Shown piece by piece: positions 1-64,000 of a stretch of 64,000 nt of DNA. Source of the DNA: a virus. Where the stretch lies: IMG/VR virus record IMGVR_UViG_3300037851_000431, positions 41,737 through 105,736 of that record; one strand, given 5' to 3'. A program made the translations under genes and the position numbers. The notes under the pieces were generated by a model. That model was not told where the DNA came from and ran no database searches. It saw nothing but the letters and a program-made list of their open reading frames with translations. Each line of letters starts with the position of its first letter. Position 1 is the first letter of the stretch.

Positions 1-2
1 TT

Positions 3-371
3 GAATCTTTGAAGAAAGAGAATGACGATCTTAAGGAAAAGCTTACAACCACAAACGCAGAACTAGCCAAATTAAATGAGGAAGCCTTGGCGGCAACAAG
101 AGAAAAGAAGTATCTTGAAGCAGGATTTTCTCTAGAGTCAGATGCAGAGAAGGCAGCTAAAAAGCGGGCATTCTGGATTTCACTTTCAGAGGAAGCCTTT
201 GAAGAATATATTGCTGATTTGAAAGCAGCAAAGGGCGCAACCAAAGCAGCGGAAGCCTCAACAACTAAAAAGCCTGAATTACCAAAGTTAGCGGTTGCAT
301 CAGGAGATACACAGATAGAATATACAGTAGATAGCCTTAAGGCGGAATTACGGAACGCCGCTAGAGAATAA
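3..371 (+). CDS. C-terminal part of capsid scaffolding (or protease-scaffold) protein, 5'-partial
   Basis: Frame is open from the window start. Charged, Ala/Glu/Lys-rich coiled coil lying immediately upstream of the decoration and capsid genes. Confidence 0.6.
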   Translation, partial: ESLKKENDDLKEKLTTTNAELAKLNEEALAATREKKYLEAGFSLESDAEKAAKKRAFWISLSEEAFEEYIADLKAAKGATKAAEASTTKKPELPKLAVASGDTQIEYTVDSLKAELRNAARE

Positions 372-397
372 GGTAAATAAGGAGGTAAGAGGATAAC

Positions 398-1051
398 ATG
401 GCGGATTTTTACACACAGAATCCCGTTAAGCCGTTGTTCATCGTCAATAAATATGACGATATTGACGGTGGTAGGGTTGCGCAGGAAACTCCAAGAGGAA
501 GATTTGCTTTCCGAGATGCGGCAACAAATAAGTTGACGCTTCCTAGAACATTAACAGAAGCAAAGTTAGCGGTCTATCCTGTTGATTGGGCAAAACCTCT
601 CAATCCCGGCCCATATTTCTTGAATGGAAATGGACTTAACGGTACAACACTTTATCCATTTAATGACGGAAGTTTGAACGAGCAGGAAAATGATTTCTCG
701 CTTGATCCAGACCTACTTTTTTCAACACCCTGGCCAGCGGCAGTTGGACCAACATATGAAATTCCACCGGCTCTTTATAACCAGCCGATTCCTTCAGGAG
801 CAATGTGCTTAGTTTATGATGGTGAAGCCACCTTCACATTCGGATCAGGTGCTTATGTAGGACAGAAGGAAGACTATTCTTACGGCAGTAAAGTATATGT
901 TGACTATACCACAGGAAACGAAGGTAAGTTAACTGTATCTGGTGCAGTCGCAGGAAATACAGTTGTTGGAGTTGTTGTTAACAAGTTGCTATTTGGCGAC
1001 CCCGGTAACGACACAATCACAGTCAAGATCAAGGGCACACCAGCTCTATAG
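398..1051 (+). CDS. Putative capsid decoration/cement protein
   Basis: Lies between scaffold and MCP with a strong SD. Gly-rich beta C-terminus (GSKVYVDYTTGNEGKLT...VVGVV). Confidence 0.55.
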   Translation: MADFYTQNPVKPLFIVNKYDDIDGGRVAQETPRGRFAFRDAATNKLTLPRTLTEAKLAVYPVDWAKPLNPGPYFLNGNGLNGTTLYPFNDGSLNEQENDFSLDPDLLFSTPWPAAVGPTYEIPPALYNQPIPSGAMCLVYDGEATFTFGSGAYVGQKEDYSYGSKVYVDYTTGNEGKLTVSGAVAGNTVVGVVVNKLLFGDPGNDTITVKIKGTPAL

Positions 1052-1069
1052 GAAGGAGGGAATTGACGA

Positions 1070-2074
1070 ATGAAGGAGCTTACTAAAGAGCAGAGATTAG
1101 CCCTTGCAGAATTGGCTAAAACAGATAGACGAGCATTTGCTGAAGTTATTACTGAGTATGTTGATCCAGTGTTTCTAACACTAGATATCGCAGGAGCATT
1201 TATGGGTACTCGGGAAATGAAATTCGGTGATATACTTGTTAAAAGATTTAAGGGTAAGTACCATGTCCAGCAGATCGTACCCGGTCAGATCACATTAGGT
1301 GAACAGATCGTTGTACGAGACAAGGCAATGAGTATTAACCTTGATATCCTTTCTGCAAAGGCAGCTTATAATACACTAGAATTAGAACATGGTGGACCAG
1401 CATTTAGACCAGAAGTAGTACGAAGTGATGTTCGAAAGGCATTAGAAGAAAGAATTCTTATGCGCACATGGAATGCACTAGGAAATATCTGGACAGCAGG
1501 AAATGCATCCGCATTGACTTTAACAGGTTCAGCATCTTCGAATTTCATTGATGCCTCAGGCGCACTTACGGAATCAGTACTTGATACCGCAATTGACCAT
1601 ACAAATTTCTGGTCAGGAAGCGTAAAGGCAATCATTGGAACAGAACAGGCACTAGCGCCACTTTCTACATTTGGACAGTATAAGCTAGTACAGCAGACAT
1701 TAACAGGCCCAGCATATACTGGACACCTTCTAAAGAAAGAGGGGCAGGAAGGTATGTGGGATAACCGTTCTCCATATGGAGATGGCCCAAAGCCTGTTGA
1801 ATCATATCGAGGCGTAAATAATATCATTAGAATCAAGCAGATTTTTGATGAGACAGAATATCCTCCAAAGCCACTTCTACCGACAGACTTTGTGCTGGTA
1901 GTGGGAGATAACATCGGAGAATTCATTACTTACGGTGGACCTCAGACCAAGGAATTTATTGATAACGAGCCAACTCCTCCATACTGGAACTTCGAAGTTT
2001 GGGTACAGTTTGGTATGATGATCTGGAATGCCCGTGGGCTAACCAAGATCAAGGTTACATCAACAACACCATAA
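1070..2074 (+). CDS. Major capsid protein (HK97-fold)
   Basis: 334 aa, AGGAGG SD, typical position, C-terminal FGMMIWNARGLTKIKV pattern, followed by a terminator. Confidence 0.8.
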   Translation: MKELTKEQRLALAELAKTDRRAFAEVITEYVDPVFLTLDIAGAFMGTREMKFGDILVKRFKGKYHVQQIVPGQITLGEQIVVRDKAMSINLDILSAKAAYNTLELEHGGPAFRPEVVRSDVRKALEERILMRTWNALGNIWTAGNASALTLTGSASSNFIDASGALTESVLDTAIDHTNFWSGSVKAIIGTEQALAPLSTFGQYKLVQQTLTGPAYTGHLLKKEGQEGMWDNRSPYGDGPKPVESYRGVNNIIRIKQIFDETEYPPKPLLPTDFVLVVGDNIGEFITYGGPQTKEFIDNEPTPPYWNFEVWVQFGMMIWNARGLTKIKVTSTTP

Positions 2075-2115
2075 TATTCGCCCATAGGTAACTATGGTTG
2101 AGTGTTAGTAATAAG

Positions 2116-2160
2116 GGGCCATCGGTCATATCACAATGGCCGGTGGCCCACTTATTTTAT
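2116..2160 (+). terminator. Rho-independent terminator after MCP
   Basis: 14-bp stem GGGCCATCGGTCAT/ATGGCCGGTGGCCC (with GU pairs) followed by a T-rich tail. Confidence 0.7.
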
Positions 2161-2188
2161 TAGGAAAAGGAACAGGAGGATTATTACA

Positions 2189-2614
2189 ATGGAACAAGAG
2201 GAAATAGTATTTTATCAGAAAACAACAAAATATCCTATAGGTGTAAAAGAAAGTCTTAAGGATGTTCGGGGAACAGTACTTAATGAAGAACAACCCTATG
2301 TAGGAGTTAAAAAGTCTTTATTAAGAGATTTTGTTCTTGCAAATCGATATGCTATTAGTAACGGGTTACTTATGGAAATTCCTGAACCCCCCTTAGAGAT
2401 TATAACTCCTAATGCATATACCGACGATGAGCTTAAGGTATTACTTAAAAATTATATACAGTTAAAGAAAAAATTACCGGAAATAACTTCTGATTCTTTG
2501 CTATATAGAATGCTAGGTATCGCAAAAGAAGAGAATCGTCCACCTAAAACAATTCAATTAATCCAAGATCGTTTGGAAGAAATATCGCCTGTTGTTATGA
2601 GGGGTGTGGAATAA
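2189..2614 (+). CDS. Hypothetical head-module protein
   Basis: AGGAGG SD before ATG 2189, which is a better start than the ORF-track start at 2102. Confidence 0.6.
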   Translation: MEQEEIVFYQKTTKYPIGVKESLKDVRGTVLNEEQPYVGVKKSLLRDFVLANRYAISNGLLMEIPEPPLEIITPNAYTDDELKVLLKNYIQLKKKLPEITSDSLLYRMLGIAKEENRPPKTIQLIQDRLEEISPVVMRGVE

Positions 2615-2615
2615 A

Positions 2616-3074
2616 ATGAATTTACTCGATCTAGTCCCGACGTTTAAACGTCATATAGGAGTTTACTTAGCTGAAGAGGACACTGATTCAAGGCTTACGG
2701 GTTATTTAGCGGACGGGATCGAGGCTTTATCCTTTCGATGGTCACGAACCTATGTAGTAACACAGGTCGGTCCAGAGTCTTTTTCAGTAACACCTGATAT
2801 AGCATCTAAAGATAAAAGACCCATTATATTAATGTCGTCCATAATCTACAAATTAGCATCCTTGCAACTAGCAAGTTTTACAGATCAGGATTTCTCCTAT
2901 GATCCACAGCAGGGTAGACAGAATCCAATTCAATTAGATATTGAAGAGTTGGCCAGATTTCTTCCTATCTATAGACTAGCGAAACCAGCTACCGCACCTA
3001 TGCGTGGATTTAATAATGTATATAATCCTGAATCGTATCAGTATATGGATTGGTTAAATACAATTTGGCCATAA
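2616..3074 (+). CDS. Head-tail adaptor/connector protein
   Basis: About 150 aa, helical N-terminus, syntenic position after the capsid. Confidence 0.55.
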   Translation: MNLLDLVPTFKRHIGVYLAEEDTDSRLTGYLADGIEALSFRWSRTYVVTQVGPESFSVTPDIASKDKRPIILMSSIIYKLASLQLASFTDQDFSYDPQQGRQNPIQLDIEELARFLPIYRLAKPATAPMRGFNNVYNPESYQYMDWLNTIWP

Positions 3075-3088
3075 TAAAGAGGTAAGGA

Positions 3089-3757
3089 ATGGAAAGGAAT
3101 GATACCGTAGTACTTGTAGCTACCTATTTTGGAAACAGTATGACTACTCAATGTATTGGTAGCATACTTAATACTGTTACCCAGCCAAAAATTCTTACAT
3201 ATAAAAATGATGAGGGTTGGGTAAAAGCGTGCAATCGCATGATAGATTTAGTACCAAATGCAGATGTTATTCTGTTAAATGATGACACATATCTTTTAAC
3301 TGATATTGTAAAAGAAATGTCGGAAGTTGCTTACTCTGACTCTACAATAGGTATTGTGGGAGCAAAAGCACTATCAGCAGCAGATAAAGTGACCATTATT
3401 AATTATGGAATTTATGTAGCACCTGATGGTAATACAGCACACAGATATTACGGAAAAAGGGATGAGGAAGTAGATGAAGTTATAACCCAACAGGCTGTGG
3501 AAGGCAGTTGTATGTTTATCAAACGAAAGCTTATCGATAAGATGGGAGTTTTCGATGAGGGCTTTGGAATGGGTTATAGAGCCGAGGTAGACTACTGTTT
3601 TAATGCTAGACTATCAGGCTATAAAGTAGTATCAGCACCCAATGCAAAATACCTACACTTTACTTCTCAAACTGCGGGAAGATTAGGCATTCAAAACGAT
3701 ACTCACGAATATTTCATGAAGCGATGGGCTACACCGTTAGCTCTAGGGAAAGTATAA
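3089..3757 (+). CDS. Glycosyltransferase, GT2 family (GT-A fold)
   Basis: Motifs VILLNDDT, IGIVGAK, GSCMFIKR and FDEGFGMGYRAEVDYC. Confidence 0.9.
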   Translation: MERNDTVVLVATYFGNSMTTQCIGSILNTVTQPKILTYKNDEGWVKACNRMIDLVPNADVILLNDDTYLLTDIVKEMSEVAYSDSTIGIVGAKALSAADKVTIINYGIYVAPDGNTAHRYYGKRDEEVDEVITQQAVEGSCMFIKRKLIDKMGVFDEGFGMGYRAEVDYCFNARLSGYKVVSAPNAKYLHFTSQTAGRLGIQNDTHEYFMKRWATPLALGKV

Positions 3758-3769
3758 GGAGAAGGAAAA

Positions 3770-4750
3770 ATGGCACAAAGAGCAGTAGGCGAAATGGCCA
3801 TATTTTATGGAGATAAACCAAATAATGGGATGTACGATAATGGTGTTTGGATGCACCTACTTGACATTCCTTATTTACAGAAAATAGAGGAAGCTTCGCT
3901 ATATAAAGTTATTATCAGAACTTTATGGTTAGAGGCTATTGGATGGTCGAGAGAAATACGAAACAGGTATCCCGATGTTATTCAAATCGGGTTATCCGAT
4001 CATCCTCTTTCTACACATATAAGCAAATTACCCGCTAATAAACAGCATGATTACATCTCTGATTTACAATATTTAGATGGAATAATGGCTCTCACTGAAG
4101 AGGAACGCCAATGGTATCAAATTGCTGCACCATCAAAACCTGTAATACATGCTGGCCTTCCGTTTCCTTTCGAATCATATGAGGAGAAATATGGAAAGTT
4201 TAGATCAAATGAAAAACAATGGATAGGTCTAGGTGTCGGGGCATCTGATAATGACCGAAATTTTGTGAGTAATGTTTTAGCATTTCGTTACTTAAAATTG
4301 AATAATCCAGATTTAAAAGGTGTATTTCTATCGATTCCTCACCAGCTTATTATGCAAACATCATATTGGGCTGACCAGATTGAGGGCATTTATATCCATG
4401 AAAGGACAAAAATGGATGAATACTTGGAGATTCTTTCTAATTGCAAGTTTGTTCTCAATCTTGCTGACAGAAATACACCGGGTCGAATTCAGGGGGAAGC
4501 CGCGTTTTTAAATGTGCCCGTCATAGGCTCAAACCGACTGGAATTACAGCGGGAGTTGTTTCCCGATTTGGCTGTTATGCCATATGAATTAGAAAAGGTA
4601 GTAGAGTTAGGTCAATACCTACTTGATAAGCCTGACGAGGCCACGCGGCTAGGAAAGCAAGCGCACGAATCCCTAAAGAATTACGATTATGAACATAGTA
4701 AGATGCGGTTTAATCAACTACTAGAGGAAATTAAAAAGAGGCGATCTTAA
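3770..4750 (+). CDS. Glycosyltransferase, GT-B fold
   Basis: C-terminal EYLEILSNCKFVLN...GRIQGEAAFLNVPVIG and a closing helix typical of GT-B enzymes. Confidence 0.75.
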   Translation: MAQRAVGEMAIFYGDKPNNGMYDNGVWMHLLDIPYLQKIEEASLYKVIIRTLWLEAIGWSREIRNRYPDVIQIGLSDHPLSTHISKLPANKQHDYISDLQYLDGIMALTEEERQWYQIAAPSKPVIHAGLPFPFESYEEKYGKFRSNEKQWIGLGVGASDNDRNFVSNVLAFRYLKLNNPDLKGVFLSIPHQLIMQTSYWADQIEGIYIHERTKMDEYLEILSNCKFVLNLADRNTPGRIQGEAAFLNVPVIGSNRLELQRELFPDLAVMPYELEKVVELGQYLLDKPDEATRLGKQAHESLKNYDYEHSKMRFNQLLEEIKKRRS

Positions 4751-5226
4751 TGCCGGAAATTATCCAAGTAAATAGAGCATGGATTAAACGCCAGATTGAT
4801 TCTGCGCGACAAAGTATTGGAAGGTACGTAACATTTTATGTTCCTACTAGAACAGCTTGTTCTCTTTGTCTTGCTAGTGGTTGGTATGACACACAAAATG
4901 ATACAACCTATTATACAACATGCCCTATATGCCAAGGTGGTTATTGGATAACGGGTTATGATGAGCATGAGATTTTAGGAAGAATACATTGGGTATCTGA
5001 TGAAGCTATAACAGCAACTCCGGGGGGAAAATACTACATCGGAGAAGCAACTGTTACCATAGAGAATAAGTATCTTTCTATAGCACAGGCAGCACAAACC
5101 GACAAGGGTAAAGTTATAGTAGATAATCATGAGATGACTATAACGAAAATAATCCCTTATGGTGCGCCAGAAATAACAAGGTATAGGGTTATATTAAGAA
5201 ACGCAGGAGAAAAACCTAGCACATAA
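4750..5226 (+). CDS. Head closure/neck protein with Zn finger
   Basis: CSLC...CPICQGG insert in a beta-rich stopper-like protein; synteny. Confidence 0.55.
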   Translation: MPEIIQVNRAWIKRQIDSARQSIGRYVTFYVPTRTACSLCLASGWYDTQNDTTYYTTCPICQGGYWITGYDEHEILGRIHWVSDEAITATPGGKYYIGEATVTIENKYLSIAQAAQTDKGKVIVDNHEMTITKIIPYGAPEITRYRVILRNAGEKPST

Positions 5227-5240
5227 AGGAGTGGAAAGGA

Positions 5241-5519
5241 ATGGATAAAATTTTATTTAGTCCTAATGTGGTTGTATGCCCTCATTGTGAGAAAGAATTT
5301 ACGTATAATAAAGTCAATGGGATTGCGCTAATAGAAGCTGCACAAAATATTGAATCTAGAAAACGTATGTATCTTAGATTAACTTTAGACAATCTTGAAA
5401 GACTATCGCGTGAGAATAAGATGGAATTTGCGGCAGTTAAAAAGACTGTCTTGGATAATATAAATGATTTAGTTAGAGATATACACACGATATTGGGGTT
5501 TGGTAGCGAGGCTGAGTAA
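5241..5519 (+). CDS. Small Zn-ribbon-like hypothetical protein
   Basis: CPHC motif, SD present. Confidence 0.5.
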   Translation: MDKILFSPNVVVCPHCEKEFTYNKVNGIALIEAAQNIESRKRMYLRLTLDNLERLSRENKMEFAAVKKTVLDNINDLVRDIHTILGFGSEAE

Positions 5520-5520
5520 T

Positions 5521-6354
5521 ATGCCGTTTAGATTACAGGTAGATACTAGTGAAGTAGATCGAATGACGGGGAGTTTTCCCCAATATTTAAATGCTGAAAT
5601 GACTCGACTCCGAGGAGCAGCGAGTGTCATTGCTAAAGAAGCTTTGATGGATTCTTTTATGGAAGCTGCTACAGGTCAAGAAGGGTTTTACCCGCAATAT
5701 ATTGAGCATGTATTAACAGTTTTAAGTATGACACCTATTAGAATTGGGATTTCGCCATCAGGCTTTATTCTAGAATTTACTTGGAATTTACTTGGTAATA
5801 GGGAGGAGTTACAAAGAGGATTCCACCAAGGAGCTAAACTTAGAAGTGGTGGGCATCATCCTGTAGGAGTACCGTGGATGGGATCAGAAAATAATCTTAA
5901 AAATCCTCAATATACTAGGTATAAAGCATGGTTAGCTATTGCTACAGGAGAACCGTGGGAGACTCAGAAAACAAATAAGAAGGGTGTAACTAAATCATAC
6001 ACATGGCCGGGTGAGGATGTAAATCTAGATGAAGCATTAGAAGAAACTATTAATGCAAGAGTTTCTATATGGGGCAATCGTGCGCCGGAATGGCATTTAC
6101 TAGATGAGGGTACCACATGGTATCCTCCTGTTACACCTACAGCCTTTACTGAAGATTCATATCTTGAAGTTGCTAAAAGACTAACACCCTTATTTCATGA
6201 TGCTGTTAATTATGCTCAATACCGAGCAGCAGAAGTAGCTACTTATGGAAAAGCCCGCAAAACAGAAGGACAGTCCCTACATGATTTTCAAGTTGAAATA
6301 TCTTATCTACGCAATAGAAATAGGGGGCAATTTGCTCCCGGTTATATAGGATAG
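5521..6354 (+). CDS. Putative neck/tail completion protein
   Basis: Lies between head closure and tail terminator; ATG 5521 follows the upstream stop. Confidence 0.45.
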   Translation: MPFRLQVDTSEVDRMTGSFPQYLNAEMTRLRGAASVIAKEALMDSFMEAATGQEGFYPQYIEHVLTVLSMTPIRIGISPSGFILEFTWNLLGNREELQRGFHQGAKLRSGGHHPVGVPWMGSENNLKNPQYTRYKAWLAIATGEPWETQKTNKKGVTKSYTWPGEDVNLDEALEETINARVSIWGNRAPEWHLLDEGTTWYPPVTPTAFTEDSYLEVAKRLTPLFHDAVNYAQYRAAEVATYGKARKTEGQSLHDFQVEISYLRNRNRGQFAPGYIG

Positions 6355-6364
6355 GGAGTAAATT

Positions 6365-6820
6365 ATGGCAAGAAAAACGTATGAAATAACAGCCTTTCGT
6401 GCAGCATTAAACACTTATTTATCTGCGCGCGGTTGGACAGGGATAAACTATAAAGAAAGATTTCCTACTGAATCTCAGATAGTTGTTCCTACTGTAGCCA
6501 TAACATTTACCCAACCTTCAAGAGCTTCGGCGTTACAGTTAGGATCAACGGGGGAAAAAACCTTTCGTAGAATAATACAAGTAGATTGTTTCATGGAAAA
6601 TAATGAACGAGCAGAGGGCATATCTGATGACATTATGGATTTTATGGATTTAGAAGCCGTATTAATTGTTGATAAAATGTCAGATGCTACTATAGGTACA
6701 TTAATTTGTTTTGATACAGATTCAATATATGCAGATGTTGTGCCCCCGGATTTAGAGATTGAGAAGGTTAATAGATGGCGGGCAATAGTTAGAGGTAACT
6801 ATGAAGCCCATTATTTCTAG
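6365..6820 (+). CDS. Tail terminator protein
   Basis: 151 aa with PTVAIT...IQVDCF pattern, directly upstream of the tail tube gene. Confidence 0.65.
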   Translation: MARKTYEITAFRAALNTYLSARGWTGINYKERFPTESQIVVPTVAITFTQPSRASALQLGSTGEKTFRRIIQVDCFMENNERAEGISDDIMDFMDLEAVLIVDKMSDATIGTLICFDTDSIYADVVPPDLEIEKVNRWRAIVRGNYEAHYF

Positions 6821-6906
6821 ATTATCGACACACAGCAGGGCGATAATTATAGATCAAGGTAAGGTGAAATCGAGCGAATCTATTATTTAAGGAGGATTTG
6901 ATTTAA

Positions 6907-8094
6907 ATGGCAAAGAGAGTTAGGGTTCACTCAAGAGATTTGCAGCCGCAAATCGTAGCACCCCGAGGAATGTTCGCTGCTGCTAGAGTTCAGAGATTTG
7001 ATTGGCCTACGTCATTACCAACAACAGCAATTGATGAAATTGGACGAAAGCTACATGTGGGAACAACGACAGAAATTCCCGAAGTTACTGTTACAATAGA
7101 AGCATTTAATGTTAATCATAACATTGATGCCTATATGACAGGATATACACCGGGAACATTTCCAACCGTTTCGGGTGTTTCCATTACAGACCTTAAGGGA
7201 ATTGATGTTGTAGGTCAAATTAGAGATGCTACAACAGCAGCTATAGTAAATGCACTTTATGTTAAGAGAGGTATCGTTTCAGGAATGGACGCCACGTTTG
7301 GTGTGCGAGATAACTCTTCAGTAACATATACAATTACAGCCTCATCTAAAAAGGAATTTAAAAATCCTGTATTTAGTGACGGTTTCACTGTCTCAGGCGC
7401 ACAGACAAATCTTTATTTAACATACACACCAACATATCTACCACTTACTTCAGGTTATATAATTAATGCTGGTAGAGTTACGGCAGCAGGAGCGCAAACA
7501 TACCTCGATGAAGGAACAGACTATACTGTAACAGGTACGAATGTTCAACTATTAGCTGATGGTACTACAGGAGATTATGTTTGGTTTACGTATTGTTCCG
7601 CACAATCTGCTACATTCCAGCCATTGGATGATGTATCAGCAGCAGCAATTCAGGGTAAATATGTTCCAGTGGCTATTTCAGTTAACAATATCCCAAGAGC
7701 GCAGAGTGCTTCAATTCGGGCTTCAATGGAAGTTGAAAGAATCTTCGAATTGGGTGGATTAGGAAAGCCCGTAGGAACAGAAATTGGTATTCCAAGTGTT
7801 ACAGGTGATCTTAGTGTACTAAAGACTGATAACGAGTTACTTAATATTCTAACAGGACAGTCCTCAACAGCAGATGAAGCTGACTTGGAGTATCAGGCTA
7901 ACAATCTATCGTTAAAGATTCAGTTGAAAGACCCGGCGAATCCAACAAAAGTTGTTAAAACATATTATGTACCATCAATTACGATCACACAAGAAAATGA
8001 TGAATCAACTGTTAACCAGTCAATGAATGAGACATTCTCATGGGAATCAAAGACCGGAGAATTGTTCATTGCGTCTGGTGCTGGTCCTTGGTAA
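6907..8094 (+). CDS. Major tail (tube) protein with inserted Ig-like domain
   Basis: Thr/Ser-rich beta protein, EGTDYTV insert, strong SD, followed by a terminator and the chaperone/TMP genes. Confidence 0.75.
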   Translation: MAKRVRVHSRDLQPQIVAPRGMFAAARVQRFDWPTSLPTTAIDEIGRKLHVGTTTEIPEVTVTIEAFNVNHNIDAYMTGYTPGTFPTVSGVSITDLKGIDVVGQIRDATTAAIVNALYVKRGIVSGMDATFGVRDNSSVTYTITASSKKEFKNPVFSDGFTVSGAQTNLYLTYTPTYLPLTSGYIINAGRVTAAGAQTYLDEGTDYTVTGTNVQLLADGTTGDYVWFTYCSAQSATFQPLDDVSAAAIQGKYVPVAISVNNIPRAQSASIRASMEVERIFELGGLGKPVGTEIGIPSVTGDLSVLKTDNELLNILTGQSSTADEADLEYQANNLSLKIQLKDPANPTKVVKTYYVPSITITQENDESTVNQSMNETFSWESKTGELFIASGAGPW

Positions 8095-8150
8095 ATCATT
8101 TAACTGATAATACAATATCGGGTATTTATAAGAATTAACTTATAAAACAC

Positions 8151-8199
8151 AGGGATTAAGCTCGTCAAATCGGCGGGCTTAATCCCTTTTATTTTTATT
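8151..8199 (+). terminator. Rho-independent terminator
   Basis: 16-bp stem AGGGATTAAGCTCGTC/GGCGGGCTTAATCCCT followed by TTTATTTTTATT. Confidence 0.85.
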
Positions 8200-8212
8200 A
8201 GGAGGAAAGGTA

Positions 8213-8950
8213 ATGGGCAAGTTAGCAAGTCTTCTTCGATGGAAGAGGAAGGTAGAGTTAAAGGACGAACACAATAATCCTATATTAGATGAAAATGGTA
8301 GTCCTGTTATAGTATGGGTAAGGCTTCTTGGTGATTTTGATCTACAGGAAGCTTATAAAAGATCAAGAGTAGAGTCCAGTAAAATGCGAGAGTTACTTAG
8401 AACGCCTGAATCACCTGAATATAAGGATCAGGTTGAACCTCTTTTTGAAGCAGATGAGGAACAATGCAAGGAAATTATACGTGCAGCCAAGGGTGCTAAC
8501 TGGACAGCAGATGCGTACTCCGTGGTTGAAAGACCCAATCTAATTGAAATGAGTGAGATAGCAATTGATCCTGATGCTCCAACACTTGAAGAACAAGAAA
8601 AATTAGATAAACAAAATGAAGAGTTAGATGTTAAATATAAAAAAGATGTTGAAGATTATATAGATACAAAATCGAAAGAGTTGGAAGCAGAATTAAGTGT
8701 ATTAAACTTGGAAGAATTAAGAGAAAAAGCTAAATTTGAAGTTTCAAATGTTATGCCGCTCTCAACTTTTGTAGTATCTTTAAATGATGAAAAAGTTTGG
8801 CGTTCAGTATATGTAGATGAGGGTTGTAAAGAAAGGGGTTTTTCAAATATTGGGGAATTTAGAGAAGCCTCTCCCATTATTAGAGAGCAACTTATTAAAG
8901 CATATATAAATTTGGAAAGCGGTGTTAGTGTAGAAGAATTAAAAAACTAG
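8213..8950 (+). CDS. Tail assembly chaperone (gpG-like)
   Basis: Acidic protein between tail tube and TMP; ends in the slippery sequence TTA AAA AAC TAG. Confidence 0.75.
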   Translation: MGKLASLLRWKRKVELKDEHNNPILDENGSPVIVWVRLLGDFDLQEAYKRSRVESSKMRELLRTPESPEYKDQVEPLFEADEEQCKEIIRAAKGANWTADAYSVVERPNLIEMSEIAIDPDAPTLEEQEKLDKQNEELDVKYKKDVEDYIDTKSKELEAELSVLNLEELREKAKFEVSNVMPLSTFVVSLNDEKVWRSVYVDEGCKERGFSNIGEFREASPIIREQLIKAYINLESGVSVEELKN

Positions 8951-9240
8951 CAGAGGGTAACGCTTTCGGTATGGCTGTAGCTATTTCCAAGCAATTAGGT
9001 ATTCCTATTATGGAAGGATTACCTAATTCAACAGAAGAGTTACCCAATATCATTACATATATGATTTTACATAGGGCAAAAATTGATTCATTTAATGAGT
9101 TACCAAAAGAAAAGCGCCCACCCCGCGATCTTTGGGATAAACCCTATAAACTAGAAGAATTTTTTGAGGAAATATTTAAAGTTGATGACAAACCAAAGGG
9201 AAAATCCTACATAGAATATAATTATAAGGAAGTGGAATAA
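8941..9240 (+). CDS. Tail assembly chaperone -1 frameshift extension (gpGT-like)
   Basis: A AAA AAC heptamer at 8941-8947. The -1 frame is open through the ATG at 8971 to the TAA at 9240. Confidence 0.75.
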   Translation, partial: KKLAEGNAFGMAVAISKQLGIPIMEGLPNSTEELPNIITYMILHRAKIDSFNELPKEKRPPRDLWDKPYKLEEFFEEIFKVDDKPKGKSYIEYNYKEVE

Positions 9241-9243
9241 ACC

Positions 9244-12200
9244 GTGGCTGATGTACGAGTAAGGTTTATTGGTGATGCAGCATCGCTACGGAGTTTTTAT
9301 GCCCAATTAGGGAATGAAACCAGAGTAGCAGGGCAGGAAATAAAAAGAGCGGGCGAAAAAGCATTATCCGGTCTTTTTGGAGACAACCCTAATGTTCAAA
9401 TGTCGGGTGTAAGAACTACAATAGATGGTGTTAATAAAACTTTTCGTGCATTAGGTGATGCTGTTTTAACTGTTGATAGACGAGTTGCAGATATTGATTG
9501 GAGAGGGGTTGCGGGGGGAGAGAAAAATTTTAGAAGTACACTTAAAGCGGTACAAGATTTTGAAAGGGCTGCTAGAAGTGGGATAGTAGCAACAGACGAA
9601 CAAACAGAGGCGTATAGACAGCAGAAAGTCCAACTTCAAGCTTTAACAACTCAAATGATGGCAAATACAAGGGTATCAACTCTTAAACAACCTGTTGGAA
9701 TACTAGGTCAAGCTCAAACTGTTTTTGGTAACGAACCTTTCTATGAAATAGCTAAGCAAAATTTAAGTAGACTAAAGCAAACACTCGGAGAAATTGTTCA
9801 AGTACTACCCGGTGTAAATTTAAAAGCACTTACAGCATCAATGAGAGAGCCACTTAAATTAGCAGAAGAATCCTTAAGAAATATGGGGTTAATGGTTGAT
9901 ACAAATGGAAGATTACGAACAACTCAAGGTAGGTTTGCGAGTGTTGCTGATCCAACTGTTGCATCTTTAAGAGAAGAGGTTAGATGGCGAAGACAAAATA
10001 TTGGTGTTATTGAAACTGAAGCAAAAGCTTTAACGCAAAGAAGGATTGCTGCTTCTGCCCAAGGCCGGGTTGCTTTAGGTCAAGCACAACAAGCGGTTAG
10101 TCAAAGTTTTGATATGTTACCACCAATACCAAGTACATTTGGTCAGTTATTAGCGGCAGATAAAAAGGGACAACTATTAAAATTAATGGGTCGATCAGGC
10201 TTTGGAATTGGGCAAAATATCGGTGAGTTATCAAAATCAATAGATGCTTCAGATATCCATGTAGTCGATGATCTTGTTCGTGGTGTAACTAGAGTTAGTG
10301 GATCATTTACAGATGTAAGTGGACGAACGAAAGAATTTTCTGCTGAGTTAGATAAGAACGGAAATATTGTTACAAGATTCGGTGGTCAATTAAGAGGTTT
10401 AAGGCAATTCTTAGCCCAAACAGGGAGAGACTTTCAAAAAGTTGTTGAATGGACAATTGCTACTACTGTTGTATTCGCATCTTTAAGACTTGTAATGCAA
10501 GGATTAGGTATAATCAAAGAATTTGATACACTGTTGGCAAGATTTGGTATAACAGCCCAATTAACAACCGAACAGGCTCGCCAATATTTCGGTGAATTTG
10601 CTCAGATTGCTACCAATACAGCAACACCTTTAAGGGAAATGCTAACTGTAGCCGATGATATAGCACTTGGTACTAGAAAGGCTGGACAGACGACAGAACA
10701 GTGGAAAGCACAGATGCTTGATTTAGCAAATGCTGTTGGTATTTATACTAATTTAACAGGGCAAGATGCTACTAAAGCTACAGATATACTGATTTCATCC
10801 ATGAAACAGTTGGGATTAACTGCTAGTGATGTTGTTGGTGTACTTAACAAAGTTACTGCTGTTGCTGGTGGTCAAGCAGGAGCAATTTCTGACATTTCAC
10901 AAGGTCTAGCCGTTATGGCAGAAGCAGGAAAACAGGCTGGATTAAGTGTTGATCAGCAAATTGCCACTATCCAAGTATTATCTCAGGTAACAGCCAAAAC
11001 TCCTGCTGAAGTTGCAACTGCTTTCAAAAACCTTGTTGGTGCGCTTGATAATCCTGCGGCTATAAAAGCATTGGATAAATATAATATTTCCCTTAAAGAT
11101 CAGGAAGGTAATCTAAGAAATATTATTGATATTTATGGTGAGATAAATCAAAAAATACGACAAGGTGTAATCCCTGCTAGTGATGTTAAAGGGCTATTAC
11201 GAGCCATTTCAGGCGGTCCTAGAAGGCTTCCAGATGCAGCCGCATTGCTTTCAAATATTGATAGTGTTAATGACGTTACCCAAAAGAGCATTAGTGCAAC
11301 TAATGAAGCCTTAGTTGCAAACGCCAAAGTATTAGATACCTTAAATGCTAAGTGGATACAGCTTCAAAACCTTCTTCAGAAAAATTTGTTTGGATCATTT
11401 GGTTCTCAATTTAGATCGCTAGCAGAAGCCGGTATAGACGCATTAACTGCAATAACAAATTTAACCTCGCAATTTTCTTCCGCTATAGTAGTAATACTTA
11501 AATTTGTGGCTGTACTAGCACTTGTTAAAGGTGGTTTAGCAATATTTAAAGCCATTTCTGGAACATTCGGTAATATGGCATTTGCATTGTCAGGTGGATA
11601 CGTAGCAATGCAAGAAAATGTTAAAAGATTAGTAGCAATGACAGAAGCGCAGAGAGCGTATGCGGCTACTACCAGAACAACAACTGGAATTACATGGCAA
11701 AATACATTTGCTATTCAAGAACAGGTAGTGGCTATGGAAAAGGCGGCTATTACTCAAGCAACTTTCTCACAAAGAATGAAAGATTGGGGAAAAGCTGCTA
11801 AAGGAGCTTTTGCCGGTGTTGCAGCGGGTGCTGCTGCTGGTGCAGTAATGGGTGGTTTAGCAACAGGAGGAGATATTAGAGGAATTGCCGGTGGTGGATT
11901 AATGGCCGGTGGCTTAGGATTAATGCAAATTCCATCTCCTTATGGAATTAGTCAAATTGCTGGTCTATCAATGATGGTGGGGGGTTTTGCATTAACACAG
12001 CTTACAGGGGACCAACAAAAAGCCGCAGATGCTACCAAGATGCAAGTAGAAGAATTAACAAATCTTATTAAACAATATGAGGAAGCAGGTGCAATATATA
12101 GTAATGCTTCTAAAGCAAATAAAGAATTAGAAAAAACTATTGGAGATTTAAATAGTAAGACAAATAAATCAGCAGCAGAGCTTGAACAATTAAAAGAATT

Positions 12201-14376
12201 CCAAAGAACATATACCTCAAATGTACTTGAAATGGCTGATGCAACCCGACAATTAGATGATGCACAAGCTAAAATTTTAGAGAGTACTGGACAAGTAGGT
12301 TCCCGAATTACTAAGCCACTCTTGGAAGCAGGGAGATTAACCACCGCCTCTATGCAACAGCTTAAAAGAGAAGTATATTCTGGTTTATTTGGAATTTCTG
12401 ATCAACCAATCAGAGGTACCATACCTTGGGGTACTACTGGTAGAGGAGCATTAGCTACTGCTGGCTCAAGTATAGCAAGAAGTTTAGCACCCGATAAAAT
12501 CGTGGTGGGTTCAACGGGTGAAACCCAAGCTTTCTATAAAGAGATTAATTTAGCAAAATTAAATGCTGAATCTGTTAAGGAATTATTTGATGAACTAGGA
12601 AATCTTAAATTTAATATTCCTATAAATGCTGAAAATTTAAAAAATATAGATAAAGCATTACAGTCTATAAAAGGTACTGTTCCTGATGAAGTGTTTAATA
12701 GGATGGAATTGTCTCTTTATGCTGCCGCCGGTGCTGGCTCTCAATTATATGCTACCCTTTTCCAAATAGATAACGCTATTGCTGAGTTACAAACACGCTC
12801 TATATTAGCACTTATTAATCCTGATGATGCCGCAAACGCAGAAAAAGTTTTAAATGCGATGAAAAATATTATTCCTCAACTTGAAACTAATACAAATATG
12901 CTAGGACAAAGTTTGGGTACTAGTGGGTGGCAAGGAGCTTCAACTGTTGGACAAACGAGACTTGATGAATTAAGTAAATTAACAGCACAAATAATGTACG
13001 GTGATTTATCAAAAGAACAGTTAACAACTGTTTTTGAAAGAGTAGCTGAAATAACAAACGAGTTAACAGGACAAGCATCTAAATGGGACGATATTAATTA
13101 TCGTCTAGCATTTATGTCAAATTTAGCTGAGTTGTTTGGATTAAAAGGTAAATTAGCTTTTGATGATGTAACGGTATCTGCTAGGGATTTTACAGAAGAG
13201 TTAGAAGCAATGACAGGTGCTTTGGAAAAAGCCCGAGACAGTTTCTTAGGGTCATTAGCTGAAAAATCCGCCTCTTTACAGGCAGATATTTTGGGGGGCC
13301 AGTTTAAAGATAAGCCCGGTGAGCAAGCATTTTTACAAGGACAACTTCAGGCCGCATTTGATGCCATAGATGCATATAATGCTGTTATAGCCAGTTTGGA
13401 AAATTTAAAAGATCGAGCAGCAGAAGCAAAAATAAACTTTGAGAATCTTTCACAGGGAATTATAAGTGATTTTGGAGCAAGTTTAGCGAAAATACCGGGT
13501 TTGGAAGACGCTGCCTCCTTGTCATTAGATCAATTAATGACAAGATTATTAGAATTGGGTTTCCGAATGGGCTTAAGTAGAGAACAGATGGGAAAATTAA
13601 TTGAAAAGATAGCTGAGTTACCTAAATTAATTAAAGACATTGGTGATTTAAAACTTAGGTTTGGTATAGTTGGAGATTTAAGCGAGGCAATTAATTCATT
13701 TAAACTACTATCTAATGCGACTGCTAGATTAGCAAAAATTTTTCCTCAGTGGCAGGGTATGGCAGATATGTTTGCTGGTATAGTTAGTGATTTACAAGAA
13801 GGGCAAAATAGAATAAATACATGGGCATCAGATATTGGTGGTTATTATGCTGGCGGTAGAGGCAATGTAGCTACAGGTAGTAGTTCTGCTGCTGCTAGAC
13901 AGGCGGGAATGTTGGAAATTCCTGATGAGTTCAGGGAAATGAATAGACCAGTAATTGATCTAGTAAAAGAAGCTGTTGCTAATGCAAAACTTATACAAAG
14001 TCAAATACCGGGAGAAGCCAAACGAAATAAAGACCAAATTGTAGCCATTTTTGATGGTGTAAAGAAAATTCTTCAAACCAAAGGTATTGGGGAAGAATAT
14101 CTACGCAAGGCTATGCAAGATTTGACAGATGAAATAAAGAAACAAAATGAATTACTTGCCAAAGCAGATACCATGAGAAGAATTCGTGTTGGAGCAGGAG
14201 ATTTTGCAGCCCTCGCAAATGTTCCTATCAATGCAAAATCTGGTATCAGTTTAGGAAGTCCAGAGGGACCAATAACAATTAGTTTAAATGTTACTGGACA
14301 AATATTAACCCCAGCACAGATACAACAATTAGCTGAATTCTTAGGTGCTGCGTTAGGCCGTCATATAGGAGGGTAA
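9244..14376 (+). CDS. Tape measure protein
   Basis: 1710 aa, Ala/Gly-rich and helical, TP901-like TMP core (AEVATAFKNL...DQEGNLRNIIDI), central hydrophobic segments. Confidence 0.92.
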   Translation: MADVRVRFIGDAASLRSFYAQLGNETRVAGQEIKRAGEKALSGLFGDNPNVQMSGVRTTIDGVNKTFRALGDAVLTVDRRVADIDWRGVAGGEKNFRSTLKAVQDFERAARSGIVATDEQTEAYRQQKVQLQALTTQMMANTRVSTLKQPVGILGQAQTVFGNEPFYEIAKQNLSRLKQTLGEIVQVLPGVNLKALTASMREPLKLAEESLRNMGLMVDTNGRLRTTQGRFASVADPTVASLREEVRWRRQNIGVIETEAKALTQRRIAASAQGRVALGQAQQAVSQSFDMLPPIPSTFGQLLAADKKGQLLKLMGRSGFGIGQNIGELSKSIDASDIHVVDDLVRGVTRVSGSFTDVSGRTKEFSAELDKNGNIVTRFGGQLRGLRQFLAQTGRDFQKVVEWTIATTVVFASLRLVMQGLGIIKEFDTLLARFGITAQLTTEQARQYFGEFAQIATNTATPLREMLTVADDIALGTRKAGQTTEQWKAQMLDLANAVGIYTNLTGQDATKATDILISSMKQLGLTASDVVGVLNKVTAVAGGQAGAISDISQGLAVMAEAGKQAGLSVDQQIATIQVLSQVTAKTPAEVATAFKNLVGALDNPAAIKALDKYNISLKDQEGNLRNIIDIYGEINQKIRQGVIPASDVKGLLRAISGGPRRLPDAAALLSNIDSVNDVTQKSISATNEALVANAKVLDTLNAKWIQLQNLLQKNLFGSFGSQFRSLAEAGIDALTAITNLTSQFSSAIVVILKFVAVLALVKGGLAIFKAISGTFGNMAFALSGGYVAMQENVKRLVAMTEAQRAYAATTRTTTGITWQNTFAIQEQVVAMEKAAITQATFSQRMKDWGKAAKGAFAGVAAGAAAGAVMGGLATGGDIRGIAGGGLMAGGLGLMQIPSPYGISQIAGLSMMVGGFALTQLTGDQQKAADATKMQVEELTNLIKQYEEAGAIYSNASKANKELEKTIGDLNSKTNKSAAELEQLKEFQRTYTSNVLEMADATRQLDDAQAKILESTGQVGSRITKPLLEAGRLTTASMQQLKREVYSGLFGISDQPIRGTIPWGTTGRGALATAGSSIARSLAPDKIVVGSTGETQAFYKEINLAKLNAESVKELFDELGNLKFNIPINAENLKNIDKALQSIKGTVPDEVFNRMELSLYAAAGAGSQLYATLFQIDNAIAELQTRSILALINPDDAANAEKVLNAMKNIIPQLETNTNMLGQSLGTSGWQGASTVGQTRLDELSKLTAQIMYGDLSKEQLTTVFERVAEITNELTGQASKWDDINYRLAFMSNLAELFGLKGKLAFDDVTVSARDFTEELEAMTGALEKARDSFLGSLAEKSASLQADILGGQFKDKPGEQAFLQGQLQAAFDAIDAYNAVIASLENLKDRAAEAKINFENLSQGIISDFGASLAKIPGLEDAASLSLDQLMTRLLELGFRMGLSREQMGKLIEKIAELPKLIKDIGDLKLRFGIVGDLSEAINSFKLLSNATARLAKIFPQWQGMADMFAGIVSDLQEGQNRINTWASDIGGYYAGGRGNVATGSSSAAARQAGMLEIPDEFREMNRPVIDLVKEAVANAKLIQSQIPGEAKRNKDQIVAIFDGVKKILQTKGIGEEYLRKAMQDLTDEIKKQNELLAKADTMRRIRVGAGDFAALANVPINAKSGISLGSPEGPITISLNVTGQILTPAQIQQLAEFLGAALGRHIGG

Positions 14377-14381
14377 AGTAA

Positions 14382-15107
14382 ATGCCTTTAGGACCATCAC
14401 AACAATATCTCGCTGAATATAATGGATATACTTTACCCGGATATGTTCAGAGTGAATCCTTTGATTCTATTATGAATATAGCTCCACATTATGGGGTATA
14501 CATCGATGGCTCACCGTCTGAGGAGTTGGGCCTACAAAATAAAAAACTCTCCTTGACTTTAAAAGTGTGGGAAACAGATTATTTAACCTGTAAACAGCAG
14601 GTTGAATTAGCCTATACCTATCTTAGAAGTTTTCGTAATGGATTTGCTCAACTAAAAGTACAATATCCTGACAAACATTACATGGCAATGGTTATATCCA
14701 TTACAACAGAAAAATCTGTACCATCATCAGTACGAGTGCTTGAGTATAAGGTAGATTTTGAGTGCAAGCCTTGGCTTATAGGTGAAACACTTCATAGTAT
14801 TAGTAGTGATACAGACGAAGTTGGACGAACCTTAGATAATGGCGGGTGGGCACCAACTATTACTACTCTTACAGGAACCAGTATAAGTGGTATAACAGCA
14901 GACGGTCAATCAACCGGCAGCGTGGTCACTACAGGCGTTACAGGGCTTGTTATAGACACAGAAGCATTCACCGCTACCATTGGTGGGGTAAATAAAAATG
15001 AGTTGGTTACAACAAAGGATTATAGGCTTTATGTTGGCCCCGGAAAAACCACCTTTACAGTAGATGGATCGGCAACTATACAATGGTATGATCGTTGGTA
15101 TATATAG
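14382..15107 (+). CDS. Distal tail protein (Dit)
   Basis: Directly after TMP; YKVDFECKPW and LYVGPGKTTF...WYDRW patterns. Confidence 0.75.
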   Translation: MPLGPSQQYLAEYNGYTLPGYVQSESFDSIMNIAPHYGVYIDGSPSEELGLQNKKLSLTLKVWETDYLTCKQQVELAYTYLRSFRNGFAQLKVQYPDKHYMAMVISITTEKSVPSSVRVLEYKVDFECKPWLIGETLHSISSDTDEVGRTLDNGGWAPTITTLTGTSISGITADGQSTGSVVTTGVTGLVIDTEAFTATIGGVNKNELVTTKDYRLYVGPGKTTFTVDGSATIQWYDRWYI

Positions 15108-15154
15108 ACTAATAATATAGTCTTCTTCAATACAATGAAGGTAGGTGAATAGGA

Positions 15155-18100
15155 ATGGAGTATCAAAACTACGGACAAGCGGTAGTCTATATTGTTCTGC
15201 CTTATGTAGTTGAGTGGAAGTTTGATGAAATTTCTGGAAGTACGCTGTACGATACTCTCAATACTAATAACCTTACCGTTACAGGGGCGCTTACCCTTAA
15301 TCAAGCAGGACCGAATTTATATAATTCAAGCGATAGGGCTGTTACCTTTCCGGGTTCAACAAGTGCCTATGCGGTCAAAACTTCCCCCACAGGATTACCT
15401 ACTGGCGCTTCGGCGCGTTCTATTGAGGTTTGGTTTAAAACCACGTCTACTGCTACCCAAACTCTTATAAGTTATGGTACTGCCAGTACTCGACAAAGTT
15501 TTGGTCTTAAGATAAATGGATCAAATTCTATAGGGTTTTGGACATATAGTGATGATGGATACTATCCAGCAACAGTAAATAATGGAGCTTGGCATCAACT
15601 TGTTGTAACATATAATGGTGGAGTAATTGTTTACGCATATTTAGATGGTATTCAGATTGGAGGAAAAAATCTCGGGGGAACCTTAAATACTGTTGTTAAT
15701 GCTAATGGTATAGTAGTAGGAAAAGATTTTCATGCTAGTGCTAATGCATTTAACGGGCAGATAGGTCAGATTAAAGTCTATAATTTTAAATTATCTCCAA
15801 TACAAATTTCATCTCAATATAATTTAATATTAAGAGGATTTAGTCTTGCACAAGCACAAGCAGCCATTCGTGGATTTGTATATGCTCAAACACAAACAGA
15901 AATAACACCAACTAAAGCCGCTTTTGCTCAAAGCGAAGTTTTTATAAATAACTGGAATGTTTTTGCTCAAGCTCAAGCCTTTATTTTTACTTATATAAGT
16001 TTAGGACAGGCAGAAACTTTTATTGGTCCTAGATATAAAATTGCTCAAGCAAAAATACTTGTAGATTCTCCTATTAAAAATGCTCTAGCTTCAGTTAGAG
16101 CACAAATAACTGCTACTACAATACATGGTCTTGCTCAGGTAAAAATATGGGACCAAAGAGCATTCGGTCAAGCGCACACTAACATACTTCTACCTTTCTA
16201 TTGGGAAGATCATCAGTTAAAAGATGATGTGTTTGAAGCAGAAACAATATACCTAGGAAGAAATACTTATATAGGCCCACAAAATCTAAATAGTTTTACA
16301 GTAAATACAGGTGAAATTTACGATCCTACCTACGTAGGAACATATTATAAAACAGGCTGGATAAAAATTGTAGTATCCAGTTCTATGACTTTAAGAATAG
16401 ATACTTTTGGTAGTACTGGAAATCCCTATCTATCTCTTATGGCTAATGAACCGGGAAGTTTCGACTTTTATAATTGGGGATATAAAACACTTCCTGCATG
16501 TGGTGTTGCTGCTGGTACTTATTATATCGAAGTATCTGCTGATTCTGGTGCTTCTCTCGATAGTGTTTATTTAAGAATAAGTAGTACTAGTTTTCCTGCA
16601 TCATCTCCTCAGGCTTTAGGTCAGGCACAAGTATATATTTATCGAGCGCCCCAAAATGATACACAAATCTATAGCCAATCTTTGACTTATACTTTAAGAG
16701 AACAAGATTATTATAATGAAATAATAGATAATGATGATCCTCTTGCTTATTATAAATTTAATGAAGATGTAGATTATTTATATAATGATGGAATTATAGA
16801 TTCATTAGGAAATAGAAATATAATCTATAATTATTCCAACGGTGAGTCTAAACCTCTTTATATTCAGGGTCCAATTTGGCCTGATTTCAGGGGTATACAA
16901 CTTGGTCAATCTTATGTGTATTATTATAGTAGCACACAAGGATTATTTACAGGAACTCAGGGTTGGGCAATAGAGTATTGGGTAAGACCAAATAATCCAG
17001 ATCAATCTTGGTGTTTTAGACTGTATGATTATAATACATCAGACTATTATATATATCTTGGCTTAGGTGATCCATCTAATGTGCCCGAAGGTAGTTTACC
17101 TTGGTATAATTATACGCCTAACGTGGGAACGCAAGCTATCTTGGCAGTCTATGATTATACTAATAGTACATATTATTATAATTATATTGCTAGTCCATCA
17201 CCTATTTCTAATGAGGATTGGCATCATGTTGTAGGTACTCTTTCAAATGATGGTACAACACTTAAACTTTATGTAGATGGAAAATTAGTAGCATCTAAAG
17301 CATTAGGACATAATGCTAATAAAGTTTGGACAGGCTGGCATCAATATATTCCCGATGATTCGGCTTATAATGTACAAATAGATGACTATGTTATTTATGA
17401 TCATGAGTTAACAGAAGATCGGGTATTAAGACACTATAATCTTGTTAATTATGTTTCTTCAGATACACAATTTATCTGGTCACAGGCTCAAACCTTTGTT
17501 GTTTATCAAGACGGTAATACGTATACACGATTTAATGTAGGTCAAGCTCAAGTATATAGTGGCTCATACAAAATATTTGCTCAAGCTATATGTATAATCA
17601 AAGTAATAACTGATAGTTATGGTTTATTAGTAGCACAAGATGGAGCAGTTCATTTATATGGAATGCATTTAATAAATGCTAGCGGCGGCAGTGATATATA
17701 CTATTGGGATGATGATATAGGGACGGCTGATGTTTCTAGTTTTTCTGGTACATTTAATTATACACTTTCTCCTATTGGTTCTGAGTATTATGGTTTAGTT
17801 CAAAGTACAACTTCTGCTAATAGATATTGGACTAGTTCTGCTACTAATAGATTAAAAGAGCTTTATGATGTAACTAAATCATGGACAATTGAAACATGGG
17901 TTAGATCACCGGGGTCCGCTAATCAACAGGGATGGGTATGGTCATTAGGTGCAACATCCCCCGGATATTATCTCGCAGCATTAGGTTTTGGAAGTGGTAC
18001 TACTAATCCCGCTAATGGAAATCAAATTATTGTTCATTTTTATAATCCTACTACATATGGAACTGTTTATGATACTGGAATAACTTACACCCCTAATACT

Positions 18101-21100
18101 TGGTATCATACCGCAGTTACTTATAACGGTAATAAGGTTTTTAGTGTTTACATAAATGGAACATTAGTTAAAACAATTAATTATTCTTATTGGTTATATA
18201 ATTTACCATATTTTTATCTAGCTTATAATTTTTATTGGGGATCAAATAGTGTAGTATTAGCATACGATAATTTAGCAATCTACCCATTTGAATTGTCTCT
18301 AAGTAAAATTATATCCCATTCTGAATATAGGGCAACAATTACAAATGCTTATGCTTCCGCATCATTCCAAATAAATTCTAATAAATATAATCAGTATGCA
18401 AGTGCTGCATTCTATCCTTGGAATCCTACTGGAACAAATAAAGTACAACAGTACTCTCAGGCTGCTTCCTATCGCCCTTACTACGTATTTGGTCAGGCAA
18501 ATGCTATTACAAATGTTATACAACAATCATATTATGGATTAGCTGTTGCTAGTATTTTACAAACATATCCTTTACCAGATTATAAAGCAGTGGTATTGGC
18601 AGATACACCGGATGTATATTGGCCGTTTGATGATAGTACTGTTACTACCGCGAAAGAGATTGTTGCTAATAAAATAGCAACACTTGGAGGTTCAAGTACA
18701 TCACCAACACCAAATACCTATATTGGATATGGTGGTATTGATCCCGGTTGGTCGTGGGCAGGAACATCAAGATATGTATATACTAGTTATGCTCAACCTT
18801 CTACTAATATTGCTATTGTAGAAGCATGGTTTAAAACTACAGGAACAGGTGAAATTTGGCAAGGTCGCTATAATCTTGCAGGGAATACCTCTGGAAAAGG
18901 TATTACTTTAACATTAAATTCAACTGTAGGATTTGGATGCGAAAACGGTAAACTTAACTTCTTTGTAAATTCTGATGGTATACTACACGGCATTAAATCC
19001 AATAATTTCTATAACGATAATCAGTTATATCATGTTGTAGCAGCATGGCGATCTAGTACGGGTGTAGGACTTAATAATAGTCAATTTAGTTTGTATGTAA
19101 ATGGAGTACAAATCTCAACTACGAACCTTAGTACGGCTGGATCGGCTACAGCACCATTAGCAGGAAATACTGATACCCCATTCGCGGGCGCAAGGTATGG
19201 TGTTTTCTCAGGTTATTTATCAAATATAGCATTCTATACACATGATCTAACAACCGATCAAATTCTTGCCCACTACGATGCCAGAGGATTAGCTGTTAAT
19301 GCTCGTCCTTTTGGTCAAGCACAGGTATATATTGGACACTTTTTGCCCGGTTTAGCTCAAGCCCTAATACGGCAAACTACACCTAATTATCCTGTATTTG
19401 GTGATAATGGTCCATTTGGTTTAGCTCAAACAATTATTTGGCCATTTAAATTTGGTTTAGCTATAGCACAAATTGCTTGGGAACAGGAAGGTTATAGAAA
19501 AACTGTACTTGCAGATAAACCTATTTTATACTACCCAATGGAGGAACCAAACTTTAACAATGATCTTACAAATCTTGTAAGATATCCTGTAGGTGGTTCA
19601 GCAAATTATAGTGCTTCGTCTGTTTATAGTGCTTCATATTCGGTTGACAAAGCTGCTGATGGTAACTATGCCGATGGTTGGGCAGCCCTAGGTTATACAT
19701 CAGGAGAATATTGGAAAGTAACTTGGACTGTACCTCAAACCTTTAAAACTCTTAGGTTGGTTGCTAGACCCGGTAATGATTATTTTGGTATTGGTTACAT
19801 TGAATTATATGATGGTACTAATACAACAATAATAGATAATATAACTTACCCGCCTACTCCAAACGGAAGTTCAATTTATACTATAAATGCAGAAAATATT
19901 CTGTCTATGAAATTAGTAAGTACAAGTGGGGGGGTATCTAATCCCGGCTTCTCAGAGGTAGAGGCGTTTGATGCTTACGATGCGGCTGGTGTTTTACATA
20001 CAATAGTAGGCCGAAGAAATGGTTATTGGACAGGAGCATCGGCTACATTTAATGGGGTAAGTCCTGTATATCCCGGTAAGTCCATCGCATTTAATGGTAA
20101 TGCGGTATATATTTCCCCTAATGTTAACTATACTACAATTACTGAAAATTTAACTATTCCCGGTATTTATTCTTCTGTAGATAATCATAATATTATAGGA
20201 AATGATTTTTGGGCAGTAACAGGAGATACCATTACCTTTAGATTAAAAATGACAAATGGTTCTCCTTATAGTATAGGTGTATACGATGTAACAAATGGGG
20301 GAGCCAACAACTGGCTCCAAGTTGCCAGTCAGTATTCGTATATTGATGAAAATGGTTACAAAGTCTTTAATATTACTATCACTGCTACAGGATTTTTTCA
20401 CCCCTATATTTATAGTTATAGTAGCTCTTATGCTGGAACAGGTACTATAACAAGAAAACATTACGATCAAGATTCTATGATTCCAATAGGAGATTTTCCA
20501 ACTCCTAATAATGCCTGTGTAACAATTGAAAGCTGGGTTAAATGGGATGGAACAACAAATCGAATGATCTTTGGATTTGATTGGAATGATTTGTTTGTAA
20601 TCTCACAATCAGGTATAGGCTTTATAGGATTTAATACAGGTAATAGTGATAATTATGGGGTAGCCGCCTTGTCTGTTGGCGGTTGGTATCATATAGTTGC
20701 TGTCTTTTATGCTGGACAGTATACAACTATTAAAAATAAGTTGTATATAAACGGTGTTCGTCAAGAATTAGCATACATAGATGGTAATATATCAAGACAA
20801 TATCCTACATTTGGACAAGATTTTTATATAGGAAGTTGGCCTACTAATACATCATATCAGTGGACAGGCGCTCTAGATGAGTTTGCTATCTTTAATTATG
20901 AGTTAACACCTGAACAGATATTAACACATTATAATGCGAGAACAAACTTTCAAGCATTTGCTTATAGCCAAGCACATATTTACGTTTACGGCGGAAGTGG
21001 CGATCCTCCATATCCACGTAATCAGATGTATGCCGGTGCCTTTACTCATGTTAATACACATTTTGGAATTGCTCAAGCCGAAGCAAGAATTATAGGAACC

Positions 21101-24100
21101 TATTATTTAGGTAGTCAAGCGTTAGCATTAACCACCACACCCGGACAGGGCTTAATGCGAATGATCTGGAATGGTGGAGCATATGCTATTGAGAATATCT
21201 TTAATTGGTACATTGAGGATGGAGCAAGTCAACCTAATTATTCAAATGGTAATCCTATTCCTTATTTCCCCGGTCCTAATGGTGGTGCTGCATGGTCTGC
21301 TAGATTTGTAGCAGATGAAGAGGGATGGTGGCAATTTCAGACTTATTCTGATGATAACTCTGAATTATGGATTAATAATACAAGAGTAGTGGCAAATAAT
21401 GGTGGAGGAGGATCAGGCAGTTTCTTTGAGGGTGGACAATCTCCTACTTATAGTAGTGTTGGTTCTATTTATTTATACGATGGAGCAGAATATAATCTAC
21501 ATCTGCGTTTCGGGAACCTTAATAATTCCGGTTGGGTTATAGGAGCATGGTACAAACGACCAACTGACAGTGAATTGAAATATTTAACTAACGGTAGTCC
21601 TCCTTGGTTAGATGCTCCAAAGACTAGGAAGTATTCTCAGGCCCAAGCAGAAATTTTCCCACAACCCCGTCGTAATCAATCTGCACAAGCAGAAGCTAAT
21701 ATAATTAGAATAATAAAGGTTCATGCTCAGGCGCAGGTACGAGTGAGTTGGCAGCATTGGGCACAGGCTAATGCTAGGATAATTGCTTTTAATGTTAATG
21801 CATATGGTCAGGCAAGGGTAGTAGCAGGACACCAGCATCACGCTAATGCTCAGGCTAAACTTAATTCATTTGATTGGCCACAGTGGGGACAATCTCAAGC
21901 AAATATCTATAAATCTGCTGGTTATGGTTTAGCTAGAGCGCATATATATAGAACTGAATATTGCATAGGTTATGCTGTAGCAATAATTTTGGGTGGGGTA
22001 GGAAAAGGAATTACGCAAGCAAATATTAAACAGACCTACCCATTAATGAGTATGGATGTTAATTACGCTCTTATTTCTCAAGGTGCTACAGCCTTTGACT
22101 CTACAGGACAACAGGATGTTCCTTACTATGCTATTGATGGAGATGATTTAGGCTCTGCATGGATTCTAGGAGGAGCAGCATTAGGTCAATTCCTTGTAGT
22201 TAATTTAGGACAATATAGAACTATTAACTTCATAAGAATTTTACCTGTTACTTATAACTGTGTAGTAAGAATCGAATATTTAGTTGGAACCTATCGGGAT
22301 GATGACGAACAAAATACTTGGATAAATGTTGCTGAATTACAGTTTAATGTAAGTTATTTTGAACCTGTTAATACAGCAAGGGAAGTAAAAGCAGAGGTTA
22401 TTCCGACTACGGCTCAGTATTGGAGAATTAAAGTTATTGAATTTGGGGATTATGAGGGCATATCCATAGCCAGCTTTGATTTGGGTTGGGCAACAGTTAA
22501 ATCCCCAACATTTGCACAGGCCCAAGCATCCTTTGGTCGTTGGGTTGCTGGTCAAGCTTCGTTCTATATTTCACCGGGTAAGGGTTGGCAGTGGGGACAA
22601 GCCAAAACAGCAGCAATTAATACTTTCCAAACTTATGCACAAGCTAATGCTTACTATATTCCACCCACAACATTCGGTATAGCAAACAGTGATATCTTAC
22701 AGACGTATCTGATGTATGCTAATGCCAATTGTTTGTATCTTATACCAACTTTTCATGGTATAGCGCAAGCAAGAATAGTGGGATTTGATATACCACATAT
22801 TGCATACGCACAAACCAGTGTAAAGCAAACTTACCTTAAATTTGCCCAAGCCAAAGCAACGATTTGGAAAAGAACAGGCTTTGCTCAAGCACTTGCAATT
22901 ATTAAAAACTTTAAATATAGAGTTTATGGATTAGCCAGAACAACGATTAGTACTCAAAGATATGCTATTGCTACTGCCTATATTAAAAAGAGCGGTGGAA
23001 CAGCACATACAACGGCTTTAATTAGAGAGCATAATATTAATCATTATGCATATGCTAGAACAAGTATTAAATTTCCACCGATGGGACTTGCCTTAGCGCA
23101 TATTCTACGAATGTATCAAAAATATGCTCAAGCAGAATCATTGTTAAATACAGGACTTAAAACAGCATCAGTACAGGCAAATATTGAACAAACATATCAA
23201 AAATATTCACAAACCCAAGTAGGTATTAAACAAACTTATTATACATCTTCTCAGGCATTAACGGTCGTTAAAATACGATACAGAATGGATGGTCAAGCAC
23301 GAACAGTTGTTCAAATACAAAGGACTAGGGTAGGCCAATCTATGGTATGGGTAGGATATCATAAATTCAGTCAAGCCCAAACACAAATACAGTCCTTCAA
23401 TGTCCCTAAATTTGGTATAGCAAACGGTTATATATTGATAGGTCACGAAGTCATCCCACCTTCTGGAATACCATCAAGTAATTATCAAACTTACCTTGTT
23501 CGTTATAACAATCAAACTTTACCCGGATATGCTCAATCTGAGTCTTATAAAAATGACTTAACTATTGCTATAAATAATGCCCCTTATATGGATGCTTCAC
23601 TAAATGAGGATTTGGGACTCAAAAACATTATTATTACTATAGAAATGCTTCTGTGGGAAGAGACTTATCAAAAATGTAAAGATAAATTACAATTAGCAGC
23701 TACTATTCTTAGAAGTAATCTAAGAGGGCAGTTTGTGCCTTTATATATACAACGATATGACAAATATTATTTGGCATTAGTTAGATCGATAACAGTTACA
23801 AAGACCGTTCCTGAAAGTTCCAGAATTCTTAAATATACAGTAGAATTTGAAGCTAAGCCTTGGCAGATGAATATAGATGGAACAAGCACCGCTCCTGCTC
23901 CTCCACCTATTGAAATACCGCCTGAATTATTACCGCCGCCACCTATTATACCAACACCATCGGTTATTTATCGAGAAAAATTTGGTATGAGTCAAGTTAA
24001 GATTAATAGTTTTGGAACAATTAAAAATGGTTTAACACAAACTAAAATTATTAGAACAGAAGGTTATGGATTAAGTCGGGTATTTATTTATAAAATTATT

Positions 24101-24298
24101 AAATCTGCTCAAGCAGGAACAAGGATTAAAAGAAACTATAGGATAAATGCTCAAGCACAAACAAGTATTACAAGAAAATTAGGTATCGGACAAGCGCGTT
24201 CAAATATCATTAGATTGCCGGGACCACCTACTAATTTAACGGTTACTCCCGGCGATGAAAAAGTTACATTAAATTGGAATCCGCCATCATATAGTTAG
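15155..24298 (+). CDS. Giant tail adhesin/fibre: about 5 LamG domains, discoidin (F5/8C) and PA14 domains, AQA repeats and an internal Dit-like domain
   Basis: Repeated LamG motifs (IEVWFK, WHQLVVTY, LYVDG, DEFAIFNYELTPEQILTHY), PA14 motif (YSDDNSELWIN), discoidin motifs (AIDGD, AQYWRI). Confidence 0.85.
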   Translation: MEYQNYGQAVVYIVLPYVVEWKFDEISGSTLYDTLNTNNLTVTGALTLNQAGPNLYNSSDRAVTFPGSTSAYAVKTSPTGLPTGASARSIEVWFKTTSTATQTLISYGTASTRQSFGLKINGSNSIGFWTYSDDGYYPATVNNGAWHQLVVTYNGGVIVYAYLDGIQIGGKNLGGTLNTVVNANGIVVGKDFHASANAFNGQIGQIKVYNFKLSPIQISSQYNLILRGFSLAQAQAAIRGFVYAQTQTEITPTKAAFAQSEVFINNWNVFAQAQAFIFTYISLGQAETFIGPRYKIAQAKILVDSPIKNALASVRAQITATTIHGLAQVKIWDQRAFGQAHTNILLPFYWEDHQLKDDVFEAETIYLGRNTYIGPQNLNSFTVNTGEIYDPTYVGTYYKTGWIKIVVSSSMTLRIDTFGSTGNPYLSLMANEPGSFDFYNWGYKTLPACGVAAGTYYIEVSADSGASLDSVYLRISSTSFPASSPQALGQAQVYIYRAPQNDTQIYSQSLTYTLREQDYYNEIIDNDDPLAYYKFNEDVDYLYNDGIIDSLGNRNIIYNYSNGESKPLYIQGPIWPDFRGIQLGQSYVYYYSSTQGLFTGTQGWAIEYWVRPNNPDQSWCFRLYDYNTSDYYIYLGLGDPSNVPEGSLPWYNYTPNVGTQAILAVYDYTNSTYYYNYIASPSPISNEDWHHVVGTLSNDGTTLKLYVDGKLVASKALGHNANKVWTGWHQYIPDDSAYNVQIDDYVIYDHELTEDRVLRHYNLVNYVSSDTQFIWSQAQTFVVYQDGNTYTRFNVGQAQVYSGSYKIFAQAICIIKVITDSYGLLVAQDGAVHLYGMHLINASGGSDIYYWDDDIGTADVSSFSGTFNYTLSPIGSEYYGLVQSTTSANRYWTSSATNRLKELYDVTKSWTIETWVRSPGSANQQGWVWSLGATSPGYYLAALGFGSGTTNPANGNQIIVHFYNPTTYGTVYDTGITYTPNTWYHTAVTYNGNKVFSVYINGTLVKTINYSYWLYNLPYFYLAYNFYWGSNSVVLAYDNLAIYPFELSLSKIISHSEYRATITNAYASASFQINSNKYNQYASAAFYPWNPTGTNKVQQYSQAASYRPYYVFGQANAITNVIQQSYYGLAVASILQTYPLPDYKAVVLADTPDVYWPFDDSTVTTAKEIVANKIATLGGSSTSPTPNTYIGYGGIDPGWSWAGTSRYVYTSYAQPSTNIAIVEAWFKTTGTGEIWQGRYNLAGNTSGKGITLTLNSTVGFGCENGKLNFFVNSDGILHGIKSNNFYNDNQLYHVVAAWRSSTGVGLNNSQFSLYVNGVQISTTNLSTAGSATAPLAGNTDTPFAGARYGVFSGYLSNIAFYTHDLTTDQILAHYDARGLAVNARPFGQAQVYIGHFLPGLAQALIRQTTPNYPVFGDNGPFGLAQTIIWPFKFGLAIAQIAWEQEGYRKTVLADKPILYYPMEEPNFNNDLTNLVRYPVGGSANYSASSVYSASYSVDKAADGNYADGWAALGYTSGEYWKVTWTVPQTFKTLRLVARPGNDYFGIGYIELYDGTNTTIIDNITYPPTPNGSSIYTINAENILSMKLVSTSGGVSNPGFSEVEAFDAYDAAGVLHTIVGRRNGYWTGASATFNGVSPVYPGKSIAFNGNAVYISPNVNYTTITENLTIPGIYSSVDNHNIIGNDFWAVTGDTITFRLKMTNGSPYSIGVYDVTNGGANNWLQVASQYSYIDENGYKVFNITITATGFFHPYIYSYSSSYAGTGTITRKHYDQDSMIPIGDFPTPNNACVTIESWVKWDGTTNRMIFGFDWNDLFVISQSGIGFIGFNTGNSDNYGVAALSVGGWYHIVAVFYAGQYTTIKNKLYINGVRQELAYIDGNISRQYPTFGQDFYIGSWPTNTSYQWTGALDEFAIFNYELTPEQILTHYNARTNFQAFAYSQAHIYVYGGSGDPPYPRNQMYAGAFTHVNTHFGIAQAEARIIGTYYLGSQALALTTTPGQGLMRMIWNGGAYAIENIFNWYIEDGASQPNYSNGNPIPYFPGPNGGAAWSARFVADEEGWWQFQTYSDDNSELWINNTRVVANNGGGGSGSFFEGGQSPTYSSVGSIYLYDGAEYNLHLRFGNLNNSGWVIGAWYKRPTDSELKYLTNGSPPWLDAPKTRKYSQAQAEIFPQPRRNQSAQAEANIIRIIKVHAQAQVRVSWQHWAQANARIIAFNVNAYGQARVVAGHQHHANAQAKLNSFDWPQWGQSQANIYKSAGYGLARAHIYRTEYCIGYAVAIILGGVGKGITQANIKQTYPLMSMDVNYALISQGATAFDSTGQQDVPYYAIDGDDLGSAWILGGAALGQFLVVNLGQYRTINFIRILPVTYNCVVRIEYLVGTYRDDDEQNTWINVAELQFNVSYFEPVNTAREVKAEVIPTTAQYWRIKVIEFGDYEGISIASFDLGWATVKSPTFAQAQASFGRWVAGQASFYISPGKGWQWGQAKTAAINTFQTYAQANAYYIPPTTFGIANSDILQTYLMYANANCLYLIPTFHGIAQARIVGFDIPHIAYAQTSVKQTYLKFAQAKATIWKRTGFAQALAIIKNFKYRVYGLARTTISTQRYAIATAYIKKSGGTAHTTALIREHNINHYAYARTSIKFPPMGLALAHILRMYQKYAQAESLLNTGLKTASVQANIEQTYQKYSQTQVGIKQTYYTSSQALTVVKIRYRMDGQARTVVQIQRTRVGQSMVWVGYHKFSQAQTQIQSFNVPKFGIANGYILIGHEVIPPSGIPSSNYQTYLVRYNNQTLPGYAQSESYKNDLTIAINNAPYMDASLNEDLGLKNIIITIEMLLWEETYQKCKDKLQLAATILRSNLRGQFVPLYIQRYDKYYLALVRSITVTKTVPESSRILKYTVEFEAKPWQMNIDGTSTAPAPPPIEIPPELLPPPPIIPTPSVIYREKFGMSQVKINSFGTIKNGLTQTKIIRTEGYGLSRVFIYKIIKSAQAGTRIKRNYRINAQAQTSITRKLGIGQARSNIIRLPGPPTNLTVTPGDEKVTLNWNPPSYS

Positions 24299-27040
24299 GT
24301 GAGGAAATTGCTTCAAATTAGATTGGTTATACCTGAATTCAGTAGTGGTGTAAACTTTACTGATCCAATTATATTAGAGCGAGCTGATAATATTAGTTTA
24401 GCTAAAACAGTAAACTCGGATATAGAATCAATATCTTTTACTGTACCTTTAACTGATCCTAAGGTAGTTTATATAAATTATCTTCGATGGTGGGAATGTT
24501 GGGATACTGAAACAAATATAAGATTAAATTATGGTCCTATAAGAGAGATTGCTGGCACAGGTGGAGAACCTAAAAGAGTAAGTGGACCGGGAAGGTCTGC
24601 CGTATTGTCAGAGTTTTATAAAAGCATTCAAACATTTTACTATCCTGTTAATTTATTCTTTGATGATTTACGATATGAAAATATTGCCGGAGAACCACGA
24701 ACCTCAACAATTATAAATCAGGCAACTTCCTCCGATTATTATGGGTTAAGCCTGCGATCAAAAGATTATGTTATTGATGAGCAGACGGGCTATATTAGTA
24801 TAGGACGAGACACACCAGTACAAGGACCAATAAAAACAGATGTATTTTGGAGTGGGGTTGCCAAAGCAGACTGGTTAACTGTAAATTTAGGGGACCAGTA
24901 TACCATATCTAAAGCTCGTGTTCTCTTACCTTGGTGGGGAGGAGCAACCATTAATACTAACCGTACTTATGATTGGAGTTTTTCCTATTCTACTAATAAT
25001 GATTCTTTTACAGAGGTATATTCTACGCCTGTTCCAAATCAAGCTTTTACAGGTTGGGCTTCAGAGGGTGGTTTAGCTATTTATATGGATAGCGACTTTG
25101 GTGGCTTTGAACGGTATACTGTTTCAGGTTCTACCAGTCCTATTGAAGCACAATATTGGAAACTTAATATTACTAACACACATGCTTGGTATGGCAACAG
25201 GTTTGAGGGTAGTTTAGCAGATGAATGGAATTGGGAGTGTGGGGAAAGTGATGTTCTTTATGGGGAACCGCGCGAGTCCCCGACAATAAGCGGAGGAATA
25301 ATACCTAAAGATGACATTAATCCATCGAGTGATTGTCATGCATCTGCTGTTGAAATTGGTTTATACAGAAAAATATTACCACTAGATAATATTCCAAATT
25401 TAGTTTATCATCAAATTCAAAATACTAACCGACAAATAACTTATTACCATGTTCCTGATTCAAGTGAGATGATAACTGTTGGTGGTGGTAATAAATACGA
25501 ACCGGGATCGTTCTTTAGAAATATACAATTTACTGGCGGTGGCACAGTAAAAGACGAATATAATGCAGTGCTATATGAGGGTTCAGGCACAACTTTAAAG
25601 TGCCCTGCTTATACTAGAATGTTATTATTTAGTTCCCCGGCTTATATTTTAAATGTAGATACATGGATTGGGAAAACCGATGCTTTCTCATATGGTGGAA
25701 GTTACTCGTACTCAACAGTTGCAAATGATTATGCAACTCTTCATTTTAGAGGCGTATCTTTAAAATGGTTTGCAACAATACCTGAAGGAGAAACGGCTGG
25801 ACAAGTTACTATCGAGCTACGATCCCAAGGTACTGATGGTACATGGAGTGCTTGGACAGAAGTTGATGAATCACCTTTAACTTTACCAACAGGTGTTTCA
25901 GCAGAAAAAGTATTTGAGATTACCTATGAATCAGGAATTTTGCAAGACGAAACTATTTACGAATTAAAAATAACTAACATTAACGGAGGCTATGTATCCA
26001 TTGATGCTTTTGCTGGTTATTGGTCTGGATCATTTACAGAATATAATCAAGATGATTACCGATTACATTTAAGAATACCGGAGGAAGCTACTCAAATATA
26101 TGATGGTAAATTCTCATTCGGTAGTGTAATAAAGTTTGTGGGTGGGGTATTAACAAAAGGTGGTTTGTCATTTACAGGTGATAGGGTAGTTGTATACGGT
26201 CGTAAGGGACCAGATTACGGTATTATAAGAATAGCTTTATGGAGTCAGGCAGAACCAGAAATATCTTTAGTAAATATACCGGGGACAGGTAATGGTTATC
26301 TTGAAGTAGATTTAAATCATCCTTATGATATAGCACAGGTAGTATTATTTGATTCAGATGAGTATTTTATACCGAATGTAGGTCTTCCTTGGGGCAAGTA
26401 TTTAGTTGCTATTTATAAACCAGAGGACCCTGATCCTATATGGATTGATGGCATTGGTGTACACGAAACAAGTGGGTTAAGTGTTAAATTTTTAAATACT
26501 TCCCATCTAGAAATACTTAAAAGTACAGCCGAAGCACTACAACTAGAGTGGGATATAACAGAAAATGGGTTATTAATTACCCCAAGATTAGGTACAGATA
26601 CAGAAGTAATTTTTGCAGAAGGCAGGGGTACAACAATTAATATTGAAAATGTGGAAGATGTAAGTCAGATTGCTACTATGTTAGTTGCTACGGGTGCGGA
26701 TATAGATGGGCTTCCCTTATCCGCCGTAGTTGAGAATAAAAAAACGAGAGAATTGTTTGGAAGAACGGTTCAAAAATTATACGATTTTAGAAATATAGGT
26801 GACTATTTTACACTTATTGGTGCAGCAAGAACAGAACTACTAAGACGAAGGGAACCACAAAGAAGAATAGTGGTTAGATATGCGGTTGGTCCTTTACCAA
26901 TTGTTGTAGGAGATAGTTTTATTATAAAAAAATCGGATTTCCAAGCAAGGGTAAGAGCAATAACCATTACTAGATCACAAAATTCTAGTACTGGTACAGA
27001 GTATGTAGTGGAGTGTTTAGAATGGCCTCAGATAAACTAA
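24299..27040 (+). CDS. Baseplate hub/Tal-like protein with inserted discoidin and carbohydrate-binding domains
   Basis: Tal-like N- and C-termini; WLTVNLG...AQYWKLNIT discoidin; repeated IDAF/IDGI beta-sandwich modules. True start may be TTG 24308. Confidence 0.7.
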   Translation: MRKLLQIRLVIPEFSSGVNFTDPIILERADNISLAKTVNSDIESISFTVPLTDPKVVYINYLRWWECWDTETNIRLNYGPIREIAGTGGEPKRVSGPGRSAVLSEFYKSIQTFYYPVNLFFDDLRYENIAGEPRTSTIINQATSSDYYGLSLRSKDYVIDEQTGYISIGRDTPVQGPIKTDVFWSGVAKADWLTVNLGDQYTISKARVLLPWWGGATINTNRTYDWSFSYSTNNDSFTEVYSTPVPNQAFTGWASEGGLAIYMDSDFGGFERYTVSGSTSPIEAQYWKLNITNTHAWYGNRFEGSLADEWNWECGESDVLYGEPRESPTISGGIIPKDDINPSSDCHASAVEIGLYRKILPLDNIPNLVYHQIQNTNRQITYYHVPDSSEMITVGGGNKYEPGSFFRNIQFTGGGTVKDEYNAVLYEGSGTTLKCPAYTRMLLFSSPAYILNVDTWIGKTDAFSYGGSYSYSTVANDYATLHFRGVSLKWFATIPEGETAGQVTIELRSQGTDGTWSAWTEVDESPLTLPTGVSAEKVFEITYESGILQDETIYELKITNINGGYVSIDAFAGYWSGSFTEYNQDDYRLHLRIPEEATQIYDGKFSFGSVIKFVGGVLTKGGLSFTGDRVVVYGRKGPDYGIIRIALWSQAEPEISLVNIPGTGNGYLEVDLNHPYDIAQVVLFDSDEYFIPNVGLPWGKYLVAIYKPEDPDPIWIDGIGVHETSGLSVKFLNTSHLEILKSTAEALQLEWDITENGLLITPRLGTDTEVIFAEGRGTTINIENVEDVSQIATMLVATGADIDGLPLSAVVENKKTRELFGRTVQKLYDFRNIGDYFTLIGAARTELLRRREPQRRIVVRYAVGPLPIVVGDSFIIKKSDFQARVRAITITRSQNSSTGTEYVVECLEWPQIN

Positions 27041-27261
27041 TTCAGGTAGGAAAAAAGGTTGGAGCATTTCAACACGAAACTGATAATACTGCTCGTTATG
27101 TAGCAAAAAATCTACCTGTAATTGAAAGCTCTTGTGATGTACTTGGAAGATTATATCGCTATAGATTAGAATTTAGATTATATAACGCGGGAAACGCACG
27201 ATTAAGCATTAGATTTTTCCCAAAAATGAAACAACTTGATAGCACAATTATACATTTTTAG
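27022..27261 (+). CDS. Small baseplate protein consisting only of the shared N-terminal domain
   Basis: Paralogous to the N-termini of the next two genes. Confidence 0.55.
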   Translation: MASDKLIQVGKKVGAFQHETDNTARYVAKNLPVIESSCDVLGRLYRYRLEFRLYNAGNARLSIRFFPKMKQLDSTIIHF

Positions 27262-27270
27262 GTAAATTAC

Positions 27271-28011
27271 ATGGATAAAGTAAACCAAGCTGGTAAAAAA
27301 TTAAAAAACATACAGAAAGAATCGGGACTTAATGCTCGGCGTTCTCATGAAAATTTTCCCCAACCAGAACGTATTGTAAATTCTTTCAATATATTACATC
27401 CTTATAGAACTACTTTTGTAACCACTCCTAATGCTGTTGCTCTTTTAAGTTTAAAGATAACTGAATTTCCAACGCCTTGTTCAGTTAATCCTCCTCTTTT
27501 AAATATCTCTACTGATTCTGATCATTATGGGGATAACCCCGGAACAATCGTTAGGTTATATAATACTACCCAAAATATTGAGCCACCAAATCCTGATTTT
27601 TTATTAGTAGATGGCGGCATTCAAGTACCTTTAGATGGTTGTTATAGTGTAATGTGGACTTCAGGAGCTTATGGTGTAGGATATTATTCTGATAAAACTG
27701 TTACAGTAGAAATAAGACGTAATGAATATGGGGTGAGAACCATAGGTCAAGGAACCACAGGATATATCCAACTTTTAGGTCCAGCAATTTATTTTTATAC
27801 TCCTGCATCCCCTGTGTATGCGGTAGTAGATTGTTTGGCGGGAGATATAATAAAAGTAATTATGACTCAAGGTGATATTGCTGAAAAATATCCTTGGTAT
27901 AATGGAGGATTAAACGGTTTTTTTGTAAGTAATCCTCCATATAGTGCCTATGTAAATGTAACTTTAGTAGCACTAGCCGAAGGCGGCTTTGATGTAATGA
28001 CGGTAGGTTAG
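27271..28011 (+). CDS. Putative receptor-binding protein, C1q/TNF-like head
   Basis: GGIQVPLDGCYSV...CLAGDIIKV jelly-roll pattern. Confidence 0.55.
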   Translation: MDKVNQAGKKLKNIQKESGLNARRSHENFPQPERIVNSFNILHPYRTTFVTTPNAVALLSLKITEFPTPCSVNPPLLNISTDSDHYGDNPGTIVRLYNTTQNIEPPNPDFLLVDGGIQVPLDGCYSVMWTSGAYGVGYYSDKTVTVEIRRNEYGVRTIGQGTTGYIQLLGPAIYFYTPASPVYAVVDCLAGDIIKVIMTQGDIAEKYPWYNGGLNGFFVSNPPYSAYVNVTLVALAEGGFDVMTVG

Positions 28012-28012
28012 T

Positions 28013-29119
28013 ATGAGAAGATTAGAACAACTTGCTCAAAATGTAAATAAATCTAGAAAAACTACTGAATTAAACACGCGACGTATACAAGCAAATTTAC
28101 CTCTCGTAGAGCGTAAGCTTGATGTTATAACAGGAGAACAAAATTATAACATGCATTTTCCTGTAACTAAACATGATCATAGTGTTCTTCTAAATTTGTA
28201 TATTAAGCCTGATAATTGTTGCGAATGTGATCCGGGTGCCCAAACAGTTATAAGAAGTGCTATAGGATATTTTCCAGAAAGTATTGTCCCTATTACTGTT
28301 GAAGAAGATGTTGCATATCCTGCTAAAATAATTGCAGAAGCGTATTCATATTGGGGAAATCCCCAAGGATTAGTACAAACAGGGAGTAATTTTAATTACG
28401 GTTATGATAGCCCCTTCTTCCACAGGCTTTATCAAGAATTCCCCTATATTGGAGGATACTCAGTTAGACCTGATGGTTATGGAATTGTTGTACCTACTGA
28501 TGGTGTATACTCAATTTTTTTCAGTTCTGTAATTAATGGGGGAAGTATTGGTGGGGACGATGCGGAATTAATTGTTTATATTAAAAGAACAACAATAGAA
28601 GATGGTGAAGAGTTAACTTACACATTAACTAAAAGAATATATTCAGTTTATAAAGGAAATTTAACACCCGGAAATCATGTTCATCATATGATTCATCTAG
28701 AAAATAGACCTGAATGGACCATGCTTTTATATGCAGCTTGTGTTAATTTAAATGCTGGTGATAGTGTTGATGGGTATATTGAGGTTAAAAATTTACCTAA
28801 TTTTAGTACACAGTTTGGTTGGGGAGATAATACAAATAGTCTTAAGGTAAATCTTCTAGGTTTAGGTTATGGTACATTAATAGGTTATGTATATAATGTT
28901 GATACGCGCGATCCTTTAGAGGGAGCTGCGTTACATTATACTCAAGGCTTTGGAGGAAGTACCGTTACAGATGAATTTGGGGCCTACGCTTTTTATGAGT
29001 TAAGACCCGCTACATATACAGTGACAGCATCTAAGGATGGCTATCACTCATTAACAAGAACAGTAACAGTATATTTTAATAAAATTTCACAAATAGATTT
29101 TAATCTTGAACATATATAA
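28013..29119 (+). CDS. Putative receptor-binding protein, C1q-like plus carboxypeptidase-regulatory-like domain
   Basis: GIVVPTDGVYSI...LNAGDSV; C-terminal TDEFGAY...YTVTASKDGY. Confidence 0.6.
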   Translation: MRRLEQLAQNVNKSRKTTELNTRRIQANLPLVERKLDVITGEQNYNMHFPVTKHDHSVLLNLYIKPDNCCECDPGAQTVIRSAIGYFPESIVPITVEEDVAYPAKIIAEAYSYWGNPQGLVQTGSNFNYGYDSPFFHRLYQEFPYIGGYSVRPDGYGIVVPTDGVYSIFFSSVINGGSIGGDDAELIVYIKRTTIEDGEELTYTLTKRIYSVYKGNLTPGNHVHHMIHLENRPEWTMLLYAACVNLNAGDSVDGYIEVKNLPNFSTQFGWGDNTNSLKVNLLGLGYGTLIGYVYNVDTRDPLEGAALHYTQGFGGSTVTDEFGAYAFYELRPATYTVTASKDGYHSLTRTVTVYFNKISQIDFNLEHI

Positions 29120-29130
29120 GGAGAATAGTT

Positions 29131-29397
29131 ATGGCTTATCCAACAGGATTAAAGATTTTTATAGATGGAGTCGATTGTACTTATTATATTTTTGGTTCTA
29201 ATACATTTGATCCGTCAGTAACTAGGGATACTTTTCGTGATTTAGATATTACACCCTATCTGCGTAAGCCCATATCTCCTATGAAAATGACAGATCGAAA
29301 TTATAAAGGTAATGCTGGTGTTCAAGATGTACATACAATCGAGATTACAGCACAAGATGGAAACGGTCGTGTTGAAGCACGGGTTGAAGTAAGGTAA
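29131..29397 (+). CDS. Hypothetical tail-associated protein
   Basis: AAGGAG SD, beta-rich sequence. Confidence 0.5.
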   Translation: MAYPTGLKIFIDGVDCTYYIFGSNTFDPSVTRDTFRDLDITPYLRKPISPMKMTDRNYKGNAGVQDVHTIEITAQDGNGRVEARVEVR

Positions 29398-29403
29398 ATA
29401 GAT

Positions 29404-29607
29404 ATGGTAAAATGGCAGATAGAAGCCTCATTAGATAAGGATTATATTTTTAAATTGGCTGAACTAAAGGGTTGGTATGATACCCCTCCCAAAGTACAGA
29501 TTAAAAAAATTCGTGGAGCGGAAGAAGTTTGGTGGGTTATAGAACCGTATGAAGAAGGTTGCAATTGTCCTGATTTGGTTCGACCACCTACTAGAAGTAG
29601 GGGATAA
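29404..29607 (+). CDS. Hypothetical protein
   Basis: Tightly packed in the operon. Confidence 0.45.
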   Translation: MVKWQIEASLDKDYIFKLAELKGWYDTPPKVQIKKIRGAEEVWWVIEPYEEGCNCPDLVRPPTRSRG

Positions 29608-29610
29608 GGT

Positions 29611-30792
29611 ATGAAAATATTGTTTGTAGGCGACTCACCCACAGTTGAGACTGGTTTTGGCGTGGTTGCACGTAATCTGCTACCAAGATTACAAGGCTTA
29701 GGACATGAAATTCATGCTCTAGGAGTTAATTATTATGGTGATCCATACGATCAACGCAGATTTTCTTTCCCCATTGTTCCTGTTGATCATGGAAATATTG
29801 ATTTAATGTACGGGTATAGAAAACTGTGGGAAGTAGAAGATCGTGTTAAACCAGATTTACTTTTCTTTTTGAATGATCCTTGGATTATACAAAAATATAT
29901 GCAGCATAAACCTCCTAATCATAGCAGGTATTATAAATCTTTAGCATATTTTCCTATAGATGCTGGCCCATTAAAGCCTGAATGGGCAGAATTATTAAGT
30001 GGGTTCGATGCTCAGGTCTGTTATTCTAATTTTGCAGAGCGTGTTGTAATAGAAGCTAATAATAATAAGCGTCCTGATAATCTATATCAGATATATCATG
30101 GAGTAGATACAAAAACTTTCTTCCCTGTTAATCAGTCAATAGCAAGAGAAAAATTAGAACTTCCACAGGAATCTTTTATTATAGGTATGGTAGCAAGAAA
30201 CCAGTATCGAAAGAGATTTGATATACTAGTTAAAGCGTTCTCGATCTTTGCTAAAGATAAACCTAATGCTAAACTGTATTTACACACAGGGATAAAAGAT
30301 GTGGGGTTTGATATAGCCGATTTATCGAGGCAATTTAAGTTGGGGGAGAAATTAATTCTTACCGAGGGTATGGATGTACAGCAACCTATACCAGTAGAAG
30401 CATTAAATTTAATTTATAACTCTTGGGATGTAAATACACTTATAAGTTTAGGTGATGGGTTTGGATTACCTGTAGCAGAAAGCATGGCTACAGGATGTGT
30501 TCAGTTAGTTAGCGATCACTCATGTCTGAAAGAATTAGTAGACGGTCACGGTGGGTTAACGGTTAAAACAGCAGCATGGATGTTAAATACAAATGGTATT
30601 AATACTTGGGGAGGAGTTTCAGATGTGGATGATCTTGTGGATAAACTATCAATTCTTTACGCGAACAAAAATTTAAGAATAAAGATGGCGGAAGAAGGCT
30701 ATGAATTTATAACACAGGAAAAATTCTCTTGGGATTTTGCTGCCAGTGAGTTTCATAAGATAATAAAAGATATATTTCATCTGGTGAAATAA
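29611..30792 (+). CDS. Glycosyltransferase, GT4 family
   Basis: MKILFVGD...TGFG; HGVDTKTF; VARNQYRKR; GDGFGLPVAESMATG. Confidence 0.92.
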   Translation: MKILFVGDSPTVETGFGVVARNLLPRLQGLGHEIHALGVNYYGDPYDQRRFSFPIVPVDHGNIDLMYGYRKLWEVEDRVKPDLLFFLNDPWIIQKYMQHKPPNHSRYYKSLAYFPIDAGPLKPEWAELLSGFDAQVCYSNFAERVVIEANNNKRPDNLYQIYHGVDTKTFFPVNQSIAREKLELPQESFIIGMVARNQYRKRFDILVKAFSIFAKDKPNAKLYLHTGIKDVGFDIADLSRQFKLGEKLILTEGMDVQQPIPVEALNLIYNSWDVNTLISLGDGFGLPVAESMATGCVQLVSDHSCLKELVDGHGGLTVKTAAWMLNTNGINTWGGVSDVDDLVDKLSILYANKNLRIKMAEEGYEFITQEKFSWDFAASEFHKIIKDIFHLVK

Positions 30793-30795
30793 ACT

Positions 30796-31488
30796 ATGAG
30801 ACAGGCTTTAGTTATAGTAACATGGGCAGGAAATCTAGATGAAACTTTACCACCACTTTTAACTTCTTTAGAAAGATATCATAAAGTTCCTATTGTAGTT
30901 GTAGTAAATGAAGCAAAGCTTTTAAATGAAAATGTCAGGGAGTTTTTAAATAATCATTACATCTTACTAGAAAATAAGGAAGATTTATGGGAGTGTGGAG
31001 CAATCTACTCTGTATTAAAAAATACAGATTTTGATGAGTTTATTTTATTACAGGATACAATGATTGTAATTAATCCAACAGTATTTAATGTTATGTTTGA
31101 TATGAAAGATACTACTGTAACATTAGGTAAAGAGTGGAGATGTTATCTAGGAAAATATAGACGGAAAGTTTTAGAAAAACTTCGAATACCTAAGACAACA
31201 ACAAAATTACACTCTATGGTACAGGAAGTTGCATTGGCTTATTTTTATATCAAAGCAGCTACAGATGAACCCTACCTTCATTATTTATGTGAAGATTGGG
31301 GGGATGATAATCCTAATAATAAAATAGTTGAATTTTATGGGAGAAAGAATCTTGTATTAGACAATCCATATATATTAAAATATAAAGCTACGGTTGCAAC
31401 AGCCAAAGAGGGTGCATTTGCTACAACAAATATTACATGGGAAGAATTAACAGACAATTGGAATAAAACAGGAGATTATTTTAACTAG
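30796..31488 (+). CDS. Putative GT-A-fold glycosyltransferase
   Basis: N-terminal LVIVTW, WECGAI and FILLQDT (DxD-like position); adjacent to the GT4 gene. Confidence 0.55.
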   Translation: MRQALVIVTWAGNLDETLPPLLTSLERYHKVPIVVVVNEAKLLNENVREFLNNHYILLENKEDLWECGAIYSVLKNTDFDEFILLQDTMIVINPTVFNVMFDMKDTTVTLGKEWRCYLGKYRRKVLEKLRIPKTTTKLHSMVQEVALAYFYIKAATDEPYLHYLCEDWGDDNPNNKIVEFYGRKNLVLDNPYILKYKATVATAKEGAFATTNITWEELTDNWNKTGDYFN

Positions 31489-31499
31489 GAGGTGATTAC

Positions 31500-32138
31500 A
31501 TGGCATCAACAAACATATTAGACTACACACCAAAATTTCAATTTGGTCAGGCGGGAGTACCTTGGGCGCTTCAAAAAGTAGCTTGTACTGATACTTGTGT
31601 TCAAATGATTATTAATTATTATAAGGATAGATACATAAGTCTTAATGAAGTTAGAAAAGACTCGGGTGTTGCTCCTTATGGAACAGGTTTAACAGTCACT
31701 CAAGCTTTAAAATCATTAAGTGCTAACGGAGTAACACATTATAGATGGACACTAGGATATGATCGAGTATTTATGCTTGGTCGATTAAAGCTGGGTCCGG
31801 TTATTGTATCAACATATTATAAATACTATCCTATTTGGGACGGTAAGAAATGCACAGGTACCAATAAGGCTCAGATAGGAGGAAAAACTGATTGCTACTT
31901 TACTGGTGCCCATGCAGTACTGGTAATCAAGGCGATACCTGTTTATTCTGATGGAAAATTACTTAGATATGATTATCTTGTACGCGATCCAGATCATAAT
32001 TCTCCCGGTCGTCCAGAAAAGCCTAAGTATGATCGAATGACAGAAACACAGTTAAAGAGGGCAATGGAGTATATAAAGTATCTTCCTGTATGGGAAAAAC
32101 CGTCTGTTATGTATCCAACACAGAGAAAAATATTATAG
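31500..32138 (+). CDS. Peptidase C39-like cysteine hydrolase, putative endolysin
   Basis: Q..ACTDTCVQMII, GAHAVLV and VRDPD suggest a Cys-His-Asp triad; next to the holin. Confidence 0.7.
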   Translation: MASTNILDYTPKFQFGQAGVPWALQKVACTDTCVQMIINYYKDRYISLNEVRKDSGVAPYGTGLTVTQALKSLSANGVTHYRWTLGYDRVFMLGRLKLGPVIVSTYYKYYPIWDGKKCTGTNKAQIGGKTDCYFTGAHAVLVIKAIPVYSDGKLLRYDYLVRDPDHNSPGRPEKPKYDRMTETQLKRAMEYIKYLPVWEKPSVMYPTQRKIL

Positions 32139-32141
32139 GAG

Positions 32142-32426
32142 ATGATAAATATGCCACAAGGTATTCTTGTCCCGTATACGCTGCTTGAAAAAGTACCAGC
32201 GTGGGCAAATCTAAATCCAGCAACTAAGGCTGTCTTATTAAGAGCAATTAAAGCAGCCGTTGCTACATTTATTTCTATTCTATTAGCTGCTGCTACAGCA
32301 GGAGTATTATTTCCTGTTGAATGGAGTCCTGTAGTAGTTATTGCTATCACTACAATTCTACAGACAATAGACAAGGCTCTACGATCAACACCGGATGAGC
32401 CACCACCAACTGATCCTACTGAATAG
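32142..32426 (+). CDS. Putative holin
   Basis: Small protein with two hydrophobic helices and a charged tail, after the lysin. Confidence 0.65.
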   Translation: MINMPQGILVPYTLLEKVPAWANLNPATKAVLLRAIKAAVATFISILLAAATAGVLFPVEWSPVVVIAITTILQTIDKALRSTPDEPPPTDPTE

Positions 32427-32430
32427 TTAG

Positions 32431-32460
32431 CTAAGGGAGCCTAGCGGCTCCCTTAGTATA
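32431..32460. terminator. Hairpin terminator ending the late operon (possibly bidirectional)
   Basis: 10-bp perfect stem CTAAGGGAGC/GCTCCCTTAG. Confidence 0.65.
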
Positions 32461-32586
32461 TATAATACATATTATTATATTATAATAGTAAAATAAGACG
32501 GGTTGAAACCGGACCTGTTCAGAGTCTATGATGAAAGCAGAGCAGGGACGGGAAACTTCGACCGAAGGCAAGGAGGCTTCGTAACC

Positions 32587-32616
32587 ACTATACCCGAACC
32601 GTTCAATGAATGTCAA
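32587..32616 (-). promoter_or_regulatory. Sigma70-type promoter, antisense orientation
   Basis: TTGACA-N18-TATAGT on the minus strand. Confidence 0.55.
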
Positions 32617-32653
32617 GATTTGACTAATATAACCAACAAGGAGAATGATTTAA

Positions 32654-33391
32654 ATGCCGTTCGCAGAGACAACCAGAACATCTACTGAAACACGAAAAAG
32701 AACTTCTGACAATTATGTTAAGTTTACCGATAATTATCGGGTGATATTACGCATCCTCAACACAACCGCCCGTGTTGCATGGAAGCATTGGATACCAGAG
32801 GCTAATGGTGGTCGTGGTCTAATGGCTACTTGCCCTAATGTTGGATCACAGGTTAGGCCGTGCCCCATTGAAAAAATGTCTGCTGGTAAGGCAAAGGATG
32901 ACGCAGAGTATACCGAGCGTCGGGCACGACCAAGATACATTGTAAATGTGCTAGATCGAACGCCTCATGTTGTTTGTCCTAACTGTAATACTACAACTCC
33001 CGGTAAGGTTTGCCAGAGTTGTAAGGCAGATGTAAGTAAAGAGAAGTCCTTTCCTTTGAATAAGGTTAAGATTCTTGAGCAGGGACCAAGACTGTTTAAT
33101 GAGCAGTTGAATGCTGTTGAGAAACTTCAGCAGGAAGAGTTGAACGCTGAAATTACTGATTACGATATCGTATTTCAGACTAATGGATCAGGTCGTGATC
33201 GGAAGATTACAGCCATTCCACAGCAGCCAAAGGAATTAGATGCTAGTGTTCTAGTTGATCCTGAAACTGGTGAGGAGCAGAAACTTTTTGATTTGGATGC
33301 CCTATGTGAGCCTAACACAGTCGAAGAGATTGAGGCTATGCTTCGGGGAGCAACGATAGAGGAGTTAAATGCCCTAAGAGGAATTGTATAA
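32654..33391 (+). CDS. Single-stranded DNA-binding protein, T4 gp32-like, with Zn-ribbon insert
   Basis: H...CP...CP, YIVNVLDR, YDIVFQTNGSGRD patterns and an acidic C-terminus. Confidence 0.7.
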   Translation: MPFAETTRTSTETRKRTSDNYVKFTDNYRVILRILNTTARVAWKHWIPEANGGRGLMATCPNVGSQVRPCPIEKMSAGKAKDDAEYTERRARPRYIVNVLDRTPHVVCPNCNTTTPGKVCQSCKADVSKEKSFPLNKVKILEQGPRLFNEQLNAVEKLQQEELNAEITDYDIVFQTNGSGRDRKITAIPQQPKELDASVLVDPETGEEQKLFDLDALCEPNTVEEIEAMLRGATIEELNALRGIV

Positions 33392-33717
33392 TGGTTGATC
33401 CAAATCTTTTTAATGACATAGAAAAGTTTCTTAAGTCAGGTGACTTCCCTTGGCCAACCGATCCTCTAGTATCGGAGGATGAGTGGAAGACACTTATTCT
33501 TTCTGCTAATGATTATAATGGTGGCCCAATATTTGCTGATCAGGCAGAAGGTCTACTCCGATGGGCAGAAAACATAAGGGTAGGATCAGTATTGCTTGAT
33601 CTGGTTCTTAATGGGCTAGTAAATATTGTCCCCAATGATGAGGATTCAATGAATCCATCATTCATAATTTCTGAACACGGTAAAAAGGTATTTGATGCAG
33701 GAACCCAAATCTCTTGA
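33391..33717 (+). CDS. Hypothetical protein
   Basis: Overlapping stop/start in the replication operon. Confidence 0.55.
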   Translation: MVDPNLFNDIEKFLKSGDFPWPTDPLVSEDEWKTLILSANDYNGGPIFADQAEGLLRWAENIRVGSVLLDLVLNGLVNIVPNDEDSMNPSFIISEHGKKVFDAGTQIS

Positions 33718-34066
33718 TCAATGGCGGCAGGAGATTCGGGTAATTGGAAAGAAACATTGGGGCACCTTCTACGAGTCATTCGTAGGGGTGCCCATTTCCA
33801 ATTATCCACGATTCTATCGTGCGCTCAATTTATATGGTGAATGGGCAATTCTTGAGGCTATCATTTCTAGCTCTAATCAAACTCTAATAGGTGATCCTCT
33901 ACCATATGTATTAAAGGTCGCTCAAACTAAGTGGAAAGAAGATCAACTAGTTAAAGATGAGGCAATTAATTACGAGGATACCATAAGAGAGGCTATCGAA
34001 AATAGCAGAAAACATAATGAAGAGTTAGATAAAAAGCTAAAGAAAGCAAAGGCCCGAAGGAGGTAA
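33695..34066 (+). CDS. DnaD-like/helicase loader-like protein
   Basis: AILEAI...YVLKVAQTKW resembles the DnaD C-terminal motif; directly upstream of DnaB. Confidence 0.4.
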   Translation: MQEPKSLDQWRQEIRVIGKKHWGTFYESFVGVPISNYPRFYRALNLYGEWAILEAIISSSNQTLIGDPLPYVLKVAQTKWKEDQLVKDEAINYEDTIREAIENSRKHNEELDKKLKKAKARRR

Positions 34067-34069
34067 GTA

Positions 34070-35368
34070 TTGAATACTATCCCGTTCTCAGAAGAGTTTG
34101 AAAAGGCGGTCATTGTAGCAGTACTGACCGATCCAAGAATTCTATCCAAAATTCAAGGTACACTAGCCCCGGAAGATTTCTACAAAGAAGCACACAAAGA
34201 AATCTTCCGGGTCATTGTTGATATAGAGGTAGATAATATTGACTCACTAACTATCGAAGATAGGCTAAGTGAGAAGACTAAGGAATACTTTAAAACCCTC
34301 GTTGAAGATAGCGACAGGATGCTTCCCTCGCTTTCTAATGCTGTGTTTTATGCTGAATCTATTAAAGCAAAATCTAAACTAAGAAGCGGTATCGATCTAG
34401 GACAAAAAATAATTGCTTCATGTTATCAGTCTACAGTTGATGCTGATGTAGTGTTAGCTGATTTAGAGCAAATGTTTTCAGAGTTTATACACAAAAGGGT
34501 GCAAGATTCTGAAAAAGAGACAACCAAGGAACAATTTAAAGAATTTTTTGAAAACCTAGGTCATCGTATCAAAGATGACATAGGAGTTAAATCAGGTTTT
34601 TATGATCTTGATCTCATTTTACATAGATTAGAGGGATTAATCATTCTTGCTGCAAGACCGGGGATGGGTAAGACAGCGATGGCAATTAATATTGCGCGCA
34701 ATGTAGCCCAAACAAGGCCAGTATTATTCTTCTCATTGGAACAAGCAAAGGATCAAATATTTGAGAGAATGCTAGCAGCAGAATCGGAAATAAGTCTTGA
34801 AGAAATTAAGACAGGCTCATTTATTGGTGACACGATGACAAAGGCTGCCGTGCAAACGGGCAAAGAGTCTTTGTTAAAAGTCATGGACAATTTACATGTG
34901 GATGATACGCCGAGCGTATCAAGCGGTTATATCTCTTCCGTTACTAGACAAAAGATGTTTGAGTGGGGAAACATAGGATTAATCGTTGTTGATTATCTTC
35001 ACATCATGAGCCTTCCCGAAGGAAACAAAGTAGATACATTAGGAGATGCTGTTAAACAATTAAGGGCGCTAGGAAAAGAGTTGGATTGTCCTGTTCTATT
35101 ACTTAGCCAGTTATCCAGACAAACTGAAAGTGATGAAAGATCAAAGGTAAAGCGTAGACCGCGTATGTCTGATCTTCGATCCTCTGGTGAGATTGAACAG
35201 TCAGCCGATGTAGTACTTTTTATTTATAGAGATTCATATTATCAAGAACCCGGATTAACACCTGACGCAGATACCGCAGAAATTATTGTATCAAAACAGC
35301 GCAATGGACGCCAAGGTATTGTACCTATCCGTTGGTATCCAGCGTTTACTAAATTTAAAAACTTATAG
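34070..35368 (+). CDS. dnaB: Replicative DNA helicase
   Basis: ARPGMGKT, FSLEQ, IVVDYL, LSQLSR, DLRSSGEIEQSADVV and KQRNG motifs. Confidence 0.97.
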   Translation: MNTIPFSEEFEKAVIVAVLTDPRILSKIQGTLAPEDFYKEAHKEIFRVIVDIEVDNIDSLTIEDRLSEKTKEYFKTLVEDSDRMLPSLSNAVFYAESIKAKSKLRSGIDLGQKIIASCYQSTVDADVVLADLEQMFSEFIHKRVQDSEKETTKEQFKEFFENLGHRIKDDIGVKSGFYDLDLILHRLEGLIILAARPGMGKTAMAINIARNVAQTRPVLFFSLEQAKDQIFERMLAAESEISLEEIKTGSFIGDTMTKAAVQTGKESLLKVMDNLHVDDTPSVSSGYISSVTRQKMFEWGNIGLIVVDYLHIMSLPEGNKVDTLGDAVKQLRALGKELDCPVLLLSQLSRQTESDERSKVKRRPRMSDLRSSGEIEQSADVVLFIYRDSYYQEPGLTPDADTAEIIVSKQRNGRQGIVPIRWYPAFTKFKNL

Positions 35369-35382
35369 TCAGGTGAGAATTA

Positions 35383-36006
35383 ATGGTTTACACAAAAAGA
35401 CCTAGAAAAGAATATCGATGTAGTTGTGGTAAAATATTTCTTAAATGGCAGGGTATATGTCCTTCATGTAAGAAGGCAGGAACAATACAAGAATACATAC
35501 TTGTTCCTGCTAAAGCAAAACCTACAGCAAGTCAACAAACATTACAGCGTAGAGCTAAAAGATCAGAGCGTGGTATAGCCAAGCGTATGTTGGAAGCAGA
35601 TGGTGCTGATCCCGCATACAAAAATGTCACCACAACTACTGGAAGAGTAGGACATATAACTGGTATGAGGATCGATGCTATAAGTCGATCCTATGTTACA
35701 GAAAATAAGAATAGAAAAATGCCTTCATGGTTAATAGATGCATGGATATTAATTAACCAGAGAGGTAAATCTTTCAACAAAAATGTTTTACTTCACATTG
35801 AACCGCCCAACATGCCAAAAAATTTCCCTATTGATGGGAGTCTAGAAAAGCTAGATACAATGGCTGTTATAACGCAAACTCGTCATGAGGAGCTAATCAA
35901 AAACGAGAGGTTATTGCAGGACTTACTGGACGAAATTTTCTCAGACAATCCAGTTTATAAAGACCTTCAAAGTAGGGCATGGGAGTTGAAAGATAGGTAC
36001 AAGTAG
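35383..36006 (+). CDS. RadA-type Zn ribbon fused to a PD-(D/E)xK nuclease, putative Holliday junction resolvase
   Basis: YRCSCG...KWQGICPSC N-terminus; ERGIAK...RIDAI...TENK nuclease-like motif. Confidence 0.55.
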   Translation: MVYTKRPRKEYRCSCGKIFLKWQGICPSCKKAGTIQEYILVPAKAKPTASQQTLQRRAKRSERGIAKRMLEADGADPAYKNVTTTTGRVGHITGMRIDAISRSYVTENKNRKMPSWLIDAWILINQRGKSFNKNVLLHIEPPNMPKNFPIDGSLEKLDTMAVITQTRHEELIKNERLLQDLLDEIFSDNPVYKDLQSRAWELKDRYK

Positions 36007-36042
36007 GTTGCGAAAGCATAATATCGTGAGGTAACTACCGTC

Positions 36043-36393
36043 ATGTCACAGGATCAAAATCGTAGGGAGAAGTCTAAAATTTGGGTTGACATAAAGAGTG
36101 GCAAAAGGCTAACATGTATGCATGAGGTTGATCAGGAGCGACAAGACCGGCTTGTCGCATCTGACAAGACGGGAGCAGTAAATGTAGGGAGATATAAAAC
36201 TATGATTAGCTCAGATTTTTGGGGGGAGTTTATAGACTACGCCAAACTCCTATACAAATACAACGAAGATGTTGAAGTCTATGATGTTTTTATGTTTATC
36301 AGAGAACAGCATGGCAACCGACCTTTCAGTGACGCTTTTTTAAAGGATATTGATAGGGAGATTGCCAATGAAGAGGCGCGTAAAAACAAGTGA
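36043..36393 (+). CDS. Hypothetical protein
   Basis: SD GAGGT; 116 aa. Confidence 0.55.
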   Translation: MSQDQNRREKSKIWVDIKSGKRLTCMHEVDQERQDRLVASDKTGAVNVGRYKTMISSDFWGEFIDYAKLLYKYNEDVEVYDVFMFIREQHGNRPFSDAFLKDIDREIANEEARKNK

Positions 36394-36683
36394 ACATTGA
36401 TGAGTTATACAAAGAGGTTGTTGCATATCTTAATGATATTGATGTAACTGAGGATGGTCCCCATCTATGGGATAACTATGAAAAGATAACATCGATACTA
36501 GTTAGGCTAACACAGATTAGAATAGAGTTAGCGTGGGAAGAAATTAATGGGAGGTCAGCAACAGAGGCTAAGAAGTTTAGAACCATGATTGTTGACCCAG
36601 CAATTGAGCGCGTAGGTGATGTGGCTCGTTACGAAAGTCGCAAGATTTCTGCTCGCCAAATAGAAGCACAAATGGAGAAGTGA
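36390..36683 (+). CDS. Hypothetical helical protein
   Basis: GTGA overlap with the upstream gene. Confidence 0.55.
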   Translation: MNIDELYKEVVAYLNDIDVTEDGPHLWDNYEKITSILVRLTQIRIELAWEEINGRSATEAKKFRTMIVDPAIERVGDVARYESRKISARQIEAQMEK

Positions 36684-36699
36684 TTTAACCTTGGAAGAA

Positions 36700-36843
36700 A
36701 TGAGCGAATACTGTTCTTGGTGTGATTTTGGGTATGATAGTCCAGATGATTGTACCTGTGATGAAAATTGTGGTGCAGTAGGATGCCAAGGTGGTTTAGG
36801 AGTTGAGTATGCGTGGCAGCTAGAGATGTTCCCGGCAAATTAG
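36700..36843 (+). CDS. Cys-rich 47-aa peptide (not in ORF track)
   Basis: MSEYCSWCDFGYDSPDDCTCDENCGAVGCQ...; fills the intergenic gap. Confidence 0.5.
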   Translation: MSEYCSWCDFGYDSPDDCTCDENCGAVGCQGGLGVEYAWQLEMFPAN

Positions 36844-36991
36844 TCGAGAAAATGAATAAAAAGATATTCATTATGGTCAACCGTGCTGGACAGACAGGTA
36901 GGTATGGAGTCAAAGGCCCGGTTGAAAGACGCGAAGAGTATATCAAGAATAAACAGAGAAGAATGAAGGCGAAAGGACCAAAGATTTATCC

Positions 36992-37207
36992 ATGATCGGA
37001 GATTATAGTGTTTATACAATGTATCGTGGCCCGCTCACAATTGTTGAGGTTGAGTTTGAGGGTGTTCGGGCGCGAGGCAACTCCCGGCTACACCCTGACG
37101 ATACATACGATCCCAACCTAGGGCTAGCGTTGGCCTACGCCCGTGCTATTGAGCGGCTGGGCGCAAAGCTACGCAAGCGAACCATGAGGGTTGTAAATAG
37201 CCGATGA
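36992..37207 (+). CDS. DUF1876-like (dsRBD-fold) protein
   Basis: GNSRLHPDD.YDP.LGLALAYARA motif. Confidence 0.55.
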   Translation: MIGDYSVYTMYRGPLTIVEVEFEGVRARGNSRLHPDDTYDPNLGLALAYARAIERLGAKLRKRTMRVVNSR

Positions 37208-37440
37208 GCCAACGAAGGTTTGTAGTTGTACTAATGCCTGACTATGATCGGGCACTAGCAGCTAAGAAAATTTTTGAGAAAGAGAACCCTGAGATTACTT
37301 ATCAGATTAGGCGTAAGAGGGGAGGTTCGTTTGCTGTAGTTAAACGACTACAATCGGATGAACCTAATCCTACAACTAGAAGCAAGAAGCGGCGGAATAG
37401 GTATAGGTATTTTGCAGAAGAGGAATCAAATGAAAATTAA
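37204..37440 (+). CDS. Basic hypothetical protein
   Basis: ATGA overlap with the upstream gene. Confidence 0.5.
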   Translation: MSQRRFVVVLMPDYDRALAAKKIFEKENPEITYQIRRKRGGSFAVVKRLQSDEPNPTTRSKKRRNRYRYFAEEESNEN

Positions 37441-37667
37441 AGATGCTCTTGTTCTAAATAAGAATTGGAATCTATGGGGATACACTGATAAGAAGATCAA
37501 AAATCTCCAAGCGTGGGCAGTCTATCCTGAAGATAAGCGTGGCTATGCCATAACCTTATTTGGTACGCTACCTAATGGTAAGAAGAGTATTCAGATTTGT
37601 ATTGAAGAGGATATGCTGATTAAACTGTTGGATGATATTAACCTGCTCAAGTTGAGGAACAAGAAAA

Positions 37668-37937
37668 ATGACTTCTGATACTATTGCTAACTCTAAGATG
37701 CTGCTTACCAATAAGAATAGTGAAAGTTTTTATCTTGGTTCACCCAAGCACGTTAAATCTACAAACAAAGGCTACTCAGTCCGATGGGCAGTAGCCTCTA
37801 GTCCCCCGATTCAGACATATCCTTATGATCGTGCTGTTCTTTTTGATGGCAGCGGTACTCTTATTACTTCCGTTAGGATTGTTCCTACTATCATTCCTGA
37901 TAATATTAAGGAAATTACGCTAACACTCAATTCTTGA
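37668..37937 (+). CDS. Hypothetical protein
   Basis: SD GAGG; operon packing. Confidence 0.5.
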   Translation: MTSDTIANSKMLLTNKNSESFYLGSPKHVKSTNKGYSVRWAVASSPPIQTYPYDRAVLFDGSGTLITSVRIVPTIIPDNIKEITLTLNS

Positions 37938-37950
37938 AACGATTAACCGG

Positions 37951-37987
37951 AATTTTTTTCAGGAAAAATTTTCAAGACTTTTTAGAA
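37951..37987 (+). repeat. 37-bp dispersed repeat, copy 1
   Basis: 33/37 identical to 45828-45864. Confidence 0.75.
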
Positions 37988-37997
37988 AGGTGATTTA

Positions 37998-38810
37998 ATG
38001 TCATTACAGATGCGAAGTATTAGTTATTCGTACTTACATACATTTGCCTGTCCTTATGCGGCATTCCTGCGATATCAGGGTGGGCTTAAAGGTAAGACGA
38101 CTAAATACTTGGCACTAGGCAATGCCCTTCATCTAGCCTTAGAGGAAGGGCATCGTCTTGTACCTTGGGATTTCCCGAAGGTAGTCAAGTTATTTAAAGA
38201 TGAGTTTATGAGAATTATATGGGATGATGAGGTAGCAGTAGGTTGGCCCGAAATTAAAAAGATGGAAGGCGAGGGTATAAAAATGCTGGAAATCTTTGAG
38301 GGTCAGAGAAGCGAAGGATTATTTCCAGCGACACCAACAGACATAGAGAAAGAATTTAGGCTAGCCTTTAATAATATAGAAATCATAGGTAAAATGGATC
38401 GCATTGATATTATTGACGATCAACTGATTGTTTCTGATTATAAAAGTGGCAGCAAGGAACCTGATCTATGGTTTTTAAGGCATAATTTACAGTTTACAGT
38501 ATATGCTTGGGCAACCAAAGAATTATATGGTAAACTTCCAGATAAAATTTATTGGCATCACCTTCGAAACGGAAAAAGATTAGAAACTACTAGAACAGAT
38601 GAAGATATCGCTGAATTACAGCGAACCATTTCTAGTGTTATTGGTATGAATGAAAACGGTACACGTTATAGGATTTATCATGAGTATATCTGCGGTTTTT
38701 GTGAATACAAAGGGGAAATCTGTGATGACAGAGAGTTGGAACAAAGAATCATCCTTGATTCCGAGGCTTCATATAGAAGCATTGAAGGAAGCAGAAAAAT
38801 CTCCTTGTGA
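37998..38810 (+). CDS. PD-(D/E)xK exonuclease, Cas4/RecB/AddB-like
   Basis: CPY; GNALH; GKMDRID...SDYKSG; QFTVY; CGFCEYKGEIC. Confidence 0.9.
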   Translation: MSLQMRSISYSYLHTFACPYAAFLRYQGGLKGKTTKYLALGNALHLALEEGHRLVPWDFPKVVKLFKDEFMRIIWDDEVAVGWPEIKKMEGEGIKMLEIFEGQRSEGLFPATPTDIEKEFRLAFNNIEIIGKMDRIDIIDDQLIVSDYKSGSKEPDLWFLRHNLQFTVYAWATKELYGKLPDKIYWHHLRNGKRLETTRTDEDIAELQRTISSVIGMNENGTRYRIYHEYICGFCEYKGEICDDRELEQRIILDSEASYRSIEGSRKISL

Positions 38811-39258
38811 AAGACGTAAGTATGGTATGTCTCTGGCTTTGGGAAATGTTATTTTTGCATATCATAATGAAAGGGTGTGTGACTCTTGTAATGATGGATG
38901 TATTAGAACAAAGCTAGGACTACGGGCAGGGGAGAGAACAGAGATAGGTGCAGAGATTCATGCTGAACAGGCTATGCTAATAAATGGGGGCGGAAAGATA
39001 AGCCATAAAGTAAAACATAGTTTGTTTTTGGCTGGTTTGGAAGATGGTAAAGAATTACTAGACCCCAAACCCTGCCCAACTTGCGCCAAGATGCTTCTCT
39101 ATGCTGGATATAAATACTACTATACAGCTTCTCTTGATTTGTCTGATGTTTTTGACAGTTCTTATGTTTCTTATACTAGGTATAGCATAGATGATCTAGT
39201 TAAAGAGTATGAGAGGGAGGCCCGAAGTGCCGCACGATATAGTACATCTAAAACCTAG
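38724..39258 (+). CDS. dCMP deaminase-family protein
   Basis: SPCERRKYG, IHAEQA and PCPTCAK Zn motifs. Start is approximate. Confidence 0.85.
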
Positions 39259-39796
39259 ACTAACGGGAAGCCGTATCGCATTTTACGGGAAAATGTGTTC
39301 TGGTAAAACTTATAATGCACGATACCTAGTTAATGGGGGGAGTTTTGTTAAGATAGCACTAGCAGATAAATTGAAAGCCATTGCATATGACCTTTATGGA
39401 TTAGAGGGGAAGGACGGGCATTCTAGGGCGCTCCTACAGGGTTTGGGAGATGACCTACGCAAATGGGATGAGGATGTATTTATTAAAACCGTTCTTCGAA
39501 AAGTTCAAGCCATTGAAAATCAGAGATATCCACCGCGAATTGTAGTTGATGATGTACGATTTGTTAATGAGGCTAGTGCATTCTTAAATGCAGGATTTAC
39601 GTTGGTTCATGTAATTTGCGAGGAGCATGAAAGGCTTCGAAGAATACAGGAGTTGTATCCTAACACAAACATGGAATCATTGAATCATACTTCGGAACAA
39701 CAGGTAGATAAAATCACAGAGATGTTTGGATGGAGTTACTGGATAACTAGTAATGAGCCATCTGATGTTGTTCAACTTGAGAAATTATTTATATGA
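39209..39796 (+). CDS. Deoxynucleoside monophosphate kinase
   Basis: GKMCSGKT Walker A, ADKLK, RALLQ.LG, VDDVRFVNE, HTSE. Confidence 0.88.
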   Translation: MRGRPEVPHDIVHLKPRLTGSRIAFYGKMCSGKTYNARYLVNGGSFVKIALADKLKAIAYDLYGLEGKDGHSRALLQGLGDDLRKWDEDVFIKTVLRKVQAIENQRYPPRIVVDDVRFVNEASAFLNAGFTLVHVICEEHERLRRIQELYPNTNMESLNHTSEQQVDKITEMFGWSYWITSNEPSDVVQLEKLFI

Positions 39797-40332
39797 GACT
39801 AGTATTAATATGTAGGGAACAAATCATAAAGACATACGCATCAAGGTACCTAGAAAGTCGGCATAAGTTTAAAACGATGCGTATGTCTGACGGTATTACC
39901 CGGTTACACAAGATTTTTTATTGGCAGGATGCCAAATATAAAAGAGTAAGTTGGCAGGAGAGGGTTCGTTGGTACGATGCCCTCTATAAGTTGGATAATA
40001 ACTTCTTTGTTAACTGGATAGAATATAAAATTTCCAAGTCTGTTAAAGAAGACATTGTTATCTCTGATGTAAGGTACATGAATGAGTTAGTTAAACTCAA
40101 AGATGACCTTGGGTTTAAAGTTGTACGCATTGCTGTACCAAGAGCAGGAAGGATGATCAAACCGATGGTTGCTCTTGGTAAGGAACATAGTGCTGGTACT
40201 ATACTATTGCGCGAATTATTTGGTAACTTTGATGATATCGGAGTAGATTACTCGATCTATTCTGAAAGTTATCAGGATATGAAAAAAGGTTTTGATGAAT
40301 TGGTTGACAAGGGACGTAACAATCTTCTATAA
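39793..40332 (+). CDS. dNMP-kinase paralogue lacking the P-loop
   Basis: ISDVRYMNE is retained; the Walker A position reads CREQIIKT. Confidence 0.65.
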   Translation: MRLVLICREQIIKTYASRYLESRHKFKTMRMSDGITRLHKIFYWQDAKYKRVSWQERVRWYDALYKLDNNFFVNWIEYKISKSVKEDIVISDVRYMNELVKLKDDLGFKVVRIAVPRAGRMIKPMVALGKEHSAGTILLRELFGNFDDIGVDYSIYSESYQDMKKGFDELVDKGRNNLL

Positions 40333-40333
40333 T
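40304..40333 (+). promoter_or_regulatory. Sigma70-type promoter
   Basis: TTGACA-N18-TATAAT, followed by the hairpin GTGGTGA/TCACCAC and an AGGAGG SD. Confidence 0.75.
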
Positions 40334-40374
40334 TATCGTGGTGAGATAATTCACCACAATATAGGAGGTTGTGT

Positions 40375-40848
40375 ATGGCTAGAAAGAAAAGTGCGCACCT
40401 AACGCGCGTCTTAATTGAAGGTATATCAAGTTATTCACCATACCGTGGAGCAAGACTAGCGTATGTTAGGGAGTATGATCCAGCACCACAGATAAACGTA
40501 GACTTAACAACTAAGATTGATATCGAGTGGGCTATGGCTGAATTACATCGAAGAGGAGAGTTATCAGAACAAGAGTTAATGATGCTCCACTATGTAATGA
40601 TGGATGGACGCCTATCACGTAGAGATATATCACATATGATTGAGAAGGAGCAAGGATACTATGTAAATCAAAGAACCATTTCAAGAAGATTGGAATCTGC
40701 TTATTGGAAGATAAGTAAATTTTTAGGTTTTGAGTACAGTGATTCCAGACTTTTTAAGATGGTGGCTAAGAAAATGGGTAAACCTTATCCGTATATTTTA
40801 AATGATGATGAGATAGAAAAATGTCAGACGATATGGGAGAGAATATGA
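40375..40848 (+). CDS. Sigma region 4-like HTH transcription regulator
   Basis: LSEQE...LSRRDIS...QRTISRRLESA..KI pattern. Confidence 0.6.
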   Translation: MARKKSAHLTRVLIEGISSYSPYRGARLAYVREYDPAPQINVDLTTKIDIEWAMAELHRRGELSEQELMMLHYVMMDGRLSRRDISHMIEKEQGYYVNQRTISRRLESAYWKISKFLGFEYSDSRLFKMVAKKMGKPYPYILNDDEIEKCQTIWERI

Positions 40849-41132
40849 TGTTCTCCTCTGCTGTACTTACTGAGATGACCCTGCTTCTAGCACAAGAGTT
40901 TTGGAAGCAGGAGAGTGAACATGATGCTGTATGGGCAGAGAATTTCAAAGAGGGAGCGACCCTATTTATTAAGGAGTTATTCCCATTAATTATACTTAAG
41001 TGTGATGATAAGACAGATGTTAAGGCACAAGCGATGGTAGAGGGGGTAGCTTATATGGCTACACAAACAGCGTGGTTAATAAAACTACGTATAAAGGACT
41101 GGAAGGAAGATGGCCCTGAGAGGAAGACCTAG
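40845..41132 (+). CDS. Hypothetical protein
   Basis: ATGA overlap with the upstream gene. Confidence 0.5.
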   Translation: MMFSSAVLTEMTLLLAQEFWKQESEHDAVWAENFKEGATLFIKELFPLIILKCDDKTDVKAQAMVEGVAYMATQTAWLIKLRIKDWKEDGPERKT

Positions 41133-41286
41133 AAAAATCCAGCCTATTGTGGTAGAACCAAATACAATACAATGGGACATAGCTAAAATACTATCGGAGT
41201 ATTGTGGAGTACCGGGATGTAGTCCTAGAAATCATTTTGAAGCAGCGTCCCGTATAATAGAAGTTATAAATAAAAGGAGTAAGTGA
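41110..41286 (+). CDS. 58-aa AT-hook peptide (not in ORF track)
   Basis: MALRGRPRK...; overlaps both neighbouring genes. Confidence 0.55.
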   Translation: MALRGRPRKIQPIVVEPNTIQWDIAKILSEYCGVPGCSPRNHFEAASRIIEVINKRSK

Positions 41287-41519
41287 AAAGAAGGATGGCC
41301 AGATGTGTAGTCTGTGAAAAGCCAACTAGCGGATCATTAGAGTTTTGCCAACGTCATTATACACAACACAAAGATGACATTAAAAGTAAAAAGCCTTGGG
41401 TACGAGCATTAAAGAATGATGCTCAGAGAGAAAGGCGGCGCAAGGAGAAAGAGTATCTTACAACTAGTTTAGATATGATCCTTGACGCACAAATGACAGG
41501 ACGGAGATTGAATGGGTAA
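41283..41519 (+). CDS. Small Zn-finger protein
   Basis: CVVC...CQRH motif. Confidence 0.55.
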   Translation: MKRRMARCVVCEKPTSGSLEFCQRHYTQHKDDIKSKKPWVRALKNDAQRERRRKEKEYLTTSLDMILDAQMTGRRLNG

Positions 41520-42294
41520 GAAGTGGACGAGCGTAGAATTAGATGCTTTGAAATTAGTATCTGAACAGGGTTTGAAAGGTACCGATGCCTACCATAAATG
41601 GGGTGAGATAACAGGGTACTCCAAAACCTATAATGCGTGGGAAGTTAAACAGCGGAGAGTAGCAACAGATAATATCTTAAATGATATCGAACCAATGATA
41701 GACTACTGGACCCTTCCAGAAGATAATGCCCCCTCATTTAACAGTCAGGAATACAATCTTAGGATTGGATTTTTTGACCTTGAAACCACTGATTTGAAGG
41801 GAAATTTTGGCCGAATATTGTGTGGATCAATGGCTAATCAGGCTGGTGTAGTCACAACCCTACGGGGGGATGATCCCAAGTACCGGGGCAGCAAGGTACG
41901 GGATGACAGCCGCCTTGTTGCCGCTCTCAGGGACATGGTAGAGTCCTACGATTGGATAACCACATGGAATGGCAAAGCATTTGATATGAAATTTCTTGAT
42001 ACAAGACTTGCTTTAGCCGGTGAAAGACCTGTTCGAAAAGACCTACTTCACACCGATCTTTATTACACATGTAAACAGGCTTTTAGACTTCATAGTTATC
42101 GACTGGATGCTGCTGCAAAAACATTTAATTTGCCAGTGCAAAAGACTGTGCTTGATTTTGATGTACTACAAGATGCTGCTATGGGTGATGAGGCAGCGAT
42201 GAATAATATAGTAGAGCATTGTGAAGCAGATGTATTAGTATTAAGAGGAATATTCGGAGTTCTAAGACCGTATATTAAAATCGTTCATCGCTAA
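41512..42294 (+). CDS. RNase H-like 3'-5' exonuclease (DnaQ/YprB-like)
   Basis: FFDLETT, TWNGKAFD, YRLD and HCEADV motifs. Confidence 0.88.
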   Translation: MGKKWTSVELDALKLVSEQGLKGTDAYHKWGEITGYSKTYNAWEVKQRRVATDNILNDIEPMIDYWTLPEDNAPSFNSQEYNLRIGFFDLETTDLKGNFGRILCGSMANQAGVVTTLRGDDPKYRGSKVRDDSRLVAALRDMVESYDWITTWNGKAFDMKFLDTRLALAGERPVRKDLLHTDLYYTCKQAFRLHSYRLDAAAKTFNLPVQKTVLDFDVLQDAAMGDEAAMNNIVEHCEADVLVLRGIFGVLRPYIKIVHR

Positions 42295-42306
42295 GGGTGT
42301 GATTTT

Positions 42307-42663
42307 ATGGAGATGGGTTTAATTTTAGCTTTGGCGCTGTCAAATTTTCTGTTGGTTGGTATATACTTCTTTCAACGACACACTATTAATAAAACCCAAT
42401 CGTTTTTGAATAATTTTATAGAAAATTCAGAAGTAATTGTGGAAGCAGTTGAAAAGTGTATAGCTATTGTTAACAAAAATGCAGAATTGCTGCTGAAGAC
42501 AGCAGAGAAAACAGATGGTTTAGAAGAAGAAATTACAAGATTGAAAGTAGTATATGATCTTACAAAAGATTATCTAAATGCATTAGAAACACTTAATGAG
42601 GCTCGTAGGATTGAGATACCTCTTTCTAAGAGGGTATACCAATTATCTCACACCGAAGATTAA
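42307..42663 (+). CDS. Membrane-anchored coiled-coil protein
   Basis: N-terminal TM helix followed by heptad repeats. Confidence 0.6.
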   Translation: MEMGLILALALSNFLLVGIYFFQRHTINKTQSFLNNFIENSEVIVEAVEKCIAIVNKNAELLLKTAEKTDGLEEEITRLKVVYDLTKDYLNALETLNEARRIEIPLSKRVYQLSHTED

Positions 42664-42666
42664 GGC

Positions 42667-42708
42667 AAAAAAATATCCCCGGTCCCATTCAGGACCGGGG
42701 ATATTTTT
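42667..42708. terminator. Bidirectional terminator between convergent blocks
   Basis: AAAAATATCCCCGGTCC/GGACCGGGGATATTTTT. Confidence 0.88.
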
Positions 42709-42982
42709 AGTTTTGTATCGATGTTTCGTGGCGATGTTCCAAGAAGGTTTGATAAAATTTGAGTATGCCTGTAAAGATATACTCAAAACAATCCTCATGA
42801 AATGATAGTAAGAATCCTTCGGTTCTAATCTGCATTTTCACATATTTAGAACCGTCAGTTACATCAATATCTTCCCCACAAGCATCGCAAATTCCCGAAC
42901 GATGGGTGGGATTAATATCTACATGCTTTAGAATAAACCCGTGTCCAAGACGAGTGGGTTCATTAAGCATTAGCAATCTCAA
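42707..42982 (-). CDS. Zn-finger hypothetical protein
   Basis: CDAC...FHEDC motif. Confidence 0.55.
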   Translation of the reverse strand: MRLLMLNEPTRLGHGFILKHVDINPTHRSGICDACGEDIDVTDGSKYVKMQIRTEGFLLSFHEDCFEYIFTGILKFYQTFLEHRHETSIQN

Positions 42983-43559
42983 TCAATTCAGTACGACTAT
43001 TTTCCTTATGCTTTTCTTTTAGGTATGCAACATCTCTTTGGGCTGCTTCTAGATCATATCGAAGAGATGTTAGTTCTGAAATAGCAGACTGAAGATTTTC
43101 GGCCAACCAAATAGCCTCTTCTCCAATAGGGTCTTCATCAAAGAGTACTTGGTTAGGATCAAGATCATTCTTGCGCAGTAATTCGCGTGCTTCTTCGATA
43201 GCAGATTTACGCCGAATATACTCTGAAAGATTAACAAGTCTACTCATAAAAGTTACTTGTTTTTTAATTTCTTTCGATGCAGCCTTCTCCGCAGACTTCG
43301 CAAGAATATCCGATGAAGATGCTAACTTATTAAGCCTAATGCCAACGATACGTGAACGGGTAGTACCATCCGACTCTTTAAGCAGTTCTATCTCTCCTGT
43401 TCTTGCCATGCCATAAAGGGCTTGATAAACAACAGCATTAGCTTGTCCGATTTTCTCTGCAATATCTTCAACAGCGTAGGGAATATCCCTATCCCCATAC
43501 TCTTCAAGAGTAAGTCGAATCTGATCCCTTAAAGAAATACTGCGATCAAGCGGTTCCAT
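42963..43559 (-). CDS. Winged-HTH plus coiled-coil protein
   Basis: EDIAEKIG...VVYQALYGMARTGEI; similar to the 47981-48607 protein. Confidence 0.6.
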   Translation of the reverse strand: MEPLDRSISLRDQIRLTLEEYGDRDIPYAVEDIAEKIGQANAVVYQALYGMARTGEIELLKESDGTTRSRIVGIRLNKLASSSDILAKSAEKAASKEIKKQVTFMSRLVNLSEYIRRKSAIEEARELLRKNDLDPNQVLFDEDPIGEEAIWLAENLQSAISELTSLRYDLEAAQRDVAYLKEKHKENSRTELIEIANA

Positions 43560-44553
43560 CTATCTCTTTAACCTTCACACGACCACTTCTGGTTCGGTCA
43601 ATTAGACCCCTCTGCATTAGATATGGCTCAATTTCCTGTTCAATAGTCTTGTCATCAACTCCTAACATCGCAGAAAGATACTGAAGGCCAACCGGACGAT
43701 CTTCAGGAAGTGCCCGCATATACTTATAATCAATATCAGAAAATCCGCTGTTGTCGATGCCAAGACTTTCAAAGGTCTGAGCAATAACTTCCTTCGACAT
43801 GATTGACTCCTTTCTAACAGCCATCATGTCAAAGATCATCGCCAAGTAATTAAGAGCCAACCTAGGAGTTAGGCGAGAACGTAAAGCAATGTCCTTCAAA
43901 ATAACCTTGGTAACAATCACCCCCTTACGCTTGCAAGCATTGTCCAGAATGGTGACGATATTAGCGAGGGTGTAAGGCTCTAGGTGAATGTACCTAAAGC
44001 GGGAGCGGAAAGGGGCAGTCAACTCGCCGGGGTCTGTGGTACAACCGATAATCGAGATTGCCCCACTATCCATGCGGATATGTAGCGAGTCAGAAACTTC
44101 GGGATCGAGGTTATGAATTTCGTCAATAATGATGGGAGCATTGGTAGATGGAAGCCCCTTGTTAGCGGACATACCATCAACAATGATCGGGGTTGTTCCA
44201 CTCAACTCAACCAAAAGTTTAGCGAGGGTAGTTTTACCCTGACCAAAACCCCCTGTTAGCATGATATGAGGGAGCGGTCTGTTCTCAATCTTGGCTGCTT
44301 GGACAATGACCATCCCGATCTTTTTGGCTTTATCCTGACCAATATAATCAGCCAAAGAGGCGGGCGAAAAGATACCACCCGACGATGTATGCCTTATATT
44401 ATGCTCTTTCTTAAGGCTTTGTCTAACCTCATCTCCAAACGCTGTTAATTCATCAACCTTTTTCTGGAAGGCTTTGCCGGATAGACCGATCACCTCCCCC
44501 ATTCGGGTAGCAAGTGCGCGGGAAACTCTCATCTCAATCTCTGTGTCAGTCAT
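43546..44553 (-). CDS. ruvB: RuvB-like AAA+ branch migration helicase
   Basis: YIGQ, GFGQGKTTLA, IDEIH, PFRSRF, TPRLA, PVGL, IEPYL...RTRSGR. Confidence 0.9.
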   Translation of the reverse strand: MTDTEIEMRVSRALATRMGEVIGLSGKAFQKKVDELTAFGDEVRQSLKKEHNIRHTSSGGIFSPASLADYIGQDKAKKIGMVIVQAAKIENRPLPHIMLTGGFGQGKTTLAKLLVELSGTTPIIVDGMSANKGLPSTNAPIIIDEIHNLDPEVSDSLHIRMDSGAISIIGCTTDPGELTAPFRSRFRYIHLEPYTLANIVTILDNACKRKGVIVTKVILKDIALRSRLTPRLALNYLAMIFDMMAVRKESIMSKEVIAQTFESLGIDNSGFSDIDYKYMRALPEDRPVGLQYLSAMLGVDDKTIEQEIEPYLMQRGLIDRTRSGRVKVKEIDGTA

Positions 44554-44562
44554 CCTGCAACC

Positions 44563-44591
44563 ATGTTAGCACAGTTTCTAGGTCTTGTCAA
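44563..44591 (-). promoter_or_regulatory. Sigma70-type promoter for ruvB (near-leaderless mRNA)
   Basis: TTGACA-N17-TAACAT with TG extension; the ATG begins 10 nt downstream. Confidence 0.65.
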
Positions 44592-44829
44592 TATCAAAAG
44601 ATTTGGTGATCTTTTGTATGGTATCACCTCTATCTATCTGAATGCATACATCCCTAGTGATGATATTATCTCCTGATAAGTATACCATAATACCACCATC
44701 ATTTTTTTTACACATTCCGGTAATAATACCTAAATGAAATCCTGAAAAGTTACCGGGTTGACTAACTTTTACAAAATCACCTTGTTTAAAGGGTGCAGGA
44801 AAGGGTTGTTCTTTCTTATGCCTCGGCAT
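44578..44829 (-). CDS. SH3/KOW-like hypothetical protein
   Basis: FKQGDFVKV motif. Confidence 0.45.
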   Translation of the reverse strand: MPRHKKEQPFPAPFKQGDFVKVSQPGNFSGFHLGIITGMCKKNDGGIMVYLSGDNIITRDVCIQIDRGDTIQKITKSFDIDKT

Positions 44830-45034
44830 CCTTTACCCCCGCAACTGTGACAGTTAGAGTATCCTCATCGAAGGTGATATTAAGGCTACCACCAACAACA
44901 GAACCGATACCAGACTCCCAAGTAGATTGGGCAAGTACTAGGATGCCATTGTAATGTTTAAGAACACAGTAAGCTACGATTACTTGAAGCAAAGCAACGT
45001 ATTCTTCATCCGGTAGATGTTCGTACTGTTTCAT
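44816..45034 (-). CDS. Hypothetical protein
   Basis: Operon packing. Confidence 0.45.
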   Translation of the reverse strand: MKQYEHLPDEEYVALLQVIVAYCVLKHYNGILVLAQSTWESGIGSVVGGSLNITFDEDTLTVTVAGVKDAEA

Positions 45035-45039
45035 ATAGA

Positions 45040-45810
45040 TTACCCCTTGTTAAGTTGCTTGGGACCAATACTGCCACCCGTAGTGACACCTGTTTTAAAC
45101 TGGATGTTTTTTCCTACCTCTTTACCAACATTAAATCCAGAACGACTAAACGAGGTATTAGCAACTTGATGTGTGCGTGTAATTTTGAGGCCATCATAAT
45201 AATTTGCTAGATCATTATCGTTAACAACGATAAGCGCATTCATATTGGGATCGGCTTTGAAGGTTTTAAACTGTTCCCTTAGTTTATCTCCGATACCAAT
45301 AACTGCTCCCATATAAAAAGAATTTTTCCATGTTTTTCCATGTACGGTTTGCAATTCATAAGAGAGCAAGTTAACTTCAGGATAGGAATCCTGTAGTTTT
45401 CTAAGCTGCTGAATTTGCTGCCATTTGGTATCGCAAATGTGCTGCAAATCGTAGCATAGAGTCTTATGCAGATACTCTGCAACTTCGATGTTAGAGGTTT
45501 TTCCTACCCAAACAATAGCATTGCCGCGATAGAAAATCTTGCACAGGTTGAACATCGCAATGGTATTGGCTAGATCAGCCTTCCACTGGATGAGGTTTCT
45601 ATTGGCTGTTTTTTCACCCGTTTTTTGGGTGATAGGTTCCTTCTTAGAATCGTCGTAGTTTTCAGCCTGACTCTCTTCAAGGTTAAATTTGAACAGTAAT
45701 TCCTGTGCTTTTTGCGCTGCAACCTCTGCTTCGTGAAGGTTGGACTTATCCCTTGAAAGAGCGAGTAGTTTCTTAATTTTTTTCAGGATCACACTTTCTT
45801 CGTTGGTCAC
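45040..45810 (-). CDS. DUF2786-domain protein
   Basis: ILKKIKKLLALS...HEAEVAAQKAQELLFKFNL; SFYMGAV. Confidence 0.8.
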   Translation of the reverse strand: MTNEESVILKKIKKLLALSRDKSNLHEAEVAAQKAQELLFKFNLEESQAENYDDSKKEPITQKTGEKTANRNLIQWKADLANTIAMFNLCKIFYRGNAIVWVGKTSNIEVAEYLHKTLCYDLQHICDTKWQQIQQLRKLQDSYPEVNLLSYELQTVHGKTWKNSFYMGAVIGIGDKLREQFKTFKADPNMNALIVVNDNDLANYYDGLKITRTHQVANTSFSRSGFNVGKEVGKNIQFKTGVTTGGSIGPKQLNKG

Positions 45811-45827
45811 AAAATACCTCTCTTTTC

Positions 45828-45864
45828 AAATTTTTTCAGGAGAATTTTTCAGGACTTTTTAGAA
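45828..45864 (+). repeat. 37-bp dispersed repeat, copy 2
   Basis: 33/37 identical to 37951-37987. Confidence 0.75.
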
Positions 45865-46088
45865 TATCTAATGCCTTCAGATTGAATAAATTGCTCAATA
45901 TCGGAAATATTGTATCTTCTATCGCCTCTAGTAGATACACGAATATACGGTAAATTATCGTAAGGAATACGCTTCAATGTATTTACATGTATATTAAGAA
46001 GAGTTGCAACTTGAGTTGCAGTTAGCCATAATATTTCTTTACTCTCTAATTGTGAGGCAACCTGAAATGCGGTAGTTTTCTCTCTCAT
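45849..46088 (-). CDS. Excisionase/MerR-like HTH DNA-binding protein
   Basis: LTATQVATLLNIHVNTLKR...RGDRRYNISDIEQFI. Confidence 0.8.
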   Translation of the reverse strand: MREKTTAFQVASQLESKEILWLTATQVATLLNIHVNTLKRIPYDNLPYIRVSTRGDRRYNISDIEQFIQSEGIRYSKKS

Positions 46089-46393
46089 TTTTCTCTACGC
46101 AGAGGAAATTCGACAACTTCCTCACAAGAATAAATTTTTGGATAACTGTAACCCTCTTGTTCCCTAATTTCTTGAATGCGCAGTACCATAAATTTTGCCG
46201 GGGAATACGACTGCTCTCCTCGCGCAGACCAATACATTCCACCATGAAATTTAAGAACAATAATTGATCCTACCTGTAACTGTGTTTGATATCTAGGAAT
46301 AGAATACCACCATTCGACTTTACCAGTCTCAATACCGGGTGTTCTTACTAGATTATCTTTATCAGGTGGTGTGATGTTCCATTGAAAGCTCAT
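46085..46393 (-). CDS. Hypothetical protein
   Basis: Operon packing. Confidence 0.45.
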   Translation of the reverse strand: MSFQWNITPPDKDNLVRTPGIETGKVEWWYSIPRYQTQLQVGSIIVLKFHGGMYWSARGEQSYSPAKFMVLRIQEIREQEGYSYPKIYSCEEVVEFPLRREK

Positions 46394-46530
46394 TTTGGTT
46401 CCTCATGCTCCAAATTATATATAGAAGATCACCAAGAGGAATTTCCTCAAAGCCATCTTTCATCAATTCTATGATATGAAGACGCAACTCGGGTATATTA
46501 ACTTTGATTGTATTTAAATATTTATATTCC

Positions 46531-46824
46531 TCAGAGTTTGGATTCACGATCATCCATCCACATTACATACCCTTTATAGATATCGTCATCTAAATCATCG
46601 AATTGATACATCCGTAAGATTTTACCATTTGATGCTGCTACAGCATAAAGGCTTCCAACGCTTCGATTAGGACCATAAGCAAAAACTGTTTTACCAGCAA
46701 GCAAATCCAAAACCATTTGATTAGTAGGAGGTTTCTTGTTGCGGTAGTTTCTTACTGGTACGCATTCTCTCCAAGATTTGGGTACAATCTTGTACTTAAT
46801 TCCTGCAACACCATTTTTGTACAT
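46531..46824 (-). CDS. Hypothetical protein
   Basis: Operon packing. Confidence 0.45.
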   Translation of the reverse strand: MYKNGVAGIKYKIVPKSWRECVPVRNYRNKKPPTNQMVLDLLAGKTVFAYGPNRSVGSLYAVAASNGKILRMYQFDDLDDDIYKGYVMWMDDRESKL

Positions 46825-46827
46825 ACT

Positions 46828-47418
46828 CTACCAACAGGATGTTGCTTCGATGGCTGCTGTAGCCTCTTCTAGATTTTCATTTCCACTTTGAATATAAGTT
46901 AGAAATTTGTTAAAATCGCTTTCTGAGCCATAAGGAAAGGCGTTTAGCCACCTAATTTGGTATTTTGTAGCTTCTGCGATATCTTTGGCTGCATTATGCG
47001 AGAGTATCCATGTTTCTCTGTAGCAGCTAGTAGGTTTGTGGGCGTCCAACCAGCGTGTATATGTAAGTGACTTATTACGCAATTGCTGCGCATAGTAGGC
47101 TGCCCCGGAAATATCGTAAATTTCAAGGGTGCTTGTAATATTTTCGAATAGAGGTTGTACATCAGAGCTATATTCAATTGTTCTACTAAGAAAATCCATA
47201 AATTTTCCCTGTCCAACATTAGGCGTTGGTTCAGGTGTAGGTACCGGCGTAATTTTTGGTGTAGGTGTAGGAGTTGGTGTGGGAGATGGGGTTGGAGTTA
47301 AAGTTGGTGTGGAGGTTGGTTCGGGAGTAACATAAATAATTTGTGGGGTAGGTGATGTACTTCCACAGGCTGCCAATAGTAGTGTTACTACTACGACACT
47401 AGAGGCAACTTTTCTCAT
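46828..47418 (-). CDS. Lipoprotein with Pro/Thr linker
   Basis: Lipobox LAAC, (PT)n linker and a helical-bundle domain. Confidence 0.8.
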   Translation of the reverse strand: MRKVASSVVVVTLLLAACGSTSPTPQIIYVTPEPTSTPTLTPTPSPTPTPTPTPKITPVPTPEPTPNVGQGKFMDFLSRTIEYSSDVQPLFENITSTLEIYDISGAAYYAQQLRNKSLTYTRWLDAHKPTSCYRETWILSHNAAKDIAEATKYQIRWLNAFPYGSESDFNKFLTYIQSGNENLEEATAAIEATSCW

Positions 47419-47645
47419 GATACATCAAAATATTTAAGAGCGGTTCTAATTAAAGCATCATAGTCGCCAGTCGTTGCTTCGGCAAAGAAGGCATCTCTTG
47501 CCTCTTTGGGAACCCCTGCACGACTCATGGCGCTCGTACAGCGGCCTAGGATGGCGAAAGCGTTACCATCCTCACCAATTAGTTTTACTTTGATCTTGTC
47601 GCCATTCTTGTCTTTAATAATCTCTTCCAGATCACTCATTTCCAC
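47415..47645 (-). CDS. Conserved phage hypothetical protein
   Basis: VKLIGEDGNAFAILG...ATTGDYDALI motif. Confidence 0.65.
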   Translation of the reverse strand: MEMSDLEEIIKDKNGDKIKVKLIGEDGNAFAILGRCTSAMSRAGVPKEARDAFFAEATTGDYDALIRTALKYFDVS

Positions 47646-47755
47646 AATCCTGATGCAAGCATGAAGCCTATAAAAGCACCAACAAATAGTCCTGCCATAA
47701 TAACCCCTATAAGAATAAGGGCTATAAATATGAGTATTAGCGTAATCTCAGCCAT
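47636..47755 (-). CDS. 39-aa membrane peptide (not in ORF track)
   Basis: MAEITLILIFIALILIGVIMAGLFVGAFIGFMLASGLWK; overlaps neighbouring genes. Confidence 0.5.
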   Translation of the reverse strand: MAEITLILIFIALILIGVIMAGLFVGAFIGFMLASGLWK

Positions 47756-47979
47756 TATTCACAGCGATGCTTATTAATATGACGGGCGCAAAAAGGTTTA
47801 ATGCAATTGGGACAAGTTTCTTTTACAGAATAGTTACATCTAAATACATAAGAACGATCTTTTACAAGAGATGAGCATTTTAGTGATACATGAATTTTAT
47901 TAATTTTAGATTTTCCACAAAAAGGACATAGCCCCATACCACCTTTTGGGTAAGCATGGGGCTTTGTCTCTGTAAGCAT
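47755..47979 (-). CDS. Zn-finger protein
   Basis: CPFC and CPNC...FCARH...HRC motifs. Confidence 0.55.
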   Translation of the reverse strand: MLTETKPHAYPKGGMGLCPFCGKSKINKIHVSLKCSSLVKDRSYVFRCNYSVKETCPNCIKPFCARHINKHRCE

Positions 47980-47980
47980 T

Positions 47981-48607
47981 TTAATTCTTAAGCTTATTAA
48001 ACTCTGTCTGAAGGTTTCTCAGGGATTTCTCCAGATGCTCGATGTATGGAACAACTAGAGCAATCGTGGCAAACTTTTCATCATGTTTAAGATGAACAGC
48101 CTCATAAATTGCTGTCTCATCCACATCCATTCCTAGAGCCTTAAGCTCATCGACCATAATTCTTACGGCTTCAATTCGGTGCATATAAGTCTTTGCAGAC
48201 TTGGCCCAACCTTTGGCCTGTGCAAGAGACTCACTTTCGGTAGGAACAGGCTCAGGAGCAGGAATATTAGGCTCTTGGTGATAAGTATTAAACTTCTCAC
48301 CACGCATACTTTGATCTGCAATCAGAGCATTATAAGCTTCTCTGTACGGCTTGACCAATCTCCAATAAGAGGCACGATCACCCTTACCGTTAGTATTGCT
48401 ATACTGGTCACGACGAACATAAATGCCTTGATCGCGCATGACCTTCATCACGCGAACAACAACATGATGCGGAACACCCGTAATCTCTGAAATTTTCTTT
48501 TGAGATGTACGGAATTCCTTACTTGTTCCAATGTAGCTATAAAGTTTCTTAAGAAAATCTTTTTCAAGAACAAGTGTAGTTTCCCGGTTTGTCACAGCCG
48601 TTGACAT
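47981..48607 (-). CDS. Winged-HTH plus coiled-coil protein
   Basis: SQKKISEITGVPHHVVVRVMKVMRDQGI. Confidence 0.6.
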   Translation of the reverse strand: MSTAVTNRETTLVLEKDFLKKLYSYIGTSKEFRTSQKKISEITGVPHHVVVRVMKVMRDQGIYVRRDQYSNTNGKGDRASYWRLVKPYREAYNALIADQSMRGEKFNTYHQEPNIPAPEPVPTESESLAQAKGWAKSAKTYMHRIEAVRIMVDELKALGMDVDETAIYEAVHLKHDEKFATIALVVPYIEHLEKSLRNLQTEFNKLKN

Positions 48608-49071
48608 TATTTCTCCTTAGCAGTAAAAATCATCAAACCACTTCGCTCATCCCAAGCAACATTCATGATATTTGACATATCAGGAAATTTAACTTTGGGA
48701 AGTTTGCGCCCTTCCTCTTCAGGAAGTTTTTCAGATTCCTCAAACTCTTTAAAGTTAAACCAGCCTCTTCCAAAACAAGTAAATACAACTTCTTTTCGTT
48801 CGCGGGAAAAGGTATAGGCAAAATCTGTTGTGCGGGAATTCTCCCAAGGCCACGGCCACCCCATTTGAGGGTATGTTACATCATCGCGCCCTGAAAAGAA
48901 ATCAACGAGAAATTTACGATAGGTTTCCTCGCTATCACAGTCGGTTAGATATTTAGTATTACCTTCTTTGTCCTTAATATACACCCCTTCGGGATAACCA
49001 TCCCAAGCAATGGATGCGATCCAAACTAACTTGTCTTCTGTATCAAGATAAAAATCTGCCCTTGTACCCAT
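48607..49071 (-). CDS. Conserved phage hypothetical protein
   Basis: MGTRADFY...WDGYP motif. Confidence 0.6.
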   Translation of the reverse strand: MGTRADFYLDTEDKLVWIASIAWDGYPEGVYIKDKEGNTKYLTDCDSEETYRKFLVDFFSGRDDVTYPQMGWPWPWENSRTTDFAYTFSRERKEVVFTCFGRGWFNFKEFEESEKLPEEEGRKLPKVKFPDMSNIMNVAWDERSGLMIFTAKEK

Positions 49072-49171
49072 TTATTACCACTCGTCATCATCTAGATCAA
49101 TTCTGAATAGTCCAATTAATAGGACTAAACAAAAGATAAACGCAAAGAATTCCATATATCACCAAATAAAC

Positions 49172-49224
49172 TCAGCCCGATAGATCATACAACATTTTCT
49201 TTATTGTACAATCTATCGGGCTGA
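49172..49224. other. Long hairpin (terminator or processing site)
   Basis: 14-bp inverted repeat TCAGCCCGATAGAT/ATCTATCGGGCTGA plus inner TACAA/TTGTA. Confidence 0.7.
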
Positions 49225-49264
49225 AATTTTAGTTACAAGTTAGAGGGAACCGGACCCGGTATAT

Positions 49265-49837
49265 TCACTTGCTTGAAAGTGTATTCTTGATAAGTGCCTG
49301 AAGACGCTCCAACTCGTCGGAGTTAACATCCTTAAGCACAGTCTCATCCAATTCGGAAAGGTTATCCAGCCGGAACACCTTCCGCTTGGGACCACGCCGA
49401 GTCTTGACACCAAGAGTGCCCTTATACCCAGCAACCGCTGAACGAACATAAGCGGGAGCCTTTGCGGTGCCCTCTTCCACAGACCCACGGAAATACTGAA
49501 CCATAAAGTTAGTCATTTCCTGTGAGTTAGCGAAATCATCGGGAGGATTACCATTGATCCAGAGGATCGCAGGGAACAACTCCACGCGCCGGTCACGCTT
49601 AGAAATATCGGTGATAATCTGCTCAGGATCGTAACCGTCCTTAACGGTAAATCCTTCAGCGATAACACCCTCCGGGGTCACAGCCCAATTCTGCACACGC
49701 CCGCCGAAAAAGTGGTAAATACCCTTCCATGCGGCGAGAACAGATTTAGACTGCTCCGGGGTAAGAATAAGGGGATCAGCAATCGGAAGCATAATCTCTT
49801 CCATAACTGTATCCGTATCAGTCTTGCGAGTAGCCAT
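49265..49837 (-). CDS. Hypothetical protein, first gene of the leftward block
   Basis: 190 aa, SD AAAGGA, preceded by its own promoters. Confidence 0.75.
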   Translation of the reverse strand: MATRKTDTDTVMEEIMLPIADPLILTPEQSKSVLAAWKGIYHFFGGRVQNWAVTPEGVIAEGFTVKDGYDPEQIITDISKRDRRVELFPAILWINGNPPDDFANSQEMTNFMVQYFRGSVEEGTAKAPAYVRSAVAGYKGTLGVKTRRGPKRKVFRLDNLSELDETVLKDVNSDELERLQALIKNTLSSK

Positions 49838-49906
49838 CGAAAAGTAGTTTCCTTTCTTTCACTACCCGGTCCCGGTTCCATCTTCACTTGTTAAGGTTCG
49901 TAGCCT

Positions 49907-49935
49907 AGTCTAGCACCAAAACGAACCAATGTCAA
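49907..49935 (-). promoter_or_regulatory. Sigma70-type leftward promoter 1
   Basis: TTGACA-N17-TAGACT with TG extension. Confidence 0.75.
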
Positions 49936-50030
49936 GCGTCTACAAAAAATTGTGGCCTACTATTTTGAAGCCATCTTTTATATTAGACTTGCTAGGTTCG
50001 TCGCGGCTCGTCAACCGGCCCGTCTAGGGT

Positions 50031-50059
50031 ACTCTAGCACACAACCCGAGCCGTGTCAA
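50031..50059 (-). promoter_or_regulatory. Sigma70-type leftward promoter 2
   Basis: TTGACA-N17-TAGAGT with TG extension. Confidence 0.7.
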
Positions 50060-50372
50060 GCCCTAAGAATAAAAAACTTTTTTATGTAGATCACTTTTGT
50101 ACTTCTTTGTTCCGTACTTTGTTGATCGAATTTCATCCGGTGGCCTGTTACTCACCGAAATTCTGGATTTTAGAACCTAAAATAAATCCAATTTCATGCT
50201 CCCATAAAGAGGAATTTTAGCCACCCATTTACAGGGATTTTGGAGCCGAAAACCTAGGATGCGTGCCCCATATAAGCTGCACGCGCGAGCAGCTATATCA
50301 CGCGCGAGGGGTTTTTTCGTACCGAATTTTGGGTTCCTTTAGAGCGTTTTCAAAAAAACCCCTTTTTGGGGC

Positions 50373-50401
50373 TTGACAGGGTGTGCCCGGTGTGCTATGC
50401 T
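50373..50401 (+). promoter_or_regulatory. Sigma70-type rightward early promoter
   Basis: TTGACA-N17-TATGCT with TG extension and an upstream A/T tract. Confidence 0.8.
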
Positions 50402-50463
50402 CTTAGCAGAGGTTAGTTGAACATATAAATCACAATCCGTATAGATGAAAGGTAAGTGAATAT

Positions 50464-51090
50464 ATGAGCCTCGATGTTTCGGCTTTGCTTGCCGAAGCAA
50501 AAGCCCTTGGTATGTATGAGGAAGCAAAGCCTCGTAAAAGGGCAATTACCATCAGGCGATATAATGTCACAGTAGATGGTAAAATCGTAGCCCAATTCTG
50601 CACCATAAACGATGTGCGAACGCTTCGTCAACATTATCGGGAGCAAGGAAAGTCAATTGTAATTGATGAGGTTTACACCCTCGATGGAAATTACAAAGAC
50701 ATTTCTAATCTCCCTCCCGCTGATCTTCCCAAAGTCGGAAAATATTCGGTAGCAGAAATCAAGGGCATTCAAAACTTCGCAACCCCCACAATTACGGAGC
50801 AAAAAGAAAAGTCAAAGCGCCGGAACAAGAGAAATCAGCAAAAGGTAGTCTGTACTACCAGAGTCATCGAAAACCCTTGGCGAAATCCTAACTCTTCTCT
50901 TCATAAGGAATATATGAAAGGAGTGATAAGGGACGGGTTTATCGTAACTCATAAGGAAAGCGGACAAATCCTCTTTTGGGGGCAAAGAAAGGAAGTCATT
51001 GACTATCTGAAGGATTATTCAGGAGACATTAGCCAAATCAAATGTCTCTCCTTTACAAAGCAAGCACAAAAGAAATACGGGCTAATGTAA
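50464..51090 (+). CDS. Basic hypothetical early protein
   Basis: First gene after the promoter; SD AAGGT. Confidence 0.65.
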   Translation: MSLDVSALLAEAKALGMYEEAKPRKRAITIRRYNVTVDGKIVAQFCTINDVRTLRQHYREQGKSIVIDEVYTLDGNYKDISNLPPADLPKVGKYSVAEIKGIQNFATPTITEQKEKSKRRNKRNQQKVVCTTRVIENPWRNPNSSLHKEYMKGVIRDGFIVTHKESGQILFWGQRKEVIDYLKDYSGDISQIKCLSFTKQAQKKYGLM

Positions 51091-51098
51091 AAAATGGA

Positions 51099-51128
51099 TG
51101 GACAAGCAGACCGCGTTTCTGCTATAAT
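51099..51128 (+). promoter_or_regulatory. Sigma70-type promoter
   Basis: TGGACA-N18-TATAAT with TG extension. Confidence 0.7.
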
Positions 51129-51201
51129 TGGGGTAGCCATCGTGGTATTACTTATCACGATGGTTGCCCTAAAGTTTATCTCAGGGCAATGGAGTTTCTA
51201 A

Positions 51202-51594
51202 ATGCCGAAGATTGTAGTGGATAGAATTTGGATTGGCACAGATCAAGATGATGAGGATGATCCTGCCAATTGGAAAGAATTATCTATTCCGGCAAAGTAT
51301 GAAGTTTGTCCTGATTGTGAAGGTGAGGGTACATCAAGTGCCTATCTTGGAGCCTTTACTTGGGATCAAATCGATGAATTAGGAGATGACTTTAGGGAAG
51401 ACTATTTTGCTGGTCGATATGATAGGTTGTGCGAAACCTGTAAAGGGGAGCGAGTAGTCCCTATCCCCGATAGAGAAAATGCCGATCCTGAAATTCTCAA
51501 AATGTATGATGAAATTCAGGATGAGGAGAGACAAAGCGAACAAATGCATCGAATGGAGATGCAAGCCGAATACGGCCCCGATTATATGTGGTAA
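51202..51594 (+). CDS. Zn-finger phage protein
   Basis: CPDCEGEG...CETCKGE motifs. Confidence 0.7.
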   Translation: MPKIVVDRIWIGTDQDDEDDPANWKELSIPAKYEVCPDCEGEGTSSAYLGAFTWDQIDELGDDFREDYFAGRYDRLCETCKGERVVPIPDRENADPEILKMYDEIQDEERQSEQMHRMEMQAEYGPDYMW

Positions 51595-51600
51595 GGAAAA

Positions 51601-51846
51601 ATGACACAGGGAATTTTTATCAACTACCGAAGGCCCAAGTCAAAGAAGGAGGTCATTGAAGCAGTCAAGACTAATCCTGAAAGTGTTAGTCTTGAAGCAA
51701 CATCATTCTTTGGCAATGAGTATGACGGTCCAATCACAGAAATGCCTGAGAATAAGATGGTGTTTGTGGTTGGTCCCGATCCTGCTACTAAGCGTAATTT
51801 CTATCTCAATGTAACCCGTGTGGGTAACAAGTTTACTGTAAAGTAA
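51601..51846 (+). CDS. Conserved phage hypothetical protein
   Basis: PKSKKE...SFFGNEYDG...VGPDP motif. Confidence 0.65.
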   Translation: MTQGIFINYRRPKSKKEVIEAVKTNPESVSLEATSFFGNEYDGPITEMPENKMVFVVGPDPATKRNFYLNVTRVGNKFTVK

Positions 51847-51860
51847 AGAAAGGTTGGGAA

Positions 51861-52253
51861 ATGGAAGCCGAAAAGCCTGAGTGCCGTCACTACTCAATCA
51901 AGGATGAGGAAGGTGTTTCGTATTGCCGCGATTGCCTTCTTATCCATATCCCCGAAAAGTTTTGGTACGGCGAAATCAAGATCGGTCAGCTTTCGAATAG
52001 GTTCGAACATACTACGGTCGATTTCGATTTCAAAGACCTGATCGAATTGCAGCTTGGTACATCCGTTGAGTTGACGAATATTATCAAGACTGAAAAGTCT
52101 GATCGCTATTGGGCACAGTCTTATATCGTTTGGTATAAGATTGGACGATCAGAAATGTCTGCTAGTGTTGACGATCTAACCCGTGGTACTCGATATAACC
52201 CGACTAACAGGTTCTACGAGCCTAAGTTGGAAGTGGTCGAGGAAACCACCTAA
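51861..52253 (+). CDS. Hypothetical protein
   Basis: SD present; CRH...CRDC. Confidence 0.6.
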   Translation: MEAEKPECRHYSIKDEEGVSYCRDCLLIHIPEKFWYGEIKIGQLSNRFEHTTVDFDFKDLIELQLGTSVELTNIIKTEKSDRYWAQSYIVWYKIGRSEMSASVDDLTRGTRYNPTNRFYEPKLEVVEETT

Positions 52254-52260
52254 ATTTGGG

Positions 52261-53057
52261 GGAGCCGCGATCTTACAGTAAAGGAGGTGAAAAGCAATCT
52301 ATATTGTAATGAAATGCGGCTCCTGTCCTGAAAAGCAGTATTTCGGTAAACTTGTCGAAAAGGGCAAGGAAAATACTGCTAAGTGCCCTAACTGCGGGCA
52401 CAAACTTATCGTCGTGGCAAACGATAAGTAACTACATAATGGCGAAGGTTAGGTTGGCTAGACCTAATCTATTCGATGCCCCGAGAATTATGCCTGTGAC
52501 GACAGGCTTTGGGGATAGCCCATCGAATAGGAAGCCGAAAACTGAGCCTTAGGCTTAGGGTTTCGGGCCAGATTTATTAGGCTAGGATACGAGAAAGTAC
52601 GATCTGGTGCAAGTATCGTCGTATAAATGCCTAGCGAGTCGGTCAATGCGTAAACCGACATTATTAATAAATTATGTGTTGAGTAGAGAACAACACGAAG
52701 CAGTACTATAAGGCTCTGATCGATCCATCCTTATACCTGTGGATATGGCCTACCGGACACATAATTTAGAGTACGCTACTGGTAGAATTACTGGTCATGA
52801 ACAGAGAAGAGCCAGTCTCAATGCGTATACTGTGGATTATGAAGTGATATCCATATTAAAGTCTAAGAGTACGATAGGTTCCTTTGGCGTAGTCAATAGA
52901 TAGGGTAGCGAGCTGCAAATCGTCCTATCGAAAAGAACCTCACAATGCGTACACTGCCCGATCAATTATGTGATATCGGGCATCCGAATTATAAAGGCTT
53001 CCAGCGGGCAGTATTATATTTTATTTTAATCCAAACACTGCCCGCTAGAGTCCTTTA
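52261..53057 (+). ncRNA. Putative large structured non-coding RNA (about 800 nt), family unassigned
   Basis: More than 15 consecutive helices and two covarying copies of one module; no long ORF in a gene-dense region. Confidence 0.75.
52309..52431 (+). CDS. 40-aa Zn-ribbon peptide inside the structured RNA (not in ORF track)
   Basis: MKCGSC...KCPNCGHKL; AAGGAGGTGA upstream. Confidence 0.55.
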   Translation: MKCGSCPEKQYFGKLVEKGKENTAKCPNCGHKLIVVANDK

Positions 53058-53069
53058 TTAGAGGTTAGT

Positions 53070-53420
53070 ATGTACCGACGAATTCAACTAATTAATCACT
53101 ACGATCCTAAGAAACATGAACACGAACAAAACGACTTCATCCATGGGTTGATGGGTATTTGTAATAGTGTTGAGATTGCAGATGCGTGGACCTATAAATT
53201 GCGCGGTTCAAATCACGCTCTACCCACCAATGCACGATTTTATTTTACAGAGAAGGGTTGGAAGGAAGTTGGACGAGAAGTAATTGCCGCTTGTCAGCGA
53301 TCAGGTCAAGACTATAGAGTTATTAAAGTCAAAGAGACTGACGCGCAAGTTGTTTGGCGAGATAAGTATACTGAATATGAAGTTGCTATCCAGCCTAAAA
53401 GAAAGGTAAGTAAGAAGTAG
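53070..53420 (+). CDS. Hypothetical protein
   Basis: SD GAGGT; RFYFTEKGW. Confidence 0.6.
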   Translation: MYRRIQLINHYDPKKHEHEQNDFIHGLMGICNSVEIADAWTYKLRGSNHALPTNARFYFTEKGWKEVGREVIAACQRSGQDYRVIKVKETDAQVVWRDKYTEYEVAIQPKRKVSKK

Positions 53421-53720
53421 ATGAAGCGCGGAATTCCCGTCACATTTTCTACTTGCCGCAAAGAGCATGGCAAGTGTGATATTTGCTTGCAACCCATCAA
53501 ACCCGGTGAAAAGTATATTCGGGTTGTTATTCCCCCGTGGGAAAGTGAGATAGAATTCGTATTCAACGATTTTGGGCAAATTATTAATTCTTGGTACATT
53601 AACTCCCACAAATGGGAAGTCCATGAAACTCACGAAAAGTGCGAGAAATGGCGCGCAGAAGAGATGCGCGAAGCCGAGATGGATTTGGAGTGGGAAACTC
53701 CCTTGGAGTATGATTACTAA
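53421..53720 (+). CDS. Zn-binding hypothetical protein
   Basis: RKEH.KCDIC..IKPGEKY...HEKC motif. Confidence 0.6.
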   Translation: MKRGIPVTFSTCRKEHGKCDICLQPIKPGEKYIRVVIPPWESEIEFVFNDFGQIINSWYINSHKWEVHETHEKCEKWRAEEMREAEMDLEWETPLEYDY

Positions 53721-54055
53721 TGTCTAGGCATCTTTTTGCTCCGGGTGAAACAGTTTCTTATTGTGGTGTGGCAACAATCGAGTCCAATGCTAGGTGGAAG
53801 AATAGCGAAATCATTTGCTATTCTTGTGCTAATAGGCGTCTGGATAAAACGCTATACTCCACAAGAAGGTTAATCAAGACATTTTACTGGCAGAGTAACC
53901 GACAGTGGGGACTGCAAACTAAACTTGCAAAACTGTTTGGTATCTCGCGCCAGCGGGTTCACCAAATTGTCTATGATCCTGATATTAAAGTCTTTGACGT
54001 GGAGATTTCGCTTGTTGAACTGAAAGAAGCGAAAGAAAAGGAATGGAAGACATAA
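53720..54055 (+). CDS. HTH-containing protein
   Basis: LAKLFGISRQRVHQIV. Confidence 0.65.
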   Translation: MSRHLFAPGETVSYCGVATIESNARWKNSEIICYSCANRRLDKTLYSTRRLIKTFYWQSNRQWGLQTKLAKLFGISRQRVHQIVYDPDIKVFDVEISLVELKEAKEKEWKT

Positions 54056-54137
54056 TGTTAGTAGAAATGACAGGTGTTATTTGGGTAATTACTTTAGTAG
54101 TTTTTGCCTTTACTATGATTTGGATGGAACTTCATAG

Positions 54138-54368
54138 ATGAATACCCCTTATATTGGTTTTGGTAATGATACGTTAAATAAACTGCCCGAAGTAAAGATT
54201 GGGGATTCTTTTCAATGTCCAGATTGTAACCAAATTCATTGGCTACGGGGCGATGATAATGGCGGTAATATCTTACTATTTTACCGCTGCGGAGAAGGTA
54301 TAAGACTTGGTGCAGTAAATGGAAGATTTATTGTTTATACTCAACCTGATGTGAGTGGAGAGATGTAG
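54138..54368 (+). CDS. Small Cys-containing hypothetical protein
   Basis: CPDC motif. Confidence 0.5.
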   Translation: MNTPYIGFGNDTLNKLPEVKIGDSFQCPDCNQIHWLRGDDNGGNILLFYRCGEGIRLGAVNGRFIVYTQPDVSGEM

Positions 54369-54375
54369 AGATAAA

Positions 54376-54591
54376 ATGAGTACGATTACTAAGCCTAGAT
54401 GCGAATGCCCTGATGAAGCATTTGGCACAAGTATTCTCCTGTATGAACCGGAAGAGTATAAGGCTATGATCCACAGACCCAACGAATGTCCCGGTGATTA
54501 TCTAATAGCAGAGTATGAAAGAGAGGGAGAAAAAATTATTCTCTGTAGTTGCTGCTGTTTGTCGGGCGATATCAAGATCAAAGATTTGTGA
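54376..54591 (+). CDS. Small Cys-rich hypothetical protein
   Basis: CEC...CSCCC motifs. Confidence 0.5.
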   Translation: MSTITKPRCECPDEAFGTSILLYEPEEYKAMIHRPNECPGDYLIAEYEREGEKIILCSCCCLSGDIKIKDL

Positions 54592-54607
54592 GTGAGGAAA
54601 TATAGGT

Positions 54608-55069
54608 ATGACTACTAAATGGATCAAACGTAGTGAGTTGGTAACTCACATTCGATATAGCCGACATTTCGATTATGAAGGTGAGGTTGGTTGGGGCTTT
54701 GGATTTGATTGTGATGCAGAAGGTAATCTACTTGATGATCTTTGTAACATTGCAGTCAATAACTATAAGAAGTGCCTAACTGGTGTTGTCGATGGTAGAA
54801 AGGTGGTAGATCGCGGAATTATCCGCGAGGAATGGACAACTAGAGAACCCGGTGTTATCGAATGCGTTTGTGGCGAGGAATTGGAACTGTGGATGGTCAT
54901 GACTAATACTTGTGATAAGTGTGGTCGTGATTATAATTCTTCTGGACAACTGCTTGCTCCCCGAAGTCAATGGGGATGGGATACAGGTGAGTCTCTGAGC
55001 GATATTCTAAATAGCGATTGGCCTATTGATATTCCCCGTGATGTTTGGCAGGGTATTGACAATGATTAA
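54608..55069 (+). CDS. Zn-ribbon phage protein
   Basis: CVCGEEL...NTCDKCGRDYNSSGQLLAPRSQWG. Confidence 0.65.
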   Translation: MTTKWIKRSELVTHIRYSRHFDYEGEVGWGFGFDCDAEGNLLDDLCNIAVNNYKKCLTGVVDGRKVVDRGIIREEWTTREPGVIECVCGEELELWMVMTNTCDKCGRDYNSSGQLLAPRSQWGWDTGESLSDILNSDWPIDIPRDVWQGIDND

Positions 55070-55266
55070 GTTGGAATTGGAATATCTAGATGCTGTCAGG
55101 CTTAAAGAAATTGCTTTGATCAACTCTAGAATTCCTAGTGATGATCAGGGTATGTGGACATTTATCTATGTCCAACTTACTAATGCTATTTATCCTCCCG
55201 AAGATACTGCTGATGATAGTTTTCTAGAGATGGCATACGAAGATAGATTCAGGTCGGATACTGAAA

Positions 55267-55473
55267 ATGAAAACGATTTCTGAAAATGATTTCACCGAAG
55301 ATGAGTGGGGAGAGATTATTGGAGCAGTAAGTCAACGCATTCGTAATCAGGAGGAAGCAAAGAAAGGCTATTCCTACTACAATGCTGACTCTGATCTAAT
55401 CAAATCTATTGACCGCCGAATTATCAATCTAAAGATTATTGAAAAGAAACTGAGGAATATTCGTTATGGCTGA
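55267..55473 (+). CDS. Hypothetical protein
   Basis: Operon packing. Confidence 0.45.
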   Translation: MKTISENDFTEDEWGEIIGAVSQRIRNQEEAKKGYSYYNADSDLIKSIDRRIINLKIIEKKLRNIRYG

Positions 55474-55636
55474 AGGTACTCTTAACCGTATTCATACTCC
55501 TATCACCCGTGCTACCCGTCGTGCAAAGAATGCACGAAATGCTGCAAATCGTCCTGCGCCCGGTAGTAATGGTATGAGGAAGTCTTGCCGCGAGCATGGA
55601 TGTATTCATGAAAAGCATGGGGGCATTCATAAATAA
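55466..55636 (+). CDS. 56-aa basic peptide with Cys/His tail (not in ORF track)
   Basis: MAEGTLNRIHTPITRATRRAKNAR...CREHGCIHEKH; SD GAGG. Confidence 0.5.
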   Translation: MAEGTLNRIHTPITRATRRAKNARNAANRPAPGSNGMRKSCREHGCIHEKHGGIHK

Positions 55637-55643
55637 TTAAGGC

Positions 55644-55672
55644 TTGACAGGGGCTAGTTTATGTGGTAAAAT
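55644..55672 (+). promoter_or_regulatory. Sigma70-type promoter overlapping the 5' half of tRNA-His
   Basis: TTGACA-N17-TAAAAT with TG extension. Confidence 0.6.
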
Positions 55673-55723
55673 ACCGGGTTGTGGCCCCGGAGAAGGTGGG
55701 TTCAAATCCCCCTCCCCTGACCA
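55648..55723 (+). tRNA. tRNA-His(GUG)-like, atypical
   Basis: Anticodon arm CCGGG-TTGTGGC-CCCGG, T-loop TTCAAAT, encoded CCA. Mismatches in the acceptor and T stems. Confidence 0.75.
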
Positions 55724-55734
55724 AAACAAAAAAT

Positions 55735-55809
55735 GGGCCGGTAATTCAATGGTAGAATGAGGGACTTTTAATCCCTACGTTGTGGGTTCGATTCCCACCC
55801 GGCTCACCA
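55735..55809 (+). tRNA. tRNA-Lys(UUU)
   Basis: GGGCCGG/CCGGCTC acceptor stem, AGGGA-CTTTTAA-TCCCT anticodon arm, GTTCGATTC, encoded CCA. Confidence 0.93.
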
Positions 55810-55832
55810 ATTCTTATAACTGGTGGAAACTT

Positions 55833-56063
55833 ATGAAACTATCCGAAGTCTATAAAAAAGACAAAGGAATTTGTTATCTGTGTGGTAAGCATGTAAAACG
55901 ATCTGATGCATCTAGGGATCATGTAATTCCTAAGTCTTGGGGAGGTACTGCTGGACAAAAGGGTGAAAGGCTAAGGCTCGCACATAAAAACTGCAACTAT
56001 ATTCGTGGTGATATGAGTGTAGAAGAGGCGAGGGAAAAACTTGCTGAACCTAAGGTTTATTGA
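55833..56063 (+). CDS. HNH endonuclease
   Basis: CYLCG...DHVIPKSWGG...LAHKNCN. The ORF-track start lies inside the tRNA, so ATG 55833 is preferred. Confidence 0.85.
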   Translation: MKLSEVYKKDKGICYLCGKHVKRSDASRDHVIPKSWGGTAGQKGERLRLAHKNCNYIRGDMSVEEAREKLAEPKVY

Positions 56064-56550
56064 TAAGAAATTTGCACTCTCTGGTGGATTTACCGATCTT
56101 CCTAAAGATATTGCCTACCTTTCGACGCTAGGCGTCGTCGCAATTCTTGATGTAGGAATGACGCCTGACGACGATTATATTGCAATGGGTTTGTATATTG
56201 AGAATGAATGTGCCAAGGAGGAGATTGAATACGATTATATTCCTATGAGGGACGACGAATTTAATGACGATATTCACGAAGATTGGCGAGAAGCGGCAAA
56301 TATTCTTGCCGATTGGGTAAAGCGTTATCCCAATCGTCGTCAATTTATTCTCATTAAATGTGCAACAGGTATTAGTAGGTCTGCCTCTGTATTGATCTAC
56401 TATCTATGTAGAGAGCAGCGTATGTCCTACATAGAAGCCCTAGGTTATGTTAGGAATGCAGAGAGTGGCCAAACTGAATTTGGCGTCAGTCTAAACAATT
56501 ACTTCCATAATCAGTTGAAAGGTATGTTCAAGGATTACACATATGACTAG
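56041..56550 (+). CDS. Dual-specificity/tyrosine phosphatase family protein
   Basis: IPMRD general-acid loop and KCATGISRS (CX5R). Confidence 0.85.
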   Translation: MLNLRFIDKKFALSGGFTDLPKDIAYLSTLGVVAILDVGMTPDDDYIAMGLYIENECAKEEIEYDYIPMRDDEFNDDIHEDWREAANILADWVKRYPNRRQFILIKCATGISRSASVLIYYLCREQRMSYIEALGYVRNAESGQTEFGVSLNNYFHNQLKGMFKDYTYD

Positions 56551-56860
56551 TATGCTGTCTGAAAAGTTGAGTCCCGACCGATTTACTGCCATGAGTGGAA
56601 AGATGGCAGCAATTGTAGGATATATTATTAATGAGAAGTTTACCGATCCCACAATTGAGGATATGGTAGTTACTTCCGATCATTTTGTTCTGGCACAGGT
56701 AGAAGGTGACATTGGATACAACGAGTTTATTGGGCATGAAAGTGATCTAGAGTCCAATTGGAAGAGGCTGCTTATTGCGGCAGACCTTACTAATGAAGAG
56801 ATGACAGAAGCTAATAATCTTTATAAGGAGAAGTTCGGTGACAACCGACAATTTGACTGA
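56543..56860 (+). CDS. Hypothetical protein
   Basis: Operon packing. Confidence 0.55.
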   Translation: MTSMLSEKLSPDRFTAMSGKMAAIVGYIINEKFTDPTIEDMVVTSDHFVLAQVEGDIGYNEFIGHESDLESNWKRLLIAADLTNEEMTEANNLYKEKFGDNRQFD

Positions 56861-57077
56861 GACTGTGGACATTACTCCTACAGATGTGGGTTTTAGTAAG
56901 ATCATGACGATGTTTCTTGATCAAATTCTTGATACTACCTTTGTTCGAAGTCAGAAAACTACAGCAATTCTGCTGTCGTCGGTTCTCGATATTGCTCGAT
57001 ATATGAGCCAGAAGAACCCCACAGAATTCAACAAAATCGTCAAGTATCTGGATGATTTGGGACATGAGCCTAAGTAA
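56838..57077 (+). CDS. Hypothetical protein
   Basis: SD AAGGAG; GTG start. Confidence 0.5.
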   Translation: MTTDNLTETVDITPTDVGFSKIMTMFLDQILDTTFVRSQKTTAILLSSVLDIARYMSQKNPTEFNKIVKYLDDLGHEPK

Positions 57078-58260
57078 CTTTGAAGTCGCAAAGAAATTTG
57101 CGCAAAGAACAATTCCTAAGGTTCGTAAAGATAGTTATGGCTATGAGGGAAGAACAGGCTTTCATAATAGCCGGGGAAATGTTTTTACTGATACCCACAA
57201 TACAGAAATTTATTCTTACGGCACACATTTTACGATGGCTATCGCCTACGATGATAAGAAGTTGTTTCTTATCAATGGCGATACCTATAGTCATACTACT
57301 TCCCGGCATCAGAGTGAGGTTCGGGGAGCAATTCAAAATCATGGACCCTCTGATTGGAAAAGCATTATTCTTCCCTTCTCTGCACTAAATGCAGCAGGAA
57401 TTAATTTCGATAGTATTGAGCCTATTGAAGTTTATTTTGATAGGGAGGTTGCTATCTGTAAAACCTGTGGTTGGCAGCCCACGGGTTATTATAAGTATGG
57501 TGATCTGCTAGAACACAAAGATAGTAATGAGGATCATGAAACTTACTACTCACATAGACTAGGTGAAGCACTCTTTAGTGCTGAAGTTAGTCGTATGCTA
57601 GAGAGTAATAACAATACTTGGCGCAGAGGGTTTACAGGCTGGCGAAATCCTAAGCAAATTCTTAAAAAGCGCGTATACTTTCTCTCTGGCTTTGATGATA
57701 CGGCAAATCATCGTGGTGGTTACTTCATTAGTGCATTGCCGAAGAAGGTTTCTACGGTTGATGAGGCTTATGAGGCACTAAAGCCTAAGGAAGTCGTTGA
57801 GGCAGAGAGTAAGGGTATCAAGGTTCTTAGGCAGGGTGATATCTTCGCTATTCCTACAGAGTATACTACTGCTGAATTGAGGCAATTCAAGCATACCTAT
57901 ACCAAGGCAAAGCGCGAGGAATATCCTAGTCATAAGCGCATTTTCCTTGATTGGCGAAATCGTGAGAAGTATGCTGAAGAGTATGCTGATCAAATTGCCG
58001 AACACTCTTGGTATATTGAAAAAGAATACTGGCGTGTTGAGCGCCCCGGTGTGCTAGGTACAGATCATACCGTAGGTGAGATGCTTATTCTTACTGGTAA
58101 GAAGCCTGAAACCTACGCACGCGGGTCTATTAGACATAATCATAATGACAACCCCCCGAGTCCTGAGCATAGGGTTGTTTATCTAGCCAAGGGTATTTGG
58201 TATCGTATGGTGCGCAACACATCCCTTGGCGATTGGACTGCACAGGGGAATGTGGATTAA
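57064..58260 (+). CDS. Large conserved phage hypothetical protein
   Basis: IYSYG...YSHTTSRHQ N-terminal domain and RQGDIF...PEH C-terminal domain. Confidence 0.7.
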   Translation: MSLSNFEVAKKFAQRTIPKVRKDSYGYEGRTGFHNSRGNVFTDTHNTEIYSYGTHFTMAIAYDDKKLFLINGDTYSHTTSRHQSEVRGAIQNHGPSDWKSIILPFSALNAAGINFDSIEPIEVYFDREVAICKTCGWQPTGYYKYGDLLEHKDSNEDHETYYSHRLGEALFSAEVSRMLESNNNTWRRGFTGWRNPKQILKKRVYFLSGFDDTANHRGGYFISALPKKVSTVDEAYEALKPKEVVEAESKGIKVLRQGDIFAIPTEYTTAELRQFKHTYTKAKREEYPSHKRIFLDWRNREKYAEEYADQIAEHSWYIEKEYWRVERPGVLGTDHTVGEMLILTGKKPETYARGSIRHNHNDNPPSPEHRVVYLAKGIWYRMVRNTSLGDWTAQGNVD

Positions 58261-58911
58261 ATGCATGATGATCACATTACACAGTTTGCAGCAATTTTCT
58301 CTGCTGCTGGTGCAGTATTGCACTTTGATACTGGAACAGCAACACTAGAAGTTGTTGAGACTGGTAATCAGGGGTTTATTAATCGGGCTGTAGAGGAAGT
58401 TAGTTTGTATGAAAACACAGCAAACTATTCAGATGGATTGGCTGCTGTTTTTCATGCTGACTATATCGATAATAAAGAAACACCGTTTACCTCAGAACAG
58501 AGAGAGCGTGTACTAACAGAATTGGGTATCAAATCTGGCGGTAAGTTTATCGCTCAGTATCTTGCTACCCAAAAAACTAACAGGGCTTGGCATACATCAG
58601 ACGTTCCAAATCAATGCTCCTATTTTGGTGATGAGTGTACAAATAGAGGCATTGTTGAAGTACCGGGTAAGCGTGGAAGGAAATCCAACCGTAAACCTAC
58701 GGACTTTCACCGTATGTCAAGTATGGGTACTATTGCTAGGGAGCAATTGGTTACTAAAGCACTGGATAACTTGTATCACAGTATTCCTAGTGAGAAACTA
58801 ATCAGTGCCAACAATGGTAATATCTCACTCAATAGGCTCAAGGATTTGCCCGATGAAAAGTTGCATGAAATTCTTGAGGCAATCGAACAAATTAAGCGGG
58901 GTAGAACATGA
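58261..58911 (+). CDS. Hypothetical protein
   Basis: 216-aa ORF, packed in the operon. Confidence 0.6.
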   Translation: MHDDHITQFAAIFSAAGAVLHFDTGTATLEVVETGNQGFINRAVEEVSLYENTANYSDGLAAVFHADYIDNKETPFTSEQRERVLTELGIKSGGKFIAQYLATQKTNRAWHTSDVPNQCSYFGDECTNRGIVEVPGKRGRKSNRKPTDFHRMSSMGTIAREQLVTKALDNLYHSIPSEKLISANNGNISLNRLKDLPDEKLHEILEAIEQIKRGRT

Positions 58912-59333
58912 CAGCAATTGATCTAGATGTAGATCGTAAACTATTGCTTGATCTAGCATCTGATGGCATGGATTATGTATGCCGTGGATATTGGGCACAG
59001 ATTGAGCAATATAAGTGGTATTTTTGGTATGTCTGTGATGACAACGGGGAGCCGGATACCTATCAAATTAGCCCTGATCTAACTGATGATACTGTCCTAT
59101 TTCGTTTGCGCGATGATGGGGATGGTGAAGCAGAAGATGAGGATAGACCCTTTGTAGATATTACAATTAATAAGTTAAGAGAAGCATTCTTCTGGACACT
59201 TATTAATTATGGTCATACTGTACTTCCTTTTGAAGTGTCAGAGGGTAACACCATTGTTGAATGTAACTATGACGCTATTACCGCTGATGTAATGCTTCAG
59301 TACATTGTGTTTGGGGAAGTAGTTTATGGCTAA
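58908..59333 (+). CDS. Acidic conserved phage protein
   Basis: YDAITADVMLQYIVFGEVVYG C-terminal motif. Confidence 0.65.
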   Translation: MTAIDLDVDRKLLLDLASDGMDYVCRGYWAQIEQYKWYFWYVCDDNGEPDTYQISPDLTDDTVLFRLRDDGDGEAEDEDRPFVDITINKLREAFFWTLINYGHTVLPFEVSEGNTIVECNYDAITADVMLQYIVFGEVVYG

Positions 59334-59883
59334 CCCGGAAACAATTTATCATGGTCCCTATGAAATTCGTATCAAGCGGCTGCGTCCTAAGAAGGTAACT
59401 AATGATTGGGGCAAGCCGCTAAACGATCCACTTGTTGCTGCAACTATTGGATATAATCTAACCAAAGATGAGGATCAGGAGGTTATGTATGTAATCGGCC
59501 TAGATGCCTCTGAGCGAGTCCTATACATTCAAGAGATTTATCGTGGTACGAATGCGAAAATTTCGGTAAGGATCGCAGAGTTACTAAGGGCAGCAGTAAT
59601 TGAGAATGCACGACGAGTCATTGTTTTGCACAATCACCCTGCCGGTGATCCTACTCCTAGTGCCGAAGATATTGACACCTTGACAAAATTGGTAGAAGGT
59701 GGTAAAGTACTAGGTATCGAAATCTACGATTACCAAGTCGTGTGCGATGATCCCAATAAGTTTTGGTCCGGTGCAGTAGCAGTTGCTCCTAATCTAATGC
59801 TAGGCGATCTAAGTAAGTTGGATGTAAGTAATGGGCTTATTGACCGAGATTTGCTACGACAGCAAATGTCCCCTTCAAGTTAA
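59326..59883 (+). CDS. radC: RadC-like JAB-domain protein
   Basis: QEVMYVIGLD, HNHPAGDPTPSAEDI and LGIEIYD motifs. Confidence 0.9.
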   Translation: MANPETIYHGPYEIRIKRLRPKKVTNDWGKPLNDPLVAATIGYNLTKDEDQEVMYVIGLDASERVLYIQEIYRGTNAKISVRIAELLRAAVIENARRVIVLHNHPAGDPTPSAEDIDTLTKLVEGGKVLGIEIYDYQVVCDDPNKFWSGAVAVAPNLMLGDLSKLDVSNGLIDRDLLRQQMSPSS

Positions 59884-60151
59884 ATATCCTCACTATATTG
59901 ATGAGTCTCCAATTCCCGATTCCGATACTCGCGTGAATTGGGAATTGGAGCAAATCAAACATAGACGGGGAAATGTGTGTTGGAAGTGTAAAACCTACCT
60001 AACACCTAAAGATCAAGATCATACATTCTGTAATCCTTGTTGGAATCGAATGAACAAGGATGATATTTGTACAGTTTGTGGGGAATTTGAAGAGTACGGT
60101 CATCACATATTTGAACCTTATGTTCCAGATTACATGGATGAGGGTAATTAA
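59831..60151 (+). CDS. Cys-rich Zn-finger protein
   Basis: CWKC, CNPC and CTVC motifs; start uncertain. Confidence 0.5.
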   Translation: MGLLTEICYDSKCPLQVKYPHYIDESPIPDSDTRVNWELEQIKHRRGNVCWKCKTYLTPKDQDHTFCNPCWNRMNKDDICTVCGEFEEYGHHIFEPYVPDYMDEGN

Positions 60152-60156
60152 TTAAG

Positions 60157-60435
60157 ATGGTACAAATCCACGATCATATTGATGAGAAATATATCAATAC
60201 TGATAAGTGGGAAATTAGTTGTCCAGTATGTGAGGATGAAATAGAAGCTGAATATACTGGCACTGAATGGATTTGCAGGGCTTGTGGATACCGTACAGAC
60301 GGCCCTGAGGGCATTGTGAATGTCACAGAGCGCGACTATTACCGATGGGAATGGGAGCGTGGTAAGGAAGAACGAGAATTCTACAAGGAATTCGAAACCC
60401 CAAATGATAGGGAGGAACTCTTTGATGGAATTTGA
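60157..60435 (+). CDS. Acidic Zn-ribbon protein
   Basis: CPVC...WICRACG. Confidence 0.6.
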   Translation: MVQIHDHIDEKYINTDKWEISCPVCEDEIEAEYTGTEWICRACGYRTDGPEGIVNVTERDYYRWEWERGKEEREFYKEFETPNDREELFDGI

Positions 60436-60883
60436 TCCCATCTATGACGATATGGGAGAAATCATTCGTTATAGATGGAATATCGAGGCATGGCTAAATA
60501 GCCTATCTCCTGCCAAACGCAGAAACCATGATCGCAGAATGCGGGTACTTAACCTTGTAGGTAAACTGTATAATAATGTACCGTGGATGCGTTGGCCTAT
60601 TCTAAAGGTTGTTTACGCATTTTGGCACAATCTATTTGAACACGGTATTAAAGATACTATCAAGCCTAGATGGGGAATGATGACATTTGCCTATCTAAAT
60701 GATGGTATCAAGCCTACTGTTTGGCACACTTTCTGGCAAATTACACACGGCTTTAATCATAAGTATAGTGGTATCTACCCTCAGGGTGCGCCTCACAGTC
60801 TAAAACAGGCACAGGAATGGGAACGTGAGTGGGAACAGAAAAGATTGCTCCAACAGGCACTTGATGAAGGGATATTTCTATGA
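60425..60883 (+). CDS. Trp-rich hypothetical protein
   Basis: GGAGG SD before ATG 60425. Confidence 0.55.
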   Translation: MEFDPIYDDMGEIIRYRWNIEAWLNSLSPAKRRNHDRRMRVLNLVGKLYNNVPWMRWPILKVVYAFWHNLFEHGIKDTIKPRWGMMTFAYLNDGIKPTVWHTFWQITHGFNHKYSGIYPQGAPHSLKQAQEWEREWEQKRLLQQALDEGIFL

Positions 60884-61173
60884 GATATGAGCTTAAAGTT
60901 CGTTGGCCTTGTGAATGTACAATAGAATATTTTTCGGATAGGAAGGGCTATTTTATTCAACACAAACCTTATTGCTTCCATAATACGGGGGAGTGGGATG
61001 TAAAAGCAGAAGGACCAGTTGGAACGCCTTATAGTTATATTGAAAGTGACAGTGTTGTACTACAACTTGATTTTATCGATGAAGGTGAGGAGGTTCAAAC
61101 ATTTAAATTGACAAATGATCGATTTGACACTCTAAGGCTTCCTAATTTAGATGAATCGCTTGTAGATAAATAA
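60880..61173 (+). CDS. Hypothetical protein
   Basis: ATGA overlap with the upstream gene. Confidence 0.5.
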   Translation: MRYELKVRWPCECTIEYFSDRKGYFIQHKPYCFHNTGEWDVKAEGPVGTPYSYIESDSVVLQLDFIDEGEEVQTFKLTNDRFDTLRLPNLDESLVDK

Positions 61174-61179
61174 TAAACA

Positions 61180-61470
61180 ATGATCATTACAGGCAACCGC
61201 AAAAAGGACAAAATTGGATACCATTATAAGAAGGATTGTAGAGGTTCTTTTTGCCCTATTCATAATCCTTCTGATCACAAAATGCGGGATTGGCCTATGA
61301 ATTTAAGAATGGATGGATGGGCATTTCCCCTTATTGAAAGGATTTGTCCTCATGGTGTAGGCCACCCCGATCCTGATAGTGCAGCATATCTTGACAAAAC
61401 TAATAACCTAAAGCCTGAATACGGCTATTTTGTGCATGGTTGTGATGGATGTTGTAGGAATGATGGGTAA
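61180..61470 (+). CDS. Cys/His-rich conserved phage protein (actinophage-like)
   Basis: CPIHNPSDH...ERICPHGVGHPDPD...HGCDGCC. Confidence 0.65.
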   Translation: MIITGNRKKDKIGYHYKKDCRGSFCPIHNPSDHKMRDWPMNLRMDGWAFPLIERICPHGVGHPDPDSAAYLDKTNNLKPEYGYFVHGCDGCCRNDG

Positions 61471-62095
61471 TAAAGAATATCAGGATGTTCGTGACGCATT
61501 TGAATTGGCAATGCGCTCTGAAGGTATCAATGAAGAAACGGTGGTACTTATTACCGTTGATGATGCTATTGATAATAACATGGATGATGATCTGGAAGTA
61601 AGGGCACCTGTGGTTATTTATCAGTACTTTGATAACAGTCCTCGATGTGACTGTTGTATGAAAACTATTTTCGATGAGAATTATAAGTGTCCTGATCCTA
61701 ATAATTACAAGGTTCATGGTGTAGTTGAATGGCTTAGATTTGTGTGGGCAATGAATAAAAATATCAAGCGATATATTGCCCCCACAGATTTTGATTGGGA
61801 TCAGGATGATCCTTATGGAAGTTTAGGTGGATTTGGATCACCCCAAGCATTGCTTGGTTCTAAGGAACATCCTATTGATGTTGTGGATAGTCTTACAGGC
61901 GAGTCTTGGGAAAGTGTTGAAGTCTACGAAAACTTCAAGATTTACCTCAACAATACAACTGGTCGAGCATTGATCGAATGCTATAATCCTGAGTTTGAGG
62001 ATTTGTTTGATAGTGCCGTACAGTGTGTGGGTAACGAGTATGTTGGTGAACCTATTCCGCATGTTTGCAAGGCAGCTCAGAAGTATTCAGAGTAA
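61460..62095 (+). CDS. Acidic hypothetical protein
   Basis: Long ORF; probable start at 61460 or 61463. Confidence 0.55.
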   Translation: MMGNKEYQDVRDAFELAMRSEGINEETVVLITVDDAIDNNMDDDLEVRAPVVIYQYFDNSPRCDCCMKTIFDENYKCPDPNNYKVHGVVEWLRFVWAMNKNIKRYIAPTDFDWDQDDPYGSLGGFGSPQALLGSKEHPIDVVDSLTGESWESVEVYENFKIYLNNTTGRALIECYNPEFEDLFDSAVQCVGNEYVGEPIPHVCKAAQKYSE

Positions 62096-62135
62096 CCAAG
62101 AGAAATCTTGGCACAAGTATAAAGGTTTTTGATAA

Positions 62136-62336
62136 ATGAAACTTGTACAAATTAGAATTAATTATCTTCGGGAATTCTCCATTAATGAGGATGTGATTGA
62201 AGCAATTCCCGAGATTGAAGATTATACAGATGAATAGTTGATTGATCTGTGTAAAGATAGTTAGGCAGAACATATTCATGATGATCTACCTGACATGGTA
62301 AAACACATGCATGGTAAGGTAATTATTGATGGATAA
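62136..62336 (+). pseudogene. 66-codon ORF interrupted by two in-frame TAG codons
   Basis: MKLVQ...DYTDE*LIDLCKDS*AEHIHDD...IIDG, ending in TAA. Confidence 0.5.
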
Positions 62337-62393
62337 GAATTGGGTCAAGTGTACAATCACATTAAATTCATATTATCTCTAGGAGTAATTAAA

Positions 62394-62678
62394 ATGGCTC
62401 TCTTTACTAAAAGAATCGTTATGTGTGATGTTTGTGGAAGGGAAATCAAAGAGGGTTCCCCTATGCTTGTGTATCAGACAGGGGTGTTTGATGGACTTAC
62501 TAATTATGATGCTCCTCGATTGATTTCTGCTTCTGGCAAGGTTTATAACAATAAGACATACACTCATATTCGTGCAGTTTGTCTGCGTCGAGTTCATCGC
62601 AAGATTACTGAAAGCTATCTGAGTAAGCCTGTACTGTCCGATATCACAGTGGTTGAGGAAAAGGTTCCCACGACTTGA
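62394..62678 (+). CDS. Zn-binding hypothetical protein
   Basis: AGGAG SD; CDVCG...HIRAVC. Confidence 0.55.
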   Translation: MALFTKRIVMCDVCGREIKEGSPMLVYQTGVFDGLTNYDAPRLISASGKVYNNKTYTHIRAVCLRRVHRKITESYLSKPVLSDITVVEEKVPTT

Positions 62679-62704
62679 CTTCGGGCGCAAGAACATGCTA
62701 TACT
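62675..62704 (+). promoter_or_regulatory. Sigma70-type promoter
   Basis: TTGACT-N18-TATACT with TG extension. Confidence 0.65.
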
Positions 62705-62738
62705 TGATACCGAACAGTCGGGATGTGGAGATACAGGT

Positions 62739-62984
62739 ATGAAGTTCGATTTCAGTCGGTTTCATCCGCTTGATCATTGGACATTTAGTAAAACATGCTT
62801 TGGATGGTATGGTGGACCAATACAACATATGAAATTGTGGGCACAATACCAAGCTCCTGATCCAATAGGTACACTTCTATGTAAATTAAACAAACATAAT
62901 TATGTACCTTGGTGGAATTCTGTTGCCAAAATTGAGGCTGAGCCAACAGGATATATGTGTGAAAGGTGTGGAATTGAAAAATGA
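62739..62984 (+). CDS. Hypothetical protein
   Basis: LCKLNKH...CERCG motif. Confidence 0.55.
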   Translation: MKFDFSRFHPLDHWTFSKTCFGWYGGPIQHMKLWAQYQAPDPIGTLLCKLNKHNYVPWWNSVAKIEAEPTGYMCERCGIEK

Positions 62985-63214
62985 AGGTCAGTATTTCCGA
63001 ACGGCGAGCAATTGAAAGACTAATCCGTGATACGATTATCAATGATATTAGAGTATTCACGGGAGCAAATAGAGAAGATGCATCTAAAGCAACAGATTCT
63101 ATTATTAATTATCTAGAGTCTGTTGGTTATGAAGCAATAGATACAAGTGCTATTCACGAATATTATGATCACCCACAACCGTATATGCTATGCAAAATTT
63201 GCAATGAGGTGTAA
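62981..63214 (+). CDS. Hypothetical protein
   Basis: ATGA overlap with the upstream gene. Confidence 0.5.
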   Translation: MKVSISERRAIERLIRDTIINDIRVFTGANREDASKATDSIINYLESVGYEAIDTSAIHEYYDHPQPYMLCKICNEV

Positions 63215-63316
63215 ATGTGAGCATAAAGATCATGGGAAGTGGGGTTGCTTGTATTTGCACAATTTAGACCGCAGGTTGTGCATAATTTGTTATCTGATCC
63301 ATAGAGGTTACTGAAC

Positions 63317-63538
63317 ATGCCAATTTATATTGCAAGTCAAGGTGAACATTGGTTTAGAAACTATCGTATCGAAGCAGAAGATTTAGCGGGGGCTAAAGAA
63401 ATCTATGAAAACTATCTATATGGTAAAGACACAAAAGATAGTATAGTTTCTATTGATGACCCTGAATATATAGAAGATAATGTAGATGATGTTGTTTGGT
63501 ATCTAGATGGAGAGGAAGTTAGTCTAGTAGATATGTAA
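63317..63538 (+). CDS. Acidic hypothetical protein
   Basis: SD GAGGT; IEAEDLAGAKE. Confidence 0.6.
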   Translation: MPIYIASQGEHWFRNYRIEAEDLAGAKEIYENYLYGKDTKDSIVSIDDPEYIEDNVDDVVWYLDGEEVSLVDM

Positions 63539-63690
63539 AATAGTAGCAGTTAAGGTTATATGTAAAGAGTAAGAAAGGAAGAGAAAGTAACCTGATAAGT
63601 AGCCGAGAAAGGTTACTCTTTGTTACATATCAAATAAATATCGCGTAATTCATTAGATTTCAATCAAATAAATAGCATATTCATAAAAAT

Positions 63691-63733
63691 AAGCACGATT
63701 TCAGTTCATTTCGACTGATTTCGTGCTTTTTTT
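63691..63733 (+). terminator. Terminator-like hairpin ending the early block
   Basis: AAGCACGA..TCAGT/ACTGA..TCGTGCTT followed by a T run. Confidence 0.55.
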
Positions 63734-63945
63734 AATTTCTAAAAAAGGGAAATCGAATTTCATTTAGAAACCTGTTACATAATCGAATATAGAATATTTA
63801 CATTAATAATTACTTTAGTTGTACGAGTATTTGTTGTGGACGATTAGATGCACTAGTTTCGTACATAGTTTCGGGGGGGAATAAGAGAATCTTTCTATCG
63901 GACATATATAGGAACTTTACACTTTCTTTTTCTTTTTTATATATG

Positions 63946-63998
63946 ATTAGCCAATGGAGCGGTGAATAGGATTATAGTTTGAATTAGCCAATGGAGCG
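63946..63998 (+). repeat. 16-bp direct repeat, two copies, period 37
   Basis: ATTAGCCAATGGAGCG at 63946-63961 and 63983-63998. Confidence 0.7.
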
Positions 63999-64000
63999 CG

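Follow-up and report, generated by a model that had tools for sequence, protein, structure and literature searches.

We found that a gap of about 800 bp in a phage operon (52254-53069) consists of a small zinc-ribbon gene and, after it, about 620 nt (52436-53058) of folded RNA modules that are conserved separately from one another. The conserved unit is module A, which is about 130 nt long. As judged by comparing its copies, module A has a defined fold that is conserved through compensatory changes and is read on the + strand, and it shows the patchy distribution of an accessory element. On balance, we lean towards the explanation that the gap is an RNA-gene island, in which the modules would be processed from the operon transcript and would act in trans as stable RNAs, similar to those of T4 and T5.

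The locus and its relatives

The window analyzed here, a stretch of 64,000 nucleotides, is the last 64 kb of a 105.7-kb phage record in IMG/VR, which we named G000. Over its full length, the record has 26 tRNA genes, grouped in several islands. The nearest relative, G001, is 117 kb long and has 29 tRNA genes, and two complete relatives, G009 and G028, both with direct terminal repeats, have 26 and 25 tRNA genes, respectively. G000 and its relatives are T5-sized, tRNA-rich, lytic-type phages of 105-120 kb with 25-29 tRNAs. The tRNA context from which an earlier note on this DNA had reasoned, namely that giant phage RNAs often lie near tRNAs, is thus present at this locus. The gap belongs to an operon on the + strand; a lone tRNA-His/tRNA-Lys pair, at 55648 and 55735, follows 2.6 kb downstream, and these two were the only tRNA genes that ARAGORN and the Rfam tRNA model found in the window. 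The next gene after the gap starts at 53070, with its ribosome-binding site directly after the terminal hairpin. Upstream of the gap, a protein of 130 aa matched no Pfam or PHROG family, and a Foldseek search of the PDB with its AlphaFold model (pLDDT 76) returned nothing at E below 0.2; having neither a family nor a fold match, this protein gives no clue to function.

Related loci were sought in several ways. When the gap, and the 20 kb around it, were compared by BLAST with 50,697 phage records, nothing matched, and the search via the downstream 116-aa and 402-aa genes gave no related locus. G001 was found by a motif scan of IMG/VR, and its syntenic gap is 1.4 kb long. The phage fragment L024 was found by a scan of metagenomes. 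The copy in G009 was found by folding the gap downstream of a conserved 81-aa gene and was then confirmed with the covariance model, run without filters. Beyond G001, L024 and L034, the last of which is the same phage as G001, the pattern scans made of viral, metagenome and genome collections gave only chance matches, among them L017-L039 (except L024 and L034), L081 and L093-L095.

Folding of the gap

The + strand of the gap (52254-53069) folds at -278.1 kcal/mol, compared with -218 +/- 5 kcal/mol for dinucleotide shuffles (z -12.0), and the - strand folds at -247.2 kcal/mol (z -7.35). The energy comparison that the earlier note had proposed as a check therefore came out far better than the shuffles, and its preference for the + strand was borne out both by these z-scores and by conserved G-U pairs that work only on that strand. 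All of the helices it had listed are present in the + strand sequence, displaced by a few bases at most: 52261/52316, 52334/52371, 52404/52421, 52448/52461, 52469/52521, 52492/52502, 52535/52561, 52581/52630, 52638/52654 and 52669/52756. The two repeated modules it had described (52768-52865 and 52866-52990) and the closing hairpin (52991-53058) are present as well.

The folding strength is unevenly distributed along the gap. When single pieces were compared with 200 shuffles each, z was -4.8 for the leader, -6.4 for the body of the zinc-ribbon ORF, -5.3 for module A and -6.4 for the terminal hairpin, and it was -2.4 for module B, -2.9 for the long hairpin, -2.1 for C2 and -0.7 for C1. In a sliding scan of 20 kb, three windows over 52100-52699 formed the strongest run (z -6.9 to -8.8), and the windows over 52550-52999 were unremarkable; several spots elsewhere in the phage also reach z -5 to -8. 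The 3' half of the gap is not exceptional by folding energy alone.

The earlier note had read the gap as one RNA of about 800 nt, paired almost end to end. On the one hand, the gap is indeed structured and mostly non-coding: 52432-53069 lacks frame-specific conservation and is accordingly not coding. On the other hand, the first ~180 nt are a protein gene. The modules that follow it are, from 5' to 3', A, B, a long hairpin, C1, C2 and a terminal hairpin.

The zinc-ribbon gene and its leader

The gap opens on the + strand with a leader hairpin (52261-52323), which encloses a Shine-Dalgarno sequence (52281-52290) and an ATG (52309). By direct reading, its outer helix is kept in G001 with one compensatory change from G-C to A-U. 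The ATG starts an ORF of 40 aa (52309-52431, + strand) with the pattern CxxC-x19-CxxC and weak matches to zinc-ribbon Pfam families. A homolog in G001 (L003:1535-1648) keeps all 4 of 4 Cys residues and differs by two in-frame one-codon indels; the codon differences between the window and G001 are 7 synonymous and 12 non-synonymous. Accordingly, despite its strongly hairpinned and therefore very structured mRNA, we take this ORF from its sequence to be a real gene. At its 3' end, the + strand forms a further hairpin with a 9-bp stem (52404-52429). The counterpart in G001 has a 7-bp stem, in which two pairs are changed on both sides, and the encoded residues differ.

Architecture of module A

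Module A (52440-52570, + strand) is predicted to fold into a pseudoknotted four-way junction, as judged by its MFE fold, by covariance model matches and by a hand-written descriptor. P1 is a helix of 4 bp (52440-52443 with 52567-52570). It is followed by the unpaired strand J1/2 (GAAG, 52444-52447) and by the P2 hairpin (52448-52468; loop 52456-52460). P3 (52469-52478 with 52521-52530) follows P2 directly, and P4 (52479-52482 with 52511-52514; tip hairpin 52492-52507) continues P3 across a 3' bulge of 6-7 nt, which in the window occupies 52515-52520. The second unpaired strand, J3/5 (GAAG, 52531-52534), leads to P5 (52535-52566), after which the 3' strand of P1 comes directly. The layout is thus P1, GAAG, P2, P3/P4, GAAG, P5 and the 3' strand of P1, with no linker between P2 and P3 or between P5 and P1. 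The second copy in G001 (A2) is an exception in that P3 is closed by a hairpin loop only. P4 and P5 can carry inserts of 20 to 170 nt at their tips.

Five copies were found in four phages: one in the window, two in G001 (A1 and A2), one in L024 and one in G009. The covariance model scores are 110 bits for the window copy (model R1), 129 bits for G001 A1 and 141 bits for L024, and for the divergent copies 31.6 bits (G001 A2, E 3e-7) and 32.9 bits (G009, E 3e-8, filters off). The G009 copy is syntenic, lying directly downstream of a homolog of the 81-aa gene. Independent MFE folds of the window, L024 and G001 A2 copies give the module A junction, and the fold of the G009 gap contains it; in G001 A1, the MFE fold keeps P1, P2 and P5, and the P3 arm departs from the junction. 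When the descriptor was run on four complete or near-complete genomes, it returned exactly the known copies and one weak false match, and the window copy was its sole match in the window genome. From its sequence and predicted fold, the window copy has every defining feature of module A, namely the junction, the two GAAG strands, the lack of linkers and the pseudoknot.

Conservation, covariation and the pseudoknot

The window and G001 share, without a single difference, a 40-nt block that spans J1/2, P2 and the 5' strand of P3; the adjacent protein is 39% identical between the two phages. The same block lies within a 56-nt match of 94.6% identity between the window and L024. In a model-guided alignment of the five copies, three of which are nearly identical in the core, 98.9% of the cells of P2, P3 and P4 pair, and 6 pairs have both bases replaced; this covariation comes from the two divergent copies (G001 A2 and G009), and the alignment was fitted to the model. 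The pair counts of P2, P3 and P4 were equalled by 0 to 1 of 500 shuffles, and when the partners were slid by one to three columns, at most one pair was changed on both sides. Outside that alignment, three helices vary in the same manner. P5 occurs as CCGAAA/UUUCGG in the window, as CUAGAG/CUCUAG in G001 A1 and L024 and as UCUAUC/GAUAGG in G009; P1 occurs as UGGC/GCCA, as CUGGUC/GGCCAG in G001 A2 and as an 8-bp helix in G009; and P4 occurs as CCCC/GGGG, CCGU/GCGG or CCUA/UAGG. These variants indicate that all of the helices of module A, and the pseudoknot, keep their pairing through compensatory changes.

The predicted pseudoknot joins the P2 loop with the bulge. It is GGCUA/UAGCC in three copies, which in the window pairs 52456-52460 with 52516-52520. 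In G009, both partners are changed and still pair (GAGU/ACUC). In G001 A2, which is without P4, the partner of the P2 loop is the hairpin loop of P3 (GGGAUU/AAUCCC). The fraction of loop shuffles that matched these pairings was 0.006-0.009 for the GGCUA copies, 0.086 for G009 and 0.007 for G001 A2. That three distinct pairs of sequences occupy one topological position speaks for a real tertiary pairing.

Conserved G-U pairs are found at both ends of P2, in P1 of G001 A2, in P4 of G001 and in P5 of G001 A2 and G009. On the opposite strand they would be A-C mismatches, so module A reads on the + strand.

In G001 A1 and L024, the tip of P4 carries a T-arm-like hairpin. We also considered a likeness to tRNA elsewhere in the module. 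P5 together with GCCA could be taken for a tRNA minihelix with a CCA end; G001 A2 adds a base on both strands, and as the two strands lengthen together, GCCA is P1 pairing and not a discriminator. An apparent T-loop in G001 A2 was likewise rejected, its sequence being the pseudoknot partner of the P2 loop.

Modules B and C and the hairpins

In module B (52581-52659, + strand), a stem (52581-52586 with 52630-52635) closes off an inner hairpin, and a second hairpin (52638-52659) with the CAAUGCGUA motif in its 10-nt loop follows. Two copies are found in G001 (L003:1360-1446 and about 2262-2370), and the consensus fold has compensatory changes in the inner hairpin. The long hairpin H (52669-52767, + strand) has an A/U-rich closing stem of 12-13 bp. 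At the matching place in the order, G001 has a long hairpin (L003:2466-2615, z -6.4), which could not be aligned to that of the window.

Module C comprises a closing helix, whose 3' strand contains the CAAUGCGUA motif, and a 3' hairpin that follows it. On the + strand of the window, it occurs as two tandem copies, C1 (52768-52865; model R2, 90 bits) and C2 (52866-52990; model R2, 109 bits), of which C2 is a paralog of C1 and the ortholog of the single copy in G001 (L003:2618-2752), with 86% identity to it over 50 nt. In the consensus fold of these three copies, 5 of the 20 pairs are changed on both sides. The model matches only these two phages. Modules B, C1 and C2 and hairpin H are slightly better than shuffles and are known from two phages only.

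The terminal hairpin (52991-53058, + strand) has about 21 pairs in three stem segments and an A/U-rich loop of 24 nt. It is not conserved in G001 and is without a clear U tract of the sort that directly follows the G+C-rich hairpin of an intrinsic terminator, so that it is at most a putative terminator. A terminator scan flagged only the inner part of P5 plus AGAUUUAUUA (52552-52569), not the terminal hairpin. Weak chance matches to miRNA-type Rfam models also fell on this hairpin, and only there.

One 9-mer recurs in the gap. As the CAAUGCGUA motif of the RNA, it occurs three times in the window, within modules B and C; pairing in cis between its copies was rejected, since a complement occurs only in module B2 of G001. 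In the DNA, as CAATGCGTA, the three are direct copies, spaced by 175 and 124 bp. G001 has one copy of it, one degenerate copy and one inverted copy, and it is absent from the module A loci of L024 and G009. Matches like CAATGCGTA in G028 lie within a repetitive coding gene and were set aside.

Distribution of the modules

The modules are combined differently in each phage. L024 and G009 have module A alone, and G001 has two copies of A, two of B and one of C, together with a tRNA-Tyr-like gene. The window and G001 agree in the order A, B, long hairpin, C. The tRNA-Tyr-like gene of G001 lies between B2 and the long hairpin; it has a cloverleaf, the anticodon GUA and an encoded CCA, and its stems show compensatory changes relative to the canonical copy. 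ARAGORN missed it, and it scores 23 bits with the tRNA-Sec model. Because the modules occur separately and in differing copy numbers, the region is modular and not a fixed RNA of 800 nt, and the tRNA gene inside the G001 array suggests processing into pieces. The single ornate RNA proposed in the earlier note is accordingly not favoured: its modules are separable, their number and combination vary by phage, and no helix between modules is conserved. The novelty that it had claimed for a large phage non-coding RNA stood in that no Rfam family matches, and it failed in that the object is a string of modules with a conserved unit of about 130 nt.

What follows module A differs between the phages: in the window it is module B and in G001 it is further RNA; L024 has an ORF there, and G009 a hairpin with a terminator-like stem. 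A scan for promoter and terminator consensus sequences found none flanking any copy of module A. In G009, a weak promoter of the extended -10 type can be read by eye, as can a stem with a U tract, and both fail the criteria of the scan.

From 27 related records, which had been collected via a capsid-like protein, models R1 and R2 returned neither module A nor module C, but most of these records stop short of the syntenic region, so that absence there is weak evidence. Their five largest members lack the upstream protein family. In the complete genome of G028, the descriptor, and model R3 with filters off over 60-80 kb, found no copy, and the same model with filters off found none within 3.5 kb in six further phages sharing the 81-aa gene. 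The absence from the complete G028 and from the other searchable relatives indicates that the element is accessory and dispensable.

Proposed explanation and alternatives

In an RNA-gene island of the kind we lean towards, the modules would be cut out of the operon transcript. With a tRNA-Tyr-like gene between the modules of G001, RNase P and 3' processing would separate the pieces, and the RNA of G009 may be served by a promoter and a terminator of its own. The pseudoknot would keep P2 alongside P3 and lock the four-way junction. The released modules would act in trans, their invariant junction and loops serving to bind a protein, a further RNA or a small ligand, and the thrice-repeated CAAUGCGUA in B and C would be a shared binding site.

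The main rival is an action in cis on the operon mRNA, with module A as a regulator that resembles a riboswitch or binds a protein, or with the hairpins as processing and stability elements that control how strongly the small genes nearby are expressed; we consider this possible but rather improbable. Its appeal lies in the setting and in the architecture. Every copy sits within an operon on the + strand, where the scan called no promoter; in L024, 19 nt separate the end of the 3' strand of P1 from the following start codon; the zinc-ribbon gene has its ribosome-binding site and ATG buried in the leader hairpin; and parallel helices tied by a loop contact around a conserved junction are typical of aptamers. 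However, the downstream context of module A is different in every phage and no conserved expression platform overlaps P1. Simple stabilizers, for their part, would have no need of 40 invariant bases, some of them in loops and junctions. If module A were only an mRNA processing element, its interest would be local. One multi-domain ornate RNA of about 600-800 nt, GOLLD-like and with A, B, the long hairpin and C as its domains, would account for the shared order of the modules in the window and G001, and the tRNA-Tyr-like gene between B2 and the long hairpin of G001 recalls the variable region of GOLLD that can hold tRNAs. We nevertheless judge such an RNA quite unlikely, given that module A stands alone in L024 and G009, that the copy numbers of A, B and C differ between the window phage and G001, that no long-range helix between modules is conserved, that the first 180 nt are a protein gene and that Rfam gave no GOLLD or ROOL match even at E up to 10.

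The remaining two explanations, at the level of DNA and of debris, are both unlikely. A function of the DNA, as an origin or a packaging or recombination region with the CAATGCGTA copies as iterons and the inverted repeats as cruciforms, could draw on the 9-mer, whose three copies run in one direction at intervals of 175 and 124 bp, and also on the direct, degenerate and inverted forms in G001, which would suit a DNA-binding site. The folding, however, strongly favours one strand, the conserved wobble pairs work only on the + strand, and the helices covary, which is not required of a protein-binding DNA site; module A occurs in L024 and G009 without the 9-mer, and an AT-rich unwinding element is lacking except for the loop of the last hairpin. 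We assign this function a very small probability. It is just as improbable that the gap holds non-functional debris, such as decayed tRNA genes or remnants of mobile elements in a recombination-prone tRNA region. Such debris would not keep 40 identical bases beside a protein of 39% identity, nor every helix and the pseudoknot through compensatory changes, even though the T-arm-like hairpins at the P4 tip of G001 A1 and L024, the aberrant tRNA-Tyr copy in G001 and the variable content between phages would be in keeping with it.

The roles of the stable structured RNAs of tRNA-rich large lytic phages have been obscure since T4 and T5 were sequenced, and GOLLD and ROOL show what remarkable architectures are possible for phage RNAs. 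Module A adds a compact fold, supported by covariation, with clearly invariant unpaired bases. Its size, about 130 nt, puts it within reach of probing, of crystallography or cryo-EM and of ligand screens and pull-downs. The patchy occurrence of this accessory element beside tRNA genes fits the pattern of cargo for host interaction or counter-defence. If the partner of module A were found, it could help to tell what the RNAs of phage tRNA regions are for. More tentatively, and with only a small chance in our estimate, module A could be a new functional class of RNA, whose junction, locked by the pseudoknot and lined by the two GAAG strands, would offer a pre-formed pocket for a small ligand or for a protein of host or phage, or an active site for self-processing; together with B and C, which have CAAUGCGUA in common, and the tRNA embedded in one phage, it could form a system comparable to GOLLD and ROOL.

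Comparison with known RNAs

A cmscan against Rfam 15 gave no GOLLD or ROOL match, either at the gathering score over the whole window or at E up to 10 over 51800-53500, and the loci of G001 and L024 gave none at E up to 1. The earlier note had named this search as a check and had recognized no core of a group I/II intron, RNase P or tmRNA; the search agreed, and over 51800-53500 it listed no intron, RNase P, tmRNA, known ribozyme or riboswitch at E up to 10. GOLLD, ROOL, group I/II introns, RNase P, tmRNA and known ribozymes and riboswitches were set aside as far as the models reach. In purine and SAM-I riboswitch aptamers and in hammerhead-type ribozymes, neighbouring helices are tied by a loop contact, which organizes a conserved junction. 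In module A, P2 and P3 would likewise be tied by the loop-to-bulge contact at a conserved junction. However, the GAAG junctions and the helix order differ from those of the purine and SAM-I aptamers and the hammerhead, and no expression platform or cleavage site is evident.

GOLLD and ROOL are similar to the present locus in being phage-encoded, often near tRNA islands and highly structured, with pseudoknots and variable regions (PMC12286853), and the GOLLD linker can hold tRNAs (PMC12286853). In contrast, ROOL has about 580 nt and GOLLD over 800 nt, and their domains always occur together, whereas here the modules occur separately and the conserved unit is about 130 nt. An RNA of this kind was rejected on the same grounds, since module A is alone in L024 and G009 and the module numbers differ between the window and G001. 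A catalogue made from IMG/VR in 2023 describes 8,495 candidate structured RNAs, the DNAVirus_N set, of 29-151 nt and with functions not given (PMC10690425). This set has the same data source and likewise contains covarying intergenic structures in uncultured phages, some of them tRNA-like (PMC10690425); module A may be among its entries.

The closest kind is that of the stable RNAs of T4, rnaC and rnaD (species 1 and 2), and of T5, RNAI, RNAIII, RNA1 and RNA2H. In the genome annotations, these RNAs are 100-170 nt long and lie among tRNA genes, small ORFs and homing-endonuclease genes. The T5 annotation calls them "stable RNA with unknown functions", and RNAC and RNAD of T4 still have no assigned function (PMC9697503). 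When run without filters, model R3 had no match in the annotated RNA genes of T4 (69800-72300) or T5 (29500-32500), and its best score in these regions, 7.7 bits, lay outside the RNA genes. As far as checked by these sequence searches, module A appears to be an RNA family new relative to Rfam 15 and to the stable-RNA regions of T4 and T5. T4 rnaC and T5 RNA1 carry a T arm of the tRNA type, whereas module A of the window is without one; a tRNA or tRNA-like stable RNA was also rejected for the window copy, as its P1 has 4 bp where a tRNA has an acceptor stem of 7 bp, there is no CCA end and P5 is without a T loop, for which GUUCRANYC is the consensus. The style of the genomes, with 105-120 kb and 25-29 tRNAs, is like that of T5.

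Genes close to the RNA

The RNA is linked to two small genes on its upstream side, which code for products of 130 aa (window 51861-52253) and 81 aa (window 51601-51846). The 130-aa gene is distributed among the phage of the window, its 117-kb nearest relative G001, the related phage fragment L024 and a few metagenome proteins, and its product has a Cys/His cluster at the N-terminus. The 81-aa gene showed 74-79% identity in G001 and in the complete relative G009. Neither gene showed a match in Pfam, PHROG or PDB folds.

For the zinc-ribbon gene of the window, the strong ribosome-binding site is located 18-19 nt 5' of the ATG (window 52281-52311). An in-frame ATC at window 52297 is aligned with the ATG of the G001 zinc-ribbon gene, which lies at normal spacing. 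Considering this spacing together with the aligned ATC, the window gene may have a non-AUG start, or it may be poorly translated from an ATG buried in a helix.

Candidate signals and folded elements

On the + strand of the window, further 300-nt windows outside the gap that holds the RNA modules showed folding z-scores of -5 to -8 (59750-60049, 56150-56449, 48950-49399, 51050-51349 and 60200-60499), and some of them contain long terminator-like hairpins, such as that at window 51128-51172. Around module A of G009 (locus L085), a weak -35 element and an extended -10 (TGnTACAAT) were seen by eye about 45 nt on the 5' side (L085:3740-3850), and a G+C-rich stem of 7 bp, capped by a 10-nt loop and followed by a U-rich tract, was seen by eye about 95 nt on the 3' side (L085:3990-4100). 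A consensus scan called neither of these flanking features.

In module B2 of G001, the second module B copy at locus L003, a hairpin insert (L003:2300-2345) carries the reverse complement of CAAUGCGU, the 9-mer common to modules B and C. Within G001, the insert could base-pair with module C. A complement of this kind is absent from the window.

Resemblance to tRNA

Inside the G001 version of the gap, we observed a second tRNA-Tyr(GUA)-like gene (L003:2377-2462). Its variable arm is long, and its CCA is encoded. ARAGORN did not call this gene, and its Rfam match, to the tRNA-Sec model, scored only 23 bits. Compared with the canonical phage tRNA-Tyr, it shows 79% identity and a compensatory change in the anticodon stem.

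In G001 module A1, the 3' strand of P5/P1 (CUCUAGGCCA) is present in two successive copies about 30 nt apart (L003:1828-1875), and therefore the helix can be closed by either of the two. At the P4 tip, the module A copies of G001 A1 (L003:1700-1720) and L024 (L024:178-196) bear a hairpin with the exact appearance of a tRNA T arm, having a 5-bp stem and a UUCGAGU or UUCGACU loop, whereas the hairpin at this position in the window is a plain one.

Follow-up and report, generated by a model that had tools for sequence, protein, structure and literature searches.

A clade-restricted structured RNA motif, duplicated in tandem in the early region of a tRNA-rich siphovirus

The tandem element in the largest ORF-free gap of an uncultivated siphovirus genome is a genuine, previously undescribed structured RNA motif, restricted to one viral clade. 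Across its two copies and the single copies of two relatives, comparison at the sequence level shows the motif to be conserved, with pairing kept by compensating changes, on the predicted transcribed strand; its tandem duplication occurs only in the genome studied here, G000. The two copies, modules A and B, are best explained as paralogues of a conserved RNA element of 83-150 nt, lying on the + strand and in an early polycistronic transcript. Its helix P1 is 8 bp long and contains an A.A mismatch; the junction is asymmetric, one strand reading MU and the other NNNAAUG, and the helix P2 is of very variable size. Hairpin P3 directly abuts P1 and has UGAU at its loop end, and a single-stranded tail, CAUCCGAWU, completes the element. 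In this clade of tRNA-rich siphoviruses (~120 kb), the element always lies at the end of an extended non-coding stretch composed of several structured domains.

The window (the whole stretch of DNA that was analysed) is the final 64 kb of a 105,736-base IMG/VR virus record, 88% complete. G000 is a large siphovirus of ~120 kb, rich in tRNA genes (at least 26), that encodes TerL, a portal protein, a family-A DNA polymerase, a DnaB helicase, a 1710-aa tape-measure protein and a 3047-aa fibre rich in lectin domains. The gap (52432-53069, 638 nt) belongs to an early operon on the + strand. It was judged non-coding under other genetic codes as well, being free of ORFs under tables 11 and 4 and under TAG=Q. 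The features in and beside it are as follows.

52309..52431, + strand: zinc-ribbon gene (40 aa, CxxC..CxxC), immediately upstream of the gap
52436..52570, + strand: Domain 1, a multi-stem junction whose final hairpin is followed by AUUUAUUAG
52594..52659, + strand: degenerate unit M0, with AGTACGAT at 52596 and then the hairpin GTCGGT-CAATGCGTAA-ACCGAC, without the P1/P2 layout
52669..52767, + strand: helix-closed domain, with an 11-bp long-range helix, AAAUUAUGUGU/ACACAUAAUUU, of pair probability 0.95-0.99
52700..52749, + strand: degenerate unit Mx, AGTACTATAAGG ... CCTTATACCTGTGGAT, which has CTGTGGAT in common with module A
52768..52854, + strand: module A, identified by reading of the sequence, by its isolated fold and by a covariance-model score of 81.8 bits, the last by construction
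52866..52989, + strand: module B, identified on the same bases and orthologous to the single modules of the relatives G004 and G003
52991..53058, + strand: long terminator-like hairpin, followed by UUUAUUAGAGG and the ATG at 53070
53070..53420, + strand: 116-aa gene of a widespread family without known function, downstream of the gap

Since the sole clear sigma-70 promoter (TTGACA-17-TATGCT, near 50376) lies ~2-2.4 kb upstream of the element, the gap is predicted to be transcribed as part of the operon; a promoter search inside the gap found none. This early promoter (window 50370-50404) is of a strong sigma-70 type, and its context GCTTGACAG recurs at 55640-55650, overlapping the start of tRNA-His. 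N4-type hairpin promoters were dismissed on the ground that the 3047-aa protein is not a virion RNA polymerase but a lectin-rich fibre.

The 40-aa zinc-ribbon protein is 67% identical to its counterpart in G004, where the gene also adjoins the region. Its Pfam matches were generic zinc ribbons only, all sub-threshold, and a Com-like identity found no Pfam support. The 116-aa protein belongs to an uncharacterised family with at least 56 homologues, drawn from metagenomes of soils and wetlands. No Pfam domain is present in it, and its confident AlphaFold model (pLDDT 90.6) gave no match when compared with the PDB by Foldseek. None of 80 metagenome loci with this gene family has the gap, the motif or synteny, and we therefore do not regard the 116-aa gene as linked to the motif.

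The sequences of both copies and of their stems are as a sequence-only reading by a model had described them. In module A, P1 pairs AGAGTACG (52768-75) with CGTATACT (52824-31), including the A.A mismatch and one G.U; a joiner CU leads to P2 (ACTGGT, 52778-83, with GCCAGT, 52811-16), J2/1 is CUCAAUG (52817-23), and P3 pairs GTGGAT (52832-37) with ATCCAT (52849-54) under a loop ending in GUGAU. Module B has P1 at 52866-73 with 52948-55, a joiner AU, a branched P2 closed by AGGTTC (52876-81) with GAACCT (52935-40), J2/1 CACAAUG, P3 of GCCCGAT (52956-62) with ATCGGGC (52975-81), and the tail CAUCCGAAU at 52981-89. The blocks shared by the two modules are 85-88% identical (S5, 11/13; S3, 14/16). 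The P2 arms are only 1/6 and 2/6 identical, yet all six positions pair in both copies; when 25 offsets were permitted, just 3 of 20,000 shuffles gave the two copies six or more P2 pairs at a shared offset. The gap contains three instances of CAATGCGTA, where 0.29 would be expected for the entire window, and two of AGTACG..CAATGCGTA, which the shuffles never produced.

Folded in isolation, both modules recover P1, P2 and P3. The full ensemble is divided: in-module P1 has a probability of 0.2-0.27 versus 0.45-0.65 for the swapped pairing (A5'/B3' plus A3'/B5'), a topology made available by the identity of the two modules' P1 strands. Fold z-scores of the gap are -4 to -5, and the + strand reaches -204 kcal/mol versus -187 kcal/mol for the other strand. 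This advantage of 17 kcal/mol, together with G.U pairs that would be A.C on the other strand, indicates an RNA with the same orientation as the genes.

A TerL search returned 20 IMG/VR relatives, and a DNA search of their records revealed a collinear homologous region in G004 (117 kb). G003 (119,870 b, with terminal repeats, complete) and G004 have ~65% TerL identity. The earlier proposal of an RNA module had been staked on instances in relatives, and these two genomes carry one copy each, on the same strand as the flanking genes and in non-coding parts of the early region; the tandem layout is not a feature of the relatives. The G004 module is identical to module B in the S5 block (100%) and 86% identical in the S3-P3 block; it reads AGAGTACGAT-AGGG..CCCT-CACAATG-CGTATACT-GCTCGAT-loop-ATCGAGC-ATCCGATT, with an RBS 14 nt downstream. 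The early genes of G004 are syntenic: it begins with homologues of 51202, 51601, 51861 and the zinc ribbon, the phosphatase and the 402-aa gene following further on. Its non-coding stretch is ~1.1 kb long with a tRNA-like element, and the order of domains is not the same as in G000. The tRNA-like element (L129:1174-1262) precedes the G004 module by ~150 nt. Its acceptor stem is 7 bp long, its anticodon loop carries GUA, and it further has a long variable arm, a T arm and an encoded CCA; it was missed by ARAGORN and scores only 23 bits on the tRNA-Sec model. The G003 module, in a non-coding stretch of ~600 nt, is minimal: the same P1, a P2 of ~2 pairs, AAATG, P3 GGTAGT/ACTACC and then ATCCGAAT. 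An AT-rich spacer follows it, with neither a terminator-like hairpin nor an RBS close by and no called ORF of at least 40 aa on the same strand for ~340 nt. The genes downstream of the module differ among G000, G004 and G003.

With these orthologues, the covarying stems that had been proposed from two copies could be examined in four instances (modules A and B, G004 and G003), and they hold. Pairs were counted by a hand-set script, as MAFFT misaligned the variable P2. P3, which has 6 or 7 pairs depending on the alignment register, pairs 24/24 although its arms differ in all four instances; three of its positions show three pair types, and two others show two; among the 24 permutations of its arms only the cognate assignment reaches 24. 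P2 can have as few as 2 pairs or as many as 6 or more, and its inserts differ greatly. Its first pair (A-U) is invariant, and at each of pairs 2 to 4 there are two pair types; in three instances the first four pairs are complete (12/12). P1 is invariant apart from G.U versus G-C at one pair and keeps the A.A mismatch in 4/4; as it never varies, covariation lends this helix no direct support. The joiner MU, AAUG, CUG after P1 and the loop end UGAU are conserved too; most junction bases are invariant, the tail CAUCCGAWU is present in 3/4 instances, and the compact two-helix core holds about 40 invariant nucleotides. Compensated pairing across the instances rules out chance, and likewise a purely double-stranded DNA site.

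The covariance-model search that the sequence-only reading had called for was run with a model built from the four instances, and yielded nothing more in G000, G001, G002, G005-G010 or 96 other loci; G002, a complete relative, lacks the motif by this model. A refined core pattern applied to all of IMG/VR found exactly G003 and G004. Early exact-core scans had missed these orthologues because the P2 gap range was too narrow: in IMG/VR they gave only chance matches in coding DNA, and in GTDB (185,579 species genomes) 6 matches against ~17 expected, in genes or start codons. The pattern scans of GTDB genomes thus found no host counterpart that the module might mimic, as had been suggested. BLASTN of the region against 50,697 phage records gave no match; the flanking small proteins as IMG/VR probes returned nothing, and DnaB one distant match. 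Rfam 15, applied to the whole window and the rest of the genome, called tRNAs only, with no family at the gathering threshold for the motif; on the region at E up to 10 it gave only chance microRNA-like matches on the terminator hairpin, and on the orthologous G003 and G004 loci nothing. A tRNA origin of the element was rejected, the 9-mer that it has in common with tRNA-Ile being at chance level, as were likenesses, noticed by eye, to the sarcin-ricin loop, the 16S decoding site and the hairpin ribozyme, which fall in non-conserved parts or are too short.

Around the modules the gap holds further structure. As had been reported, the third CAATGCGTA (52644-52) forms a hairpin loop, closed by GTCGGT/ACCGAC, and AGTACG recurs a third time at 52596; the unit that contains them, M0, is a decayed relative of the modules and not part of the motif. 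Its G004 counterpart (88% identical over 41 nt, upstream of the zinc-ribbon gene) has the loop CAAGGTATAA, with CAAGGTATA in place of CAATGCGTA, and the notion of a third copy was dropped in favour of a degenerate unit. The terminator-like hairpin carries a partial S3 copy, its 3' arm repeating ACACTGCCCG of module B; ACACUGCCCG of module B recurs in this arm as well. The presence of M0, Mx and the partial S3 copy in one gap indicates that the region grew by repeated duplication. The helix-closed domain stops 1 nt short of module A, an analogous domain precedes the G004 module, and the P3 loop of module B (52964-72) is a near-copy of the 5' arm of the AAAUUAUGUGU/ACACAUAAUUU helix. In the nascent transcript to 53020, the MFE structure pairs ACUGCCCG of module B with the 5' arm of the terminator; at full length, however, the terminator fold wins over this antiterminator alternative by 16 kcal/mol. 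The terminator-like hairpin is absent after the G004 module. In G000, hairpin-plus-U-tract elements flank the module region on both sides. Domain 1 is 98% identical to G004 over 52436-80 (45 nt) and 92% over 52512-35. The former segment, the first hairpin of the gap, keeps this identity despite TerL identity of only ~65%, and its conservation suggests a second strongly constrained RNA element.

Elsewhere in G000, the mRNA of gene 39793-40332 holds UGUACGCAUUG at 40121-40131, which complements the S3 block of module B perfectly over 11 nt and could be an antisense target or chance. Outside the window, G000 has a Ro60/Rsr orthologue (contig C1, L095:7345-9400; TROVE, 1.6e-40, plus vWA_Ro60), followed by three co-oriented modules, each with GGTAGTG at its start and TTCTCTCC at its end. 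The second gives a sub-threshold YrlA match (30.7 bits, E 6.8e-4) and the third encloses a weak tRNA; the three look like a cluster of phage Y-RNA-like genes. A 393-aa protein at L095:4339-5520 matches phrog_1211 (E 7e-106), an adenylosuccinate-synthetase-like family of the PurZ type.

As to function, we tentatively favour a cis-acting recognition module on the early transcript, either put-like or a processing signal, while giving this reading less than even weight. The invariant P1/junction surface would be a specific recognition site, acting in cis on the transcript, with the transcribing polymerase or an RNA-binding or processing protein as candidate readers. The element may thereby set what occurs where the structured leader meets the early genes downstream, in G000 through read-through of, or processing at, the terminator-like hairpin 52991-53058, in a manner likened to that of the HK022 put RNAs. 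An expression platform is not conserved, since G004 has an RBS instead of the terminator hairpin and G003 has neither.

Several other roles were weighed. A serious, though less probable, contender is that the module is one domain of a large trans-acting ornate ncRNA, or of a small stable RNA cluster, of the tRNA-island-linked ROOL/GOLLD class, and serves folding, protein docking or self-assembly and not gene control. Phages carry ROOL and GOLLD in the vicinity of tRNA islands (PMC12286853). The length of the gap and its fold z-scores fit such an RNA, as do separate domains conserved with G004 at 98%, 92% and 88%, the ~1.1-kb version in G004 with its tRNA-like element, the hairpin-plus-U-tract elements that bracket the module region, and a phage with at least 26 tRNA genes, a Ro60 orthologue and Y-RNA-like modules; the negative promoter search in the gap, the differing domain order in G000 and G004, and the lack of any ROOL, GOLLD or Rfam match at E up to 10 argue against it. 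Control of the following terminator or RBS by a ligand-binding aptamer, tandem as in glycine riboswitches, is unlikely. An invariant junction core with variable peripheral stems would suit a riboswitch, module B overlaps the alternative pairing with the terminator 5' arm, and the RBS of G004 stands 14 nt after its module, but the downstream genes are unrelated in the three phages (G003 being ORF-poor for ~340 nt), homologues of the 116-aa gene at 80 other loci lack the element, and no expression platform is conserved.

A role as a self-cleaving ribozyme, or as a processing signal for a nuclease, is similarly improbable; the module would then divide the structured leader (in G004 with the tRNA-like element) from the downstream mRNA. 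Phage ribozymes adjoining tRNAs are a recurrent theme, and ~40 invariant nucleotides in a compact two-helix core, placed at the boundary between ncRNA and next gene in both G000 and G004, would be in keeping with one; however, no Rfam ribozyme family was matched, including hairpin, hammerhead, twister, pistol, hatchet and HDV-like. Least credible is that the element acts as DNA, in replication, injection stop or packaging. The untranslated repeat regions of T5 offer a precedent (bioRxiv 10.1101/866236), and the gap has two sites that match the DnaA box at 8/9, TGTGGATAT and TGTGGATTA. These are near chance, however (~0.5 expected); both derive from the duplicated CTGTGGAT and stand singly, not in pairs. 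Double-stranded recognition also leaves the changed-yet-complementary arms unexplained and runs against the strand asymmetry described above, in G.U pairs and fold energy; no T5-like genes were recognised, and the GC-skew minimum and divergent promoters lie at ~50 kb in the window.

A cis-acting recognition module remains our tentatively preferred account of the element. There is also some chance, though we hold it doubtful, that the motif founds a new compact RNA class of tRNA-rich large phages with the P1/junction as an active site or high-affinity pocket: a put-like RNA outside the lambdoids that modifies the polymerase without help from a protein, a new self-cleaving ribozyme or a new aptamer. 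To our knowledge, put RNAs are known solely from lambdoid coliphages, and the few conserved structured phage RNAs come nearly all from well-sampled phage groups. The present motif combines ~40 invariant nucleotides and covariation-supported stems with no Rfam family and an unstudied lineage, one whose Ro60 gene, Y-RNA-like modules and 26 or more tRNA genes mark a heavy investment in RNA biology. It is small enough for direct probing, cleavage and termination assays, and its natural single-copy and tandem forms provide a built-in comparison.

Among known systems, tandem riboswitches such as those for glycine resemble the element in having two similar aptamer-like domains in a row, the second overlapping a terminator alternative; they differ in that here the relatives are single-copy and there is no conserved expression platform or downstream gene, a coherent downstream gene set being absent in G000, G004 and G003. 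Y RNA and YrlA gave no match in the region (RF02553, RF00019), and the phage's own YrlA-like element lies beside the Ro60 gene elsewhere and has no sequence in common with the module. The untranslated repeat regions of T5, which include the injection stop signal and contain direct and inverted repeats and DnaA boxes, are likewise large, repeat-rich and situated in the early part of a ~120-kb siphovirus genome (10.1101/866236). Unlike them, the inverted repeats here covary as RNA stems and the phage is not recognisably T5-like; regions of the T5 iss type have DnaA-box pairs 3 nt apart in large inverted repeats, whereas the G000 gap is without pairs. The large ornate phage RNAs ROOL and GOLLD, found near tRNA islands, share with the gap the character of a long, highly structured ncRNA stretch in a genome rich in tRNA genes (PMC12286853). 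They differ from it in that cmscan at E up to 10 gave no match to RF03087 or RF01998, families with conserved pseudoknotted cores, and in that the conserved unit here is a small module, the surrounding domains being rearranged between relatives.

Comparable in layout are putL and putR, the cis-acting polymerase-modifying antiterminators of HK022 (PMC9378689), which suppress termination via the zinc-binding domain of the RNA polymerase beta' subunit. A put RNA is ~70 nt long with two adjacent, bulged stem-loops; the element is larger (83-150 nt) with a variable or branched P2; it lies ~2-2.4 kb from the recognisable promoter (~50376), whereas put sites lie 0-270 nt after an early promoter, and its copies are in tandem and not in two operons. 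The likeness drawn here is one of layout: as in put, two abutting stem-loops with internal loops are present in up to two sequence-related copies per genome, in early operons and upstream of terminators, and the differences between copies preserve pairing (PMC9378689).
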